A stretch of 64,000 nt of DNA, from NCBI GenBank assembly GCA_965205975.1, contig OZ242195.1:3104001-3168000 (forward strand), written 5' to 3'. This document shows positions 1 to 64,000 of the stretch, piece by piece (the stretch's first letter is position 1; the number at the start of each line of letters is the position of its first letter). The DNA is from Candidatus Latescibacterota bacterium (GTDB lineage: Bacteria; Latescibacterota; UBA2968). A model generated the notes under the pieces. It was not told the DNA's origin, did no database searches, and saw only the letters and a program-made list of their open reading frames with translations. The position numbers were made by a program, and so were the translations under genes.

Positions 1-908
1 ATCTGATAGACAGCGAGGACTTCGCCGAGTTTCATAGCCCCGTCCTGCAATTGCAAGAAGCCATATAGCAATATGCCGGTTGCGCCCAATCCACTTATGA
101 TCATCAGGGTAACGCTCAGGCCAGTGTTCAAAGCATTTTGTCGAAAACCAATCCGTAAATTCTGCTGCAGCCGCTTGAAAAAGCGCGTTGATTCTGCTGC
201 TTCCTGGGCATAGTGTTTGATAGTCGCAACATAAGTCAATTTTTCTTCAATCAGCGATTGCAACTCTGCATTGGCATTTCTCATCTCCTCTGTATTTTTC
301 CGCAGGGGACTCATAAATAGCATTGCGCCAGTCGCATAAAAAGGCAATACACCCAGTGCCATAAGGGTCATTGTCGGACTGATATTCCAGAGCAAAACAA
401 GCCCCACAATAAGGGTCACAAACTGAGTCGCCACATTGACCGGCAGATTCACGGTATTGGTCTGTGCGCTATTGGCATCATCCATTACGCGCACCATCAA
501 CTGCCCGGTTGAATATTTGTCAAAATACGAGAGCGGCAGATTGCTGAGTTTTGTCTGTACCTGTGACCGCAATCGAAACAAAACGCGCTGTCCTGCCGAG
601 GATGTTAAATATCCAGAAATGCCACCAAATCCAGCCGTTCCAAACCGCAGTGATAGGCTAATGGCCAGAAAGATCCACAGCCCTTCAAATTTATCCTCAG
701 TACTCACAGGCGACTGGCTCTGCTCTGGTTGCACAACTGCGACATTGCCTGGCCTTGCAACCTGGAGAACATCATCAACCAGCCATTTACCCAACAAACT
801 GAATCCATAAGGCGCTTGATTAGCCGTCACGGTCAGCAAGAATGCCAGCAGCAGTTTTCCCCAGTGTCTCAGTACGTATTCCTTATAGAACCGTCTAATC
901 AGTTTCAC
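1..908 (-). CDS. ABC exporter permease/ATP-binding subunit (N-terminal membrane domain; runs off the window start)
   Basis: Not in the ORF track. My translation from GTG at 908 (GTGA overlap with the stop of the upstream ABC gene) reads MKLIRRFYKEYVLRHWGKLLLAF...LPLSYFDKYSTGQLMVRVMDD..., a typical ABC_membrane sequence open to position 1. Confidence 0.85.
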   Translation of the reverse strand, partial: MKLIRRFYKEYVLRHWGKLLLAFLLTVTANQAPYGFSLLGKWLVDDVLQVARPGNVAVVQPEQSQSPVSTEDKFEGLWIFLAISLSLRFGTAGFGGISGYLTSSAGQRVLFRLRSQVQTKLSNLPLSYFDKYSTGQLMVRVMDDANSAQTNTVNLPVNVATQFVTLIVGLVLLWNISPTMTLMALGVLPFYATGAMLFMSPLRKNTEEMRNANAELQSLIEEKLTYVATIKHYAQEAAESTRFFKRLQQNLRIGFRQNALNTGLSVTLMIISGLGATGILLYGFLQLQDGAMKLGEVLAVYQ

Positions 909-2674
909 GCCCCCTCCTCCACACTGTATTGTAGCTCAAACAGATTGCGATAATGTCCACCTTCAATCGCCATTAATTCGTCGTGTGTTCCAGACTCCAC
1001 TATTTTTCCATTTTCAATCACGGCAATGATGTCGGTTTCACGAGCGACACCCAGGCGACGCGCGACTGTCAGAATGGTCGTGTCTGGCAAATACTCAAAG
1101 ACGGCATTTAACACTTCGGTTGCACTTTCCGGATCTAAAGCAGCTATGGCCTCATCGAGAATCAGTATTTTGGGTTTTACAACCAGTGCCCGAGCAATGC
1201 CCAGACGCTGTCTTTGTCCCGCAGATAATCGAATCCCGCCTGGTCCTACAGGTGTTTCTATCCCCTCACTGAGTTGTGCTACAAGGCCATCCAACCCAAC
1301 AACCTTCAACACTTCCTGTAATAACTCCTCGCTTGCATCCGCTTTTCCATAAGTCAGATTGTCTCGAATCGTACCTCTAAAAATCCCAGTGGAATCGCGC
1401 ACCATAGGCACCTGTTGTTGATAATGCACCACATCGTATTCACGCACATCGCGGTCATTGACCAAAAGGTGTCCATCTTTCGGGTCAATCATTCTGCGGA
1501 TTGCACCGAGCAAAGAGGTTTTACCCGAAGCAGGCGGTCCAACAAGCGTCAGATTCTCTCCCGGGTCAATATCCAGATTCACACCGTTGAGCACGACCTG
1601 CCCATCTTCGGGATCGCTGTATTTGTATCCATTCATTTTTATGTTTACGTCAGCCCCATCTTTTAATTTTGCGCCCGATGTGTGCTCAATCTCCGGTGAT
1701 TGTCCAAATAGTTCATTCACGCGCCCAATATTTACAAGGGACTGAGCCGCAGCCTGGAGCATCTTCACAAAACGAACCACAGGGCCCATCAACTGATTTG
1801 AATAGGCCGCAAATGCAATTACATCACCATATTGGATCTCACCCTTTAAAAACAAATACACCGATGCTACATAGATACATGTTGCACCGGTGCCGTTGAT
1901 AAATGTCGTTGCCTGTGTAAATCCCATATTATAGACAATACCGCGGAGTGCTGTATCGCGACTTGCCCGCAACCGATCTCGGAAATGCAATGTGGATTCG
2001 TCTTCCTGGGCGTAACTCACCACGAGGTCATGGCTTGCCAGCCTTTCCTGGAGCATGCTGCTGACGTGATCCATGTGTCCCCGCAGTTGCACATTGTTGG
2101 ATTGTATGCGCCCGGTGAACAGTTTGTAATTCAGATAAAAAATGGGCACAAGTGCCAACGAGACCAGTGTCAATTTGCCGCTGATCTCGATCATGACAGT
2201 AATTGCAAATATTGCAGTGATTATATCGATCACCAGATTGATCAAATGCCCGGTCACCAGGTTTTGAACCGCGCCCACATCGCCCATCAGCCTTTGCATC
2301 AGGGAACCCGTGGGTGTCTTGTCGTGAAAACGCAGAGGCAGATGCAACAAGTGTTGATAAAGATCATTGCGGATGCTGGCAACGATACGCCTGCCTACAA
2401 TCGCAATAGCACGCGCGTTCATATACGTCATTCCCGCTCGCAGCAGTGTGATACCAAATAACGCACCGATCAATAATGGCAGCAATCCATACTGCCCATC
2501 TGAAGCCACATCATTGACCAGCCGACGCATCACCAGCGGCGGCAACAACCCAATCACCGTCAGTACACCAGCGAGAAGCAGTGCCCAAATAAATTTCCAT
2601 TTAAACGGTTTGAGGTACGGCCACAAATCCCCGATGCTTTTGATCAAACCCTCTTGTTTATTCTTTTTTGCCAT
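905..2674 (-). CDS. ABC exporter, fused permease + ATPase (MsbA/MdlA-like)
   Basis: N-terminal TM helices; Walker A GPPASGKT, signature LSAGQRQ, Walker B ILILDE. Confidence 0.92.
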   Translation of the reverse strand: MAKKNKQEGLIKSIGDLWPYLKPFKWKFIWALLLAGVLTVIGLLPPLVMRRLVNDVASDGQYGLLPLLIGALFGITLLRAGMTYMNARAIAIVGRRIVASIRNDLYQHLLHLPLRFHDKTPTGSLMQRLMGDVGAVQNLVTGHLINLVIDIITAIFAITVMIEISGKLTLVSLALVPIFYLNYKLFTGRIQSNNVQLRGHMDHVSSMLQERLASHDLVVSYAQEDESTLHFRDRLRASRDTALRGIVYNMGFTQATTFINGTGATCIYVASVYLFLKGEIQYGDVIAFAAYSNQLMGPVVRFVKMLQAAAQSLVNIGRVNELFGQSPEIEHTSGAKLKDGADVNIKMNGYKYSDPEDGQVVLNGVNLDIDPGENLTLVGPPASGKTSLLGAIRRMIDPKDGHLLVNDRDVREYDVVHYQQQVPMVRDSTGIFRGTIRDNLTYGKADASEELLQEVLKVVGLDGLVAQLSEGIETPVGPGGIRLSAGQRQRLGIARALVVKPKILILDEAIAALDPESATEVLNAVFEYLPDTTILTVARRLGVARETDIIAVIENGKIVESGTHDELMAIEGGHYRNLFELQYSVEEGA

Positions 2675-2690
2675 ATCACGCCTTTTTGCT

Positions 2691-3740
2691 CTATTCTGCG
2701 ATCTTCTTTTGACGCGCCTGCATCAATTCATCACGCCTTTGTTTTGCCAATTCTCTCATGTCCTCAACTTCATCAAATTCATCGACGATTTCCTGGCCCA
2801 GCATTTCTTCCAGCACATCTTCCAGGGTCACCACGCCAGCTACACCGCCAAATTCACCCAACACCACAAACATATGCTGCTTGCGTTCGAGAAACTGTCG
2901 AAGCAATTGATCCAGCGGCAGGTCATCTGCTACAAAATGCACCGGATGTATCAGGTTGATTAGTTTCTTGTCAAATTCGTCCTGCCCAATAGCATTCAAG
3001 ACCTCTCGCCGATGTGCAATGCCTACAATGTCCTCGCTATCTTTGTCGTAAATGGGCACGCGACCATGTACCCAATTTCCCGCTTCGTCTCGAATATCTC
3101 CCACGGTAAGCTGACCGCTCTTTGAGAATATGACAATGCGGGGTGTCATGACTTCCACAACTTTTTTCGATTTTAACGCGATGATATTTGTGATGGCATC
3201 CACTTCGTCTTTTTCGAGCACGCCCGTTTGTCCACTCAACCGTATCATAACCTGGAGTTCGTCTTCTGAAATACGCTGCTCCTGATTGCGCTTTGAAATC
3301 AGCCGTGTAAGCTTGCGTGTAAACCAGACCAACGGCGACATCACTGTCACCAGCAGTTGTAATGGTCTTGCAATAAATCCCGACAAGGGGCGGCAATAGA
3401 CAACGCCCGCTGTCTTGGGAAACACTTCGGAAAACATTAAAATCAGCAGCGTAAATACAGCCGAAAAATAGACGACATTCGATGGACCAAATACTTTTAG
3501 TGCTACAGCACCTGCTACTGCAGCACCGGCTGTATTGGCAATCGTATTGAGAGAAAGAATCGCTGCAATAGGTCGATCAACCTCTTTGCGCAATCGCTGC
3601 AAGATCCTGCCCGATGCACGCCCTTCCTGAGCCAGAGATTCGATATGACTAATAGGTACTGAGTATAAAATTGCCTCAAACAGTGAACACATCGCCGATG
3701 TGCCTACAACAACCATTACAATGATGATCAATTCAATCAT
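2691..3740 (-). CDS. CNNM (DUF21) + CBS domain protein (CorB/TlyC family)
   Basis: N-terminal TM segment with SEVFPKT, VMTPR, and CBS pair ending EFGGVAGVVTLEDVLEE. Start moved to ATG 3740, which has a purine-rich RBS. Confidence 0.88.
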   Translation of the reverse strand: MIELIIIVMVVVGTSAMCSLFEAILYSVPISHIESLAQEGRASGRILQRLRKEVDRPIAAILSLNTIANTAGAAVAGAVALKVFGPSNVVYFSAVFTLLILMFSEVFPKTAGVVYCRPLSGFIARPLQLLVTVMSPLVWFTRKLTRLISKRNQEQRISEDELQVMIRLSGQTGVLEKDEVDAITNIIALKSKKVVEVMTPRIVIFSKSGQLTVGDIRDEAGNWVHGRVPIYDKDSEDIVGIAHRREVLNAIGQDEFDKKLINLIHPVHFVADDLPLDQLLRQFLERKQHMFVVLGEFGGVAGVVTLEDVLEEMLGQEIVDEFDEVEDMRELAKQRRDELMQARQKKIAE

Positions 3741-3847
3741 AGGACCCCCGATATCTAATTCAATACTCCAACCAGATCGCAAACCAATCACTACATCTGA
3801 ACCTATCGCAAGTTATCATTGGCGCATAATGATTTCAACCTTTTTTT

Positions 3848-6220
3848 TTATTCACAGCGCAATATATCAACGGGATTGGCACGCGCTGTTTTCCATGCGA
3901 GGCATCCTGCTGTAAAAACAGCTATAAAAAGCAGAATCGCTATACTGAAAAGAAACGGCCAAACCGCGAGATCGATCTGATAGGCAAAATTCTGCAACCA
4001 ATCTCGCATCAAAAAATATCCAACCGGACAAGCAAGCACACTCGCGAACACAGCGAGCCTGGCAAAATCCCGGCTAATCAAAACCACAAGATGGGATGCC
4101 GAAGCACCCAGCACCTTGCGAATACCAATTTCACGGGTGCGCTGTTCAGCGGCAAAAGCCGCCAGACCCGCCAGACCCAAACAGGCCAGCACAATGGCGA
4201 CAATTGCAGACCGCGTAAAAATGTGCCCCTGGCGTTGTTCTCGTCGGTATTTAGAATCAATATAATCGTCGATAAAAAAGAATTCAAAAGGCCGCGTCGG
4301 GATAAAATGCATCCAGGTCTCTTCGACAAAAGCCATCGTCTCCCGAATACGGTCGGGTTTAATCTTGAGATGCAAGTATTTCAAATCCGCACCCGCCGCA
4401 GACAAAACCACAGGCCCCAGAGGCTCTCTGAGAGAACGCACATGAAAATCTCCCATCACGCCAATAACCTGCGCGGGTCTCTCCCCAATCATCAGCATAC
4501 ACCCCAGAGGATCTGCCCAACCAAATCGCTTTACAGCAGTCTCATTTACCACCACCTGAATCGCGGCTGCGTCCTCTGTCACCTGCTCCGCATAAGCCTG
4601 TGAAAAACTTCGACCCGCGAGCATCGGAATATTGTAACACGTAAGAAAATTCTCATTCGCCCGAAAAACGCGCACTTCAACCTCTCGATCAGGCATTTCA
4701 ATATCCGACGCAAAACGTCGGCTCGGCCAACTGTGCCCGGGCAAATCGGAACTCGTACCCGCTGCAATAATATTGGGATGCTGAAGAAAACGCTGTTTGA
4801 CCGCATTATACTGACCATTTAAGCGAACTTGCTCCGAATCCGGACCAAAAATTTTCACCACGACAATCTCATTGCGATCAAAACCCAGGTATTTACTCTG
4901 CACCAGATCCATCTGCTGATAGACCACGAGCGTAGATGCAATGAGAATCGCAGACACCGCAAATTGCACCACCACGAGACCTTTGCGCAACCAGAGATCT
5001 CCTGGAAGCCTGTTGCGCAGCCCCTTCAGCGCATCAACGGGCTGCTGCGCCGAAAGATAAAAAGCGGGATAACTCCCCGAAACCAGAGCAGTAACCAGCG
5101 CAATGCCCCCAATCCACAAAACATGATCAAAAATATTAAAGACAAGCGGTTGCCCCATCAGACCTGAAAATTGGGGCAAAAGCAACACCGTCAAACCAAA
5201 AGATACGGGCAGAGCAACCCCGGTAAACAACACAGACTCGCACAAAAACTGCCCCATAATATGTTGCCGGCGCGCCCCCGCAACCATTCGCAGACCAATT
5301 TCGCGGGCGCGAATAGCTGATCGCGCAGTAGCCAGATTCATAAAATTGATACAGGCGATGAGCAAAATACCCACGCCCAGAACAGACAGGGGATAGAGAT
5401 CGCGGACATCCCGATACGGCATCCCTCCATCACCCGTAAAACCCGCCAGATCAATCCTGGAATACAGATGGATGCGCGGCAGAGCCTGGAGATGATAAGT
5501 CGCCTCCGATTCAGAGGGAAAATGCACGGCAAGCGCATGCTCAAGAGCCTCAACATCTGCATCGGGACGCAAACGCACGTAAATCGGCGCAGCGCGTATA
5601 GCCCAGTTATCGGACGCAAAAAACGTCACACTATCAAACTCCAACCGCGTATTGGGAGGACGATCTTTCATCACGGCAACAACCGTAAACACCTGCTGAT
5701 AGGTCTCGCGCTGCACCTCAACAGTGCGACCAATGGGGTCTTTATGACCATAGAGCTTATCGGCAACACCCTGCGTTAAAACAATGGACGCATCTCGACG
5801 TTTGAGCGCAGTCGCATCCCCTCGAATAATATCCAGACCAAAAAAATCCACAACATCGCCATCAACTGGACAAAGGCGCTGTTGAAACAATCGGTCCTCC
5901 GCGCGAAACCAGGACGTGATGCGGCGGAACTGAACAACCGCCTCGACCTCGGGATATTCATCGCGCAAATGCATGGCAATCTCTGAGGGAAGAGCACCGC
6001 GCCATTCGACTTGCCCCCGCGCGTTTAGATCCCTCTTCATAATCCGATAGACGCGATCGGCGTGGGGTCGAAAGGCATCGTAGCTCATCTCGTAGCGAAT
6101 AGAAAGCACAATGAGCACAGCACACGTCAATCCAATGGCAAGACTACTCAGACTGATAAACGCATAGAACTTGTGACGCATCGCGTTGCGAATCGCAACT
6201 GTCAAAAAATTGTAGAACAT
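3848..6220 (-). CDS. ABC transporter permease, MacB/FtsX family
   Basis: ACINFMNLATARS..RAREIGLR and EQRTREIGIRKVLGAS motifs; C-terminal ANPVDILRCE. Confidence 0.92.
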   Translation of the reverse strand: MFYNFLTVAIRNAMRHKFYAFISLSSLAIGLTCAVLIVLSIRYEMSYDAFRPHADRVYRIMKRDLNARGQVEWRGALPSEIAMHLRDEYPEVEAVVQFRRITSWFRAEDRLFQQRLCPVDGDVVDFFGLDIIRGDATALKRRDASIVLTQGVADKLYGHKDPIGRTVEVQRETYQQVFTVVAVMKDRPPNTRLEFDSVTFFASDNWAIRAAPIYVRLRPDADVEALEHALAVHFPSESEATYHLQALPRIHLYSRIDLAGFTGDGGMPYRDVRDLYPLSVLGVGILLIACINFMNLATARSAIRAREIGLRMVAGARRQHIMGQFLCESVLFTGVALPVSFGLTVLLLPQFSGLMGQPLVFNIFDHVLWIGGIALVTALVSGSYPAFYLSAQQPVDALKGLRNRLPGDLWLRKGLVVVQFAVSAILIASTLVVYQQMDLVQSKYLGFDRNEIVVVKIFGPDSEQVRLNGQYNAVKQRFLQHPNIIAAGTSSDLPGHSWPSRRFASDIEMPDREVEVRVFRANENFLTCYNIPMLAGRSFSQAYAEQVTEDAAAIQVVVNETAVKRFGWADPLGCMLMIGERPAQVIGVMGDFHVRSLREPLGPVVLSAAGADLKYLHLKIKPDRIRETMAFVEETWMHFIPTRPFEFFFIDDYIDSKYRREQRQGHIFTRSAIVAIVLACLGLAGLAAFAAEQRTREIGIRKVLGASASHLVVLISRDFARLAVFASVLACPVGYFLMRDWLQNFAYQIDLAVWPFLFSIAILLFIAVFTAGCLAWKTARANPVDILRCE

Positions 6221-6226
6221 GGAAAC

Positions 6227-7075
6227 TCAGGGAAAACGACCAGCGTGTTGATAAACGCGGTCTCCGTGTGCCATAAGCATCTCATTCTCTTCTGGCGCAG
6301 GTGCCCGCCAATCATCCAACAGTGAAAAATCGTGCTCAAGCTCCGCCCGGTCATTAGGCGCTGCAATGGCGATGGCGACAGAGGGATAGGCCAGTGCAAA
6401 GCGGTACCACTCTTTTGCAGGTGGCGGTATAAAATTGGGTGGATCATCCGGCGTGGGCTTCATCAGAGCGCCCCATCGCAGACAGGTATAAACAACCACC
6501 GGAATACTGATCGGATCGGTCAACGGGAACACATCCTCTTCTGCCCCCCGGTGGGCGGCATTGTAGCGGAGCATAAGCATATCCAGAGGGCGGGACTCAA
6601 CCTGTTCAGATGCTCTGAGTTCACCTGTAGCAATGCGCGCGGCCATATTGCGCTGGTGGCTGGTAAGGCCCAGAAAGCGCAACTTACCCTGCTCTTGGGC
6701 GCGAGCCATAGCTTCATAAGCGCCCCCTTCAGACGCAATATCGCACCATTCGCCCTCGCTCTCCACATAGTAAAAAGTCACAACATCTATATAATCGGTA
6801 TTCAGTTCACGCAACGCATCTTCAAGCTCTCGTTCCGCACCTGAAGCAGTACGGGACTTGAGCTGCCATGCCAGCACAATCTCCTCCCGCTCCACCCCCA
6901 TACCCGCAACAGCGCTACTCAAACCATCGGGACGACCGCACCAATTGAGATAATTGACACCGCGCTCAACTGCATAACGGACATCGGCAGGGGACAGGTG
7001 GGTATTGCCCCTCGTAGCCAGACCCAGGCGACAAAGAGGAGGTGTGTTGTCGTCAAATTGAAAGGTACGTCGCAT
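6227..7075 (-). CDS. Aldo/keto reductase family protein
   Basis: ERGVNYL, LRELNTDYIDVV, QGKLRFLGLTSH motifs. Start placed at ATG 7075 because the longer ORF overlaps the C-gene promoter. Confidence 0.8.
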   Translation of the reverse strand: MRRTFQFDDNTPPLCRLGLATRGNTHLSPADVRYAVERGVNYLNWCGRPDGLSSAVAGMGVEREEIVLAWQLKSRTASGAERELEDALRELNTDYIDVVTFYYVESEGEWCDIASEGGAYEAMARAQEQGKLRFLGLTSHQRNMAARIATGELRASEQVESRPLDMLMLRYNAAHRGAEEDVFPLTDPISIPVVVYTCLRWGALMKPTPDDPPNFIPPPAKEWYRFALAYPSVAIAIAAPNDRAELEHDFSLLDDWRAPAPEENEMLMAHGDRVYQHAGRFP

Positions 7076-7092
7076 AGTGTTCTCTCTTGAAC

Positions 7093-7125
7093 TGAATACT
7101 ATAGTCTGTGGACTAATAGTATTCA
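7093..7125 (+). promoter_or_regulatory. Tandem C-box operator for the R-M controller protein
   Basis: TGAATACTATAGTC-TGTG-GACTAATAGTATTCA: dyad symmetry with ACT-N-AGTC half-sites and a central GTG, just upstream of the HTH controller gene, resembling C.AhdI/C.Esp1396I-type operators. Confidence 0.8.
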
Positions 7126-7143
7126 ATTTACGTACGTTTATAT

Positions 7144-7386
7144 ATGATGAATGAGGCTCTTGCAAAAATTCTCAAACGCTTGAGAAAAAAAAAGAATCTA
7201 AGCCAAGAAGCATTCGGTTTTGAATGCGGAATCCACAGGACTTATGTAAGCCAGCTTGAAAGAGGATTAAAAAGTCCATCTCTCAAAACATTGTGCAAAA
7301 TTTGTGGCGTATTAGAGATTAGTCTTGCAGATCTGATGATATTATTGGAAAAGGAAATGAAGGGTGTATCGTCTGACCAGTCGTGA
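7144..7386 (+). CDS. XRE-family HTH protein, R-M controller (C) protein
   Basis: LSQEAFGFECGIHRTYVSQLERGLKSPSL is a classic C-protein HTH; the gene overlaps the start of the putative REase. Confidence 0.85.
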   Translation: MMNEALAKILKRLRKKKNLSQEAFGFECGIHRTYVSQLERGLKSPSLKTLCKICGVLEISLADLMILLEKEMKGVSSDQS

Positions 7387-8077
7387 ATTGGAAAAACTAA
7401 AAAAAGCACTGGAAGCAATATATACCGTGCCATTTATTGATGACGTTGAAGATTATATTTGGGAAGCAATCTTTTGTTATGTAAAAAATATTCCTCCCGT
7501 AGATCCACTTTTAAATATAAGGGAAAAGAGGCTCTTTGATATTGTCGATTCTTCCACTGCTGTAGGATGGTCTGCAAAGGCTTTACAAGCAACAGTCGGT
7601 CCATCTCGCCAATTTGAATTGGTCATCCAACGAGCAGACATCTTCAAAAAAAGTCAAGAACTTGGCTTTAATTCGCTAAGCGTGGCGTCTCCTCCTGAAG
7701 ACCTGGGTTTGGCTTTATTACGACACTGGTATGGAAAAGTGTATGAGGATGCAGAGGCACAAGGAGTTACAGATAGAAGGGTTTGTATTCTAGTGAAATC
7801 AAAAGATCGAAAAACCTATGGATTCCTTGAAGAAGACCTATCAGACTATAAGCCCCAGGAGCTTTATTGGATATGGACAAATGAAACAAAAACCGGACTT
7901 CAAGGAATAAGAAACAAGGATGGATTTTGCGTCTTTCGATGGTATCCCAATCAAAAACAATTTTTTGAAAGATTTATTCTACCAGAGGATACACATATTT
8001 TTTCAATCGAACCTACGCGATTGCCAATGGATGAGGTTGTTGATCTGTTGTTGAGCCAACTGAACAGCACCGTTTAA
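7364..8077 (+). CDS. Putative Type II restriction endonuclease
   Basis: Position in a C-R / convergent-M layout; AT-rich; possible catalytic segment E..WE...LFDIVD...GWSAK. No named homolog recognised. Confidence 0.65.
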   Translation: MYRLTSRELEKLKKALEAIYTVPFIDDVEDYIWEAIFCYVKNIPPVDPLLNIREKRLFDIVDSSTAVGWSAKALQATVGPSRQFELVIQRADIFKKSQELGFNSLSVASPPEDLGLALLRHWYGKVYEDAEAQGVTDRRVCILVKSKDRKTYGFLEEDLSDYKPQELYWIWTNETKTGLQGIRNKDGFCVFRWYPNQKQFFERFILPEDTHIFSIEPTRLPMDEVVDLLLSQLNSTV

Positions 8078-9173
8078 TGTCCTCAGCAAACACTTCCATT
8101 AATAAAGGGGGAACTGCATTACCCAACTGTTGAGATTTTTGGATGTAGGTCCCCGTAAATCTAAAATCATCAGAAAAAGATTGTAACCTCGCCGCCTCTC
8201 GTATTGTGATGAGGCGGATTTCTTTTGGATGACAAAATCTGCCTGATCCTGGATGAAACACCCACCGAGTAATAGTTGGAGCAATCATTTCACAATCCAA
8301 TCGTCCATAAGCTCCGCTATATCCAGATTTAGGTCTCAGGTGGTCGGGAAGGTCTTTGATACCTTGACCTGGTTTTAGAGAGGCGATTCTTGAGAACTGC
8401 TTCTCTTTTAATTTTCGGGTGATATGATCATAAATTTTTGTTGAATCTCGACGCATTTGACTTTGGAACTCATTCTCAGGTTCTTTGCCATACTCCATAG
8501 GTTCAAAACCTTCTCCATTTTCCAAAACAGGTAAATCAGATAAAGCTGACCAGGCAGACCTATACTGTATTATGTGACTACCCCAAAGGGATGGTTTCTC
8601 CACTGGGCCAAATAGAGGGGGAGAAAATGTAGGAGACACTCCTGTTCTTGATGCCAAAAAGAAGCACCTTCTCCTCCTTTGCGGAATCCCATAATCAGGG
8701 GCGTAAATAACCTTGACCTCTACCTCATAGCCCGCCTCATATAGAATATCAATGATTTCATCACGAACAGTTCCAGAATATGCATTGTAAATTTCCGCTA
8801 CATTTTCCATACATACAGTCTTGGGATATAGGGTCTTAACAAATCTGAGAAAATCCCTAAATAATTGATTTCTTGGATCTTCTAAGAATCTATAAGAAGA
8901 CGGTACATTTTTTGAAAAACCTTGACAGGGGGGACCACCAACAATACAGTCTAATTCTCCTTTTGTTAGATGCAATTCCTCCATAACATCTTCGGGATTA
9001 AGACGTGTCATATCGCCATTTATGATTTGGGACTCTGGATGATTAAAATTAAACGTATTGAGTGCCGGCTCCCAATTATCAATACCTGCAAGAACCTTGA
9101 AACCCGCCTTTGAAAGCCCCCAGGACATGCCACCGCAACCACTGAACAGGTCAAGTACCGTCAAATTATCCAT
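8013..9173 (-). CDS. DNA (cytosine-5)-methyltransferase
   Basis: Motif I DLFSGCGG, IV GGPPCQGFS, VI ENV, VIII QRRRR, IX-X REAARLQSF...GNAVPP. Confidence 0.96.
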   Translation of the reverse strand: MDNLTVLDLFSGCGGMSWGLSKAGFKVLAGIDNWEPALNTFNFNHPESQIINGDMTRLNPEDVMEELHLTKGELDCIVGGPPCQGFSKNVPSSYRFLEDPRNQLFRDFLRFVKTLYPKTVCMENVAEIYNAYSGTVRDEIIDILYEAGYEVEVKVIYAPDYGIPQRRRRCFFLASRTGVSPTFSPPLFGPVEKPSLWGSHIIQYRSAWSALSDLPVLENGEGFEPMEYGKEPENEFQSQMRRDSTKIYDHITRKLKEKQFSRIASLKPGQGIKDLPDHLRPKSGYSGAYGRLDCEMIAPTITRWVFHPGSGRFCHPKEIRLITIREAARLQSFSDDFRFTGTYIQKSQQLGNAVPPLLMEVFAEDIKRCCSVGSTTDQQPHPLAIA

Positions 9174-9216
9174 AGTTTTTGTATCCTTTGTTTACCATTG
9201 AATATATCACATATTT

Positions 9217-9229
9217 TGAATACTATAGT
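9217..9229. promoter_or_regulatory. Single C-box upstream of the methyltransferase gene
   Basis: TGAATACTATAGT is identical (13/13) to 7093-7105 and lies about 44 bp upstream of the MTase ATG. Confidence 0.65.
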
Positions 9230-9292
9230 AGTAATAATTAATTTCTCAGAAATGTCAACCGAAAATAAACCATATTACACAACGACCTCTCT

Positions 9293-9355
9293 GGGTCAAG
9301 TCCACTGACCCCTATCACGAGGCTATCTTTTTATAAAACTTTTTGGACTTGACCC
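9293..9355. repeat. Small element bounded by a perfect 12-bp inverted repeat
   Basis: GGGTCAAGTCCA (9293-9304) ... TGGACTTGACCC (9344-9355). Confidence 0.55.
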
Positions 9356-9507
9356 TCTATAGGCAAACAACCACTGAACATATGGATAGCCAGAATTTGG
9401 CAAAGTGTCAAGAGCAAACACAAACAGAATTTTGCTCTTGACGATGTAATTTGACATCGGGCATAAGTTGGCTATACTTGAGGGTTATACTTGAGAAGGA
9501 GATGATC

Positions 9508-9825
9508 ATGTCTGATTCTGACGAAATTATTCGCGTCGGTCACGAGATTCCCGAGGTCGCTTCTGTAAAAACGCGAATGCCTTATACACTAATTGTAACC
9601 TTTGAGGACGGCACTTGTCGGGAAACCCTGTTAAATCCCGATGATTTGGTTGGCCTCATGGCCTCCTTAAAAGATCCAGATTACTTTGCTCGAGCATTTG
9701 TAGATACTCACACCAGGACCGTTGCCTGGCCTAATGGGATCGATTTAGACCCTTGTGTGCTCTATGAGCCATCCTTGCGAACAAAAGTGAAACGAAAGCA
9801 TATTGACAAAACACAATCCCTATGA
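9508..9825 (+). CDS. DUF2442 family protein (antitoxin-like), orphan
   Basis: YTLIVTFEDG...LKDPDYF...TVAWPNGIDLDPCVLY; RBS AAGGAG upstream of ATG 9502/9508. Confidence 0.8.
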   Translation: MSDSDEIIRVGHEIPEVASVKTRMPYTLIVTFEDGTCRETLLNPDDLVGLMASLKDPDYFARAFVDTHTRTVAWPNGIDLDPCVLYEPSLRTKVKRKHIDKTQSL

Positions 9826-11038
9826 AGCATTTCACATCAGGGAATTTCGGTTATACGCACTGGGCTGGTTTGTCGCATTGGTCGGCACGCAAATTCAGAG
9901 TGCAGCCATAGGATGGGAAATGTATGCCCGCACCGGGCAAGCACTCGCGCTCGGCCTGGTGGGCCTGGCAATCGCATTGCCCACAATGATCCTCGCACTC
10001 CCCGCGGGTTATCTCGCCGACCGCTTTAACCGGCGCACGGTCATGATGTTGAGCTTGACGGGCACAACATTGACCTCTCTCGGCCTTGCCGCATTATCCT
10101 GGAAACAGGGACCAATTGCCCTGATGTACGCCCTGCTCGTCGTCGATGCTGCAATAACCGTACTCGGTGCGCCAGCACGGCGGGCAATTGTACCCCAACT
10201 GGTACCGCGCGGTATATTTCCCAATGCCGTGACATGGAGCATGAGCTTGATGCAAATGGCGTGGGTAGTCGGACCCATGATCGGAGGCCTGATCGCAGCA
10301 GTTTACGTACCCGCAGCGTACCTGGCAAGTGCCGGATGTACAGGGTGGTTCTTATTGATACTATCCCGATTGCGCGTACCGCCTATAGAACGCGATAAAA
10401 ATGCAGCGCGAATTTCACCACTACAAAATCTGATGGGCGGGCTGGTGTTTCTGAAGAACAACCGCTTGCTATTGTCGCTCATGGCCCTGGACATGTTTGC
10501 CGTGCTCCTGGGCGGCGCCGTGTATTTATTACCAATTTACGCACAGGACATCTTAAATGTGGGATCCGAGGGATTTGGAATATTGCGATCAGCACCTGCG
10601 GTGGGTGCCCTGATAATGGCACTCACGCTGGCACACCTGCCCCCGATGAAAAAAGCTGGCAGAAATCTGCTCCTCACCGTAGCTGGATTTGGCATCGCAA
10701 CCATTGTATTCGGAATATCGGAAAACTTCTGGTTGTCATTTGCGATGCTCGTATTAACCGGGGCATTTGACAACGTGAGCATGGTCATTCGTCACACACT
10801 CGTACAGCTAATCACCCCCGATGCAATGCGCGGCAGGGTATCGGCTGTAAACGGGGTATTTGTGAGCGCGTCCAATGAACTGGGCGGCCTCGAATCTGGA
10901 GGCGTGGCGGAATTGTATGGGCCTGTATTCTCAGTCGTAAGCGGCGGCATCGGAACGCTATTAGTCACAGGCATAACAGCAATAGCTTCCCCGAGCTTGA
11001 GAAAAGTAGGCGCACTGGATGAAGTAGAGGAAGGATAG
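9803..11038 (+). CDS. MFS transporter (EntS/MFS_3-like)
   Basis: About 12 TM helices; AGYLADRFNRR loop motif; TPDAMRGRVSAVN. Confidence 0.9.
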   Translation: MTKHNPYEAFHIREFRLYALGWFVALVGTQIQSAAIGWEMYARTGQALALGLVGLAIALPTMILALPAGYLADRFNRRTVMMLSLTGTTLTSLGLAALSWKQGPIALMYALLVVDAAITVLGAPARRAIVPQLVPRGIFPNAVTWSMSLMQMAWVVGPMIGGLIAAVYVPAAYLASAGCTGWFLLILSRLRVPPIERDKNAARISPLQNLMGGLVFLKNNRLLLSLMALDMFAVLLGGAVYLLPIYAQDILNVGSEGFGILRSAPAVGALIMALTLAHLPPMKKAGRNLLLTVAGFGIATIVFGISENFWLSFAMLVLTGAFDNVSMVIRHTLVQLITPDAMRGRVSAVNGVFVSASNELGGLESGGVAELYGPVFSVVSGGIGTLLVTGITAIASPSLRKVGALDEVEEG

Positions 11039-11083
11039 GATAGCAGGAGGGATACTGGTCAGACCTGGACCACAACCCGTGAT

Positions 11084-12037
11084 CTAATGCCGCTTGATAA
11101 CAACATAACTGATATCGTCATCGGGTGTATTAAACGCGATGAGGTCCTCTTTAATCGCGTGGAAAATTTCTTTGGCAGTCAAATTTCTGATCTCGTGAAG
11201 TTTTTGTTCGAGATAATGCGGCGCGTAAAACTCGCCATTTCGGTGATGTTCAACCAGACCATCTGTAAAAAGAATGAGAATATCGCCCGTGCCCATTAAA
11301 TCCCATTCGTTAAGTTCGTACTCTTCCTTAAAACCGAGCACACTCTCATTGATATTGCGATCGATATCGCGTCCAGAGGGAAGCGTACCAATGGGCGGAG
11401 AGGCAATCATCCTATCTTCGGGCACATCCACAATACCTTTGTACTTGCGCGAATACACCAGCGGCATGGGATGTCCTGCCGACAAAAACTGGAAATGTCC
11501 TTCCTGAGATATCTCCCCGTAAATCATCGTAATAAATTTACTGAGACTCGACGAATTGTAAAACCGCGTATTGAGATTTTCAAACAACTTGGCCGTGATA
11601 TTGCCGTAATAATCCATTTCGTAAATCGCACCCATCAAAAAAGCCTGATGGAGCATCGCCGCGAGAAGCGCGTCCGTAATCTGGTGCCCCGAAACATCAG
11701 CCACTGCCACACCCGCCTTAAAGCGACATTCCTCCAGCTTTTTGACAACATCATCCTGACCGCGGCCACGAGCTTTTTCTATACGAGCATCGAGATCATA
11801 GCGCTTCTTAAAATCGACATAGACAATATGATCGCCACCCACAATACCGTTGAGCGGAATGGTCTCGCCGTAAATATCAATACCATCGAGCACGGGTATT
11901 TCCCCTGGCAATGGTTTGACGTAGCCTGCGATATCCTGGAAATTATTCAACTCCCCCATAAGCATCTTCATGGAGTCATTCACTTGCTGGATACCCGTTT
12001 CGTCTATTTCATCAAAAGCCATAGAATTTTTAGACAC
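11084..12037 (-). CDS. PP2C/SpoIIE (RsbU-like) Ser/Thr phosphatase
   Basis: VGGD, ADVSGH, SAGHP, FTDGL and DDIS motifs. Confidence 0.9.
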   Translation of the reverse strand: MSKNSMAFDEIDETGIQQVNDSMKMLMGELNNFQDIAGYVKPLPGEIPVLDGIDIYGETIPLNGIVGGDHIVYVDFKKRYDLDARIEKARGRGQDDVVKKLEECRFKAGVAVADVSGHQITDALLAAMLHQAFLMGAIYEMDYYGNITAKLFENLNTRFYNSSSLSKFITMIYGEISQEGHFQFLSAGHPMPLVYSRKYKGIVDVPEDRMIASPPIGTLPSGRDIDRNINESVLGFKEEYELNEWDLMGTGDILILFTDGLVEHHRNGEFYAPHYLEQKLHEIRNLTAKEIFHAIKEDLIAFNTPDDDISYVVIKRH

Positions 12038-12360
12038 GGTTTATTACCTGTATGAAGTTGGGACATTCGATTCAAAAGTAACCATTTGTCGATCTCAAAT
12101 CAAGTCAGGCAATTCTCATTCGAGCGAAACGGGTTCGCCAATACGGTCGTACTTTATCAAAATGAATTGTAGCCACAATTCCTCCCTTGAGATCATCAAA
12201 CCAATCTGCTTTCCACCGAATATATTTTAAAGCGCCACCTCATGCAACAACGCGATAAACTTGACAGCTTGACGGAGTATGGTTTTGTTTTATATTATCG
12301 CCACGCAGTTGGATTTTGAAGTCTCTATCTCCTCCACAATCCAATAGAAAGGATTACACT

Positions 12361-12993
12361 ATGTCATTGCAATTAGGCGATGTTGCCCCCGACTTTACGG
12401 CAGAAACCACGGAAGGCACCGTCAATTTTCACGAATGGTTGGGCGATGGCTGGGGCATTCTATTTTCCCATCCCGCCGACTTTACCCCGGTATGCACCAC
12501 CGAATTGGGCGCCATGGCAAATATCAAAGACGAATTTGACAAGCGCGGCGTCAAAGTTTTAGCGATCAGCGTTGATCCCCTCGAATCCCATGAAGGCTGG
12601 ATCAGCGACATCAACGAAACGCAAAATGCAACCGTGAATTATCCCATGATCGCCGACCCCGACCGCCAGGTAGCTGACCTCTACGAGATGATCCATCCCA
12701 ATGCAGATAATACCCTGACCGTGCGCTCGGTATTTGTAATTGGTCCCGACAAAACAATCAAACTGATGCTCACCTACCCGGCATCTACGGGCCGGAACTT
12801 CGACGAAATACTGCGCGTAGTCGATTCCCTGCAGTTGACAGCCAAACACAGTTTGGCCACGCCAGTGAACTGGCGCCCCGGCGAAGACGTGATCATCTCA
12901 CCCACGGTTACAGACGAAGAAGCCGACGAGCGCTTCCCCGGATATACCGCTGTGAAACCCTATTTGCGCGTCATACAGCAACCCGCTGAGTAA
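12361..12993 (+). CDS. 1-Cys peroxiredoxin (Prx6)
   Basis: FSHPADFTPVCTTE active site and YPASTGRNFDEILR; ATG 12361 follows AAAGGA. Confidence 0.95.
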   Translation: MSLQLGDVAPDFTAETTEGTVNFHEWLGDGWGILFSHPADFTPVCTTELGAMANIKDEFDKRGVKVLAISVDPLESHEGWISDINETQNATVNYPMIADPDRQVADLYEMIHPNADNTLTVRSVFVIGPDKTIKLMLTYPASTGRNFDEILRVVDSLQLTAKHSLATPVNWRPGEDVIISPTVTDEEADERFPGYTAVKPYLRVIQQPAE

Positions 12994-13016
12994 ACGACCA
13001 TTCATCGGTAAAAAGC

Positions 13017-13050
13017 AAAAGGTCTGTGACAAATGTCACAGACCTTTTTT
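13017..13050. terminator. Bidirectional intrinsic terminator
   Basis: AAAAGGTCTGTGAC-AAAT-GTCACAGACCTTTTTT between convergent genes. Confidence 0.85.
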
Positions 13051-13406
13051 TATTCAGAACAAATCAAATCGGGCAATGGCTCAAGTTGAGCAATTTCCTC
13101 CGCTTTTTCGGTTTGCATCGCATGCCACAAATCCCAATCTGATTGCAGGTCAAGCCAGAAATCTGCGGACATACCAAGCACTTGTGCCAGACGCAATGCG
13201 ATATCTGGCGTGACACATCGCTTGCCGTTTATAACTTTATTCAAACGCGGGAATGAGACGCCTAATCTTACAGCAAAATCCGATTGACTGATTCCCAGGG
13301 GCTTGAGAAATTCTTCCAATAACATTTCGCCCGGGTGCGTTGGCGGTCGGTTGGTTGGAAGCCGTCGCTCTGTCAATTTAGTGATAGTCTGTAATTTCGA
13401 TTTCAC
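13050..13406 (-). CDS. higA: HigA-family antitoxin
   Basis: PPTHPGEMLLEEFLKPLGISQ...ALRLAQVLGMSADFWLDLQ; GTG start overlaps the stop of the PIN gene. Confidence 0.92.
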   Translation of the reverse strand: MKSKLQTITKLTERRLPTNRPPTHPGEMLLEEFLKPLGISQSDFAVRLGVSFPRLNKVINGKRCVTPDIALRLAQVLGMSADFWLDLQSDWDLWHAMQTEKAEEIAQLEPLPDLICSE

Positions 13407-13834
13407 AATAATTCGACCTCTTGCTCGCTACATATACCCCCGAAATCACGCAGATTAAATGTGAGCATCGCATCTATGCGAACGTTCTTGTCTTCAAGGA
13501 TTGCACGGATCACGAAATCTACGAGACTCATGGCATTGTGGGGCGGAGTGGCCTGTGCGAAGGTATTCTCGTAAGCATCCAGACGATACGGGGCATCGTC
13601 AAGCAAGACGGTATCAGGTACGCGAATCAGGCTTTCAAAACGCGCAACCGTTTCTGGTCTTCGGACAAATCGCGTATTAATGGTTTCGTACAGGATTGGC
13701 CAAGGTATGACAATAGAGAGGATTTCCAGCCAATCTTGTTTTTCACAGGCATCGGCGTGATAACGGTCTCTCGGATTGAAAAGCGCGAAGAAGAAGCCCG
13801 AGTCCACCAAAAGCGTTTTAGAATCCACGATCAT
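13403..13834 (-). CDS. PIN-domain (VapC-like) ribonuclease
   Basis: LLVDSGFFFAL..RDRYH, ILYET, SLVD and LTFN..DF acidic pattern; start placed at ATG 13834. Confidence 0.8.
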   Translation of the reverse strand: MIVDSKTLLVDSGFFFALFNPRDRYHADACEKQDWLEILSIVIPWPILYETINTRFVRRPETVARFESLIRVPDTVLLDDAPYRLDAYENTFAQATPPHNAMSLVDFVIRAILEDKNVRIDAMLTFNLRDFGGICSEQEVELL

Positions 13835-14138
13835 CAACGTACTCCGCGCATGTGCCGTAACCCGACCAGGGCGCGCTTTTGCGTCTGCCAATGATGAAAC
13901 GTCCTCTTGTCTCTCCTTCTTGCATACAAACGATATATATCCGCGAGCGTTTATTCAGCAAGACCGCCTCCTCTATCTCGGTCTTGAGGGATTCAAATAA
14001 GTCTCCATCATAGCAGAACGAAAAACACGCGACGCTATTACCGCACTCTTTTGCATCGTGATCGTCGAGCCAGGTGTACAGCCCTTCGTAATCACCTGTC
14101 ACACCGAGATCGTAAGATATCCAAATAAAACTTTGCAT
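13818..14138 (-). CDS. Small protein with a Cas2/VapD-like N-terminus
   Basis: MQSFIWISYDLG..GDYEGLY resembles the hhhSYD beta-strand of Cas2/VapD ferredoxin-like nucleases; has an RBS and overlaps the PIN start. Confidence 0.55.
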   Translation of the reverse strand: MQSFIWISYDLGVTGDYEGLYTWLDDHDAKECGNSVACFSFCYDGDLFESLKTEIEEAVLLNKRSRIYIVCMQEGETRGRFIIGRRKSAPWSGYGTCAEYVDDRGF

Positions 14139-14279
14139 ATCCTTATCCTTTCACTGGATTTCGCAAAATACCGTGACCGTATTAAAAATATTCTCAATAC
14201 CGCGATTTCGGAACGAATTTATCATACCATATATTATTATAATTGTCAATTATCGACATCGATTTTTGTTTCTATCAAT

Positions 14280-16727
14280 CTACTCATGCCGCAGGGCTTC
14301 CACCGGATTGGACACAGCCGCGCGAAGGGCGTGAAAACTCACAGTAAACAACGCGATCGCCAATGCAACCGCGCCACTCAACATAAATATCCACCACGAA
14401 AGATCCGTGCGATATTCAAAGCCGTCCAGCCAACTTCGCATGGCAAAATACGCAACCGGCCATGCAAACAGATTCGCAATCAAAACCATAATTGCAAATG
14501 TCCTGGAAATTAGCATCACAATATTTGACACACTCGCACCCAAAACCTTTCGCACCCCGATCTCTTTCACCCGCTGCTCAACCGTAAATGCCGCGAGACC
14601 AAACAGCCCCATACACGCGAGCAAAATCGCCATACCCGAAGAGAGCAACGTCAGCTCCTGCACCCGTTGTTCTGCATAGTACATGAATTCAAACTGCTGA
14701 TCCCACATCATATAGTCAAACGGCTGATCTGCAGAAGCGAACTGCTTCCATGTCTTTTCAAAAAAAGCGAGCGTCTCTTCCATGCCCTCGGCTTTGACGC
14801 GCGCGCCCAGATTGTAAAATTGCTGGTGCCGAAGCGTCAGTGCAACAGGACCGATTTTTTCGTGCAACGGACTATAGTGAAAGTCCTGCACAACGCCAAT
14901 CACCGTTCCCTTCCGATTTCTCACCCGATCAACCCACTCAAAAGACTTGCCAACAGGATCGTCCCAACCGAGTCGAGCCACCGCCGTTTGATTAATAATA
15001 AAAGCTTTGGACGTATCTGTGGGAAATGCAATCGGATCAAATTTGCGTCCCTCTACCAGTTCGATTTGAAACACATCGAGATAATCTTCATCGACCTCCA
15101 GAAGGGGCATGCGCCAGTCCGTGCCCTCGTGTCCCTCTGCCCGAATGGTTCGGGTAATACCCCCGCCCCATCCAATCCACCAGCGATACGCCGTTACCTC
15201 AAGCACATTCGGATGGGCGCGAAAAGCCTCTTTCACCGTGGTATAACGGGCGGCGAGCTTTTGCCCCGGGTCTGATTTTGTTTCTTGATCAAGCACAAAG
15301 ATGGGCATAAGCACCATCTGCTCCACATTAAAACCCAGGTTCTTGTTTCTCATATAATCAAGTTGCCGATAGATCACCCCCGTACTCGCGATCAGAATAA
15401 TTGAAATCGCAAATTGCACTACCACCAGCCCCTTCCGAATCCACTGCCCCCGAGAACCCGCGCGAAACGCCCCCTTTAGCGTCTCTGTAGGTTGATATGC
15501 AGAAAGAAAAAATGCGGGATAAACGCCAGCCAACAGCCCGACGAATACGGCAATACCAATCAAAGAAATTACAAGCAACGGATCGCTCAACAAATTCAAC
15601 TCAATCTGCTTGAAGAAAAAGGCATTGAACTCGGGAAGCACGAGTTTGACGGCAACAAGCGCGAGAATAAGCGCGACCATTGCCGTGAGAACAGACTCGC
15701 CCAAAAACTGACCCATCAGTTGTGAGCGATACGCTCCCGACACCTTTCGCAAACCCACCTCGTGCGCCCTGCGAGCCGATTGCGCTGTCGTCAAATTCGT
15801 GAAATTAATACATCCAATCGCAAGCACCAGAACCGCAATAGCACCAAATTGATAAACGCGTTCAATATCGCCGTACCAATCCAGACCGTAATCCTGCCTC
15901 GAATAGAGATAAATGCGATTGAGAGGCTGGAGATGATACGCATTTGTGCGTGCGATCTCTGCCCCCATATAGCGATCAATCAATTCGGGAAATTTCGCGG
16001 ACAGCGCCTTTGGATCCGCCCCTTCTCGCAGCAGAAAATACGTATTGACCGGACGCCAACCATCGGTTGGGATCCAATCTTCCCAGACAATTTTCGCACC
16101 TGGGGACGTGAATCCGCCTGTTGAAAAATAATCGATTTCACCGAAGCCAAGTGTAGAATTGAGAGGCACATCTTTTAATATTGCCGTGATGGTGCGCTCG
16201 CCTCCGTGGTGATTGCTCTCAGCGGTGATGGTCTTGCCAATCGGATCTTCGTCTCCAAACAACCGCTTTGCCGCCGATTCTGTTATGGCAATCGCATTGG
16301 GATTGGGAAATGCAGTTTCGAGATTGCCGCGCACAAATGGGAAATCGAAAATTTCAAACATCTCGGGATCGGCAACACAGAGACCCAGCTCAAACTTTTT
16401 TTCGTCCAAACGCACATCTACGGACGACCACGTTATCACGCGCACGGCTTTCTCCACTTCGGGAAAATCCCGCGCAAGTGTCCGTGCCAGCGCGCCCGAC
16501 GTCTCTGGCAAATAATCCGATTGCCCCCCAGATCGGGTCTCTCGGACCACGCGATAGATCCGATCTCCTTTTGCATGCCAACGGTCAAAACTCAACTCGT
16601 CCTGAATATAGAGCACGATCAAAATGCACGTCCCCAGACCAATGGCAAGCCCCAAAATATTAATCGCACTAAAGGTCTTTTGCCGATTGAGATTTCTCAG
16701 TGCGATAACCAGATAATTTCTAAACAC
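14280..16727 (-). CDS. ABC transporter permease, MacB/FtsX family
   Basis: MFRNYLVIALRNL, GCINFTNL, EQRVKEIGVRKVLGAS, NPVEALRHE. Confidence 0.93.
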   Translation of the reverse strand: MFRNYLVIALRNLNRQKTFSAINILGLAIGLGTCILIVLYIQDELSFDRWHAKGDRIYRVVRETRSGGQSDYLPETSGALARTLARDFPEVEKAVRVITWSSVDVRLDEKKFELGLCVADPEMFEIFDFPFVRGNLETAFPNPNAIAITESAAKRLFGDEDPIGKTITAESNHHGGERTITAILKDVPLNSTLGFGEIDYFSTGGFTSPGAKIVWEDWIPTDGWRPVNTYFLLREGADPKALSAKFPELIDRYMGAEIARTNAYHLQPLNRIYLYSRQDYGLDWYGDIERVYQFGAIAVLVLAIGCINFTNLTTAQSARRAHEVGLRKVSGAYRSQLMGQFLGESVLTAMVALILALVAVKLVLPEFNAFFFKQIELNLLSDPLLVISLIGIAVFVGLLAGVYPAFFLSAYQPTETLKGAFRAGSRGQWIRKGLVVVQFAISIILIASTGVIYRQLDYMRNKNLGFNVEQMVLMPIFVLDQETKSDPGQKLAARYTTVKEAFRAHPNVLEVTAYRWWIGWGGGITRTIRAEGHEGTDWRMPLLEVDEDYLDVFQIELVEGRKFDPIAFPTDTSKAFIINQTAVARLGWDDPVGKSFEWVDRVRNRKGTVIGVVQDFHYSPLHEKIGPVALTLRHQQFYNLGARVKAEGMEETLAFFEKTWKQFASADQPFDYMMWDQQFEFMYYAEQRVQELTLLSSGMAILLACMGLFGLAAFTVEQRVKEIGVRKVLGASVSNIVMLISRTFAIMVLIANLFAWPVAYFAMRSWLDGFEYRTDLSWWIFMLSGAVALAIALFTVSFHALRAAVSNPVEALRHE

Positions 16728-16936
16728 AACAACCCGCCTCCGAAATAAAAAGTAAAATCATCACGTACGAGTGTAGCTACGATCTTTAGAACCGTCAAGG
16801 TTTAGAATATAATTTCCAATGAAAAACCATCACCCATTGGACACACCTTGATCGCAGATGGTTTCTCTTTTCACACAGATACATTATATTGACCGAGTTA
16901 TATCCCCATTTCCCCAACATCTCTACCTGATCCACT

Positions 16937-17782
16937 ATGAAGGCCTTTACTCGCACAACCCTCTATCTCCTCATTCTCTCTACCTCCTTGCCCGGATGCA
17001 AGGACAAACCCACTGCCCCGCCGGAAGAACCAGAGCCGCCACCGCACGTTGTATCGCAGACACAAACAGGCATCCAGATCACAACCCATGTGGGCACGAC
17101 GCACACCCTCATTTTAATACCCGAAGGACCGTTCGAAATGGGCGCCAACAACGGCATCCGCAACGAAGGTCCAGAACACATCGTCCACCTCAAAGCCTAT
17201 TACATAGACCACACAGAAGTTAGCAATGCCCAATGGAATCCCTACGCCATTGCCGAGCGTCAACTGCCCAACTTTGACCCGCCTGAACATCCCGTTGTCA
17301 ATATCAACTGGTTTCAAGCTGGCGAATACTGCGCATGGCTCGGCGGACGCCTGCCCACCGAAGCCGAATGGGAAAAAGCAGCGCGCGGAACCGACAGGCG
17401 CATCTATCCCTGGGGCGCTGCCCCGGACCCCAACCGCGCCAACTACCTCAACAGCGGCGACCCCTTTGACAACGGCACAGCACCTGTTGCATATTATCGT
17501 GAAGGCAATAACGATGGGCGCAGCCCTTATGGCGTATTGGACATGGCTGGCAATGTTTGGGAATGGACACAAGACGAATACGACAGCGCGTTCTATCAGC
17601 GCAGCCCACGCGATAACCCCGTCAATTACGAACTCAGAACCCATTTCTTGCACCTCGAACGCGTCGTGCGAGGTGGATCCTGGTTCAGCACTGCCTTTCT
17701 GATACGCACAACAGCGCGCGACGCTCGAACATCCAATCTCCAGACCAATACTCTTGGATTCAGGTGTGTGGTGGATCGGTAA
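16937..17782 (+). CDS. Formylglycine-generating enzyme (SUMF1) family lipoprotein
   Basis: Lipobox-like LPGC; RLPTEAEWEKAARG, DMAGNVWEW, RGGSW and GFRC motifs. Confidence 0.9.
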   Translation: MKAFTRTTLYLLILSTSLPGCKDKPTAPPEEPEPPPHVVSQTQTGIQITTHVGTTHTLILIPEGPFEMGANNGIRNEGPEHIVHLKAYYIDHTEVSNAQWNPYAIAERQLPNFDPPEHPVVNINWFQAGEYCAWLGGRLPTEAEWEKAARGTDRRIYPWGAAPDPNRANYLNSGDPFDNGTAPVAYYREGNNDGRSPYGVLDMAGNVWEWTQDEYDSAFYQRSPRDNPVNYELRTHFLHLERVVRGGSWFSTAFLIRTTARDARTSNLQTNTLGFRCVVDR

Positions 17783-17849
17783 TTTTAAGTGGGAATAATA
17801 TTGTGTTGCTTGTCGAAAGTGTTGGTGATAATTCCATCTTTTTTATCTT

Positions 17850-18141
17850 TGTTCTGCCTTCGGCGACTTACTTTTTTTCAGCAGCCACAAAAAGTAGGCG
17901 AGCGGGGTACAACTGACCGTTTCTCAGGTCAGTTCAAAAATGCCGCTCTCAATCGCCGAAGGGCTTGCACAGCGCAAACCGCTTGTGTGCAAATACAAAA
18001 GAAGGTGGCCTACTGTATTGGATGAACAATAGATGTTTGGTGCGAGACGGACTCGCGCGCTGTGCGTGACAGCTTTGATTGATAGCGTTTTCCGAGGGTG
18101 CGTTTTGTGATGGCTTATCTGAAGTACTGCGTAACATCAGT
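17850..18141. repeat. Structured intergenic repeat element with an inserted 36-bp hairpin
   Basis: GCCTTCGGCGA / TCGCCGAAGGGC and TACTTTTT / AAAAAGTA arms. 17900-17936 matches 36084-36120, and both regions end in CGTAACATCAGT (18130-18141, 36186-36197). Confidence 0.6.
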
Positions 18142-18239
18142 TATAAATACACAAGGACACGCATTCATATATCGAGTGCATGTCCTTTTTAACAAAAATC
18201 AAAGACCGAGGATTTCGAAAAGCCTTTTCAGTTCACTTT

Positions 18240-19436
18240 TTAACCAATCTTTGGAATACCACCGAGCACCCCCGCCCGGTATTTGGGATAGAGACGCGTA
18301 TCGCGCCGGAGACCCTGCACATCTTGTGCGCCATGCACACGGGTTGCGCCACTGTTGTCCTTCTCTACAATAAAAATCTCCTCCTTTTCCAGATTATCGA
18401 GCAGACCGACATTGTGAGAGGAGACAAAAAGCTGTGCACCTGAAGGATTGACCTCTTGAGAGCGGAACCAGCTAAGAATTTCTCCGGCGATATCCACATG
18501 GAGATCGCCATCTATCTCGTCGAGGACCAGAGGAACGCCGCTACGGAGCGCGCCACCGATCCGAGGCAACAGATGAAGCAGGCGTTTCGTTCCACTGGAT
18601 TCCAAGTGTAGGGGGATTGACATATCAAGCCCGTGATGGTCGAAAAACACTTCCTTTTTTTCAGATTGGTCAGAAATAGTTATATCCTGAATTCCCAAAT
18701 CACTGGATCGGATATGGTTTCTAATCCAGGATTCCATATCGGGGTCGCTCTCGAATGTATCCATCACACTTTGGGTCGAAGGTGCCCATCTCTCACGAAG
18801 CACGATATTGGATGACCAAAAAAAATCTTCCATCCATTTTGTAATACGCATCGCCAAGGGCACATTGAGCAGGGCGAGCGTGGTGATCACCGATGTGTCT
18901 GCCCGAACCGCCTGGAGGCGATCATCCCCGGACTTAAGACCAAATTCTTTAGAAACGTATATAGATTTTCCCGGGACACCGCGCTCGAAAAGGCGCCGGG
19001 GGCGGCCCTTTGGAAAGTGGAACAAGGCTTCGTAAGAGAAGAAAGGATCATTACCACTGCATGCCACCTCTAACTCGTACCGGAACAACTGATGGACCTC
19101 GCCCAGCCAATCTGCTTCGAATTCCAGGCAAAATCGCGTCGGCTCATTTCTGGTTTCCTTGGAAAAAAAGGAAAAAAAGGTCTTGATCGGGCGGGTCCTC
19201 TCAGTGGGTGATGGGAATAAGGTGGCCAAGGCAGTAGCGATCAGCGCACTGAGCAATGTTGACTTACCCGATCCATTGGGGCCTATGAGCACGACCACAG
19301 AAGGAAGCCGGATATCCGGCTTTGCTGTGCTCCTTCGGAACCGCGGCAGGTCGGGGGCAGTGCCCGGAATACGCAGGTCAAGAACGACTTCTTCGCGGAC
19401 CGAATGGAAATTAGATATAGAAAATTTATGAATCAT
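18240..19436 (-). CDS. AAA_21 ATPase (RloA/AbiEii-like), no RloB partner downstream
   Basis: Walker A GPNGSGKS, ESSGTKR, LVLDEID..LH, QLFVSSHN, and C-terminal YRAGVLGGIP. Confidence 0.85.
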   Translation of the reverse strand: MIHKFSISNFHSVREEVVLDLRIPGTAPDLPRFRRSTAKPDIRLPSVVVLIGPNGSGKSTLLSALIATALATLFPSPTERTRPIKTFFSFFSKETRNEPTRFCLEFEADWLGEVHQLFRYELEVACSGNDPFFSYEALFHFPKGRPRRLFERGVPGKSIYVSKEFGLKSGDDRLQAVRADTSVITTLALLNVPLAMRITKWMEDFFWSSNIVLRERWAPSTQSVMDTFESDPDMESWIRNHIRSSDLGIQDITISDQSEKKEVFFDHHGLDMSIPLHLESSGTKRLLHLLPRIGGALRSGVPLVLDEIDGDLHVDIAGEILSWFRSQEVNPSGAQLFVSSHNVGLLDNLEKEEIFIVEKDNSGATRVHGAQDVQGLRRDTRLYPKYRAGVLGGIPKIG

Positions 19437-19556
19437 ATCGCAATAATAACAATTTTTTGTCGAGATAGCAATGTAATAGTCAAAAAATAACGGAACAACC
19501 AGTGCCCCGATCTTGTGGACTGATTGCCCCGTTCTGTGTAAAATGCCTTTGTATTC

Positions 19557-22500
19557 TTAAACTCGAGCAGCGTTATAGACCTCCTTGAGCAATGCGTCCA
19601 TGATGAAATCGCGCAGAGCTTTGTCAGACATAAAATCGTTCACAATCTTCTGGTTTCTGCCCTGCCGTTGAACAAATGCCTTCATCACCTCGGGTTCAAA
19701 AACCTGCTTAAACTGATCAATGGAATTGGCCTGAGCCTGTTCCGCAAGACGTGAATTTCGCGCCATATCGCCTGAAATCTGATCAAATAGCAACTTATCC
19801 TCATCCGTCCAACTGGTGCCAAACCGCTCGTTAATCACTTCAATAATAGATGATAGCGGTGTGGTACGGTCGTCTTTGACCTTTGCCGTACCAACATCAC
19901 CCACGCCCTGCACAAAATCTTTGTCCCCCACCTCCAATGCCCCGCTACCAGAAAATGTCATCTCGTTGCGATAGTGCGAAAGCGCAACTTCGTCGTCGAG
20001 TTCCAACATGCCCTCACCCAAACGGCGAGGCAGCTTGGTGAACAAATGCCGCGAGTATGCATAGAGCTTCTCCAGTTCGGTATCCTGCCATTCAATAATC
20101 TGACTCAAAAAGCCATACAGCCGTATAAAGCTCTGCAAGGTACTTTTGAAAATCTCGCCTTCTTCCGTGTATGCGTCCCCACCCGAACCCGGGACACCGT
20201 AAGATTGCTTGAATCGCTCCACAGCAGGATCGACCCATTTGTTGAGTTGCCCGTGATCATGCCTTGTTCGAAGTGATTGGAGCTTGAAATAAGTCCTGGC
20301 AAATTCCTCAATCTCCTCATCGCGTAACACGGGTTCGCTTTTCAGTCTTGCATCCAGCGTATAGAGATGATTGGGATCGGTTGGTTCATCGATCTCCGTC
20401 TGTTTGTAATACGGCTTGAACGCCTCTTTGATCTCATCGATCTCATTGGCAAAATCAAGCACAAATGTATCCACCTTCCCGCCTGCTGTGCGGTTGAGCC
20501 GCGACAAAGTCTGAACAGCTTTCAGGTCTGCAAGCCGCTTATCGACAAACATCGTATGCAACAGAGGTTGATCAAAACCAGTCTGATACTTCTCCGCCAC
20601 AATCAATATCTGATATTCGGGCGTAGCAAAATGGGCGGGCAATTCTCGTTCACTGATGCCGTTCATGCTCGCCTCTGTGTAATGCTTATCCTCGACATCT
20701 GGATCGACAACAGTTCCTGAAAATGCCACAAGCGTTTTGAGATCGGTATATCCTCTCGCCTCGATATATTTGTCAAAAGCCTGTTTGTAGCGCACCGCGT
20801 GTAACCGCGAGCGCGTAACAACCATCGCTTTCGCATTGCCATTGATCTTCTTGCGCGTAAAAGCCCGAAAATGCTCAACCATAATTTCCGTCTTCTGCGC
20901 GATATTGTGCGGATGCAAACTCATAAACCGGGCAATAGCCCGCTTCGCCTTGCTCTCATCCACCTCGGGATCGTCTTCAATCGCTTTGGACAATTTGTAA
21001 TACGTCCTGTACGTGGTATAATGCTTGAGCACATCGTGGATAAAGCCTTCTTCGATACCCTGACGCATAGCGTAAAGATGGAATGGCTGCGGATTGCCCT
21101 CTGCATCGCGCACGCCAAACATTTCGAGCGTACGGTGTTTGGGCGTAGCCGTAAAAGCGTAAAAATTGATATTCGGCTGTGGTCCCCGGCGTTTGGCCTC
21201 CGCAAGAATCAAATCTTCCATATCGGGCGGATCTTCTCCCTCAGCCTCCTCAGCCTCTGCTTGCTCAAGCCCACCCAACACACCGCGCAAATTGCTCGCA
21301 CTTCGACCACCCTGGCTGCTATGAGCCTCATCCACAATCACCGCGAATGTCCTGTCTGACAGATCTTCCACCTTACCCATCAAAAAAGAGAATTTTTGCA
21401 GCGTCGTAATGATGATCTTTGTTCCCTTATTGAGTTCATCGGCCAGATCACTCGAATTGCGATCCTCATCAATCTTGACAACCACGCCCTGCTTGTGTTC
21501 GATCTGATAAATATTATCCTGCAACTGCTTATCCAGATTGCGCCTGTCGGAAACAACCACAACCGAATTAAAAATAGGCGCGTCCGCATCATCGTGGATA
21601 CTGGCAAGCTGATGGGCAAGCCACGAAATCGTATTGGTCTTACCCGACCCGGCACTGTGCTGAATCAGATGTGTGCCCACACCTTTGGCTCTGGTATCTG
21701 CGATCAGATTGCGAACAGCGGTAAGCTGGTGATAGCGGGGAAAAATGAGGGTTTCTTCAGTGGTAGTTTTGCGCGTGGTGACGTCGGTACTTTTTTCCAC
21801 ATGAAGGTGGATAAATCTGTGGATAATATCCAGCCAACTATCGCGCTGCCAGATTTCTTCCCAGAGATACCCAGTCTTGTATCCCGTCTCATACTGGTGA
21901 TCGTCTGGATTGCCCTTGCCACCTTTGTTACCCGTGTTAAAAGGTAGGAAGAAAGTCTTATCACCCGAAAGCCGCGTAGTCATATACACGTCATCGGTAT
22001 CGACGGCAAAATGCACCAGCGCACGTTTTTTGAACTGGATAAGGGGGGTTCTGACGGTGGGAACACGGTCCTTGATATATTGCTGAATAGCGTGACCCGT
22101 ACGCTGCCCTGTAAAAGCGTTTTTGAGTTCAACCGTAGCAATGGGCAGGCCATTGAGCGACAAGAGCATATCTATCGAATTATTTCTATCCACATCATAA
22201 CGCACCTGTCGCATCACCGTGAGACGATTCTGATTATAGCGTTTTTCCGTTTCGATATTCAGACGAGTCGGCGGACGAAAATACGCCAGATGCAGATGTT
22301 GCCCCCGGTCGCGCACGCCATTCCGCACCACATCGAGCAATCCGCGCTTATCACACTCAGAGGCAATCCGCTTGACGACCGCCTCCTCCACCGCGTTGCC
22401 ATAGCTCCTTTTGAGCGCGTCCATAGTATCGGACTGCGTCTCATTGAGAAACGCGAGCAACGTGTGTTTGTCCAGACCGAGTGCAGGATCAAACTGGCGA

Positions 22501-22589
22501 TTATCGGCTTTGGCATATCCAGCGCGATCTACCAGCCACGCCTCAATCGCGTCCTCAAAGTCTTTTTCAGATGTGGGTTTGCGTGTCAT
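19557..22589 (-). CDS. hsdR: Type I restriction enzyme R subunit
   Basis: Nuclease motif IDMLLSLNGLPIATVELKN; helicase motifs QHSAGSGKT, DEAH, FTATP, QTLSRLNR. Confidence 0.96.
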   Translation of the reverse strand: MTRKPTSEKDFEDAIEAWLVDRAGYAKADNRQFDPALGLDKHTLLAFLNETQSDTMDALKRSYGNAVEEAVVKRIASECDKRGLLDVVRNGVRDRGQHLHLAYFRPPTRLNIETEKRYNQNRLTVMRQVRYDVDRNNSIDMLLSLNGLPIATVELKNAFTGQRTGHAIQQYIKDRVPTVRTPLIQFKKRALVHFAVDTDDVYMTTRLSGDKTFFLPFNTGNKGGKGNPDDHQYETGYKTGYLWEEIWQRDSWLDIIHRFIHLHVEKSTDVTTRKTTTEETLIFPRYHQLTAVRNLIADTRAKGVGTHLIQHSAGSGKTNTISWLAHQLASIHDDADAPIFNSVVVVSDRRNLDKQLQDNIYQIEHKQGVVVKIDEDRNSSDLADELNKGTKIIITTLQKFSFLMGKVEDLSDRTFAVIVDEAHSSQGGRSASNLRGVLGGLEQAEAEEAEGEDPPDMEDLILAEAKRRGPQPNINFYAFTATPKHRTLEMFGVRDAEGNPQPFHLYAMRQGIEEGFIHDVLKHYTTYRTYYKLSKAIEDDPEVDESKAKRAIARFMSLHPHNIAQKTEIMVEHFRAFTRKKINGNAKAMVVTRSRLHAVRYKQAFDKYIEARGYTDLKTLVAFSGTVVDPDVEDKHYTEASMNGISERELPAHFATPEYQILIVAEKYQTGFDQPLLHTMFVDKRLADLKAVQTLSRLNRTAGGKVDTFVLDFANEIDEIKEAFKPYYKQTEIDEPTDPNHLYTLDARLKSEPVLRDEEIEEFARTYFKLQSLRTRHDHGQLNKWVDPAVERFKQSYGVPGSGGDAYTEEGEIFKSTLQSFIRLYGFLSQIIEWQDTELEKLYAYSRHLFTKLPRRLGEGMLELDDEVALSHYRNEMTFSGSGALEVGDKDFVQGVGDVGTAKVKDDRTTPLSSIIEVINERFGTSWTDEDKLLFDQISGDMARNSRLAEQAQANSIDQFKQVFEPEVMKAFVQRQGRNQKIVNDFMSDKALRDFIMDALLKEVYNAARV

Positions 22590-22609
22590 TGTGAAAGATC
22601 AGGAAATAT

Positions 22610-23214
22610 TCAACTTTTCAGCGAAAGTTCAACCAGCTTTCCGCTCTCGTTATTCTCCCTAATCAGCAGTTCGATGAGATTACCACTTTCCCTCGCTGTT
22701 CGTCGCATCGCCTTTTCTTTTTTATAGAACCTACGTCATGTGTGACTTCAAGATCAGTGGTCAGATGAGCCCTGTCATTCTGAGCGGAGCGCAGCGGAGT
22801 CGAAGAATCTGCTGCTTGAACGGTGTTTATGGGTAACAGATGCTTCGTCAGCCTATCGGCTTCCTCAGCATGACATGGTGTAGTAGCACATTTACTTTTA
22901 AAGTCACATATCGCGTAGAACCTATTGATCCCAATCGGCAACACGCCACCTAACAAGGCACTCAGCGCTGCCGTGCCATAGTAATCGAAAGGGACAAAGG
23001 ACTTCCACAATTCGCAAATAAAGGGAAAATGGAGATTAAAAAAGAAAATAACCATCACGCGCGCAACGGCGACTAACAAGCAACCTACGATGGCAGACTT
23101 AAATAAGACATGGTAACCCGAATCCCGGAGCACGCCATAGCGTGTATAGTAAAGTCTCGTCAGAAACCAGTAACCGCCGAGAGTGGGAATAAAAAGTAAC
23201 CCAAGGCTACCCAA
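22610..23214 (-). pseudogene. Small membrane protein interrupted by a MITE
   Basis: Three TM helices up to ...PIGINRFY. Removing 22734-22924 restores the frame to RFYKKEKAMRRTARESGNLIELLIRENNESGKLVELSLKS*. Confidence 0.75.
22734..22915. mobile_element. 182-bp MITE with a 9-bp target-site duplication
   Basis: Flanked by the direct repeat TAGAACCTA (22725-22733, 22916-22924). Imperfect terminal inverted repeats CGTCATGTGTGACTTCAA / CGCGATATGTGACTTTAA (14/18). Internal palindrome TGTCATTCTGAGC...CTCAGCATGACA (22773-22875). Confidence 0.85.
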
Positions 23215-23249
23215 TGGGAATACCTCGTGATAGAATGATTATCGGTTTT

Positions 23250-23426
23250 CTATTCTTGGTCTTTCGGCGACGTTTCTGATGACTTTCGCTCAACGGGAAT
23301 ATCTGCCATTTTTTTTATAATTTCACGCACCTGGGGACTGGCAAGCAATTCATCTGCTTTGACATACTGACCGCCCCTTGGGGTTACGTATATCTTCAGT
23401 CCTTCTTCTGATGTGTTCTTAGACAT
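23250..23426 (-). CDS. 58-aa hypothetical protein (copy 1)
   Basis: MSKNTSEEGLKIYVTPRGGQYVKADELLASPQVREIIKKM...; AGGAGGGG RBS; same-length paralog at 23973-24149. Confidence 0.7.
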   Translation of the reverse strand: MSKNTSEEGLKIYVTPRGGQYVKADELLASPQVREIIKKMADIPVERKSSETSPKDQE

Positions 23427-23463
23427 GGATGGCCCCTCCTGAAGTTCGATGAACAAAGTCCGG

Positions 23464-23913
23464 TCAGTCAGAATCCGAAACGAAAAAGAAATTAATTGCC
23501 TTAAAGACATCTTGATCTAATTGCTTCATAACCAATGCATAGAAATCAAACTCTGTCTCCACCATCAGGTCGTCCTGGTCTTCTGGCACAGCTACGACAA
23601 TGAGGTTCTCAGCGGTATCAATGGAGATTTGCACATTCCAATTCAACTCGGAGGCAGCAGCCTCAACAACAGAGCGCACTTGACCCCAGGCGACGCGAAC
23701 AGGCACAGGATGTAGATGTGACCACGCGGCGTCTTCCTCTGGACGATCCCAGTCTTCGGCAAGTGCGGCTTCACTGAGCAATGCCGTTTCAGGACTATCT
23801 CGCTCATCATCAAGAATCGTCACATAAGCCCGTCGTGGTTTTGACAACTGGATAGGCTGTAATAACTGCACATTGCCCTGTTCATCAATCGTAGCTTCAA
23901 TGGTTTGTCGCAT
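23464..23913 (-). CDS. Chimeric protein: antitoxin-like N-terminus fused to a HEPN-partner C-terminal domain
   Basis: N-terminus MRQTIEATIDEQG...LLSEAALAEDWDRPEEDAAWSHL resembles small TA antitoxins; the C-terminus is nearly identical to that of 28463-29059. Confidence 0.65.
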   Translation of the reverse strand: MRQTIEATIDEQGNVQLLQPIQLSKPRRAYVTILDDERDSPETALLSEAALAEDWDRPEEDAAWSHLHPVPVRVAWGQVRSVVEAAASELNWNVQISIDTAENLIVVAVPEDQDDLMVETEFDFYALVMKQLDQDVFKAINFFFVSDSD

Positions 23914-23972
23914 TTTTGACGCCTTGGTCCTGTCCTGATTCTGTAACTGAATCTCGAATGATTATCGGTTTT

Positions 23973-24149
23973 CTATCCGCGGTCTTTTGGCGACATGTCT
24001 GATGATTTTCGCTCAATAGAAATTTGCGTCATTTTTTTAATTGCTTTACGTACCTTGGGACTCTTGAGGACCTCATCTGCTTTAACATATCTTGCCCCCC
24101 TTGGGGTTACATATATCTTTGGCCCTTCTTCTAATGAGTTCTTGGACAT
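23973..24149 (-). CDS. 58-aa hypothetical protein (copy 2; not in ORF track)
   Basis: My translation: MSKNSLEEGPKIYVTPRGARYVKADEVLKSPKVRKAIKKMTQISIERKSSDMSPKDRG*; AAGGAG RBS. Confidence 0.7.
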   Translation of the reverse strand: MSKNSLEEGPKIYVTPRGARYVKADEVLKSPKVRKAIKKMTQISIERKSSDMSPKDRG

Positions 24150-24223
24150 AGGATTGTGCTCCTTAATAAATGCTGCCGTTTTCTGGATCGTTAGAAATCG
24201 TCAGGTATAAAATGTCTTCTTGC

Positions 24224-26035
24224 TCATATCTCTTCCGGAAAAATGATTCCCCGCCAAAACTTTGGTGGCAATGGAGATTGATGTTTAATACAGGCAAGAA
24301 TTAAAGCTGCACGAGGAACCTCAATAAATGCCTTTGGTGGAAATTTTTCTCTACACTGTCTCACGAAATCTTGAATTTTTTCAGCCAAAGACCGTTGATC
24401 ATTTGGATGAAATTCAAAATTATGAGTCATAATTGCTGTCCCATCAGTAACAGGTTCACGAAGAATCCGCACGTCCCAATCATCCGGAGGTATCCATCCA
24501 AGCAAATCTATTTTATTATTATCAAGAGGCTGTCCATCTGCACCTACTCCCTTTACAATCTGCTCAAAGTACCGCTCTAATAACTCATCTCGCTGGCTTT
24601 CTTCAAGCGAAAAGCACAATTCTAAAATCATCAGCAGAAGATATGAACTCCCATCAGTAAATTCTGGGGGACGTTTAGAAGTGGCTGCAAACTCAGCGAC
24701 TAAATCCGTCCTGTTTCGGGCCTCAATGAATGGTAGCCTATTCATTTCTACTCTTCTTGTAAGCAGACAATTTTCCAGACTTCCGAGCCATTCGTACATC
24801 TCGTTCTGGCCTTTTACCTGCCATAACATCAACCATACCAAAAATAACTCAACATGATGAACATCCAACAAGGGCCGCAATGCAGCGGGATTATTATAGA
24901 AAAACTCACCAAGCCATTCGACATTTCGCTTCAAATGCTTTTTGAAATTTTCCCTGTGCTTACCCTGGGTGTCCCAGAATTGCTGTGGGGCATAGTTCAA
25001 TATTCCCAACCGACCCAGATGCCAATAAGCAATATAAGCATCTCGGACTGCTCCCAATTGACCAATATCGCGCCCTCTATCTCTCCCAGCTAATCCGTGT
25101 TCTGTAGTCAAAGCATCCTGTACCGCGAAAAAGTATCTTGTCAATTCCTCGACATAAAAGTTAAGCCAAATATTAGCTACGATGTCCTTTAATTCTTTCG
25201 CTTTCAAATCTCGACAGGTATCCCACAGAGCCAGCATAGCCCATTCAATTAAATCAATCCATCCCGGATAGCTATTGGGCGTTTTTTTTCTGTACTCGTA
25301 GATAATCGTCAGAGCAACGGGCACAAGTTGCAATTTTCGCTTATCTATCGGGGGTTCTAACACCTTACTGAGAAAATATCTCCATTGGGGAACCAATTGA
25401 TTTTCCCATTCTGCAGACCCGAAATCAAAGTCGCCCACTTGCAAACAAATATACTGTAACGCGCTCGATAAGTGCTGTGGCATCAACTCGGGCGAGAGAA
25501 GATTGCTTCTCACCTCTTTTACCAACCTTGTAAGATGCCACCTCTCAAAAGTCAACTTAACACCATCACTCCGCGTTTTTCCGAGAGATTCGGTTAGTCG
25601 TTCAAAAAGTTCAATCCCTGTGTTATCTTCATCTTTATTATATGCGAGTATGATCTTGACCTCCCCTACCGCCTCAAATCCCAATTTCTTTAAATCTATA
25701 GTGGATGCCTTTCGTAACTCTGGGTCAAAATTATGATTTGTCCAGTTGCTATTAGTCAGTGCTTCGTCCTTAAGTACAAAAATGATGAGTTCTTGACTAC
25801 TCTCACTAAGAAAAGCGAGATCAATTCCTAATTCCGCTTCAGTCTTTGTCTTTGGCGTTTCAGGACTCGGTGCCCTAAAAAACGGCAACCGAACCGGTGT
25901 CCAGTTTTTTGCAATAGCCAGATTATAAATTACCCAGTCAAAACCTACTTTAATACCTTTCTTTTCGTCTCTCGTTCTCTCTAACAAACTCGTCAGATAT
26001 TTACTCAAAAAAGGAGTGAGGTCATTACTTTGCAT
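24224..26035 (-). CDS. ~603-aa protein with a putative N-terminal PD-(D/E)xK nuclease domain; candidate defence effector
   Basis: TEAELGIDLAF...ELIIFVLKD resembles a restriction-endonuclease-like core; ATG 26035 overlaps the end of the upstream 649-aa gene; AT-rich. Confidence 0.6.
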   Translation of the reverse strand: MQSNDLTPFLSKYLTSLLERTRDEKKGIKVGFDWVIYNLAIAKNWTPVRLPFFRAPSPETPKTKTEAELGIDLAFLSESSQELIIFVLKDEALTNSNWTNHNFDPELRKASTIDLKKLGFEAVGEVKIILAYNKDEDNTGIELFERLTESLGKTRSDGVKLTFERWHLTRLVKEVRSNLLSPELMPQHLSSALQYICLQVGDFDFGSAEWENQLVPQWRYFLSKVLEPPIDKRKLQLVPVALTIIYEYRKKTPNSYPGWIDLIEWAMLALWDTCRDLKAKELKDIVANIWLNFYVEELTRYFFAVQDALTTEHGLAGRDRGRDIGQLGAVRDAYIAYWHLGRLGILNYAPQQFWDTQGKHRENFKKHLKRNVEWLGEFFYNNPAALRPLLDVHHVELFLVWLMLWQVKGQNEMYEWLGSLENCLLTRRVEMNRLPFIEARNRTDLVAEFAATSKRPPEFTDGSSYLLLMILELCFSLEESQRDELLERYFEQIVKGVGADGQPLDNNKIDLLGWIPPDDWDVRILREPVTDGTAIMTHNFEFHPNDQRSLAEKIQDFVRQCREKFPPKAFIEVPRAALILACIKHQSPLPPKFWRGIIFPEEI

Positions 26036-27974
26036 TTTCCATTTCCTCAGTTTGTAACCGCCGTATATTTTCGGCAGCAATCATTCTCCGCTGTGCCATA
26101 ATCTCTGGCATGAGAACTTCAAGGCGTGGCAATTCCATTTGGTGGGAAAAACGATTCATCGGAAAAGGATCTCCTGGTCCGTCCTGCTCTCCTTGTCCCA
26201 GAACACACACATTGTCCCCATAAATCAGATCTACGCTTGTCAAAAGTTGTGATATCAATGATCGGTCATGAGCACCTTGTGAAACCCGATGTGAAAAATC
26301 TCGGTATCCTTTCTCAGCCGTCTCAACAAAATTTGGGAATTGAAAACTGTTTGCAGGAGAGTTGTGAACTTTCTTCAGATCTTCAAAATAGCCATCTGCT
26401 TTTGCTATGACTCGTTTAAGTAAATCTGATGGCTTTTCCACCTCTTTCCATTTTTTTAAGCACGAACCCGGATAGTTCATTGCCTGTAAGACCATCTCTC
26501 TCTCAAATGCATCCCGCAACTCCCTATCAGATGCATTCCGGAACAATGGCTCTAGAACCTGCAAGAAGTGTGCGATAGCCTCGCCATCAAAAAATGGCTT
26601 TCTGATAAATTCCCACAGTGCCAAGCGCAACTCAGTATTTGATATTTGCTTCATCACTTCATCGGATATTGTTTCAATCTTGATCTGCTCATAGAGAATA
26701 TTTCCCAGTCTTCTAATGGTATTGCTCTTAGAGAAAAGGCAGTCCGTTATAAACTGCGACATACCAACTCTGTCCATTTTTGAGACCAAATGTTCAAACT
26801 CATGATTTCTGAATAATTCGATCAAAGTCTCCGGATTTTTCTCGGCAATTTGCTTTAGAAGTTCGCCAAAATAGCTCGTATTTTCAAACAGCCGGTGAAC
26901 CAAATAACCTTCAACTTCTTTCCATATTCCGGTATATTTTTTTTCTATTGGCTGAATGCCAAGGATGAGCTTATTCGAGTCAGCAGTATCTATCAACTGC
27001 TTATCTCTCCCCTGGTAATCTCGTAATCGAGATACCATATCCACGACACTGAGCTTTGCGTCTGGTGACAATTCAGGTGATACATGTTTGGTCAACCATT
27101 TTAAAATAAAACAGGAAAATTCTTCTTCTATTTGTCCCAAACAAAGACGCCTTACAACATCAAAGGCTTCCTCCTGTTCTTCTTTTGTACCTTCCATCGC
27201 TGCGTCGAGTACCGAACGCAACTCGTCAATGGAAACGCCACCTCTTCCAAAGGTAGTTCTCCACGACCGATAGTAGCAAAGTCGCAATTCTGTTTTTGGG
27301 CCTGTCTTCAGTTCGATATCCCATTTGTTTACTGCTTCTTTAGATATTTTCTCTTCCGTAGATTTTGCACGTAGTACTCCCAGGATAATTGCCGCAAGGT
27401 GCAATCTCGTATCCTTGAGTCCATCGTTGATATATTGTCCGAATACGGTCAAACCAGCAGAGGAGAAATTGAAAGCATAGTTTTCAACCCCTCTAAAAAA
27501 ACTACCGCCCGCTAAATTTCCACTTACTGCGTCTCCAATTCTTAAAAACCAATCAGAAGCAAATACTGCGGGAACTTCGACATGCGCCAAAAACGTCGGT
27601 AATGCACTAATGTAATTCCAAAATGGAAATTCTTTCTCCTTAATCCACAGGTCTAAGAAAGATTCCCTGCTATGCGATGGCACCTGTTGGTACGCCTCGC
27701 CCCAAAGGATACCCATTAGTTGATAGCTCGATTCCTCAAACTCTAAACAAATAGGAATTTTTGAAAGTGTTTCGTAGAATTTATAGCTAACTTTAATCTC
27801 TTCGGGAAAAAGGATATTCAGTAACTCGGCTGCTCGCTCTTTATTTTCTTCGAGATATTGAATTTCTTTTTTTATTTTATCCTTTTTATCTGACAAACGT
27901 GCTTTAATATCATCCTGATCAACCCCCTGAGAAATGGATTGACACATCGCCAATATGTTCGCCAAATGTTTCAT
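26025..27974 (-). CDS. 649-aa hypothetical protein, probably mostly alpha-helical; candidate defence component
   Basis: Long intact ORF with GGAGG RBS, no recognisable motif, coupled to the downstream gene. Confidence 0.75.
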   Translation of the reverse strand: MKHLANILAMCQSISQGVDQDDIKARLSDKKDKIKKEIQYLEENKERAAELLNILFPEEIKVSYKFYETLSKIPICLEFEESSYQLMGILWGEAYQQVPSHSRESFLDLWIKEKEFPFWNYISALPTFLAHVEVPAVFASDWFLRIGDAVSGNLAGGSFFRGVENYAFNFSSAGLTVFGQYINDGLKDTRLHLAAIILGVLRAKSTEEKISKEAVNKWDIELKTGPKTELRLCYYRSWRTTFGRGGVSIDELRSVLDAAMEGTKEEQEEAFDVVRRLCLGQIEEEFSCFILKWLTKHVSPELSPDAKLSVVDMVSRLRDYQGRDKQLIDTADSNKLILGIQPIEKKYTGIWKEVEGYLVHRLFENTSYFGELLKQIAEKNPETLIELFRNHEFEHLVSKMDRVGMSQFITDCLFSKSNTIRRLGNILYEQIKIETISDEVMKQISNTELRLALWEFIRKPFFDGEAIAHFLQVLEPLFRNASDRELRDAFEREMVLQAMNYPGSCLKKWKEVEKPSDLLKRVIAKADGYFEDLKKVHNSPANSFQFPNFVETAEKGYRDFSHRVSQGAHDRSLISQLLTSVDLIYGDNVCVLGQGEQDGPGDPFPMNRFSHQMELPRLEVLMPEIMAQRRMIAAENIRRLQTEEMENAK

Positions 27975-28006
27975 ACGCCGAATTCCTCCATAATTTTCTC
28001 AGCCAT

Positions 28007-28432
28007 TCAAACCTTTCCCACCATTTCCGTAAAGTCTATATTCTGTAAATTTCTGATCTCCGCCTCAACACGTTTTAAAAGTTTCTCGGCGTTACGGGGT
28101 TTTGTAAAGTACCCATCCCAACGACCAACGGGTTCAAGCACGTAATCTGCCTGCTGACGTGCTTCATAAACCCGGCTAAGAATTTCGGCCAACCTGTTTA
28201 AGTCAGAGTTATTTGCCGAAGCCAAAGAATCCTTTAATTTTCCATGATCAATTCGATCATCACGACCATGGGAAGCACTGCCTTCCTGTACGCGTATTTC
28301 AGTTCTGATAGCAAGAAAAAGTGCATAATACGCTCGCCCAACTGCTGTTCTTATGCGAGCTTCTTTGTCAAGGCTACTAGGTCGTATTATTGATCGCCCA
28401 ACTTGGGCGAATAGTACTGGATCAAAACGCAT
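28007..28432 (-). CDS. HEPN-domain protein
   Basis: RTAVGRAYYALF, H-x3-L and RQQADY (R-x4-Y variant of the HEPN motif). Confidence 0.8.
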   Translation of the reverse strand: MRFDPVLFAQVGRSIIRPSSLDKEARIRTAVGRAYYALFLAIRTEIRVQEGSASHGRDDRIDHGKLKDSLASANNSDLNRLAEILSRVYEARQQADYVLEPVGRWDGYFTKPRNAEKLLKRVEAEIRNLQNIDFTEMVGKV

Positions 28433-28462
28433 AATAATTTGAAAGTACGATTAGTCGGAACT

Positions 28463-29059
28463 TTAAAGAAAAAAGAAATTAATCGCCTTGAAAATCTCTT
28501 TACGCAATTGTTTGATAATCAATGAGTAGAAATCAAATTCCGTCTCCACCATCAGGTCGTCCTGGTCCTCTGGTACAACTATTACAATGAGGTTTTCGGC
28601 AGTATCAATGGATATCTCAACATCCCAATTCAACTCTGAAGCGGCTGTCTCAACAACGGCACGCACATAACTCCAGTTGATGTTTACGTCAACAGCCTCG
28701 TCTCTAAATGCCTCCGGTTGATCTTGCAGTGTGTTTAAATGATTCTTTTGGAGATAGTTTATTCCTGATTGCACCTGCCGATCGAACAAGACCTTTCTTT
28801 CTTTTATCTGTTCAGTAAGTGAGTCGGCAGTAATTGGCAGAGAATCGGCTTCCTGCCATAAGTGTGTTTTAGTCTCTTGCAGCGAGGCACTGCTACCTAC
28901 TCGCGCCTGCCTATGGGCAGACACGGTGCCGTGTACCTGCCAGCCAGGATGGTGTATTCGAGTTGGTTCTAATTGGGATAATTTCTGTAACATCCGCTTG
29001 CTACTCCCATATATCTGATAGTATCCAATACAATCGGATGCTATCGCGTGGGTAATCAT
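28463..29059 (-). CDS. Hypothetical HEPN-partner (antitoxin-like) protein
   Basis: Directly upstream of the HEPN gene; acidic C-terminal domain duplicated at 23464-23680; start codon uncertain. Confidence 0.55.
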   Translation of the reverse strand: MITHAIASDCIGYYQIYGSSKRMLQKLSQLEPTRIHHPGWQVHGTVSAHRQARVGSSASLQETKTHLWQEADSLPITADSLTEQIKERKVLFDRQVQSGINYLQKNHLNTLQDQPEAFRDEAVDVNINWSYVRAVVETAASELNWDVEISIDTAENLIVIVVPEDQDDLMVETEFDFYSLIIKQLRKEIFKAINFFFL

Positions 29060-29184
29060 TCTATTCCGGCTTCACAGACAACAGCCTCCATTACGGCCAC
29101 ATCTTACATTGTCTGCACAGGCAGAAGAGGAAAAATTCATTGCTCTATATAAACATAGCGATTCTATGTACATCTTTCAAGGGT

Positions 29185-30534
29185 CTATACTGCGTTCCGC
29201 ACATCAATCTTCCCCGTCACCGCAGCGGAGATCACCACGGTTCGGCGTTCTTTGAGCAGATCAATCGCCGTTTCACATTTTTCAATGAGGGTATCAATCT
29301 TCGCCGTTTCTTGGTTGAGGAATGCGGCGATTTGCTTCTGTTCTTCCAGTGGAGGCAACGGGAGTATGAAATTACTGATGGCATAAGTTCCAAGACCATA
29401 TCGCGTTATGCCATTGGCTCGGGTGGCGAAGAAACTCCTCGCATATCGGGAGTCCATGACTCGCTTCAAATACTCACCGCATGTCCCTTTCTCTGGTCTT
29501 AGCAGGGCTAAGTGATAACCACAGACTACACCTTCTAAATCCTGTGGGACATAAGTAGGTACAGCAATGTCGTTGGGGTCTTCGGAATCCTTTGTGATTA
29601 TTGTGTCCCCTCTTTTCAAAGTGAACTTTCTGATCTGAACATCAGATGCAGTCGCCTTCATAAGGGACAAATCTTCCGTAATTTCTTCGTTGTAATACAC
29701 ATCGGTATAGTTACAAAGCCGCACTTCCTTTTCATTTTCTTTACTCTTCTTATCCACGTTACTTGGCTGAACCGCTGCCACAAACTTCAGCTTTTTTATT
29801 TTCCACTCTATCGGCACCTCTCCCAACCACCCAATCCCACTATCTTTCATCTTCACATTCGGGTTCAATCCTCTGGTAACGGCATGTGAAATGATCGCCT
29901 GCCGCTTTTCCTGAAGCAGTGTGATCAATTGCTCTTGCTTGTCAATGAGGATGTCGGTATTCGTCGTTTCTTTGTCGAGGAATGCGGCGATTTGATTTTG
30001 TTCTTCGAGTGGAGGAAACGGAAGTATGAAATTACTGATGGCATAAGTTCCAAGTCCATATCGCGTTATGCCGTTGGCTCGGGTGGCGAAAACACTTCTC
30101 GCATATTGGGTATCCATAACCCGCTTCAAATACCCACCGCATGTCCCTTTCATAGGTCTTAGCAATGCCAGATGATAGCCGCAAACCACGCCTTCCAAAT
30201 CCTGTGGGACATAAGCTGGAACAGCAATGTCGTTGGGGTCCTCAGAATCCTTTGTAATTATGGTATCTCCGCTTTTCAAAGTAAACTTTCTGATCTGAAC
30301 ATCTGACGCAGTCGCCTTCATAAAGGGCAAATCGGCTGTAATCTCTTCGTTGTAATACACATCGGTATAGTTACAAAGCTGTACTTCCTTTTCATCCTTT
30401 TTGCTCTTCTTATCCACGTTACTCGGCTGAATCCTCGCAACAAACTTCAATTTTTGGGTCGTCCATCCCGCAGGTATTTCTCCCAACCACTCAACCCCAC
30501 TCTCCTTATATTCTGCATACTTCCGAAAGCTCAT
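29185..30534 (-). CDS. hsdS: Type I restriction enzyme specificity subunit with two near-identical TRDs
   Basis: YKESGVEWLGEIP, PPLEEQ twice, AVTRGLNPNVKMKDSG, AAVTGKIDVR; internal DNA repeat with a 660-bp offset. Confidence 0.96.
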   Translation of the reverse strand: MSFRKYAEYKESGVEWLGEIPAGWTTQKLKFVARIQPSNVDKKSKKDEKEVQLCNYTDVYYNEEITADLPFMKATASDVQIRKFTLKSGDTIITKDSEDPNDIAVPAYVPQDLEGVVCGYHLALLRPMKGTCGGYLKRVMDTQYARSVFATRANGITRYGLGTYAISNFILPFPPLEEQNQIAAFLDKETTNTDILIDKQEQLITLLQEKRQAIISHAVTRGLNPNVKMKDSGIGWLGEVPIEWKIKKLKFVAAVQPSNVDKKSKENEKEVRLCNYTDVYYNEEITEDLSLMKATASDVQIRKFTLKRGDTIITKDSEDPNDIAVPTYVPQDLEGVVCGYHLALLRPEKGTCGEYLKRVMDSRYARSFFATRANGITRYGLGTYAISNFILPLPPLEEQKQIAAFLNQETAKIDTLIEKCETAIDLLKERRTVVISAAVTGKIDVRNAV

Positions 30535-30569
30535 GTGTCGTTCTCCTCAGCGGACTCGCATTGCGAATC

Positions 30570-30593
30570 GGGCGACGCATGCGTCGCCCCTAC
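30570..30593. repeat. GTAG-family REP
   Basis: GGGCGACGCATGCGTCGCCCCTAC; related copies at 38457 and 43775. Confidence 0.75.
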
Positions 30594-30640
30594 GATTCTA
30601 CTGGACCTGTGTATGCCTGGCCCCTACGATTCTTTTGGAT

Positions 30641-30820
30641 ATAATTGTGTCAGCAGTGGTGACACTTTTAACGGGTTGAGACGGTCCATGGTAATTGTCT
30701 CGGCGATGCTGAGACTTTTGGCGGCCTGAACACGATCCCCAATAATTGTCGCACCACTGGTGAGACTTTTTGCGAGTTAAACACGAACTACAGTTTGTGT
30801 CACCAGTGGTGACACTTTTT
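30641..30820. repeat. Four-unit, ~50-bp-period array of 19-bp palindromes between hsdM and hsdS
   Basis: Palindromes start at 30647, 30697, 30748 and 30797; each is preceded by TT and followed by TTTT. Confidence 0.85.
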
Positions 30821-30849
30821 GAACGAAGTCACGACGGAGAATCGCGTTA

Positions 30850-32897
30850 TCACCCATTCAAAATCCCTCCAACCGTTTCAACAATACCATCCGTCACACC
30901 TTCAATCATTTCAACAATACTATCCGTCACACCTATCAAATCTGCACCAATCTCATCTAACGGACGGGGCGGTTTGAATGTGTAGAAATACCGGTTAAAA
31001 GGAATTTCGTAACCCACTTTTGTCTTGCTGTAATCTATCCAGGCCTCCGGCACATGGGGCTGGATTTCGCGTTCGAAATACGCATCAATATCCTCCCGCA
31101 ACGGCACATTTTCATAATCGCGCAAATCGGGATAGGGTTCTGGTTCTCCCTTGCGATTGGTACAAACATCAGCGGTCTCGTCATACTCCCCCAACGATTG
31201 ATAGATCAACTTCAACTGAGCCGTTATAATATTCACTTGCGCCCCCGTAAAAGCATCCGTAAGAATGCGAATAAATTCATCGCGGTTTTTGTATTTGCAA
31301 TCACCCTCAAGCGTCGCCAGAACCTCGAGAACGCGCTGCTGCTGTTCTTGCGGCAAACGGGCAAAACTCCTCGCCGATTTGAGAATCTCAACGCGATCTT
31401 CACACACCTGAAAATTGCGCTTGAGCGGACGCTCAATGGTAATGCGCTGATACCCGAAATCAACATTGTCAAAAATCTTCACGCGATTCCTGAATAAACC
31501 CTTTTCAGGACATGCCTGCACATCCTCAAAATCGCCAAACAATTGCGTAATCTCCGCGATCTGTCCATCGGAAATCTCCTTGCGCTTGCTACCCAGGCTC
31601 TGGATCATCGCAACGTGAAAATCTGCGGCATTGATCAATTGCACTTTACCCTTGCGCTGCGGCGTCTTCTGATTTGTAATAATCCAGATATAGGTCGCAA
31701 TACCCGTATTGTAAAACATATCCGTAGGCAGGGCTATAATCGCTTCCAAATAATCATTCTCAATAATCCAGCGCCGGATCTCGCTCTCCCCACTGCCCGC
31801 GCTGCCCGTAAAAAGGGGCGATCCATTGAGCACAACAGCCAGACGGGACAAATCGCCATTCTGATTGAACTTCGAAATCATGTGCTGCACAAAAAGCAAA
31901 GAACCATCGCTAACACGCGGAAGCCCTGCGCCAAAGCGTCCCCTATAACCGAGGTGATTGGCTTCGTCCTTAATCTCGGATGCCACCTTCTTCCAATCAA
32001 CTCCAAACGGCGGATTGGACAACATATAGTCAAACTGCTCATCGGGAAGGCCATCTTCTGTAAAACTATTGCCAGGATGAATATTCTTCGCATCTTGTCC
32101 CTTGATCATCATATCTGATTTACAAGTCGCATAACTCTCATCATTCAACTCCTGCCCGTACACAATCAAACTGGCTTCTGGATTGAGTTCCCTGAGATAA
32201 TCCTCCGCAATAGAAAGCATCCCGCCCGTGCCACACGCCGGATCGTACAACTTGCGAATTATACCCCGTTGGGTCAGCGCCGCCTCATCCTCTAAAAAAA
32301 GAAGATTAACCATCAACCGGATAACTTCACGAGGCGTAAAATGCTCGCCAGCCGTCTCATTGCTCTGCTCGGAAAACCTGCGGATGAGTTCTTCAAAAAT
32401 ATATCCCATTTGCAGATTGGAAACGCGATCCGGATGCAAATCCGCCTGTGCAAAACGGCTGACAATCAGATAGAGCAAATTATCCCGGTCGAGCCGCGCA
32501 ATCTGCTCTGGCAGATTAAAACGGTCGATAAAAATATCACGCGCATCATACGAAAACCCGTTAATCATATTATTCAAATTCGCAGCAATATTGTCGGGAT
32601 CGTCCAGCAACCTCTCAAAGGTAAACGGACTTGTATTGTGGAAATTGTTTCCACTCGCCATATTGAGCATAGTCTCGCGCATTGTATCGTCGATATTCTC
32701 AGGCAGAGTTTCCAATTGCGCTGCACAGCGTCTTTCGTCGGCACCAACACGCAATCGAGCCGTCGCAAAACCGTGAACGGTAGCACCACCTTTCCATACT
32801 CCGATTGCTTGTAATTACCCCGCAGAAGTTCCGCAATGGACCAGATAAAACCGATATGTTCACCAAAACTCGCACGGGTACTCGAACTGTTTGTCAT
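30850..32897 (-). pseudogene. hsdM: Type I R-M methyltransferase subunit, frameshifted near 32725
   Basis: The N-terminus [29 protein letters not shown] is in ORF 32574-32897. The remainder (GEHFTPREV, YDPACGTGG, NPPF) is in ORF 30850-32754, a different frame. Real mutation and assembly error cannot be distinguished here. Confidence 0.85.
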
Positions 32898-33094
32898 GGA
32901 TACCCCTTATATTTATTATAGACGACTCAAAACCACTGAATGGCGTTATGTTCATCTGCAACACACAGCCACAACAACAGTAATGACAAAAAACCCTCTG
33001 GATCGCGGCTCAACATCATGCCGCGATGACAACCAAAACCATCGGGTTTAAGTCAATAAACTTATTTGACAGACCCCTAACCCAAGGAGATCCC

Positions 33095-33985
33095 ATGTCC
33101 ACACACTTTGTCTTTGTCACAGACAGCCATCACCACGCCGCTGCCGCAGAAGATTTCGGCGCGCCCAAAATGCTGACGCGCAGCCATGAAATACACCGTG
33201 CAATGGTACCCGCCATCAACGCCTGCAAAGCGGACTTCATCGTACACGGTGGCGACGTGGTCTGCGGCGGTGGCGCATTTGAAATGCCCTTTGATATTTA
33301 TTTGCAAACCATAGACGAAGCCAAAAACGCGTTTGACGGCCTTCACGCGCCCACATACTACGTCCCGGGTAACCACGATTGCGATGCCCAGGAAGGGAGT
33401 TTTGAAGCTTTTGCCAGACAATTTCCAATCCCCGAAACCCTGGACATCATCGAAGCCGCGCCGCGCCTGCGCCTGGCACTCGCCAACGTATATCCCGTCA
33501 GCCCACTAAAAGACAGCCTGGGCACATGGACAGAAGCACACGACCGCATCTTGCGCGAAGCCGCCGCAAGAGCTTACGATGACCGTTGCGCCCTCATCCT
33601 GTTCATTCACCCCTGGGTCTTCCCCCAATACGAAGCACAGGGCGGCATTGTCACCAACGCCGAGCAACTCATGGAAGCCGTAAAAAACCTGCCCGCTGTC
33701 ATAGCCATCTTCACCGGACACAGACACATCAATCGCATCCGCATGTATCGCGACTTCCTCATCGTTGACACCGCCTGCCTGATTGGTTTCCCACTGGGCT
33801 TCCGCGAAGTCTGGCTCACAGAAGACGGCTACTTCAAAACGCGCTTCCGCACACTGGACCTGCCCGACCTGATGCAGGCTTCCTTTGACCGCTCACCCGT
33901 ACAAACAAATCAGATGTGGCAAGGAGAAATTCACGACCGCGACACAGAAATCTTAATCCCGCGGCTAAAAACCCTCTGGGAATAA
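33095..33985 (+). CDS. Calcineurin-like metallophosphoesterase
   Basis: TDSH, GGD, GNHD and GHRH motifs; AAGGAG RBS before ATG 33095. Confidence 0.9.
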   Translation: MSTHFVFVTDSHHHAAAAEDFGAPKMLTRSHEIHRAMVPAINACKADFIVHGGDVVCGGGAFEMPFDIYLQTIDEAKNAFDGLHAPTYYVPGNHDCDAQEGSFEAFARQFPIPETLDIIEAAPRLRLALANVYPVSPLKDSLGTWTEAHDRILREAAARAYDDRCALILFIHPWVFPQYEAQGGIVTNAEQLMEAVKNLPAVIAIFTGHRHINRIRMYRDFLIVDTACLIGFPLGFREVWLTEDGYFKTRFRTLDLPDLMQASFDRSPVQTNQMWQGEIHDRDTEILIPRLKTLWE

Positions 33986-33986
33986 A

Positions 33987-34772
33987 CTATCGCCCCTGAA
34001 AATCCGGCTTGCGCTTCTCCATAAATGCTGCGCGGCCCTCTTTGTAATCCTCACTTCCAAAACAGGCATCGATAACCCGCTGGCACAAATCGAGATCGCG
34101 CTGATCTGCATCTTTGCCAATCTCTGCAATAATCTGCTTGGTCGCGCGAATCGTAAGCGGTGCATTGCCCGCAATAGTCTCCGCATAATCATCCACATAA
34201 GCGTCTAACGCATCCCGCGACAAAACCCGGTTAATCAGACCCATGTGATACGCCTCAGAAGCATTGAACCGACGCGCCGTGAACAAAATCTCGCACGCAT
34301 TGGCCGGACCCACCAGACCCACAAGCGGTTTGAGCGCACCGTACCCATACCCCAGGCCCAGCTTCGCAGCGGGAATGCCAAAAGACGAATCATCGGACGC
34401 AATCCGCAAATCGCAACACAGCGCAGTAGCAAGCCCCCCGCCAATACAATACCCCGCAATTTTGGCAATCGTGGGCTTGAGCACATGCGCGAGCTTCTCA
34501 TAAGCGCGTCCCATAGTCGCATTATACACCTCCACCGCATCTGCCGTCCCGCGTTGCGCTTCAAACTGCGAAATATCCGCCCCTGCAGAAAACGCCCTGC
34601 CACCCTCCCCCGAAAGCACAATAACGCGAACAGCATCGTCCGATTCAAAATCGTCAATCGCCCGCGCCATACCCTGCCACATCTCATAAGAAATGGCATT
34701 GTGTTTCTCTGGCTGATTCAGGCGAATATGCCCAACACCGCCGTCTTTCTGCACAATAATTTTATCCGTCAT
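33987..34772 (-). CDS. Enoyl-CoA hydratase/isomerase
   Basis: AFSAGADI, GYCIGGG..CDLRIA, EGRAAFMEKRKP. Confidence 0.93.
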   Translation of the reverse strand: MTDKIIVQKDGGVGHIRLNQPEKHNAISYEMWQGMARAIDDFESDDAVRVIVLSGEGGRAFSAGADISQFEAQRGTADAVEVYNATMGRAYEKLAHVLKPTIAKIAGYCIGGGLATALCCDLRIASDDSSFGIPAAKLGLGYGYGALKPLVGLVGPANACEILFTARRFNASEAYHMGLINRVLSRDALDAYVDDYAETIAGNAPLTIRATKQIIAEIGKDADQRDLDLCQRVIDACFGSEDYKEGRAAFMEKRKPDFQGR

Positions 34773-34792
34773 TGAACTCCCCACAGAGAACA

Positions 34793-35980
34793 TCAAACGA
34801 CATTCTCCTCTTTCATAGTCGCAATTTCACCTTCCGAAAACCCAAACTCGCTCAAAATCTCATCCGTATGCTCACCCCGTTCGGGCGATGCCCTGTAAGG
34901 CAGATCTCGTGCATTACTCAAATTAGTCGCATTCCTCACCACATCGCAATCCCCCATAACACTGTGATTCACCGAACGCGACATCTTCAAATGCATAACC
35001 TGCGGATCGGACCACATCTCATCCATCTTATAAATCGGCCCACACGGCACACCCGCTTCATTCAGCGCATCAATCCAATGGGCACTATCTTGCCCTATAA
35101 AATACTTTTGCAAACTCTCATTCAGCGCATCCCGATTTGTCAACCGCACTCCGCCATTGGAAAACCTCTCATCCCTGTACAAATCCCCAGCACCCAGCAC
35201 ATCGCACAAACGCTGCCACATAAGCTCTCCACTACAGGCAATATTGATATACCCATCGCGGGTCTGAAACACACCCGTCGGAATACTCGTGGGATGATTA
35301 TTACCCGCCTGCTCGGGCACCTCATTTGCAATCAGCCATCGCGCCGCCTGAAAATCCAGCATCGCAATCTGAGCTTCCAGCAATGACGTATGCACCCACT
35401 GCCCCTCCCCGGTCTCCTCGCGCTGAAGCAAAGCCGTGAGAATACCAATAGCGGTGTACAAACCAGAAGCGAGATCAGCAATCGGCACCCCAACGCGCAC
35501 CGGCCCCTGCCCTGGCAAACCCGTAATCCACATCAACCCTCCCATACCCTGTGCAATCTGATCAAAACCCGGTCGCAATCTGTACGGACCCTCCTGCCCA
35601 AACCCCGAAATACTCGCGTACACAATACCCGGATTCTCTCTCTTACACCTCTCATACCCAATATCGAGGCGGTCTTTAACATCCGGCCGAAAATTCTCCA
35701 CAACCACATCCGCGCGCTTAACCATGCGGAAAAACGCCTTCCGTCCCACATCGGCTTTGAGATTCAAAGTCATCCCGCGTTTGTTCCGGTGCAAATTTTG
35801 AAAATCCGGCCCGTGACGCGGTCCCCCCATAGTCTTTGCCTCGTCGATATTTTCAGGCGGCTCAATTTTAATAATATTCGCCCCCCAATCCGCGAGCTGA
35901 CGCACAGCAGTGGGACCCGCACGCACGCGGGTCAAATCGAGCACAGTAAAACGGGCGAGAGGGGCATGTCCATTATTCAT
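34793..35980 (-). CDS. CaiB/BaiF family III CoA transferase
   Basis: VLDLTRVRAGP, RNKRG, DVVVENFRP, SISGFGQEGP. Confidence 0.94.
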   Translation of the reverse strand: MNNGHAPLARFTVLDLTRVRAGPTAVRQLADWGANIIKIEPPENIDEAKTMGGPRHGPDFQNLHRNKRGMTLNLKADVGRKAFFRMVKRADVVVENFRPDVKDRLDIGYERCKRENPGIVYASISGFGQEGPYRLRPGFDQIAQGMGGLMWITGLPGQGPVRVGVPIADLASGLYTAIGILTALLQREETGEGQWVHTSLLEAQIAMLDFQAARWLIANEVPEQAGNNHPTSIPTGVFQTRDGYINIACSGELMWQRLCDVLGAGDLYRDERFSNGGVRLTNRDALNESLQKYFIGQDSAHWIDALNEAGVPCGPIYKMDEMWSDPQVMHLKMSRSVNHSVMGDCDVVRNATNLSNARDLPYRASPERGEHTDEILSEFGFSEGEIATMKEENVV

Positions 35981-36050
35981 AACACAAGTAACTCCTCAGA
36001 AGCTGTTTTAAAACTCATATTGCCCCTTCCTCGGCTATGACCTATTGCCC

Positions 36051-36171
36051 TGTCATTCTGAGCGGAGCGCAGCGGAGTCGAAGGAGCGGGGTACAACTGG
36101 CCGCTTCTCAGGCCAGTTCATCTGCTACTGACGCAGGTGGTAAAGATGCTTCGGCTACGCTCAGCATGACA
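36051..36171. repeat. TGTCATTCTGAGC...GCTCAGCATGACA palindromic repeat carrying a 35-36 bp hairpin insert
   Basis: First 33 bp are identical to 22773-22805; right arm AGATGCTTCG..CTCAGCATGACA; insert at 36084-36119. Confidence 0.8.
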
Positions 36172-36196
36172 AAACGCCGGACATCCGTAACATCAG

Positions 36197-36994
36197 TCAG
36201 TAACTTACACCCGGCGGCATCTTGGGCGGCAGAGGTTGAACAATCTTACGTCTTTCGGGCGTCAAGCGTGCAATCAACTCAGGCGAAGGCTGATAGCCAT
36301 ATCGGTCATTGCCCCAGTGCGGACCATAGCGAATAATAGCAACGCGACGCTCACCGGGACGCGTGCGCTCTGACGAACCGTGCGCCATACAATCCACAAA
36401 AAAAATCGCATCACCCGCATCGAGCTGAATCTGAACAGCAGCTTCAACGCGATCCAGCGAATGCCCACTACCCGTACCCCTGGGATCATTAAACGCAGGA
36501 TGAAGCAAATTGGACTTATGCGAACCGGGAATCGCCATCGTCGCCCCATCGCCATCTCCAATATCGTTCAAGGCCAGCAAAATATTGATCTGCCCACACC
36601 GAAACTGATTGTTGTGAAAGCGAAACTGCGTGCGGATGCGCCGCTTGTGCGCGCCCGAATGAATGCGCGTCGCACCGCCACGAGACCGAATATCAATAAA
36701 TGACTCATCGATAAAAAGACCATCATCCCCACCGACAAAGCGCCTCATGTGATGAACCCACGATGGATGATCAATCAAGCGTTCAAAAGATTCACCCATC
36801 TCAAAAATATTGTGCAAATGTCGTGCGCCCCCGCTCCGATGAACCCACCCCCGCCATCCATCGGGTTCGAGATCGTCATACTTATCGATAATCTCATTGA
36901 GTTCGACGAGATGCTCGGCATCCACGGCATTTTTCAGCACAATATACCCGCGCAAATCAAAAAGGTACTCTTCCATTTCAGTCGGTTGCATCAT
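36197..36994 (-). CDS. Phytanoyl-CoA dioxygenase (PhyH) family protein
   Basis: FDLRGYIVL, GATMAIPGSHKS, AGDAIFF...HG; start placed at ATG 36994. Confidence 0.85.
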   Translation of the reverse strand: MMQPTEMEEYLFDLRGYIVLKNAVDAEHLVELNEIIDKYDDLEPDGWRGWVHRSGGARHLHNIFEMGESFERLIDHPSWVHHMRRFVGGDDGLFIDESFIDIRSRGGATRIHSGAHKRRIRTQFRFHNNQFRCGQINILLALNDIGDGDGATMAIPGSHKSNLLHPAFNDPRGTGSGHSLDRVEAAVQIQLDAGDAIFFVDCMAHGSSERTRPGERRVAIIRYGPHWGNDRYGYQPSPELIARLTPERRKIVQPLPPKMPPGVSY

Positions 36995-37667
36995 TTCCCC
37001 CAAGAATATTGCACAACTCCGACAAACTGCTGATCTCATAATCAGGCTCCGGAATACCATCCCGCCGCACAGCCCCATCCCGGTTGAGCCATGCAATAGA
37101 GATACCAGCCCGCCTTGCACCCACAATATCGTCCTCCTGAGAATCGCCGACATACAGAGTCTGGTCGGGATCGGCGCTGAGAGCCTCAAAAGCACAAAAG
37201 AAAATATCGGGATTCGGCTTATAACACCGCGCGGACTCTGAACTAATCACAACCGGAAAACTCAACTCATTAGCACGCAAAGCAGACGTGAGATGCTCGT
37301 GATCCGCATTGGAAATCACACCGGTTTTCACATCGGGCAGTGCATCAACAGTCGGTTTCACATCGCAAAACAAGGGCACACGGCCAAAAGCGTCAAAAAG
37401 ACCTGCCGTATAAGACTCGGGATTCGCCCGCACATTCAAATCGGCAAACGTCTTCTCCAGACCGATAATATGCGCGTCCCAAAACGAGATAAAATCTCCC
37501 TCTCTCAACAGGGGAAAAAAATACCGGTCCCAGTGATCGAGAAACGCCTCCTTGCTCATATCGATCTGCAAATCATCCACAATAATCTGACACGTCTCGT
37601 ACAGCGCATCAAAAGCTGTGTCAAAAAGCGTCCCATACCCATCAAAAAAAATCGTGTTATAATTCAC
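36978..37667 (-). CDS. HAD-superfamily hydrolase
   Basis: FFDGYGTL, ISNAD, YKPNP, YVGDSQEDDIVGA. Confidence 0.92.
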   Translation of the reverse strand: MNYNTIFFDGYGTLFDTAFDALYETCQIIVDDLQIDMSKEAFLDHWDRYFFPLLREGDFISFWDAHIIGLEKTFADLNVRANPESYTAGLFDAFGRVPLFCDVKPTVDALPDVKTGVISNADHEHLTSALRANELSFPVVISSESARCYKPNPDIFFCAFEALSADPDQTLYVGDSQEDDIVGARRAGISIAWLNRDGAVRRDGIPEPDYEISSLSELCNILGGNDATD

Positions 37668-38410
37668 CGATAATCCTCCGCATCCCCCTCGGGTTCAAAA
37701 CCGAGCACATCGCGTGCATGCGTCATATCCCGATAGCTATACTTGTTATTCGAAACCACATAAAAAATATCAAACTTGAGATCATCGGACACCTCAATAC
37801 ACGACTCGACCATGCCAGCAATCGTACTTTGACTGCACCACACAGAATAACCGCGCGTCCCATTGGGCCGATCCTCGGCATTCACCGCACCAATACGCAG
37901 ACAAATAACAGACAGATCCGTACTATCGGCATAATGCCGCGCCAAAGCCTCGCCCCAGACCTTTGTACAACCGTAAATCCCACGCGGGCGCGTAGGCGTC
38001 CCGTGGGAAAACTTATCCCATGTCTCAGGCACCTCATCGTATCGCCCCGCCACAATTGCACCATAAGGTGAATCATTCTCCCAACCCGCTGTCACCGAAC
38101 CGCTACTGGCAAAAATAACGCGCTTGACCCCGGCGCTGAGCGCCGCTTCAAAAACATTATAAGTCCCCACGATATTGTGCGCGACAAACCCCTCAAAATC
38201 GCTTCTAATCGCAGCAGCCAGATGCACAACCGTATCAACCCCCTCAAACGCCGGACAAATCGCGTCAAAATCCGAAATATCAGCCCGACGACAATCCACG
38301 CCAGCCACATCGCGGCGATTGAGCGCACGAAGCTCATACTTGCCCTCAAGCTGCTCGCGAACAGCCCCGCCAATAAGCCCACTCATACCTGTAATGAGAA
38401 TTTTTTTCAT
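37664..38410 (-). CDS. NAD-dependent epimerase/dehydratase (uronate dehydrogenase-like)
   Basis: TGMSGLIG, VVHLAA, FASS, YGCTK. Confidence 0.9.
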   Translation of the reverse strand: MKKILITGMSGLIGGAVREQLEGKYELRALNRRDVAGVDCRRADISDFDAICPAFEGVDTVVHLAAAIRSDFEGFVAHNIVGTYNVFEAALSAGVKRVIFASSGSVTAGWENDSPYGAIVAGRYDEVPETWDKFSHGTPTRPRGIYGCTKVWGEALARHYADSTDLSVICLRIGAVNAEDRPNGTRGYSVWCSQSTIAGMVESCIEVSDDLKFDIFYVVSNNKYSYRDMTHARDVLGFEPEGDAEDYR

Positions 38411-38456
38411 ATGTTATCTCCCTGAACGTTTCACCTCTCTGTAAAATCACATCAGC

Positions 38457-38532
38457 GGGCGACCACAGGGGGTCGCCCCTACAAACACCGGATTAACAAT
38501 ATTGTCGTAGGGGACGGCCCCTGTGCCGTCCC
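38457..38532. repeat. Inverted pair of GTAG-family REPs
   Basis: GGGCGACCACAGGGGGTCGCCCCTAC ... GTAGGGGACGGCCCCTGTGCCGTCCC. Confidence 0.75.
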
Positions 38533-38666
38533 GTCAGTCAGCCCTTATCGCATCCTCAATCAGAATACATTGAGAATCGGAATTTATCAAGACTGATTTT
38601 GCTTGTGGTTCTCTCTTCTTATGCCCGAAGCCAAATCTACGGAAGCCATCAGTAAAGCCCCAATAG

Positions 38667-38703
38667 AAAAAGCCCAACGGTTTGAAAAGGCCGTTGGGCT
38701 TTA
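38667..38703 (-). terminator. Intrinsic terminator
   Basis: AGCCCAACGG-N10-CCGTTGGGCT followed by a T-run on the minus strand, downstream of 38739-39011. Confidence 0.8.
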
Positions 38704-38738
38704 AAAAAATAAGATCCGATTGAACGGTTTGCTGGCTG

Positions 38739-39011
38739 TCAAACCGGGCTGTGATGCTCTGTTTGAGACACTACAGGAACAACCTCTCGAATGGCATCCC
38801 AATCAATCACAGCAACCCACAGATTTTCTTTTTGGGAGAATCTAACCACACCATCCACTTCTAAATCTTCGCTATAAAGGATCAGCGATTGTCCTTCTTT
38901 CAAAAAAATTTTCTGACATGCAAGGTCTTCTACAGTCCCAGCGCAGTTCAAACGCAACCTGCCTTGTGCATCCGCGTTATGAAAGTCTGCGAACACTCTT
39001 GGTTTTTTCAT
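38739..39011 (-). CDS. 90-aa hypothetical protein, putative immunity/antitoxin
   Basis: ADFHNADAQGRLRLNCAGT...WVAVIDWD; starts 2 bp after the stop of the putative toxin gene. Confidence 0.65.
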   Translation of the reverse strand: MKKPRVFADFHNADAQGRLRLNCAGTVEDLACQKIFLKEGQSLILYSEDLEVDGVVRFSQKENLWVAVIDWDAIREVVPVVSQTEHHSPV

Positions 39012-39013
39012 TT

Positions 39014-39346
39014 TTACTTCTCCCGTGCAGGATTTGGAATTGTTGGCACAAAAAGTTCACTAATTTGTTCGGACGTAAGTCCAGTCAATGTCGCATGATA
39101 AGGGCTTCGTCCAGAAGTTCGCACCACATCACCGCCAGCTTTTCGGATTTCACCAACGGTTGTCACGCCAACTTGCCCATGTGGAATCATCCTTGCCAAT
39201 TCAGAGATGGATACACCTTCACCACTTTCTACTGATACGCCTGCGATCCCATCTGGATGTGTTCCGCTTCCACGTCGAATGTCTTCTGGTCGGTTTTTAC
39301 CGCCACGAACAACAAGGGCATCGTCAGGAATTTTTGCAATTAACAT
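39014..39346 (-). CDS. 110-aa protein resembling polymorphic-toxin C-terminal (ART-like) domains
   Basis: VVRGG ... GVSV ... IPHGQVGVTTVGEIRKAGGDV ... PYHATL; the toxin assignment is inference. Confidence 0.55.
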   Translation of the reverse strand: MLIAKIPDDALVVRGGKNRPEDIRRGSGTHPDGIAGVSVESGEGVSISELARMIPHGQVGVTTVGEIRKAGGDVVRTSGRSPYHATLTGLTSEQISELFVPTIPNPAREK

Positions 39347-39353
39347 ATAAAGA

Positions 39354-39381
39354 AATATAGCTCCTATCAGACATCTGTCAA
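39354..39381 (-). promoter_or_regulatory. Putative sigma70 promoter, possibly giving a leaderless mRNA
   Basis: TTGACA-16 bp-TATATT, with ATG 39346 lying 7 nt after the -10 box. Confidence 0.5.
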
Positions 39382-39516
39382 CACCTGACGCTCTAAAACT
39401 CGCACCTCTGCCTCCCGGAGATCCAGATCGCGTACATGGATCACATCAATACCAAAGGTATCATGAATCCAGGGCGCAAGTTGGGGTGAAATATGCGCGT
39501 CGAGCCAAAGGGTCAT
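39367..39516 (-). pseudogene. Truncated DUF5615 (PIN-like) toxin
   Basis: MTLWLDAHISPQLAPWIHDTFGIDVIHVRDLDLREAE, then unrelated VRVLERQVLTDV*; ATGA overlap with the DUF433 gene. Confidence 0.8.
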
Positions 39517-39737
39517 GCAGCGAGAACCGGATGGTTAAGCCGATCACTGGCAAATCGCAAACAGGCGCGAATGTCCTCAGGTTCAAGGTCTGGATGCTCT
39601 GATAGAATTTGTTCACGGGTCAAGTCGTGAGAGAGCAAATCCAGCACATCCGTGACGCGAATCCGCATACCCCGAATACAGGGTCGTCCCCCACACTGAT
39701 TGGGATTGACTGTGATACGATCTGTTAGAGTAGCCAT
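39513..39737 (-). CDS. DUF433 antitoxin
   Basis: RITVNPNQCGGRPCIRGMRIRVTDVLDLL...PDLEPEDIRACL. Confidence 0.93.
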   Translation of the reverse strand: MATLTDRITVNPNQCGGRPCIRGMRIRVTDVLDLLSHDLTREQILSEHPDLEPEDIRACLRFASDRLNHPVLAA

Positions 39738-39845
39738 AGCTGTCCTTTCCTACACAAAATAGCTCCCTGTATGAAATGCTCTGATTATAGGACTATTTTT
39801 TAGCTGAGACCCTCAACTAACTCCCGCTGGCGATTTTCTCAGACA

Positions 39846-40067
39846 TTACGGCCCTGTTGGCTTGCCCAGTCGCCGTTGTTCCGCTTCCCATTGTAGCGCG
39901 GCTTCTCGGGTAGTGCGAAAACCGACCTGAAAAATGTGGCCTCTGCCCCAGCCGGGTTTTCGCTGATGCTCGGCCTCTCGGCGGTCAATATCCCTGGTGA
40001 TACCTGTGTGGACAATGCGATTGCCCAACTTAAAGTGGTATTTGTAAACGGTTCTGCTGGTCGCCAT
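39846..40067 (-). CDS. Minimal GIY-YIG-like protein (73 aa)
   Basis: YKYHF...VHTGITRDIDRREAEH...AALQWE; GGAGG RBS before ATG 40067. Confidence 0.6.
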   Translation of the reverse strand: MATSRTVYKYHFKLGNRIVHTGITRDIDRREAEHQRKPGWGRGHIFQVGFRTTREAALQWEAEQRRLGKPTGP

Positions 40068-40071
40068 GTTA

Positions 40072-40584
40072 TTAGACCTCCACAATAAATTCCTCGCTTA
40101 AAAGGATACAGTATTCCACGAATTTTTCACAGTCCAGCAATGCGCGAGTCGCTTGTTGTCCCCTTCTCCCTCTTCGTCTTCCTCGAATAGTGATTGTCCC
40201 TTTATAGTAATCGGCCTTCCATGTACCTTCAGGAGTGCTTTCTTCATCATCGGGATCGTAAGAAAGAATTTCTACAGCGTGGATGATAGCGTTACACGCA
40301 GTGCGAAAAGTCAGATCGTTATAGCCTGTATGTGGAAAATTATTGCAGTATTGTCCACATATCAGTGCTCCTATGGCGTGGTTTCTGATGTCAAGCAACT
40401 GGCGAGTCGCTATAGCTATCCATATCAATAACCTATTGACTTCATTGTCATGGTTATTTTCAGACAAATTTTTGAAATTCGCATTCATCGCAACTTTTTC
40501 ATCTGCCAACAACAAGGTAAGCAGTTGGTAAAGGTCACGGCGATAGGAAGGAATATTTATGATTGGGGATTCGTCTTGGGTCAT
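40072..40584 (-). CDS. Hypothetical protein
   Basis: 170-aa intact AT-rich ORF, co-oriented with its neighbours. Confidence 0.6.
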   Translation of the reverse strand: MTQDESPIINIPSYRRDLYQLLTLLLADEKVAMNANFKNLSENNHDNEVNRLLIWIAIATRQLLDIRNHAIGALICGQYCNNFPHTGYNDLTFRTACNAIIHAVEILSYDPDDEESTPEGTWKADYYKGTITIRGRRRGRRGQQATRALLDCEKFVEYCILLSEEFIVEV

Positions 40585-40705
40585 TCTTCACTTTCCATCC
40601 AACGAGTTGAAATCAGCTATAAACTTTTGGGCAAAGATACGAATGAAGATCAGAGAAATTTTGTCTGAGGATTACCCAACTACTGGAGTATTTTATTTTT
40701 TAAAC

Positions 40706-41863
40706 TTACTGGCTTAAATATTCTTTGCAGGCATCTCTGAGTGACCAGAAGGATTCCTCCTCCACAACAAGTTTTATCAATTCACTTGCTGCCTCATAGA
40801 ATCTTTCCTCTTGATCTTCGCCTGATTCCGTTCCACAAAAGACATCCAGCATGGGCTTCCGTATGTGAATTGGGTGATATTTATTTTTTCTTGGTGCTTC
40901 GAAATCTTTCAAGTGATCGTAAAACTGCCATCCATCGTTTAACTGTTCTACTTTTTTTGGCAGCAATTCTTCCACCAACTTTTTATAGCTCTTTTCTTCA
41001 GTATAAAAATCATGTAGTGATCCGGAAAAGTCAATAATCAAACAGAAATCAGGTCCCTTAACAGGGTCAATCGGCTCTGTTCTGTGATCTTTTCCATCTA
41101 CCAAAATACCTACAAATATACCTCCTGGACCAAGATCTGGAGAAGATAATAGTTCTAACCCTATTCTTCCCCAACTGGCCCTCTTGCGAATATCTAAATT
41201 TTTTTTTATCATTTTTTTCCATTCTTTATTTTGCTCCTCTCGGCCCTTTACTCTTTCTATGAGGTCGTTTATATTTTTTTTCAGATCCTTTGTCTCATAA
41301 TAATACCGTATTGATGTATGAGATATTGGTGCTGGAGGACCTAATCCCTCACTTTTTAGTAGCTGCTGAAAGTCTCTAAAAAGGAGTTCGCTATTATCAC
41401 TTTTCTCCCAATCAGATATTAAATTGTATATATCGCTCCAGCATAAAGAGAGGTCGGGGTCTTGTTCGTGTTGCTGTTGTGTCGCAGAAATTAGAACGAT
41501 GCGATATTCGTCGAAGTTCCGTTTGGCGTATTCTTTGTAATTCGCAAGCTGATTTTCGTGAAGACGACTCCATGTCTTGTGTTCAAAGATAATCGCTTTG
41601 TTCTCACCATTAAAATGACAAACCATATCAGGATATTTACCGTCAAAATTTTCCTGAGTGAGCCACTCACAGTCATAATTTCCAATGCTCCATTCCCTTC
41701 CTCTTTCCTTCAGTTTTTCTTTTATTTTTTGTAAAAAAAATTCTCCAAAATCGGGATAATTGTTCAGAATCCATGCAAACCCTTCGGTGATGAAGTTTTC
41801 CAAAGAATCTCGATTCTCTTTTAGAGAATATCTTCTGAGTGCTTCAAATAAGCCAGTCGCCAT
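40706..41863 (-). CDS. PD-(D/E)XK nuclease family protein
   Basis: ENFITEGFAWIL, TQE..GKYPDM...IIFEHK....ENQLANY. Confidence 0.8.
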   Translation of the reverse strand: MATGLFEALRRYSLKENRDSLENFITEGFAWILNNYPDFGEFFLQKIKEKLKERGREWSIGNYDCEWLTQENFDGKYPDMVCHFNGENKAIIFEHKTWSRLHENQLANYKEYAKRNFDEYRIVLISATQQQHEQDPDLSLCWSDIYNLISDWEKSDNSELLFRDFQQLLKSEGLGPPAPISHTSIRYYYETKDLKKNINDLIERVKGREEQNKEWKKMIKKNLDIRKRASWGRIGLELLSSPDLGPGGIFVGILVDGKDHRTEPIDPVKGPDFCLIIDFSGSLHDFYTEEKSYKKLVEELLPKKVEQLNDGWQFYDHLKDFEAPRKNKYHPIHIRKPMLDVFCGTESGEDQEERFYEAASELIKLVVEEESFWSLRDACKEYLSQ

Positions 41864-41903
41864 TTCCTCTACCTTTATATTTTTTTCGCAATTGAACAAT
41901 ACA

Positions 41904-42278
41904 TCAACCAGTTATCAAAAAATCACATCCTACCGGGCGTCTGTCAAGACCTGACACCCTAAAACTCGCTCCTCGGCTCCAATCGCTCACCGAGGCGATC
42001 TTTCTCCAAATTGTAGCGCGTCTGCTGGTAATCGACGGTCTCCACGTTGGTCGCATGCCTCGCGTTTCCTGCCTGAGATGGTCTTCCATGCGCTTAAGCA
42101 CCTCAGTAGGGCTGTGATGTTTGCTTCTTAGGCACTTTACATGGACAACAGAATCCTGGTCATTGAAAATGGCGAAATACTGGGGTTCGGTCTTAACCCC
42201 CTCTGTCGCTATAACAAACAGCTTCCGATAACGTCGCTCGCCAGGTGGTCTGCGAAATCTACGCCTTCTCGACGGCAT
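41904..42278 (-). pseudogene. Truncated RloB-like protein fused to foreign sequence
   Basis: LFVIATEGVKTEPQYF is the RloB N-terminus. Homology stops near 42065, before the expected D-x-D and SNPCFE motifs. Confidence 0.75.
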
Positions 42279-43620
42279 CAGTCCGTTCCTCTATTTCCTC
42301 CGTGGGATGAGGATTTGTGAATGACCATCCCGGCACGATGTGAGGGACTCCCCCCATCCGTCCTTGCAAATAGCTCTTCCGAATATCCTTGTCATAACGA
42401 ACATCTTTGTACTCGCTAAAAGAAAACAGACTCGACACACCAGCCTCATCCCTTTCCGTTGCCCACATTTCATCCCTACGCAACAACTTTTGATCCATCA
42501 GCATAACATTATGGGTCGTCAGCAACAATTGTGTTCGGGTTTCCGTAGAGCAATTGGACAGGTACTCCTCAAGCAGTTGGCGAATCAGCAAGGGATGCAG
42601 ACTGCGGTCAATCTCATCAATGACATAGACCTTCTGCGACACTTGTTCTGAAAGCTCGAGAAAGGCAGGCAAGAGATCAATAATCCGTTGTGTACCATCT
42701 GATTCCTGATGAATCTCAAACTTGGCGTCTGTACCATCCGATTTCAGATGGACAGTGACCAGTCGCTTTGAGATTAACTTTCCATCCCTGCGGGTAATCA
42801 CTAGGCTAGGATATTCTTCCCCCTCCAGATGAACACTCTGGCCTTCCTTCACTTCTTCCTGAAGTTTGGTCTTTAATCTCTCGGGAAGCGGTATATTTTC
42901 TAATGAAATTTCTTCACTCTCAAGACGAGTAATTCCGGTATCAAGCCGCGGCAACATTTCGTTCATGGCCGCGTATAGCGGGTGTCCTTCATCAAAAAAT
43001 AGCTCGAAGGGACCAAATCGCAGGTCGGGTGCTATCAGTATAAGCGTATACTTAAACCAGTCATAGACCGGCCTGAAATTGTCGATATTTTGGGATACGG
43101 AGTTGGTCAGGAAAAGCTGATTGTCCCGGGTTCCCCTGAAAACAAATGGAAAAAAATCGTCTTTGGAGAGCGATTTGTCAAAGCTGAGTTCGCCGTCACG
43201 GCGATTATAAAGCACTTTTTCACTCGTACTCGTGATCTTAACCAGTCTTTCTTCCAGCACCTCCTTTTGGGTCACTGCAAAGCTAAAATCGTAGATGGTC
43301 TCGTCAATCAGCAACTCAAAAGCAAAGCGCGAAGGCTGACTTTTCCCCTCAGCACCCAACCGAAATGTCTCAATTGGGATCAGGCTGTTGGGCCTGGTAC
43401 CTTTAATAACCAGCGTCTTGGCAAAATTTAGAGCCTTAAAAAAATTGGTCTTGCCCGATGCATTGCCGCCATAAATTGTCGCAATCGGAAGAACTCGCGT
43501 TTGGTACTTGCCGAGCTTTGGAACGCGTTCTCCATGCTGACGCTCTCGGCTGGCAACCATCGAAAAAGTTGTTGGATCGCGGAAAGACATCCAGTTTTCG
43601 GCTGAGAAACTGATTATCAT
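42259..43620 (-). CDS. RloA-like AAA_21 ATPase
   Basis: [48 protein letters not shown]. Confidence 0.9.
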
Positions 43621-43774
43621 CTCACCACCTCCTAATATGATATTTTCGATTTATATCATATTAAATTTAGAGAATTTTAGCTGAAAAACAAGTCAAAAAG
43701 AGAAAAAATCTCGTTAAATATCTTTTTTAATAATGATCATCGGGTTGTAACCATAGAAATAGGTATAAAAAACA

Positions 43775-43825
43775 GGGCGACCACAAGGGTCGCCCCTACT
43801 GTCGCGGCAGGGATGCCGCTCCTAC
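43775..43825. repeat. Tandem GTAG-family REPs
   Basis: GGGCGACCACAAGGGTCGCCCCTAC and GCGGCAGGGATGCCGCTCCTAC. Confidence 0.75.
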
Positions 43826-43867
43826 GATTTAATTTTCACACTTCTTACTTCCTACTTCACACTTCAA

Positions 43868-44782
43868 TCACAACCCAACCCCAAACGCCCTCTCAAACTC
43901 CCCCCACAGATCGAGATTGACATCGGCAGTGGCATCGGAGAGCACCTCGTCGAGTTCGCGGGGAGAAGCTGGCCCCACAAGAAGCATGCCATTGCCATTT
44001 AAGGGTGCTGCCAGACAAAATTGCAGAGCAAAGCGACGAATACTAATCCCCCGCGCATTGCACCACTCCCACATCGCAACAGCGCGCTCTGCCTGTCCCG
44101 GATACCGGCGATCAGACAACTCGACATCGGGCCTGGGACCTGCCAGAACACCCATACCCTGCACACTCGCCAGAATAACACCCACATCGTGCTCAAGCGC
44201 GAGAGGAATCGTCGTCTCCGCAGCCGTCTGACTCAGCAACGTATAATCGAGAAACGTAATCACAATATCGCAAACCCCTGTCTCAATCGCATAGCGGTGA
44301 AAATCGTGCGAACGACAGCCAATACCCGTATAGCCGATCAAACCCTCGTCTCTCATCTTCAAAAGCTCATCCGAAGCATAACCCGGTGAATACACCTCTT
44401 CTATATCCCTCGGATCGTGGATAAGCAACGCATCGATATAATCCGTCTTGAGCTGTCTCAGACTATTCTCAACTGTCCACCGAATCGACTTCGCCGAAAA
44501 ATCGTGCCGCCGATCTCGATGGGTACCCGCTTTAGTCTGCAAATAAACCTTCTCCCGGTATCCTCCTTGAAGCGCGAGACCCACGCGCCGCTCGCTCTCG
44601 CCCCCGCCATAAGCAGCAGACGTATCGATAAAATTAATCCCCCGATCAATCGCCTCCCGCACAGTCGCAATCCCCTCATCATCAGAAACCCGCTGCGGAC
44701 TGCCGAGAAAAGCACAGCCAAGACCAATCGCTTTGGGTTTAAGTTCCGTGCGACCAAGACGTCGCGTTTCGAGTTCAGGCAT
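43868..44782 (-). CDS. Aldo/keto reductase
   Basis: RRLGRT, GINFIDTSAAYG, ENSLRQLKTDYIDALLIHDP. Confidence 0.93.
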   Translation of the reverse strand: MPELETRRLGRTELKPKAIGLGCAFLGSPQRVSDDEGIATVREAIDRGINFIDTSAAYGGGESERRVGLALQGGYREKVYLQTKAGTHRDRRHDFSAKSIRWTVENSLRQLKTDYIDALLIHDPRDIEEVYSPGYASDELLKMRDEGLIGYTGIGCRSHDFHRYAIETGVCDIVITFLDYTLLSQTAAETTIPLALEHDVGVILASVQGMGVLAGPRPDVELSDRRYPGQAERAVAMWEWCNARGISIRRFALQFCLAAPLNGNGMLLVGPASPRELDEVLSDATADVNLDLWGEFERAFGVGL

Positions 44783-44820
44783 AGCATCTCCTCATTTATT
44801 TTCCGTTTACAAATCTGCGT

Positions 44821-46269
44821 TCATCTGCGTTCATCTGCGGATCTGCTTTTCACATAGCGCGCCAGCAAGCTCAGATTCCGAATAAACGTACGACACGAAA
44901 GAATCTCCGCATCAATGCGCTCGCGTCTATTCTCTGGATTTCTCAACGATCCCTGCTCGACCCAGCGCCCCCGGTCATCGAGCGCATCAATAACTTCCTG
45001 CACGCGATCGTCACCAGGGCTGGTAACGCGCCCGCGCTCAGACAAAATCTTCTCCCGCCCCTCTGCCCTGATGCGATTGTACAGAACCTCAACCCGCTCA
45101 ATCCGACTCCCACTCACCTTAAACGCATAATGCGTAGGCAAATCCGAATCGTCATACGTAAGCACATAATCGCGGGTAAAAAACAGCGGCCGATTGGTCT
45201 GAAGCTCGTAAAACCGCGCCAGGCGACCATCGGGCAGAAGCGAGCGTTTTGCCCAATCCAGCGCGCCGGGAACCGGATCCAAAAAACGCGCCTCTCCGGT
45301 CGCCAAATACAAATCCAAAAGCACTTGCAAAACCCCAAAACTCTCGCCACCCGTAACAGCAGGCGGCTCAAAACGGCGCGCCCAGGTCGGCTCCATATCC
45401 AAATTGTACTGCTGTGCCCACGCGGGTTGTGGCTCGGGCATCTGCGCCAAAATAATAAAATCGCCACCCCGTTTCGCCGCATCGAGATAGTGGTCATCGC
45501 CGTAAACACCGTACGCCTCGACCATCGTCTCGATCACATCGGCAATCGCATTATCATTAAACGTATAATAATCCAAATAGCGCGTATTGGGATAGGTCCG
45601 CGACCACGTTTCGGGATAACGCGCCCTCTTCACCGGAAACTTTTCCGGATCGGGAAAAACCTCAAACCGCTGCGGCCACGCGCCATTTGGATACTGCGCC
45701 TTGAGAAGCGCATCGAGACCAAATAGCACCGCCGCGTGAACCTCCTCATCCTCAAAACTTTGCACCTTATCGACCCGCATCAACAACTGCAACGCACTCT
45801 GCGTATTATTATCGTCGAGCGTCGTGCGATTGAGGCGGTCCCCCGTATCGACATCGCCCCGCTCGACATCGCGCCGAAAGTGCCAACGCTTGCTTCCCTC
45901 CGCATCAAAATCAATGCGATAATCCCAACCGCCAGAAGCGAGTTGCCCCCACACAAGCGCACGCGCCGCCTCAACAGCACCATTGAGAAACAGCGTATCG
46001 CCCGTAGCCTCATAAGCCTCCAAAAACGCCATACCCACAGCAGGCGTACCCGGCGGCTGCACCCAAATCGTCGAAGGCGACGCTGTACCTTCGCCCTCGC
46101 GCATAGAAAAATCGGTCTTATACCGCCACAAATAACCGCCATGAGTCGCAACATCGATGCGAAAATAGCGCGTCGCCATAACCATCGCATCAATCGCTGA
46201 TCTATGAAGACTCTCATCCGCATTGAGCGGTGCTGTAATCATCATGAGCAAAACAAAAAAGTTTTTCAT
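44821..46269 (-). CDS. Pectate lyase (PL10/PelA-like) family secreted protein
   Basis: Signal peptide; TTLDDNNT, AQYPNGAWPQ, YTFNDN, WAQQY, ARRFEP. Confidence 0.8.
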   Translation of the reverse strand: MKNFFVLLMMITAPLNADESLHRSAIDAMVMATRYFRIDVATHGGYLWRYKTDFSMREGEGTASPSTIWVQPPGTPAVGMAFLEAYEATGDTLFLNGAVEAARALVWGQLASGGWDYRIDFDAEGSKRWHFRRDVERGDVDTGDRLNRTTLDDNNTQSALQLLMRVDKVQSFEDEEVHAAVLFGLDALLKAQYPNGAWPQRFEVFPDPEKFPVKRARYPETWSRTYPNTRYLDYYTFNDNAIADVIETMVEAYGVYGDDHYLDAAKRGGDFIILAQMPEPQPAWAQQYNLDMEPTWARRFEPPAVTGGESFGVLQVLLDLYLATGEARFLDPVPGALDWAKRSLLPDGRLARFYELQTNRPLFFTRDYVLTYDDSDLPTHYAFKVSGSRIERVEVLYNRIRAEGREKILSERGRVTSPGDDRVQEVIDALDDRGRWVEQGSLRNPENRRERIDAEILSCRTFIRNLSLLARYVKSRSADERR

Positions 46270-46399
46270 CTAATCCCCGCAAGAAGCTAAACCACCATCC
46301 ACCAAACGCTGCAAGCTATCCCATTCACATCCTGCGGTCAACCGCAAAATGCCCACATCAGTTGCGCTTTTAATCTTTAACCTGTAAATTTCAGTCACA

Positions 46400-47047
46400 A
46401 TGGACATCCTCTACCTCGACAATCACCTGCTGGTCGTACACAAACCCGCGGGCATGCTCGTACAGGGCAACCACACTCGCGATGAAAACTTGTTGGACAT
46501 GGGCAAAGCCTATCTCAAAGTCAAATTCAACAAACCCGGCAACGTATTTCTCGGACTCGTACACCGATTGGACCGTCCCGTATCGGGCGTAGTCGTCTTT
46601 GCACGCACATCGACATCGGCGCGCCGCTTATCGCAACAATTTCGGGAGCGAACCGTTGAAAAACACTATATCGCTCTCGTCCACGGCAAAACCCCTGAAA
46701 ACGGCCATCTCGTAAACCACATCGCGCGGCGACAGACAAAAAGCCGCATCGTAAACGCCCCTCATGGACAACGCGCAGAACTCACTTACGAGCGACTGGC
46801 ATACCACAAAGGCATATCCTCAGTCCGCGTGGACCTCGCCACTGGACGCCATCATCAAATACGCGTACAATTCGCAAATATATGCCACCCCGTACTGGGC
46901 GATTACAAGTACGGATCGCGCAAACCATTTCCCAACCGCGCCATCGCCCTCCACGCACAGAGCCTGACCATAATACACCCGACAAAAAAGGAACGCATGA
47001 CCTTTGAAACCCGGCCAGAAACATTTTGGCCTAAGTCTTTTGTATAG
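46400..47047 (+). CDS. RluA-family pseudouridine synthase
   Basis: HKPAG, VHRLDRPVSG, TGRHHQIR, GDYKYG, LHA. Confidence 0.94.
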   Translation: MDILYLDNHLLVVHKPAGMLVQGNHTRDENLLDMGKAYLKVKFNKPGNVFLGLVHRLDRPVSGVVVFARTSTSARRLSQQFRERTVEKHYIALVHGKTPENGHLVNHIARRQTKSRIVNAPHGQRAELTYERLAYHKGISSVRVDLATGRHHQIRVQFANICHPVLGDYKYGSRKPFPNRAIALHAQSLTIIHPTKKERMTFETRPETFWPKSFV

Positions 47048-47056
47048 CTCCTGATC

Positions 47057-47962
47057 ATGACCAAACAAATAACCTATCGCAACCGCAAAACAGATGAAAT
47101 GATCTCCGAACCGCTCATATTGCCCCGCATTCAATATGCTGTCGCGCGATCTCGCGTGGCAATATTTATATACAACATATTCCTGAACACATACCCATTT
47201 TGCTGGCTACTCGGCAAATGGATGGACCTATCGGGATCGCGAAAGAAAATCCAGGCATTTATACAAAAATACGACATCAACCTGGACGAAATCGAATTGC
47301 CACTGGACCAATACGAGAACTTAAATGCCTTCTTCTCTCGCAAACTCAAACCCAACGCACGTCCCTTTATCGCCGATCCCCACATCTTCTGTTCACCCGC
47401 CGATGGAAAAGTACTCGCATATCCCAAACTGGATGCACAAACCCGCCTACCCGTCAAAGGTTCCCATGTCGATATTGCGCATCTCCTATCATCAAAAGAA
47501 TCCGCAATCCCCTACAGAAATGGTGCTGCGCTCGTCATTCGATTGGCCCCGGCAGACTACCACCGCTACCACTTTCCCGTAGCTGGCATCGCAACTGCAT
47601 CTGCTAAAATCTCTGGACGCTATTATCTCGTCAACCCCATTGCCCTCGACGTAAAACCCGACTTATTTGCCCACAACAAACGCGAAATAACATACCTCGA
47701 AACCGAACACTTTGGCCGCATCGTGATCCTGGAAGTAGCGGGCTGGGGCGTGGGGCGCATCGTCCAAACATACCAGCCGGGCACTGTAGAACGTGGGCAG
47801 GAAAAGGGCTATTTTCAATTTGGAGGATCTACCCTGGTACTCCTGTTTGAGCCTGGACGCATTATATTTGATAATGACCTCATCCGCGACACACAAGCAG
47901 GCATCGAAGTCCAGGTCCTCACAGGATCACAACTCGGCGTACAGGCCATATCCAAAAATTAA
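47057..47962 (+). CDS. psd: Phosphatidylserine decarboxylase proenzyme
   Basis: FFSRKLK, SPADG, RLAPADYHRYHFP, and FGGST cleavage site. Confidence 0.92.
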   Translation: MTKQITYRNRKTDEMISEPLILPRIQYAVARSRVAIFIYNIFLNTYPFCWLLGKWMDLSGSRKKIQAFIQKYDINLDEIELPLDQYENLNAFFSRKLKPNARPFIADPHIFCSPADGKVLAYPKLDAQTRLPVKGSHVDIAHLLSSKESAIPYRNGAALVIRLAPADYHRYHFPVAGIATASAKISGRYYLVNPIALDVKPDLFAHNKREITYLETEHFGRIVILEVAGWGVGRIVQTYQPGTVERGQEKGYFQFGGSTLVLLFEPGRIIFDNDLIRDTQAGIEVQVLTGSQLGVQAISKN

Positions 47963-47982
47963 ACCCAAACCAAAAATACACT

Positions 47983-49317
47983 ATGCCAACAATCAATCTC
48001 ATCACCCTGGGCTGCCCCAAAAACACCGTTGATTCCGAGCGCATGCACCACCTCCTCAAACTCAACGGCTACGACCTCTCGGACCACGCTGAAAACGCCG
48101 ACATCATCGTCGTCAACACCTGCGGATTCATCGAACCAGCCAAAGAAGAATCAATAGCAACAGTAATGGACGCCGCAGAATACAAAAAAAACGGACGCTG
48201 TCGCGGCGTCATCGTCACGGGCTGCCTGGCCGAGCGGTACCGAACAGAATTAGAAACCGAACTCGTCGAAGCAGACATGATCGTGGGCCTTGCTGGCGAA
48301 CGCGAAATCGTCGCACACTGCGATAACCTGTTGGGCACATCGCGCATACACACCATCCGAGACGCAGAGGCGCGCCATCTCCTCACCCCAAAACACTGGG
48401 CGTACTTGCGAATCTCGGACGGATGCGACAGAACATGTGCATTTTGCGCCATCCCGAGCTTTCGCGGAAAAAACAAAAGTACAAACCTGGACCGCCTCAT
48501 CGCCGAAGCCTATCGTATGATCGGCAACGGCGTCCGCGAAATCGCCCTTATCGCCCAGGACACCATGCGATATGGCGCAGACCTGTACGGCAAACCCCGG
48601 CTGATAGACTTACTAAAAGAACTCATCCAAATCGAGAAACTCGACTGGGTGCGAATGTTATACGCCTATCCAACCGGTTGGCGCAATGAACTAATCAACC
48701 TCCTCGCGACCGAAGAAAAATTGTGCGCCTACATCGACCTGCCCATCCAGCACGCATCAGACCCCATACTAAAAGCCATGAACCGGGGCACCACAAAAGC
48801 GGGCATTCGCAAACTCATCTACACCTTGCGCGAACGCATACCCAATTTGACCATCCGATCATCAATCATCACCGGATTTCCCGGCGAACGCGATGAACAC
48901 TTCGCAGAACTCATGGACTTTGTCGATGAAATGCAATTCAGCCGCCTCGTCGGATTCACCTATTCGCACGAAGAAGGCACGCAGGCGGGCGCATTGAAAG
49001 ACGACGTACCCGAAGACATCAAGCGCGAACGGTTGAACGACCTCATGGCATTGCAGGCGCAAATATCGGGCGAATTAAACGCTACGCACATAGGACGCAC
49101 CTTCAAAGTACTCGTAGATGAAGCCTCAGACGACCCGGCATATCACTACATCGGCCGCACGCGAATGGACGCCCCGGAAATCGACGGCGCCGTATTCTTC
49201 ACGGGTCCCGCAAACATCGGCGACTTTGTCGAAGTAGAAATCACCGATGCAACCGAACACGACCTAATCGGACATGTCGTAAAAACTGACGCCCTATTGG
49301 AAATTGAGGCTGTATAA
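47983..49317 (+). CDS. rimO: Ribosomal protein S12 methylthiotransferase
   Basis: LGCPKNTVDSE, NTCGFI, CDRTCAFC radical-SAM motif, DAPEIDG TRAM domain. Confidence 0.95.
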   Translation: MPTINLITLGCPKNTVDSERMHHLLKLNGYDLSDHAENADIIVVNTCGFIEPAKEESIATVMDAAEYKKNGRCRGVIVTGCLAERYRTELETELVEADMIVGLAGEREIVAHCDNLLGTSRIHTIRDAEARHLLTPKHWAYLRISDGCDRTCAFCAIPSFRGKNKSTNLDRLIAEAYRMIGNGVREIALIAQDTMRYGADLYGKPRLIDLLKELIQIEKLDWVRMLYAYPTGWRNELINLLATEEKLCAYIDLPIQHASDPILKAMNRGTTKAGIRKLIYTLRERIPNLTIRSSIITGFPGERDEHFAELMDFVDEMQFSRLVGFTYSHEEGTQAGALKDDVPEDIKRERLNDLMALQAQISGELNATHIGRTFKVLVDEASDDPAYHYIGRTRMDAPEIDGAVFFTGPANIGDFVEVEITDATEHDLIGHVVKTDALLEIEAV

Positions 49318-49399
49318 TCCGCAGATGGACGCAGATGAAAGGCGGATGAAAGGCAAAAGAGGGGCTGGAGGCTGGGGCTAACCGCTAACAGGAGAAATC

Positions 49400-49864
49400 A
49401 TGACCATCATCGCTGCAATGGACAAAAACCGCGTCATTGGTCGGGACAACAAAATGCCCTGGCACATCTCTGAAGAATCGAAGCACTTTCGGCGCACAAC
49501 AACCGGACATACCTTATTGGTAGGGCGCAAAACATATCAATCCTGGGGTGGCAAACCCCTGCCGGACCGCCTGCATGTCATTGTAAGCCGAACCATGCCC
49601 GACACAAAAGGCGTAGATGTATGCAGATCGCTCGAAGAAGCCATTGAAAAGGCTAAATCCTATGGCCGCAAAGTATTCATCTGCGGCGGCGGCCAAATTT
49701 ATCGCGCCACGCTATCAAAAGCAGATCGGATGATCCTATCATATATCGACGCAGAATACCCAGGCGATGAATACTTCCCCGAATTTGACGAAGATGAATG
49801 GATCATTTTAAAAAAAAAGGTGTATGATCAATTCACAGTCGTATATTATGAACGCGGAGAATAA
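49400..49864 (+). CDS. folA: Dihydrofolate reductase
   Basis: RVIGRDNKMPW, GRKTY, PLPDR, ICGGGQIY, GDEYFP. Confidence 0.93.
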   Translation: MTIIAAMDKNRVIGRDNKMPWHISEESKHFRRTTTGHTLLVGRKTYQSWGGKPLPDRLHVIVSRTMPDTKGVDVCRSLEEAIEKAKSYGRKVFICGGGQIYRATLSKADRMILSYIDAEYPGDEYFPEFDEDEWIILKKKVYDQFTVVYYERGE

Positions 49865-49928
49865 GGTCTTCTTTGGGTTTCTGTAGGCGTTTGAGCAGAG
49901 GACAAGCATATTTATCTGGAGAATTGAT

Positions 49929-51173
49929 ATGCTCAGCGAACGAGAAATTCTGGAAAAAATTGAATCGGGAGAAAGCTCCGGCGTTGAGTTCAAAGAAGTC
50001 AAACTTGTTGGCGGACAATTTAGACCACATCGGAATGGGCTGTCCGATGAGTTCGCTGCATTTGCGAATCAGCAAGGGGGAGTCGTGATTTTCGGCGTTT
50101 CCGATAATCGGGAAATCCTCGGTATCGATATCGAAAATGTCCCGAGACTGATTCATTTTATTACGGAGATATGCCACGACCTGATAGAACCTCCTCTCGT
50201 AGATTATTTCGTAGATAGTATCCGGGTTCCCGATGAGGCGGGGGAACAAAAAACACTGGTTTATATCAATATTGCGCGGAGTTTGTGGGCACACCAGAGC
50301 AGCAACGGATTCTTTTTGCGACAAGGGGATACCAGACGCAAAATGACGACAGAGCAATTGGGCAGATTGCTACAAGCTCGCTCACAAGCGCGTATTATCT
50401 CTTTTGACGAACAGTTTGTGCCGAATACGAATAAAGACACACTAAGGCGAGAACTCTATCAGCGATTTATCCCCAAAGGCTTCCCCGATCAGGAAGTCGA
50501 AGATCTGCTTAAAAGGCGTTTGCTCGTGAAAGAAGGGGGAGAATACCGCGCATCAGTCGCCGGTGTGTTAATGTGCCATGATAATCCCGATGAGTATCTC
50601 TACAACAGTTTCATCCAAGCTGTTTTTTATCGGGGAATGAAAAAAGATGCGAACTACCAGATTGATGCCAAAGATTTTACGGGGCCTTTGGACCAACAGA
50701 TCATAGACGCCTTCAAATTTGTCGAAAAATTCAATGAGGTATCGGCGCGCAAAGACATTGGCAGAATTGAACGACCACAATACAACATGCGAGCCGTTTT
50801 TGAAGCCCTGGTGAACGCCGTTGTACACAGAGATTATTCAAAAACCGGCTCGAAAATTCGTTTGTTCATGTTTTCAGACAGGCTCGAACTCTATTCGCCT
50901 GGCGCGTTGGCAAACACCGTAACCGTGGAAAATTTGCGCTATGCACAAGCCACCCGCAATGAATTGCTCGCCCGCTTGCTCTCGGAAATCACCTTGCATG
51001 ACACAATGAGCAGACAAGTAATCCGACGACACTTTTTAGAGCGACGAGGCGAAGGCGTAGGCATCATCTTAAACGAAAGCGAGACCCTCAGCGGTCAAAC
51101 GCCTGTTTATGAATTGTTCGGCGAAGAATTGCGCTTGACGATCTTTGCCGCTAAATCTCTACAAGAAGTGTAG
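49929..51173 (+). CDS. AlbA_2 (Schlafen-like) + HATPase_c_4 domain protein
   Basis: GESSGVEFKE, AAFANQQGGVVIFGVSD, EALVNAVVHRDY, SPG, ERRGEG. Confidence 0.88.
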   Translation: MLSEREILEKIESGESSGVEFKEVKLVGGQFRPHRNGLSDEFAAFANQQGGVVIFGVSDNREILGIDIENVPRLIHFITEICHDLIEPPLVDYFVDSIRVPDEAGEQKTLVYINIARSLWAHQSSNGFFLRQGDTRRKMTTEQLGRLLQARSQARIISFDEQFVPNTNKDTLRRELYQRFIPKGFPDQEVEDLLKRRLLVKEGGEYRASVAGVLMCHDNPDEYLYNSFIQAVFYRGMKKDANYQIDAKDFTGPLDQQIIDAFKFVEKFNEVSARKDIGRIERPQYNMRAVFEALVNAVVHRDYSKTGSKIRLFMFSDRLELYSPGALANTVTVENLRYAQATRNELLARLLSEITLHDTMSRQVIRRHFLERRGEGVGIILNESETLSGQTPVYELFGEELRLTIFAAKSLQEV

Positions 51174-51281
51174 GCATTGTCATTTCGGAAAAATTTAAGA
51201 TCGGCAACTCCCTTCTTCCCACTATTCCAATCTCTTACTTCTCCCCCTTTTATTATTATATTTTTTCCACTGGGGGTCTTC

Positions 51282-52121
51282 ATGCACACATATCTCGACC
51301 AACTGCAACACGTATTGGACCACGGCGTAAAAAAGGGTGACCGCACGGGAGTGGGCACAATCTCGTGTTTTGGCCTGCATGCGCGCTATGCAATGGCAGA
51401 CGGATTTCCCGCAGTAACAACCAAGCGACTGGTGTGGAAATCGTTGCTATCGGAACTCCTGTGGTTTATATCCGGATCCGACAACATCTACGACTTAAAA
51501 ACCTATTTGAAAAGCAATCGGCTGTGGGATGGCAATTACGAAGATTATTTGAACCGCCTGGGGATAGATAAAAACGACGGCAGCATGGGACGTATTTACG
51601 GTGTACAGTGGCGGCGATGGAAAGGCGCCAACGGGAAAGTAGTAGATCAGCTTCAAAATGCGATTGATTTAATCCGAGAAAACCCCGAATCCCGGCGCAT
51701 CATGGTCAATGCCTGGAACGCAGCGGAAATAGGCACTCGGGACGTGGCCCTACCCCCGTGTCACAGCTTCTTCCAATTCTACGTCGCAGAAGGTAAATTA
51801 TCTCTACAAATGTACCAACGATCGTGCGACATGTTCCTGGGCGTACCCCTCAACATCGCATCCTATTCCGTATTATTGCACCTGGTCGCAAAAATTACGG
51901 GCCTCGTACCCCATGAATTTATCCACGTCCTGGGCGACGCGCACATCTACTTAAACCACCTCGACGCAGTAAAAGAACAACTATCTCGGGAGCCATATTC
52001 CCTGCCTAAATTGCGGATAAAAGATCGCGGACAAACCGAAATCGACCATTTTGCAATGGACGACTTTGAACTCATCAATTACCAGCACCACGACACCATC
52101 CGCGCGGAAATGGCTGTTTAA
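51282..52121 (+). CDS. thyA: Thymidylate synthase
   Basis: DRTGVGT, ELLWF, YGVQWR, LPPCH, YQRSCDMFLGVPLN, GDAHIY. Confidence 0.97.
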   Translation: MHTYLDQLQHVLDHGVKKGDRTGVGTISCFGLHARYAMADGFPAVTTKRLVWKSLLSELLWFISGSDNIYDLKTYLKSNRLWDGNYEDYLNRLGIDKNDGSMGRIYGVQWRRWKGANGKVVDQLQNAIDLIRENPESRRIMVNAWNAAEIGTRDVALPPCHSFFQFYVAEGKLSLQMYQRSCDMFLGVPLNIASYSVLLHLVAKITGLVPHEFIHVLGDAHIYLNHLDAVKEQLSREPYSLPKLRIKDRGQTEIDHFAMDDFELINYQHHDTIRAEMAV

Positions 52122-52133
52122 GATGGCCATCCA

Positions 52134-52271
52134 TCATTCTCTTTTATCGCGTATTGCGCGGATCATCTGCCACAAAATACATCCAATGCCGACCAAAATA
52201 AAAACGGACGTGAGAACCAGGAAAATCTGGAAGCCTAAAGGCAGGTTTTCAAATGGAATGATCGGATGCAT
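52134..52271 (-). CDS. 45-aa single-TM small protein (not in ORF track)
   Basis: My translation: MHPIIPFENLPLGFQIFLVLTSVFILVGIGCILWQMIRAIRDKRE*. Confidence 0.55.
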   Translation of the reverse strand: MHPIIPFENLPLGFQIFLVLTSVFILVGIGCILWQMIRAIRDKRE

Positions 52272-52331
52272 GATAGGTAAACCAGTTATTATCACTTTTG
52301 CCGAGTGTTGCCTGAATAGGACGCGAATATC

Positions 52332-53045
52332 GTGAACACATTACTCTTAATTTGTGCTGAAAGTAAAATACAAGTTTCTCGCCAGTTTATCAACGCGGCA
52401 ACCGACGCCAAAATCGCCGATCAGGTAGTAGCCACTTCCTTTGATAAACTGGAAGAAAGCGTGCGTACCGCTGAAGAAAACGATCAAATTCTCATCTTCC
52501 CCGCACTGATCGCCCTGCCCGATGCAATGCGCGAAAACTTATTGCAACGCATCGCATCTCTCCAAAATGAAAACCCGCAAATACGCATCCTCCTCACCAA
52601 CCCATTGGGCGGTGATCCCCGCTTATTCGACATGATCCGGGACCGCATGGCAGCCGCGCTGAAAAGCACCCAAAACACACCCATATTGACAATAGAAACA
52701 CCGAATGCCTCTCGAACTCTCGACTTTGAAAATTTCGCCACACTACCAAATCAGATCGCAGATATAAGTACACTCGTCCCCGACCGTCAGGGACAGGGCG
52801 TTTGGGTACGCGAAGTACTGGACCAAACACCCAATGCCGACGCAATCTTTTACGCAGACGCCGACCGTTTCTCAGCCACCGTTGATCTCGCCCTCGTCCG
52901 GGAGCAAGGATTGTTAATCTACGGACTGGAAGGACAACCCCTGCCCGCCAGCTATGGCGGACCCCTACGACTGATCATACCCGGACACGACGACCGCTGT
53001 GCAAATGTAAAAGGCGTAGCGCGGGTCGAAATCGTTTTGCGATAA
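52332..53045 (+). CDS. CbiX/SirB-like domain fused to a molybdopterin-oxidoreductase-like domain
   Basis: ILIFP...NPQIRILLTNPLGGDPRL resembles CbiX; GQPLPASYGGPLRLIIPG...ANVKGVARVE resembles Oxidored_molyb. Confidence 0.6.
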   Translation: MNTLLLICAESKIQVSRQFINAATDAKIADQVVATSFDKLEESVRTAEENDQILIFPALIALPDAMRENLLQRIASLQNENPQIRILLTNPLGGDPRLFDMIRDRMAAALKSTQNTPILTIETPNASRTLDFENFATLPNQIADISTLVPDRQGQGVWVREVLDQTPNADAIFYADADRFSATVDLALVREQGLLIYGLEGQPLPASYGGPLRLIIPGHDDRCANVKGVARVEIVLR

Positions 53046-53091
53046 AAAAAACAGGCGTCAACCCGCCATTTTCACCAGGAGAAAACACACC

Positions 53092-53982
53092 ATGTCATTG
53101 ACACAAAATCAAATTGACCAGTATCGCGATCGGGGATTTTTGATTGCGGAAAATGTATTGGATGATTCAGCCTTTGAACCGATTGAACACGCTTATGACG
53201 TATTGATCAATCAAAAGGCACAAGAACTATTGGAAGAAGGGGCGATCTCATCCGTACATGCAGACAAGTCCTTCAGCCATCGCTTAGCCGCGATTGCACG
53301 GGAATTAGACGATGAAGGATATGACGCACTGCGCAGTTTTGCGGGTGGATTCGACATCATGCGCGCGCGTGTGAAACCGATGTTCGACATCTTCTTCAAC
53401 GAACAATTATTATCCGCCGTTGAAAGCCTCATAGGACCAGAAATAACCCTGAGCCCCATTCAGCATTTTCGCCCCTACTTGCCCGCGCGCGAAACACAAC
53501 CCGGACAGGTACCCTGGCATCAGGACCAGGGCGTAACAAAAGAAGAAGCGGACATCTCGGAAATCATAACCTGCTGGATACCACTCGTAGATGTCACCCC
53601 AGAACGCGGATGCTTACAAGTATTGCCGGGCGTAGTACCCATGGGACTGCTCGAACACCAGCGCGAAGGCGGCACCATGATCAAACCCATGTACATGCCG
53701 GAAATTGAACCTGTAAACTGCATCATGAAACGCGGCGACGTACTCATGATGAGTGCGTACACCCCGCACAGAGGCCAGCCAAACCGCACAAATATCGTGC
53801 GCTGGAGCATGGACCTGCGATTCCAAAAAACGGGCACACCTACAGGACGCCCATTCTGGCCCGAATTTATCGTCCAGAGCAAAGAAAACCCCGCATCTGT
53901 ACAAAACAGCTTTGACGAATGGTGTACGCGGTGGATAACAGACATGCGAGAGAGCAAGGGAACCCATCTACACCGGGTGTGA
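53092..53982 (+). CDS. Phytanoyl-CoA dioxygenase family protein
   Basis: VPWHQD, TCWIPLVD, GCLQVLPG, GDVL...PHRG..N....RWSMDLR. Confidence 0.92.
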   Translation: MSLTQNQIDQYRDRGFLIAENVLDDSAFEPIEHAYDVLINQKAQELLEEGAISSVHADKSFSHRLAAIARELDDEGYDALRSFAGGFDIMRARVKPMFDIFFNEQLLSAVESLIGPEITLSPIQHFRPYLPARETQPGQVPWHQDQGVTKEEADISEIITCWIPLVDVTPERGCLQVLPGVVPMGLLEHQREGGTMIKPMYMPEIEPVNCIMKRGDVLMMSAYTPHRGQPNRTNIVRWSMDLRFQKTGTPTGRPFWPEFIVQSKENPASVQNSFDEWCTRWITDMRESKGTHLHRV

Positions 53983-53990
53983 CGCCCCCC

Positions 53991-54794
53991 TCATTCAAAC
54001 GGGATATCATCCGCATTAAAAACCTGCGTGCGTTTCATCATGCGGCGTTCCGATGGAGAAAAGGGTTCGCGGCGATGCATCGTGGGGCGATTGTCCCACA
54101 TCACAAGATCGCCAACCTGCCAGATGTGAGTCCATAAAAACTCGGGACGGGCGGCGTGCTCAAAAAGCGCCTTGAGAAGCGCGTCGCTCTCATCGGTGGG
54201 TATATCGAGAACATATTTGGTCAGATGGGGACCGGCATAAAGCGACTTGCGCCCGGTTTCTGGATGGGTGCGCACGACCGGATGGTCAACGCGCTCGGGT
54301 GGGTTTTGTTCCTCAACATAATGGCGATGTACGGCTCGCAATCCCGTGAGCCGTTTTTTCATATCATCATCTAACGCTTGATATGCGGCATAACAATTGC
54401 ACCACTGGGTATTGCCCCCTGCACTGGGAATCTCAAGCGCATAAAGAACGGAAATCGTGCCCGGGCGCTTGAGATACGACAAATCGGAGTGAAAGCTAAC
54501 CTCCCCATCGCCCAAAGCACCGATGGGCTGGCCGTTCTCCTCGATATTGGAAACAATAAAAATCTCTTTGTGTTCGCGGTCGAGCTGTTTGCGAACGTGT
54601 TCGACTGCGCGACCAAAATAATTGGTAAAACGAATCTGATCTTCCTCACTCAAATCCTGATCGCGAAAATACACCACACAGTAATCGAGCAATGCCTGAC
54701 GAATAGCCTGGACAATATCATCATCGAGTCCCTGCGAAAGATCAAGCCCCCGAATTTCAGCGCCCAGTGCGCCGCCAGAAGGTATAACTTGCAT
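53991..54794 (-). CDS. TauD/TfdA family dioxygenase
   Basis: LGAEIRGLDL, FHSD, HPVVRTHPETGRK, WDNRPTMHRR; start placed at ATG 54794. Confidence 0.93.
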   Translation of the reverse strand: MQVIPSGGALGAEIRGLDLSQGLDDDIVQAIRQALLDYCVVYFRDQDLSEEDQIRFTNYFGRAVEHVRKQLDREHKEIFIVSNIEENGQPIGALGDGEVSFHSDLSYLKRPGTISVLYALEIPSAGGNTQWCNCYAAYQALDDDMKKRLTGLRAVHRHYVEEQNPPERVDHPVVRTHPETGRKSLYAGPHLTKYVLDIPTDESDALLKALFEHAARPEFLWTHIWQVGDLVMWDNRPTMHRREPFSPSERRMMKRTQVFNADDIPFE

Positions 54795-54807
54795 AGTTTG
54801 TACCACC

Positions 54808-55638
54808 TCATCTATCCGGCCATTTATATGCGACCTTTGCATTCTTCCAAAAATACTTCTCCAATACTGCATCACCCTTCTGAGAAAAATAATCATACAC
54901 AAGGCGTTGCGCCTCAGCCGGGGTGCGCTTGCTGCGTTCGAGAACAGGCCAATCACTCCCGTAAATCACGCGATCTTCACCAAAAAGCTGCCAGAGCGCG
55001 TCGAGTAAATACACATAAAAATCGGGATCTGTGGGCGCCGGAATAACCTGACAGCGCAAATCCATCAGACCCGACACCTTACAAAAAATATTGGGCTGTT
55101 CGGCGGCTTTTTGCATAAGCTCCAAACGCTCGGGTGCGATGGGCTTGCCATCTGCCGGAACATTGCCGCAGTGATTGATCACAATGCGGAGATCGGGCAG
55201 CCGACGCGCGATTTCGATAACCGCCTCATTGACCCCCGAATCGAGTTCGAGATCGCGTTCGACGAGCTTCTCAAAAGCACCTGCCATCTCGCCCAAATCT
55301 TCGCGCTCCCAGGGATGAGTGCGCGGGCGAATCCCCAAAAAGAGCGGATTGGGAGATAGGCGATTGAGATGATCGCCAAAATCCTCAGCGCGCGGATCGA
55401 GATTGCCAACCAGCCCCACGATAAACGGATCATCCTCAATCACATCGAGCACCCATTGGTTGTCTTCGACCCATGTACTCGCCTCGACAATAATAGCCCC
55501 CGTAACCCCTTCAGACGCGACCAGCGCTCTGTAGTCTTCGGGCATAACGCGGCGATAAATCTCGTCATCCGGCTCGGGAAAAGGCACACCCTCTGGACGA
55601 GTGGGATCGTAAATATGGATATGCGTATCAATAATCAT
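54808..55638 (-). CDS. Amidohydrolase_2 family protein
   Basis: IIDTHIH, VINHCG, CKVSG, YGSDWP. Confidence 0.92.
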   Translation of the reverse strand: MIIDTHIHIYDPTRPEGVPFPEPDDEIYRRVMPEDYRALVASEGVTGAIIVEASTWVEDNQWVLDVIEDDPFIVGLVGNLDPRAEDFGDHLNRLSPNPLFLGIRPRTHPWEREDLGEMAGAFEKLVERDLELDSGVNEAVIEIARRLPDLRIVINHCGNVPADGKPIAPERLELMQKAAEQPNIFCKVSGLMDLRCQVIPAPTDPDFYVYLLDALWQLFGEDRVIYGSDWPVLERSKRTPAEAQRLVYDYFSQKGDAVLEKYFWKNAKVAYKWPDR

Positions 55639-55649
55639 TCATCACTCCT

Positions 55650-56531
55650 CTATAATGCTACTTCATCTATGTCCATATGCTCGCGCAACCGCCCGAGCGC
55701 GCGGTCTTTGAGCTGGCGCACGCGCTCGCGGCTAATGTGAAAACGCTTGCCCACTTGCTCCAGCGATTCCGCGTTGTCAACATCCAGGCCAAAATAGCGG
55801 TTGATAATCTCGGCTTCGCGCTCGGGCAAATCGGCCAGACCCTTGTGCAAAAGATCGCGCAATCGGCTGGCATGCACATCCTCATCTGGCAGGGGCGCAT
55901 CGTCGGGAACAACATCGGCAAACTGACGGTCACCATCTTCATATACTGGCCTGTCGAGTGAGACAGACGCCAGGCTCGTTTGAAGTGCCTTGCGCACCCG
56001 TCGAGTTGAAAAATCGGTTTCCGAAGCCAACTCGTCAATCGTGGGAACGCGACCATATGTTTGTGAAAGTGCGGCAGACACTTTGTTGAGCACATCGCGA
56101 TCATCTATTTGATTGACCGGAAACGCAATCGGATGCGTCTGCCGATTGAGAGCAGAGAGCATGGCCTGGCGAATCCACCACACTGCATAAGTGATAAACT
56201 TGTACCCGCGCTCGGGATCATAGGTTTGGGTAGCGCGTATAAGACCCATATTGCCCTCGGCAATAAGATCGGAAAGAGGCAACCCACGCCCCGTGTATTC
56301 ACCAGCCACGCGCACAACAAAACGCAAATTGGCTGTAATGAGATGATTCAGCGCCTTTTGGTCGCCCTTGCGCGCGGCATTTATGGCTTTGACCTCATCT
56401 TCGCGGGAAAGAGGTGTGTATTTGCGAATATCGCGCAAATAAAGATCTGTAAGCTGTGCTTGCGAAGAATCATCCAAAGGGGAATCGCTTCCCGTTAAGG
56501 AATCTACTGATTTTTTTTGTTCTTTTTTCAT
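55650..56531 (-). CDS. RpoD/RpoS-family alternative sigma-70 factor (no region 1.1)
   Basis: ANLRFVV, DLIAEGNMGL, KFITYAVWWIRQ, SRERVRQL; ATG 56531 overlaps the MerR stop. Confidence 0.92.
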   Translation of the reverse strand: MKKEQKKSVDSLTGSDSPLDDSSQAQLTDLYLRDIRKYTPLSREDEVKAINAARKGDQKALNHLITANLRFVVRVAGEYTGRGLPLSDLIAEGNMGLIRATQTYDPERGYKFITYAVWWIRQAMLSALNRQTHPIAFPVNQIDDRDVLNKVSAALSQTYGRVPTIDELASETDFSTRRVRKALQTSLASVSLDRPVYEDGDRQFADVVPDDAPLPDEDVHASRLRDLLHKGLADLPEREAEIINRYFGLDVDNAESLEQVGKRFHISRERVRQLKDRALGRLREHMDIDEVAL

Positions 56532-57010
56532 AGCTTTAATTCCAGTGTCTCGGCAGTTGATGGGGAATGAAAAAATGGTACGGACTGACACGTCGGTTGG
56601 TTGAGCGTTTGACACGCTGGACAGAGACGCTCTTCAACTCTGAGATCACAGGGCAAACACGCGCAGATACTGGCTATGGTTTGGGTCAGCGTTTTGCGTA
56701 TATGCTTGTAGTGTTCAATCTGTTCTTCGACTTCTTTAAGCCTGTCATTGAGATCTTCGAGAATATCATGCGCGAGTTCACCTGCAGTTTTATTTTGCTC
56801 GCGTTTGTCAATAATGACCTTGATATGTTCGAGATCAAATTCCATCTCTTTCAGACTCAAAATCATGCGCAACCGCGCAAGTTGCTCGTGGGAATAACAT
56901 CGAAAACCACCGCTACTTCGACATTCGGGATATATCAGACCCATCTCTTCGTAATAGCGCACTGTGCGGGTGGTCGTACCGGCTTCTTTCGCCAATTTCC
57001 CAATATGCAT
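56528..57010 (-). CDS. MerR-family regulator with a Cys-rich C-terminus
   Basis: IGKLAKEAGTTTRTVRYYEEMGLI; C-terminal CACLPC...CPAC......C. Confidence 0.9.
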   Translation of the reverse strand: MHIGKLAKEAGTTTRTVRYYEEMGLIYPECRSSGGFRCYSHEQLARLRMILSLKEMEFDLEHIKVIIDKREQNKTAGELAHDILEDLNDRLKEVEEQIEHYKHIRKTLTQTIASICACLPCDLRVEERLCPACQTLNQPTCQSVPFFHSPSTAETLELKL

Positions 57011-57069
57011 CAAACCATCATTGCATTTTGACACGACAAAACACCTCGTTTTTATGAGCGAAACAGACA

Positions 57070-57158
57070 AACTTTTACGTAACGTTAAAGTTGGGCGAAA
57101 AAATATACCTCAACACAACATCAATGTCAACGAAAAACTTTGACGTTACGTTAAGGTT
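57070..57158. promoter_or_regulatory. Two MerR-type palindromic operators
   Basis: AACTTTTACGTAACGTTAAAGTT (57070-57092) and AACTTTGACGTTACGTTAAGGTT (57136-57158), both upstream of merR. Confidence 0.7.
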
Positions 57159-57201
57159 TGGCAATCATCCATCAGCCCGTCCTGCTTCCGCCCCTTAATT
57201 C

Positions 57202-58377
57202 TCAATGGTGGAACAAACGCACCCCGGTCATAACCAGAAGCATACCGTATTCATCGCAGGCTGCGATAACATCGTCGTCGCGCACCGAACCTCCGGTCTC
57301 AACCACGTATTTGACACCTGTGCGAGCGGCGCGATCAATATTATCTCGAAAAGGGATAAACGCATCGGAACTGAGCACAATATTGTCCATCTGTCCAATC
57401 CACTCTCGTCGCACGCCCTCCTCCAAAGGAGAAGGCACAGTATCGAAACAGGCTTCCCAAACCCGACATTCCTCATCGGTCATATTGCCGCGCAAATAAG
57501 CTTCAATAGCATTGATCTTTTCAGGGCGTCTCAGACCTCTTCTAAATTTGAAATTGAGAATATCCGGATGCTGGCGCAAATACCACGCTTCGGCCTTACC
57601 CGCGGCAATATCCGTACATGCCAGACGATTTTGCTGCCCGGCACCATTGCCGATAACCTGTCCATCAAAGGCAAAACACATCGAATTGGATTGCGTGTAC
57701 TTCAGAGCAATAGTCGCCAGGAGCATATCGCGCTGTGCTTCGGGCGAAATCTCTTTATTCTTTGTCACAATATTCGTTAAAATGTCTGTGTTAATAGCTT
57801 TGGTATTGCGCGTCTGTTCCAGAACAACACCGAAAACATCGCGAGACTCCGGACCGGCAGGCGCGTACGATTCATCCATCTGGAGAATGACATAACTACC
57901 GCCCTTTTTCTTTTTTAAAATATCGAACGCCTCTGGTTGATACCCCGGCGCAATAATGCCATCGGACACTTCGCGGCTGAGCAAACGCGCAGTCGATTGA
58001 TCCACCTCATCACTCAAAGCCACCCAATCGCCAAAAGAAGAGAGCCTATCCGCACCCCGAGCGCGGGCATAAGCCGTAGCCAGAGGCGAAAGATCGAGAT
58101 CATCGACAAAATACGCCCTTTGCAAAGCGTCAGACATGGGAACCGCAACAGCCGCACCAGCGGGGCTTAAGTGCTTAAAAGAGGCAGCTACTGGCAGACT
58201 GAGCGCCTCTTTAAGCTCGCGCACGAGTTGCCAGGAATTGAGCGCATCGAGCAGATTGATATAACCCGGCGCGCCATTGAGCACTGTGAAGGGCAATTTG
58301 CCGCTGGGAGAATACGCACGCGCATCAGATTGATGCGGGTTGCAACCATAACGAAGAATCAGTCCATCTTGAGACAT
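57202..58377 (-). CDS. purH: AICAR transformylase, short PurH lacking the N-terminal IMP cyclohydrolase domain
   Basis: LRYGCNPHQ, SFKHLSPAG, KYTQSNS, GAGQQNR, SSDAFIPFRD, RLFHH; 391 aa. Confidence 0.93.
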   Translation of the reverse strand: MSQDGLILRYGCNPHQSDARAYSPSGKLPFTVLNGAPGYINLLDALNSWQLVRELKEALSLPVAASFKHLSPAGAAVAVPMSDALQRAYFVDDLDLSPLATAYARARGADRLSSFGDWVALSDEVDQSTARLLSREVSDGIIAPGYQPEAFDILKKKKGGSYVILQMDESYAPAGPESRDVFGVVLEQTRNTKAINTDILTNIVTKNKEISPEAQRDMLLATIALKYTQSNSMCFAFDGQVIGNGAGQQNRLACTDIAAGKAEAWYLRQHPDILNFKFRRGLRRPEKINAIEAYLRGNMTDEECRVWEACFDTVPSPLEEGVRREWIGQMDNIVLSSDAFIPFRDNIDRAARTGVKYVVETGGSVRDDDVIAACDEYGMLLVMTGVRLFHH

Positions 58378-58396
58378 AAGACAATCCTTTTAAAAA

Positions 58397-58428
58397 TAAA
58401 AAAAGCCCAATCCTCTAATGGATTGAGC
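58397..58428 (-). terminator. Riboswitch expression-platform terminator
   Basis: GCTCAATCC-ATTAGA-GGATTGGGC-TTTTTTT, overlapping the 3' end of the aptamer. Confidence 0.85.
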
Positions 58429-58506
58429 CCAGGCGATCGACCCTTTGAATATTTGTTCTAACGCTCCCCTCCGGTCATTTCCGGATATTCGCCAGTTGCG
58501 TCAGAT
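58427..58506 (-). ncRNA. ZMP/ZTP (pfl) riboswitch
   Basis: Minus strand reads TCTGACGCAACTGGCGAA..CCGG..CCGG.GGGGAGCGTTAGA...GTCGATCGCCTGGGC, matching the ZTP consensus, upstream of purH. Confidence 0.92.
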
Positions 58507-58702
58507 ACTATTGGTAAAACCAATATAACGGGGAGCAACATATATGTCAACAGTCATCAACTCTGTCCTCTGTCAGCACCCGATACAATTTCCGTTTCAA
58601 TATGACGCAAACACTGATAGGTTTCAAGACGCTGGATCATGTGGGACTCCTGTATTAAGTTAGGAGCATATTACATGACAGAAAGAGAGGCGTCAAGAGC
58701 AA

Positions 58703-59434
58703 ATGCAATGTAAAAAAACAGTCCTGATCACCGGCGCAACAGATGGGATTGGCCGGGCACTTGCGAAAACCTATCGGACGCGCGGAGACAGGTTAGTACT
58801 GGTGGGCAGACGCACACTGGACACACTCAATGATGCGTTGTACACCAAAGACACATATTGTCGCGCAGATCTATCGCAGAATGATTGTACAAAGCGGGTA
58901 TGCGCATTTCTAAACGCGCAAAAAATCGACGCCATAGATCTGGTAATTCAAAATGCTGGCACCGGATATTTTGGAACCATCGCAGAACAAAGCGCGGAAA
59001 ACATTCGAGAGATCGTAGCAGTCAACCTGATGGCACCCTTGCGCTTGACACACGCCCTGATGCCATACCTGCAAGCCAATGGAAAACTCGTACTGATCGG
59101 CTCAATCACACATGCCTTTCCCTGTCCGGATTACGCCGTGTACGCAGCCAGCAAAGAAGCCCTCAACACCCTGGGACGCAATTTGCAAATCGAGGGCGAC
59201 GTAAATGTACAGATCATTCACCCGGGAGCGACGCGCACGGGATTGCATCGAAAAATTGGCATGGACAGCGAAAAGACAAAGGGATTTCCGTCTGCAGAAA
59301 AGGTCGCTCAAAAAATCACACAAGCGATAGATGGACGGCGATTTATTGTGACAATTGGATGGAGAAATGCATGGGCGCGATTTTTGGGACGCTATTGCGA
59401 AGGCATAGTCAATGCCATGGTGCGAGCAACGTGA
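58703..59434 (+). CDS. SDR family oxidoreductase
   Basis: TGATDGIG, NAG, YAASK. Confidence 0.92.
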   Translation: MQCKKTVLITGATDGIGRALAKTYRTRGDRLVLVGRRTLDTLNDALYTKDTYCRADLSQNDCTKRVCAFLNAQKIDAIDLVIQNAGTGYFGTIAEQSAENIREIVAVNLMAPLRLTHALMPYLQANGKLVLIGSITHAFPCPDYAVYAASKEALNTLGRNLQIEGDVNVQIIHPGATRTGLHRKIGMDSEKTKGFPSAEKVAQKITQAIDGRRFIVTIGWRNAWARFLGRYCEGIVNAMVRAT

Positions 59435-60177
59435 AACACGCGGTCATTACAGGCGCGGCGCATGGAATCGGCAAAGCACTTGCCCATCGCTTTGCACAGG
59501 CGGGATATGCCATAACGGGCGTGGATATAGATGCCGCGGGCGCGGCGATAGTCGAGCGGGAATTGGATGCGCGATTTGTCATTGCAGACCTGCGCTCAGA
59601 AGCAGGCATCGCCCGTGCTCTCACCAAACTAACCCAGGAAAAACCGATTGACGTATTGATACACAACGCGGGCATCAACGCCGTCGGACGATTCCCCGAC
59701 ATAAGCATAGAAAATCACGAACGCGTAATCGCCGTGAACTTCTACGCACCTATGCTACTCACAACCGCATTGCTAAAAGCTGACCAGATCACAAAAGGCG
59801 CGTCCATAGCCTTCATCTCTTCCCTTTCCCACTACACGAGCTATCCGGGTGCTGCAACTTATGCCGCGACCAAAAGCGGCCTGGCCTCCTACGCACGCAG
59901 TTTATCCATCGCTCTCGCGCCGCAGAATATTCACGTCACAACAGTTTTTCCCGGCCCAACGCGCACAGCCCATGCGCGGCGTCACAGCCCGCACAACACA
60001 CGCGAAGAAAAACGCATGCCACCCGAAACATTGGCGCACCACATCTTTCGAGGCATAAAAAAGAAAAAACACCTCATCGTACCAGGCGCAGCCAATCGAA
60101 CACTCGCCCTCCTGGGCAAATGGTGCCCGCCCCTGATGGCATATACGATGCGTAAGATGATTTTGGAAAAGTTGTAA
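59431..60177 (+). CDS. SDR family oxidoreductase
   Basis: GTG 59431 (GTGA overlap); TGAAHGIG, HNAG, YAATK. Confidence 0.9.
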   Translation: MKHAVITGAAHGIGKALAHRFAQAGYAITGVDIDAAGAAIVERELDARFVIADLRSEAGIARALTKLTQEKPIDVLIHNAGINAVGRFPDISIENHERVIAVNFYAPMLLTTALLKADQITKGASIAFISSLSHYTSYPGAATYAATKSGLASYARSLSIALAPQNIHVTTVFPGPTRTAHARRHSPHNTREEKRMPPETLAHHIFRGIKKKKHLIVPGAANRTLALLGKWCPPLMAYTMRKMILEKL

Positions 60178-60185
60178 GATGATTT

Positions 60186-61241
60186 TTATCTCTCCTCAGC
60201 CCAAAACTGCCGCACGTATTCGCCTTTGGGCGTCAGCAGAGTGGTCACATCAATCACATTGGGCACTTGATCCATAATATTCTCACGGACTTGTTTCACG
60301 ATAGCGTATCCTTCTGTTATCGTGATATCCGGATCGGTCTCCGCTGTTAATTCAACATACAGAGCACCCCCCATGGTCCGTATGCGAATATTGTGCGTAA
60401 AGGTGACGCCTTCTACCTTCTCCGCCATCTCTTCAATCAGGGCTATCACCTTTAACGAAGGGGCGTAATCTATCAGCTCTTTAACCGCGGTACTCCCGAC
60501 CTCCCAGGCACTGTGTAAAATCAGGCTCGCGATCACGACAGTGGTAATCTGATCGATCAGCCTGAGGGAAGGAAAATAAGACGAGATGATAATACTCAGC
60601 AGAACAGCCAGCGCACTGGTAGCATCGGCCCGATGATGCCATGCTTTCGCAATCAGCATGGGGCTGTTCAGGCGTATGCCCTTTCTTCGAGTAATGCGAA
60701 AAAGTATTTCCTTGACAGTTATTGAAATGAGGATAATTGCAATGATGAGGATCACATAGCTTAAGCCACCTTCATCGCGGTCTATCGGGTGTTCCTGACC
60801 ATGGTCGTCTTCGTGATCATCGCCGTCTTCTGTCCCATGCGTTTCCGCTTTTTCTTCAAGGACTGTGGACATCCCCTGCTCATGGCCGTGACCGTGACTG
60901 TGATAGCCAAAAGCATCCATGATTAGTTCCACACTCACGAACGCGAGAAGAAAAGCTGCAAAAAGCGACAGAAGAGTTTCGATACGACGGCGACCGTAAT
61001 GGAACCTTAAACCCTCACAGTGTTCCTCAGATCGCGATCCCATCAGCACGGCGAACCAGGCTATAACATCGGATACAATATCCGATAGCGAGTGGACCCC
61101 TGAAGCAATCAGCGGAAGGTAGCCGGTAAAATTGCCAAGACCAATTTTTGCGACACCCAGTATGGCGTTTGAGACCCCACCTGCCGTGATAATGGTTGTC
61201 GCTTCCCTGAGCCTGGTCTTTTCATTGTATTCTGCCTGCAT
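60186..61241 (-). CDS. Cation diffusion facilitator (FieF-like) with a His/Asp-rich loop
   Basis: HSLSD, YGRRRIE, AWHHRAD; loop HSHGHGH...DDHEDDHGQEH. Confidence 0.9.
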   Translation of the reverse strand: MQAEYNEKTRLREATTIITAGGVSNAILGVAKIGLGNFTGYLPLIASGVHSLSDIVSDVIAWFAVLMGSRSEEHCEGLRFHYGRRRIETLLSLFAAFLLAFVSVELIMDAFGYHSHGHGHEQGMSTVLEEKAETHGTEDGDDHEDDHGQEHPIDRDEGGLSYVILIIAIILISITVKEILFRITRRKGIRLNSPMLIAKAWHHRADATSALAVLLSIIISSYFPSLRLIDQITTVVIASLILHSAWEVGSTAVKELIDYAPSLKVIALIEEMAEKVEGVTFTHNIRIRTMGGALYVELTAETDPDITITEGYAIVKQVRENIMDQVPNVIDVTTLLTPKGEYVRQFWAEER

Positions 61242-61259
61242 AACACTTGCACCTCTCAG

Positions 61260-61970
61260 CTATCGTTTTTTCCCCACAAAAAAAGGACCCAGCGATTCGA
61301 CATAAAGTGCAGTTTGCTGGGTTTTTCTCATATCCTGCACAACGCGAGAAAGCGGATAGAGTTCTGCACCGATCAAACCAATGACAAAATCATTATCATC
61401 GGCATCGAGACCATAGCTGGCCAGGCGAACATCGTGCGCATAATCTTCGCGTCCATAAGCACGTCCGATAGAAGCGTGCTCCATCAAAATTTTGCGCTGT
61501 TCCCTGTGGTCCAGGCGGGCAAAAGCTCCATTGCGACGCAGCGGGTACCAGATCGCCCAGGGCCATTCGGGATTGAGCACATTATCGCGCGGTCGGGTGA
61601 CAAGGGCGTATTCGAGATCTGGCTCGTAACCCGTGGCATACGTGCGCCCGAGCATCGTAAGTTCAGGGCGACGTGTAAAGGCAGAGAATGGATCGCTATT
61701 GAGCAGCGCGCGAATATCAGTAACAAACAAATCCGGCGATTCAGCCAAAAAAACAATACCAATACCGCAGGGATCGTGTGCATCGAAATAGAGCGCGGCA
61801 TCGAGACCGCTTGGATCAAGTGCCTCAGATACGGCATCGACATCCTTGACATCCGTAAAAACCTGCAACTGCATGTAAAGCCGTTGATCGCTCGTTTGCG
61901 GCACTCCATCAACAGGCGCGCCGTGTTCGAGGATATCGAGTTTTTCTTTTGATTCAGTAGAATGATGCAC
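61260..61970 (-). CDS. Chlorite dismutase / coproheme decarboxylase (HemQ/ChdC) family protein
   Basis: WYPLRR, ILMEHASIG, GLDADDNDFVIG, VQDMR, GPFFVG. Confidence 0.8.
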   Translation of the reverse strand: MHHSTESKEKLDILEHGAPVDGVPQTSDQRLYMQLQVFTDVKDVDAVSEALDPSGLDAALYFDAHDPCGIGIVFLAESPDLFVTDIRALLNSDPFSAFTRRPELTMLGRTYATGYEPDLEYALVTRPRDNVLNPEWPWAIWYPLRRNGAFARLDHREQRKILMEHASIGRAYGREDYAHDVRLASYGLDADDNDFVIGLIGAELYPLSRVVQDMRKTQQTALYVESLGPFFVGKKR

Positions 61971-62055
61971 GTCTTCCTGCCTCCCGTTGTGTGTTTCACT
62001 GTAAAATTCTTTTCATTTTCAACGCGGAAAGATAGGGCTTGACCTCAAAAAGAGC

Positions 62056-62087
62056 AAGCCCCGGATCAGTCTGCTGAACTGGGGCTT
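62056..62087 (-). terminator. Probable terminator hairpin
   Basis: AAGCCCC...GGGGCTT with a T-rich tail on the minus strand, downstream of the TonB receptor gene. Confidence 0.55.
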
Positions 62088-62110
62088 GGTGAAGTATAAT
62101 AACCGCTAAA

Positions 62111-64000
62111 TTAAAAAAAAGACATCTTATAGTGCACTTTAATACTCCGCCCTATTTCGGGCATCACGGATCGAATGCGCGAGAGATGGTTGCGGTATTC
62201 CGTATCCAAAAGATTGTCCAAAGAGAGAATAATACTATGGCGGGTATGATTGGTGTTAATATCGCGTTGGGCATACACACCGAAAACAGCATAGCCATCC
62301 GTAGGATCTTCAAATATATCCACGCGCTCCTGTCCCGCGACAAATTCCGCAGTCCCGCCAACAGTAAAATAGGGATGATGATAGGTCGTACTGCCGACAA
62401 ACTTGAGCGGCGGAATCTCGGGCAGAGGCAAATGCTCATCCCGGTTCTCGCCACGCACATAACTGCCGTTTAATTCCAGATTCAAACGCGTATTTAAACG
62501 CCACCCCAGATGCATCTCCAGACCCAAAAATCGCGCGGCAACACCATCGGCAGCGTAAATCGGCAAAAGTTGGGCAAAATTGATCTCTCCGGTATTGCGC
62601 GGGGCAATATAGGTATCAAACTCGTTCCAATATCCGCTCAAAACAAAATCGACGCCCGGTTGCAAATAATGAAAAAAGACCTCGAAGCCCAGGCTCGTCT
62701 CGGCCTCGAGATCGACATTGCCCACCTCAAAAGTGTAAGCAGCCAGATGCGGCCCATCGTTATAAAGCTCTTCAATCGTGGGCACGCGCTGAGATCGGCT
62801 TAAGTTTAAACCGCCGGTTAGCCGGTCAGTAATAGTCACGAGCGGACTAATCGCCGCTGACCAGGCGTGAAAGGTGCGATCTACATCGAGATCTGCAATG
62901 CTCTTTGTTCTTGGGCGCGGATCAAAGTCGGCATACGTATAACGCGCAGAAGCCTGAAATTCGATGTCGCGATAGGTGCATTCGTGGTAGAGACCTAAGG
63001 AAGCATTTAGCTCTCGCGTGGGCGGTGTAAAAACAAACGCGCCCAATTTGAGGTTATGATGGCCAAAGCCCAGAGCGAGAACGGTATTTCGCATCTGGCC
63101 CTGTGTGTTCATAAGCAATTTGAGATCACCGCGGTAGTCGTGGAACAAAAACTCAGACCCAATATTGCCGCTGGACTCGTACTCAAAGTGGTGATAGAAG
63201 GTCCTGGTAAAATCCATCTCCACACTACTGAACACCTGGCGATCAAAATGAAAGGCCGCCTTGCCATCAAACACGCGGCGATCAATATCCAGATCTACGC
63301 CATTGGGATGTCCGCCAATAAATCCGCCGGGAATGCCGTATTGGGTATCGAACTGATCAAAAGAAGCACCGATATATCCCCGATCAGTGGGATATGACAG
63401 ACCGAGCGTATGCGTGCGCGTATCAATAGGTGTATTGGCAAGTCTGCCAATGGGGGTTTGCACATCCCGGGTATTGCGGTACGTCGTCTCGGCATACAGC
63501 GCGAGCGGACCCACGGGCACTGTGATTCCAGCGGCTGAGAGATACCCTCGATTGACCGTCTCGCCATAAGCACCAACACTGCCAAAAACGCGCTGCGGAT
63601 GGTCTTCGGGTATCTTCTGTTTTACAACATTGATAACCCCGCCAATGGCCGATGCCGTGTGAAGCAACGTGCGCGGACCCCGAATAATTTCGAGACGCTC
63701 GGAATTAAAAGGCTCAAGCGTAACAGCGTGATCGGCAGAAGTAGCGGATAAATCCCGAGTCTCGATACCATCTATATTGATCTGTACGCGGTCACCACTC
63801 AGGCCGCGTATAACCGGGCGAGCGGGTGCAGGCCCCATGCTGCGGATAGCGACGCCGATTTCGTTTTTCATCGTCTCGGCAAGCGTGAGACTATACTTCT
63901 TCTGAAGTTCATCCCCCGAAAGCACGCCAGTCGCTTCGTACAATTCTTCAAAACGGGTTTCGACATTTTTGGCGACCACATCAATGGTATCCAAAAGAAT
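62111..64000 (-). CDS. TonB-dependent receptor, ZnuD-like (5' end outside the window)
   Basis: RPVIRGLSGDRV, SADHAV, EIIRGP plug motifs; GPHLA; NLLDTEYRNHLS; terminal Phe. Confidence 0.92.
   Translation of the reverse strand: MLLDTIDVVAKNVETRFEELYEATGVLSGDELQKKYSLTLAETMKNEIGVAIRSMGPAPARPVIRGLSGDRVQINIDGIETRDLSATSADHAVTLEPFNSERLEIIRGPRTLLHTASAIGGVINVVKQKIPEDHPQRVFGSVGAYGETVNRGYLSAAGITVPVGPLALYAETTYRNTRDVQTPIGRLANTPIDTRTHTLGLSYPTDRGYIGASFDQFDTQYGIPGGFIGGHPNGVDLDIDRRVFDGKAAFHFDRQVFSSVEMDFTRTFYHHFEYESSGNIGSEFLFHDYRGDLKLLMNTQGQMRNTVLALGFGHHNLKLGAFVFTPPTRELNASLGLYHECTYRDIEFQASARYTYADFDPRPRTKSIADLDVDRTFHAWSAAISPLVTITDRLTGGLNLSRSQRVPTIEELYNDGPHLAAYTFEVGNVDLEAETSLGFEVFFHYLQPGVDFVLSGYWNEFDTYIAPRNTGEINFAQLLPIYAADGVAARFLGLEMHLGWRLNTRLNLELNGSYVRGENRDEHLPLPEIPPLKFVGSTTYHHPYFTVGGTAEFVAGQERVDIFEDPTDGYAVFGVYAQRDINTNHTRHSIILSLDNLLDTEYRNHLSRIRSVMPEIGRSIKVHYKMSFF

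Follow-up and report, generated by a model that had tools for sequence, protein, structure and literature searches.

A divergent Olokun-like gene pair between hsdS and hsdR of a Latescibacterota type I restriction-modification locus

Two long overlapping genes occupy the hsdS-hsdR interval of a type I restriction-modification (R-M) locus in a Candidatus Latescibacterota genome (GenBank assembly GCA_965205975.1, contig OZ242195.1), raising the question of whether they form an uncharacterised anti-phage system, as a sequence-only reading of this DNA had proposed, a part of the R-M system, or something already named. In what follows, the window is the whole stretch of 64,000 nucleotides analysed (contig positions 3,104,001 to 3,168,000), and its relevant features are collected in Table 1. 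The coordinates confirm two long, intact open reading frames, of 649 and about 603 residues, which overlap by 11 bp as that reading had described, and translational coupling of oloA and oloB through this overlap is likely. The first frame starts at an ATG with GGAGG a short way upstream; the second counts 603 aa from its ATG and 618 aa if an upstream TTG is used, and the alignments of its homologues begin at the ATG, not at the TTG. Both genes are AT-richer than their surroundings, again as described, at 0.410 and 0.418 GC (GC3 0.39) where the window as a whole has 0.485, and hsdR and hsdM, the latter with a putative frameshift at 32720, lie above the pair at 0.496 and 0.474. A contig of run X4, from a second sample, covers positions 23868-29392 with one differing base and no gap, so that the reading frames are not an assembly artefact, the independence of this second contig being incomplete because X4 and the best holder run belong to one study. 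A regular-expression search for the Walker A pattern found none in either protein, in keeping with the missing NTPase motif noted from the sequence, and Pfam, NCBIfam and PHROGs gave no match for either. A promoter scan was uninformative (5 sites vs 11 expected by chance), and the holder sequencing runs listed, which include no RNA run, say nothing on expression.

Table 1 Positions, in the window, of the gene pair, its mapped elements and its R-M context.
Feature	Position	Strand	Length or basis
hsdR (context)	19557-22589	same strand as pair	Pfam HSDR_N
oloB-like gene	24224-26035	(-)	603 aa; N-terminal PD-(D/E)xK domain, then helical domain
Nuclease-fold domain of OloB, residues ~1-180	25496-26035	(-)	AF2 model, VIA-align
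Putative catalytic K89	25769-25771	(-)	conserved position
Putative catalytic D72	25820-25822	(-)	conserved position
Putative catalytic E19	25979-25981	(-)	conserved position
oloA stop / oloB start overlap	26025-26035	(-)	11 bp
oloA-like gene	26025-27974	(-)	649 aa; all-helical HEAT/ARM-like solenoid, C-terminal segment conserved
Second predicted docking segment, OloA residues 617-631	26082-26126	(-)	complex prediction
Main predicted docking segment, OloA residues 529-560, including NSPANSF motif	26295-26390	(-)	complex prediction
Small HEPN-like gene (context), directly upstream of pair	28007-28432	(-)	Pfam HEPN E 3e-4, below cut-off
hsdS (context)	29185-30534	(-)	Pfam Methylase_S

Among the 5027 PADLOC models, the sole matches of the pair at E<=0.1 are those of Olokun (PDLC03925/PDLC03926, OloA + OloB): OloA for the first gene (E 5.7e-14, 50 bits, profile positions 198-583 of 596, 65%) and OloB for the second (E 5.4e-25, 86 bits, positions 36-554 of 556, 93%), in Olokun's gene order and judged by the profile scores of the HMM library only. 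Because these scores are low, homology was checked further by profile-profile comparison. A profile of 109 OloB-like homologues, searched against 1.84 billion representatives, yielded, on one side, full-length proteins of the window's clade at 449 bits or more and, on the other, proteins of 530-570 aa at 156 bits or less; the latter are termed canonical-like OloB here, a label for the group reached by the window-clade profile and not for the founding sequences. The OloB model scores 286-550 bits in all 19 canonical-like proteins scanned and 45-112 bits in all 13 window-clade members scanned, where it is the only match, as is the OloA model in all seven clade OloA homologues scanned. With hhalign, window-clade OloB aligns to 18 canonical-like OloB at 100% probability (E 3e-53, 545 columns), and the window's OloA clade to four canonical OloA at 99.7% (E 1e-25, 507 columns). 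These four (311-417 bits) come from plasmid-borne pairs that score highly on both models (311-718 bits); the oloA-oloB order is the same in 4/4 of the canonical plasmid loci opened, with a 4-bp overlap in three. The distance is considerable: pairwise identity between the window OloB and the 18 canonical-like OloB is 19-25%, and in an unrooted tree of 80 rows (no outgroup) a long branch with an SH-aLRT of 100 sets these 18 apart. The pair almost certainly belongs to the Olokun (OloA-OloB) family, as a divergent member. It is not a new kind of defence; it is a distant branch of one already named. The sequence-only reading had itself held that a strong hit to a named system would remove the novelty, and its description of the pair as uncharacterised therefore falls, distant though both matches are.

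What the second gene encodes can be seen in the AF2 model of the 603-aa OloB (pLDDT 90), in which an N-terminal alpha/beta domain is followed by a helical domain. The best structural matches of the N-terminal domain are the catalytic domains of restriction endonucleases; VIA-align pairs it with the BspD6I small subunit (Z 9.4, rmsd 4.3, 141 aligned), FokI (Z 9.4, rmsd 3.3, 138 aligned) and AF1548 (Z 9.1, rmsd 2.8, 110 aligned). The E-x-G-I-D...F-V-L-K segment picked out earlier is present as E68-x-G70-I-D72...F86-V-L-K89. Since E19, D72 and K89 are invariant in 109/109 clade OloB rows and found in 26, 26 and 25 of the 26 rows of a two-clade OloB alignment, the nuclease motif read from the sequence holds, and the restriction-endonuclease fold of the model agrees with the N-terminal PD-(D/E)xK nuclease expected there. 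Catalytic roles are assigned to the three residues by position, E19 being the likely further acidic residue of the motif. Clade-specific inserts interrupt the domain after E19 and before D72, and Mrr_cat matches at residues 16-89 and 34-86 in canonical homologues place the nuclease at the N terminus there too. Foldseek, which the earlier reading had named as a check, gave no match for the OloB model at E<=0.001, and the nuclease fold came from VIA-align instead; the ESM Atlas gave no named cluster and, as its one lead, Mrr_cat at 12%.

The helical partner protein anticipated from the sequence appears in the AF2 model of the 649-aa OloA as an all-helical solenoid (pLDDT 87) with a less ordered C-terminal segment. 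Its fold matches are generic and of HEAT/ARM type (TM at most 0.31; best Z 13.6, in a range common for helical repeats), and the AP-3 and AP-4 chains among them (Z 10.4 and 9.1) do not stand above other HEAT proteins. A 1:1 complex of full OloB and OloA residues 262-649 passes our prediction test with a score of 0.81 vs 0.01 for the best of three controls, the mark being one reached by 116/157 solved pairs and 2/215 mismatched pairs; runs share at least 91% of contacts, with a partner pLDDT of at least 77. In the predicted interface, OloA 529-560 and 617-631 contact residues 204-454 of OloB, its helical domain, and the nuclease domain and the greater part of the OloA solenoid stay free. OloA residues E614, P616, R617 and P623, which neighbour the second docking segment, are conserved, and where the window protein has the predicted SPANSF docking motif, the aligned stretch of canonical OloA differs in sequence. 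A search of the PDB by sequence gave nothing for OloB and two weak designed-protein matches for OloA, and since no solved structure is related in sequence, a pass owed to memorised structures is less likely. The prediction thus supports OloA-OloB binding, as a model of the contact and not as a demonstration of it.

The two genes also travel together. An OloA-like gene lies upstream, on the same strand, in 57 of the 59 genomic loci with an OloB-like gene, and the two loci without it end at a contig edge; 47 of the 57 homologous pairs overlap or sit within 71 nt, and at four loci (L039, L041, L048 and L053) a gene is in pieces. The co-occurrence check named earlier reveals a conserved two-gene module. 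Uncultured PVC, Ignavibacteria and Latescibacterota account for most genomes with the window's Olokun clade: host labels are mainly Verrucomicrobiota, Planctomycetota, Ignavibacteriota, Acidobacteriota and Latescibacterota, with one archaeon, and the window's nearest tree rows are labelled Latescibacterota. The distribution is patchy, with an oloB-like gene in 1/20 other genomes of the genus and 1/60 other related genomes. None of 122 pattern matches in viral contigs is a relative. The defence setting foreseen for such genes is visible as an enrichment among nearest neighbours, of which 27/101 match PADLOC at E<=1e-10 (some of them generic domains) vs 12/95 control genes (Fisher p 0.019), and 20 vs 5 at 1e-30 (Fisher p 0.0025), the controls coming from one genome, that of the window, unmatched to the loci, and related loci not being independent. 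The matches include Gabija, Lamassu, Azaca, Mokosh, AbiE, SoFIC and R-M genes.

How such a pair might act is suggested by PfOlokun, for which the accessible part of a preprint describes a 2:2 complex of ~278 kDa with an adaptin-like OloA; it degrades the DNA of T7, SEC17 and SPO1 but neither E. coli nor plasmid DNA, introduces nicks into plasmid and is active only at 1 uM (bioRxiv 10.1101/2025.07.10.664194). Our own analysis adds the homology of both genes, their order and linkage and the putative active-site residues, together with predicted folds and a predicted OloA-OloB contact. As a plausible mechanism, the C-terminal segment of OloA would anchor it to the OloB helical domain, and two OloA-OloB units would combine, as in PfOlokun, into a 2:2 assembly in which the two nuclease domains meet. 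The N-terminal PD-(D/E)xK domain of OloB would then nick or cut invading phage DNA, and by analogy with PfOlokun some phage DNAs may be cleaved selectively, without a methylase or an ATPase. In the weakest step of this scheme, the free N-terminal solenoid of OloA might sense a phage protein or DNA structure and license cutting. Very likely, the divergent Olokun pair works as an anti-phage nuclease complex.

The position of the pair invites a different reading, in which it serves the type I R-M system as an accessory, e.g. by guarding HsdRMS as a reserve nuclease, much like PrrC or Ec48-type guards. The flanking hsdS and hsdR on the same strand would fit this role, and the sequence-only reading, which placed the pair inside the R-M operon, was right about the position. 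Homologues of hsdR, hsdS or hsdM from the window occur in the fetched flanks of only 4/59 loci, and the R-M setting is therefore incidental. Twelve genomes of the same genus have a close hsdR, and in ten of them (G014 holds the pair itself and G007 is split over contigs, so these two were left out) we compared the region upstream of that gene; all ten carry differing cargo there (putAbiC, PIN, HATPase-methyltransferase pairs, transposases) and no oloAB; the rarity of oloB-like genes in the genus (1/20) likewise speaks against an R-M function. Because linkage to hsdRMS is not conserved (4/59; 0/10 same-genus loci), we reject the accessory role, which we hold to be extremely improbable. The small HEPN-like gene, considered as a third component, was set aside as well, with a homologue near the pair in just 3/59 loci. 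The cassette is bordered by imperfect direct repeats of two small genes, which is consistent with acquisition by recombination, and oloAB is probably mobile cargo that landed in a variable hsdS-hsdR interval. A selfish toxin-antitoxin or anti-plasmid module, in which OloA restrains OloB as a nuclease toxin and no specific anti-phage role exists, would likewise account for the coupled two-gene layout, the tight predicted complex, the patchy distribution and the nicking of plasmid DNA by PfOlokun. According to the accessible part of the preprint, however, every operon tested, with Olokun among the selected systems, protected against at least one phage (bioRxiv 10.1101/2025.07.10.664194), and we regard a purely selfish module as very unlikely; moreover, a toxin-antitoxin arrangement and defence are compatible, not exclusive.

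Within the anti-phage reading it can still be asked whether the window's clade works as other Olokun members do, a question raised by its variants. In two Opitutus loci, OloA is fused to a HipA-like kinase, a form absent from the window. A third gene, encoding 216-244 aa, stands between oloA and oloB in 8/59 loci, and in metagenomes in 16 of 18 loci (the other two cut by contig ends), a set with repeats of its own and some overlap with the genome loci. Its proteins have no PADLOC match (4/8 scanned) and no Pfam match (8/8 scanned), keep the E..D..K pattern as a stand-alone nuclease-like domain and, by hhalign, are closer to the nuclease domain of canonical OloB (99.1%) than to that of their own neighbouring OloB (45.5%). 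The three-gene loci are more novel than the window's pair itself; our literature search, with most subscription papers outside it, found one mechanistic paper on Olokun and no description of a three-gene or HipA-fused form. In the tree, three-gene and two-gene loci are mixed on the branches near the window; its figure of a single change for the three-gene label, which leaves ungrouped rows out of account, was set aside. The third-gene proteins, this mixing, the extra nuclease-domain inserts and an invariant K-D-E motif could all reflect a mechanistically distinct Olokun subtype, with the window as its two-gene state and a third protein that may pair with OloB. Against this, the window lacks the third gene, as do 49/57 pairs, OloB E19, D72 and K89 are retained in 8/8 three-gene loci, and divergence by itself does not show another mechanism; we think a distinct subtype unlikely. 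The fuller version of this idea is equally doubtful: a third subunit paired with the OloB nuclease in a two-subunit cutting centre of BspD6I type, a fused HipA-like kinase in other loci, and OloA as a general docking scaffold for interchangeable effectors. With natural two-gene, three-gene and kinase-fused members side by side, the clade lends itself to comparisons of how OloA controls the nuclease. The analysis widens Olokun to a divergent clade whose phyla are mostly uncultured, a modest advance, and supplies a testable residue-level map of interface and active site for a system for which we found no solved structure.

Placed beside known systems, OloB residues ~1-185 share the fold of FokI, BspD6I and Mrr-type catalytic domains (Z 9.1-9.4), whereas the OloB pair travels without a cognate methylase and has its nuclease fused to a helical domain, with a solenoid partner; the shared fold shows no function. 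Aditi (DitA/DitB), which the accessible part of its source presents as two large genes without recognisable Pfam domains (bioRxiv 10.1101/2022.05.11.491447), resembles the window pair in just this respect. It had been named as a system to exclude, and indeed no Dit model matched at E<=0.1 in PADLOC, both genes matching Olokun instead (the presence of Dit models in the library was inferred from that of Olo, Zac, Mko and SoFic). Olokun is attributed to Millman et al. 2022 in the accessible part of PMC12926258 and grouped with the systems of that paper in the accessible parts of two reviews; the name is absent from the accessible part of the paper's bioRxiv main text. The preprint, as far as it is accessible, classes Olokun as a PD-(D/E)XK system and has OloA bind an 'N-terminal helical domain' of OloB (bioRxiv 10.1101/2025.07.10.664194), whereas in the window and in canonical homologues it is the nuclease that is N-terminal. 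Further differences set the window pair apart: its proteins are ~40-70 aa longer than most, with inserts in the nuclease domain, its clade has V-x-K-D-E where many canonical members have Q-x-K-x-G, its docking motif differs, and it belongs to a separate clade with three-gene and HipA-fused forms. In common with Olokun it has the oloA-oloB order, overlapping gene ends and near full-length homology of both proteins, as well as a helical-repeat partner, a PD-(D/E)xK nuclease with conserved E/D/K, the lack of a Walker A motif and a predicted direct complex.

The interval between hsdS and hsdR is a cargo hotspot within the window's genus: in several of the ten relatives, all lacking oloAB (L063-L072), it is occupied by unannotated genes, for example one encoding a 1789-aa protein with an HTH_upstream_double_PIN match (L065:5433-10799). 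In the window, the HEPN-oloA-oloB cassette in this interval is bracketed by two imperfect direct repeats, the first corresponding to the C-terminal domain common to a 198-aa and a 149-aa ORF and the second to a 58-aa ORF in two copies. In relatives, the repeat units are present singly, ahead of hsdR. The HEPN-like gene and the preceding 198-aa ORF, to which no family was assigned, possibly form a small toxin-antitoxin pair; together they also adjoin oloAB at three other loci of the OloB-like gene (L001, L016 and L026). Two same-genus genomes (L065 and L068) have a HEPN homologue and lack oloAB.

Within the same R-M locus, hsdM is interrupted by a one-base gap relative to all five relatives compared. 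In contigs from four of four sequencing runs, an extra base is found at the break, in part of the depth only, and the break is either a real frameshift or an assembly error.

Coordinates of features in the window and at OloB-like, metagenome and plasmid loci
Feature	Location	Detail
Direct repeat 1	window 23455-23689 / 28442-28676	79%
Direct repeat 2	window 23233-23426 / 23956-24149	78%
HEPN-like gene + 198-aa ORF	window 28007-29059	
Apparent hsdM pieces	window 32574-32897 and 30850-32754	split at ~32720
25-nt partly palindromic repeat	window 30645-30819	four copies, ~50-nt spacing, between hsdM and hsdS
AAA_21 / AbiLi-like ATPase	window 18240-19436	immediately downstream of hsdR
HTH-HipA-like kinase-OloA fusion	L037:4639-8004	
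HTH-HipA-like kinase-OloA fusion	L046:4606-7980	
Canonical oloA and oloB with intervening ISAs1 element	L111:724-5740	
Third gene	L004:7292-8011	
Third gene	L010:7334-7984	
Third gene	L011:7256-7981	
Third gene	L012:4672-5376	
Third gene	L027:7258-7977	
Third gene	L031:7314-8000	
Third gene	L040:5454-6155	
Third gene	L044:7277-8011	
Third gene	L093-L110	metagenome loci

Beyond the window, the OloA N-terminus is joined in frame to an HTH and a HipA-like kinase in two Opitutus genomes (1121 and 1124 aa), and the OloB partners of both fusions cluster with each other in the tree. On a Tolypothrix plasmid, canonical oloA and oloB are separated by an ISAs1 element.

An additional gene, absent from the window, is placed between oloA and oloB at other loci as a dedicated third gene. 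Its product consists of a stand-alone PD-(D/E)xK-like domain followed by a helical tail. Loci carrying it represent a candidate three-gene Olokun subtype, in which the third protein is more similar to the nuclease domain of canonical OloB than to the OloB encoded next door.
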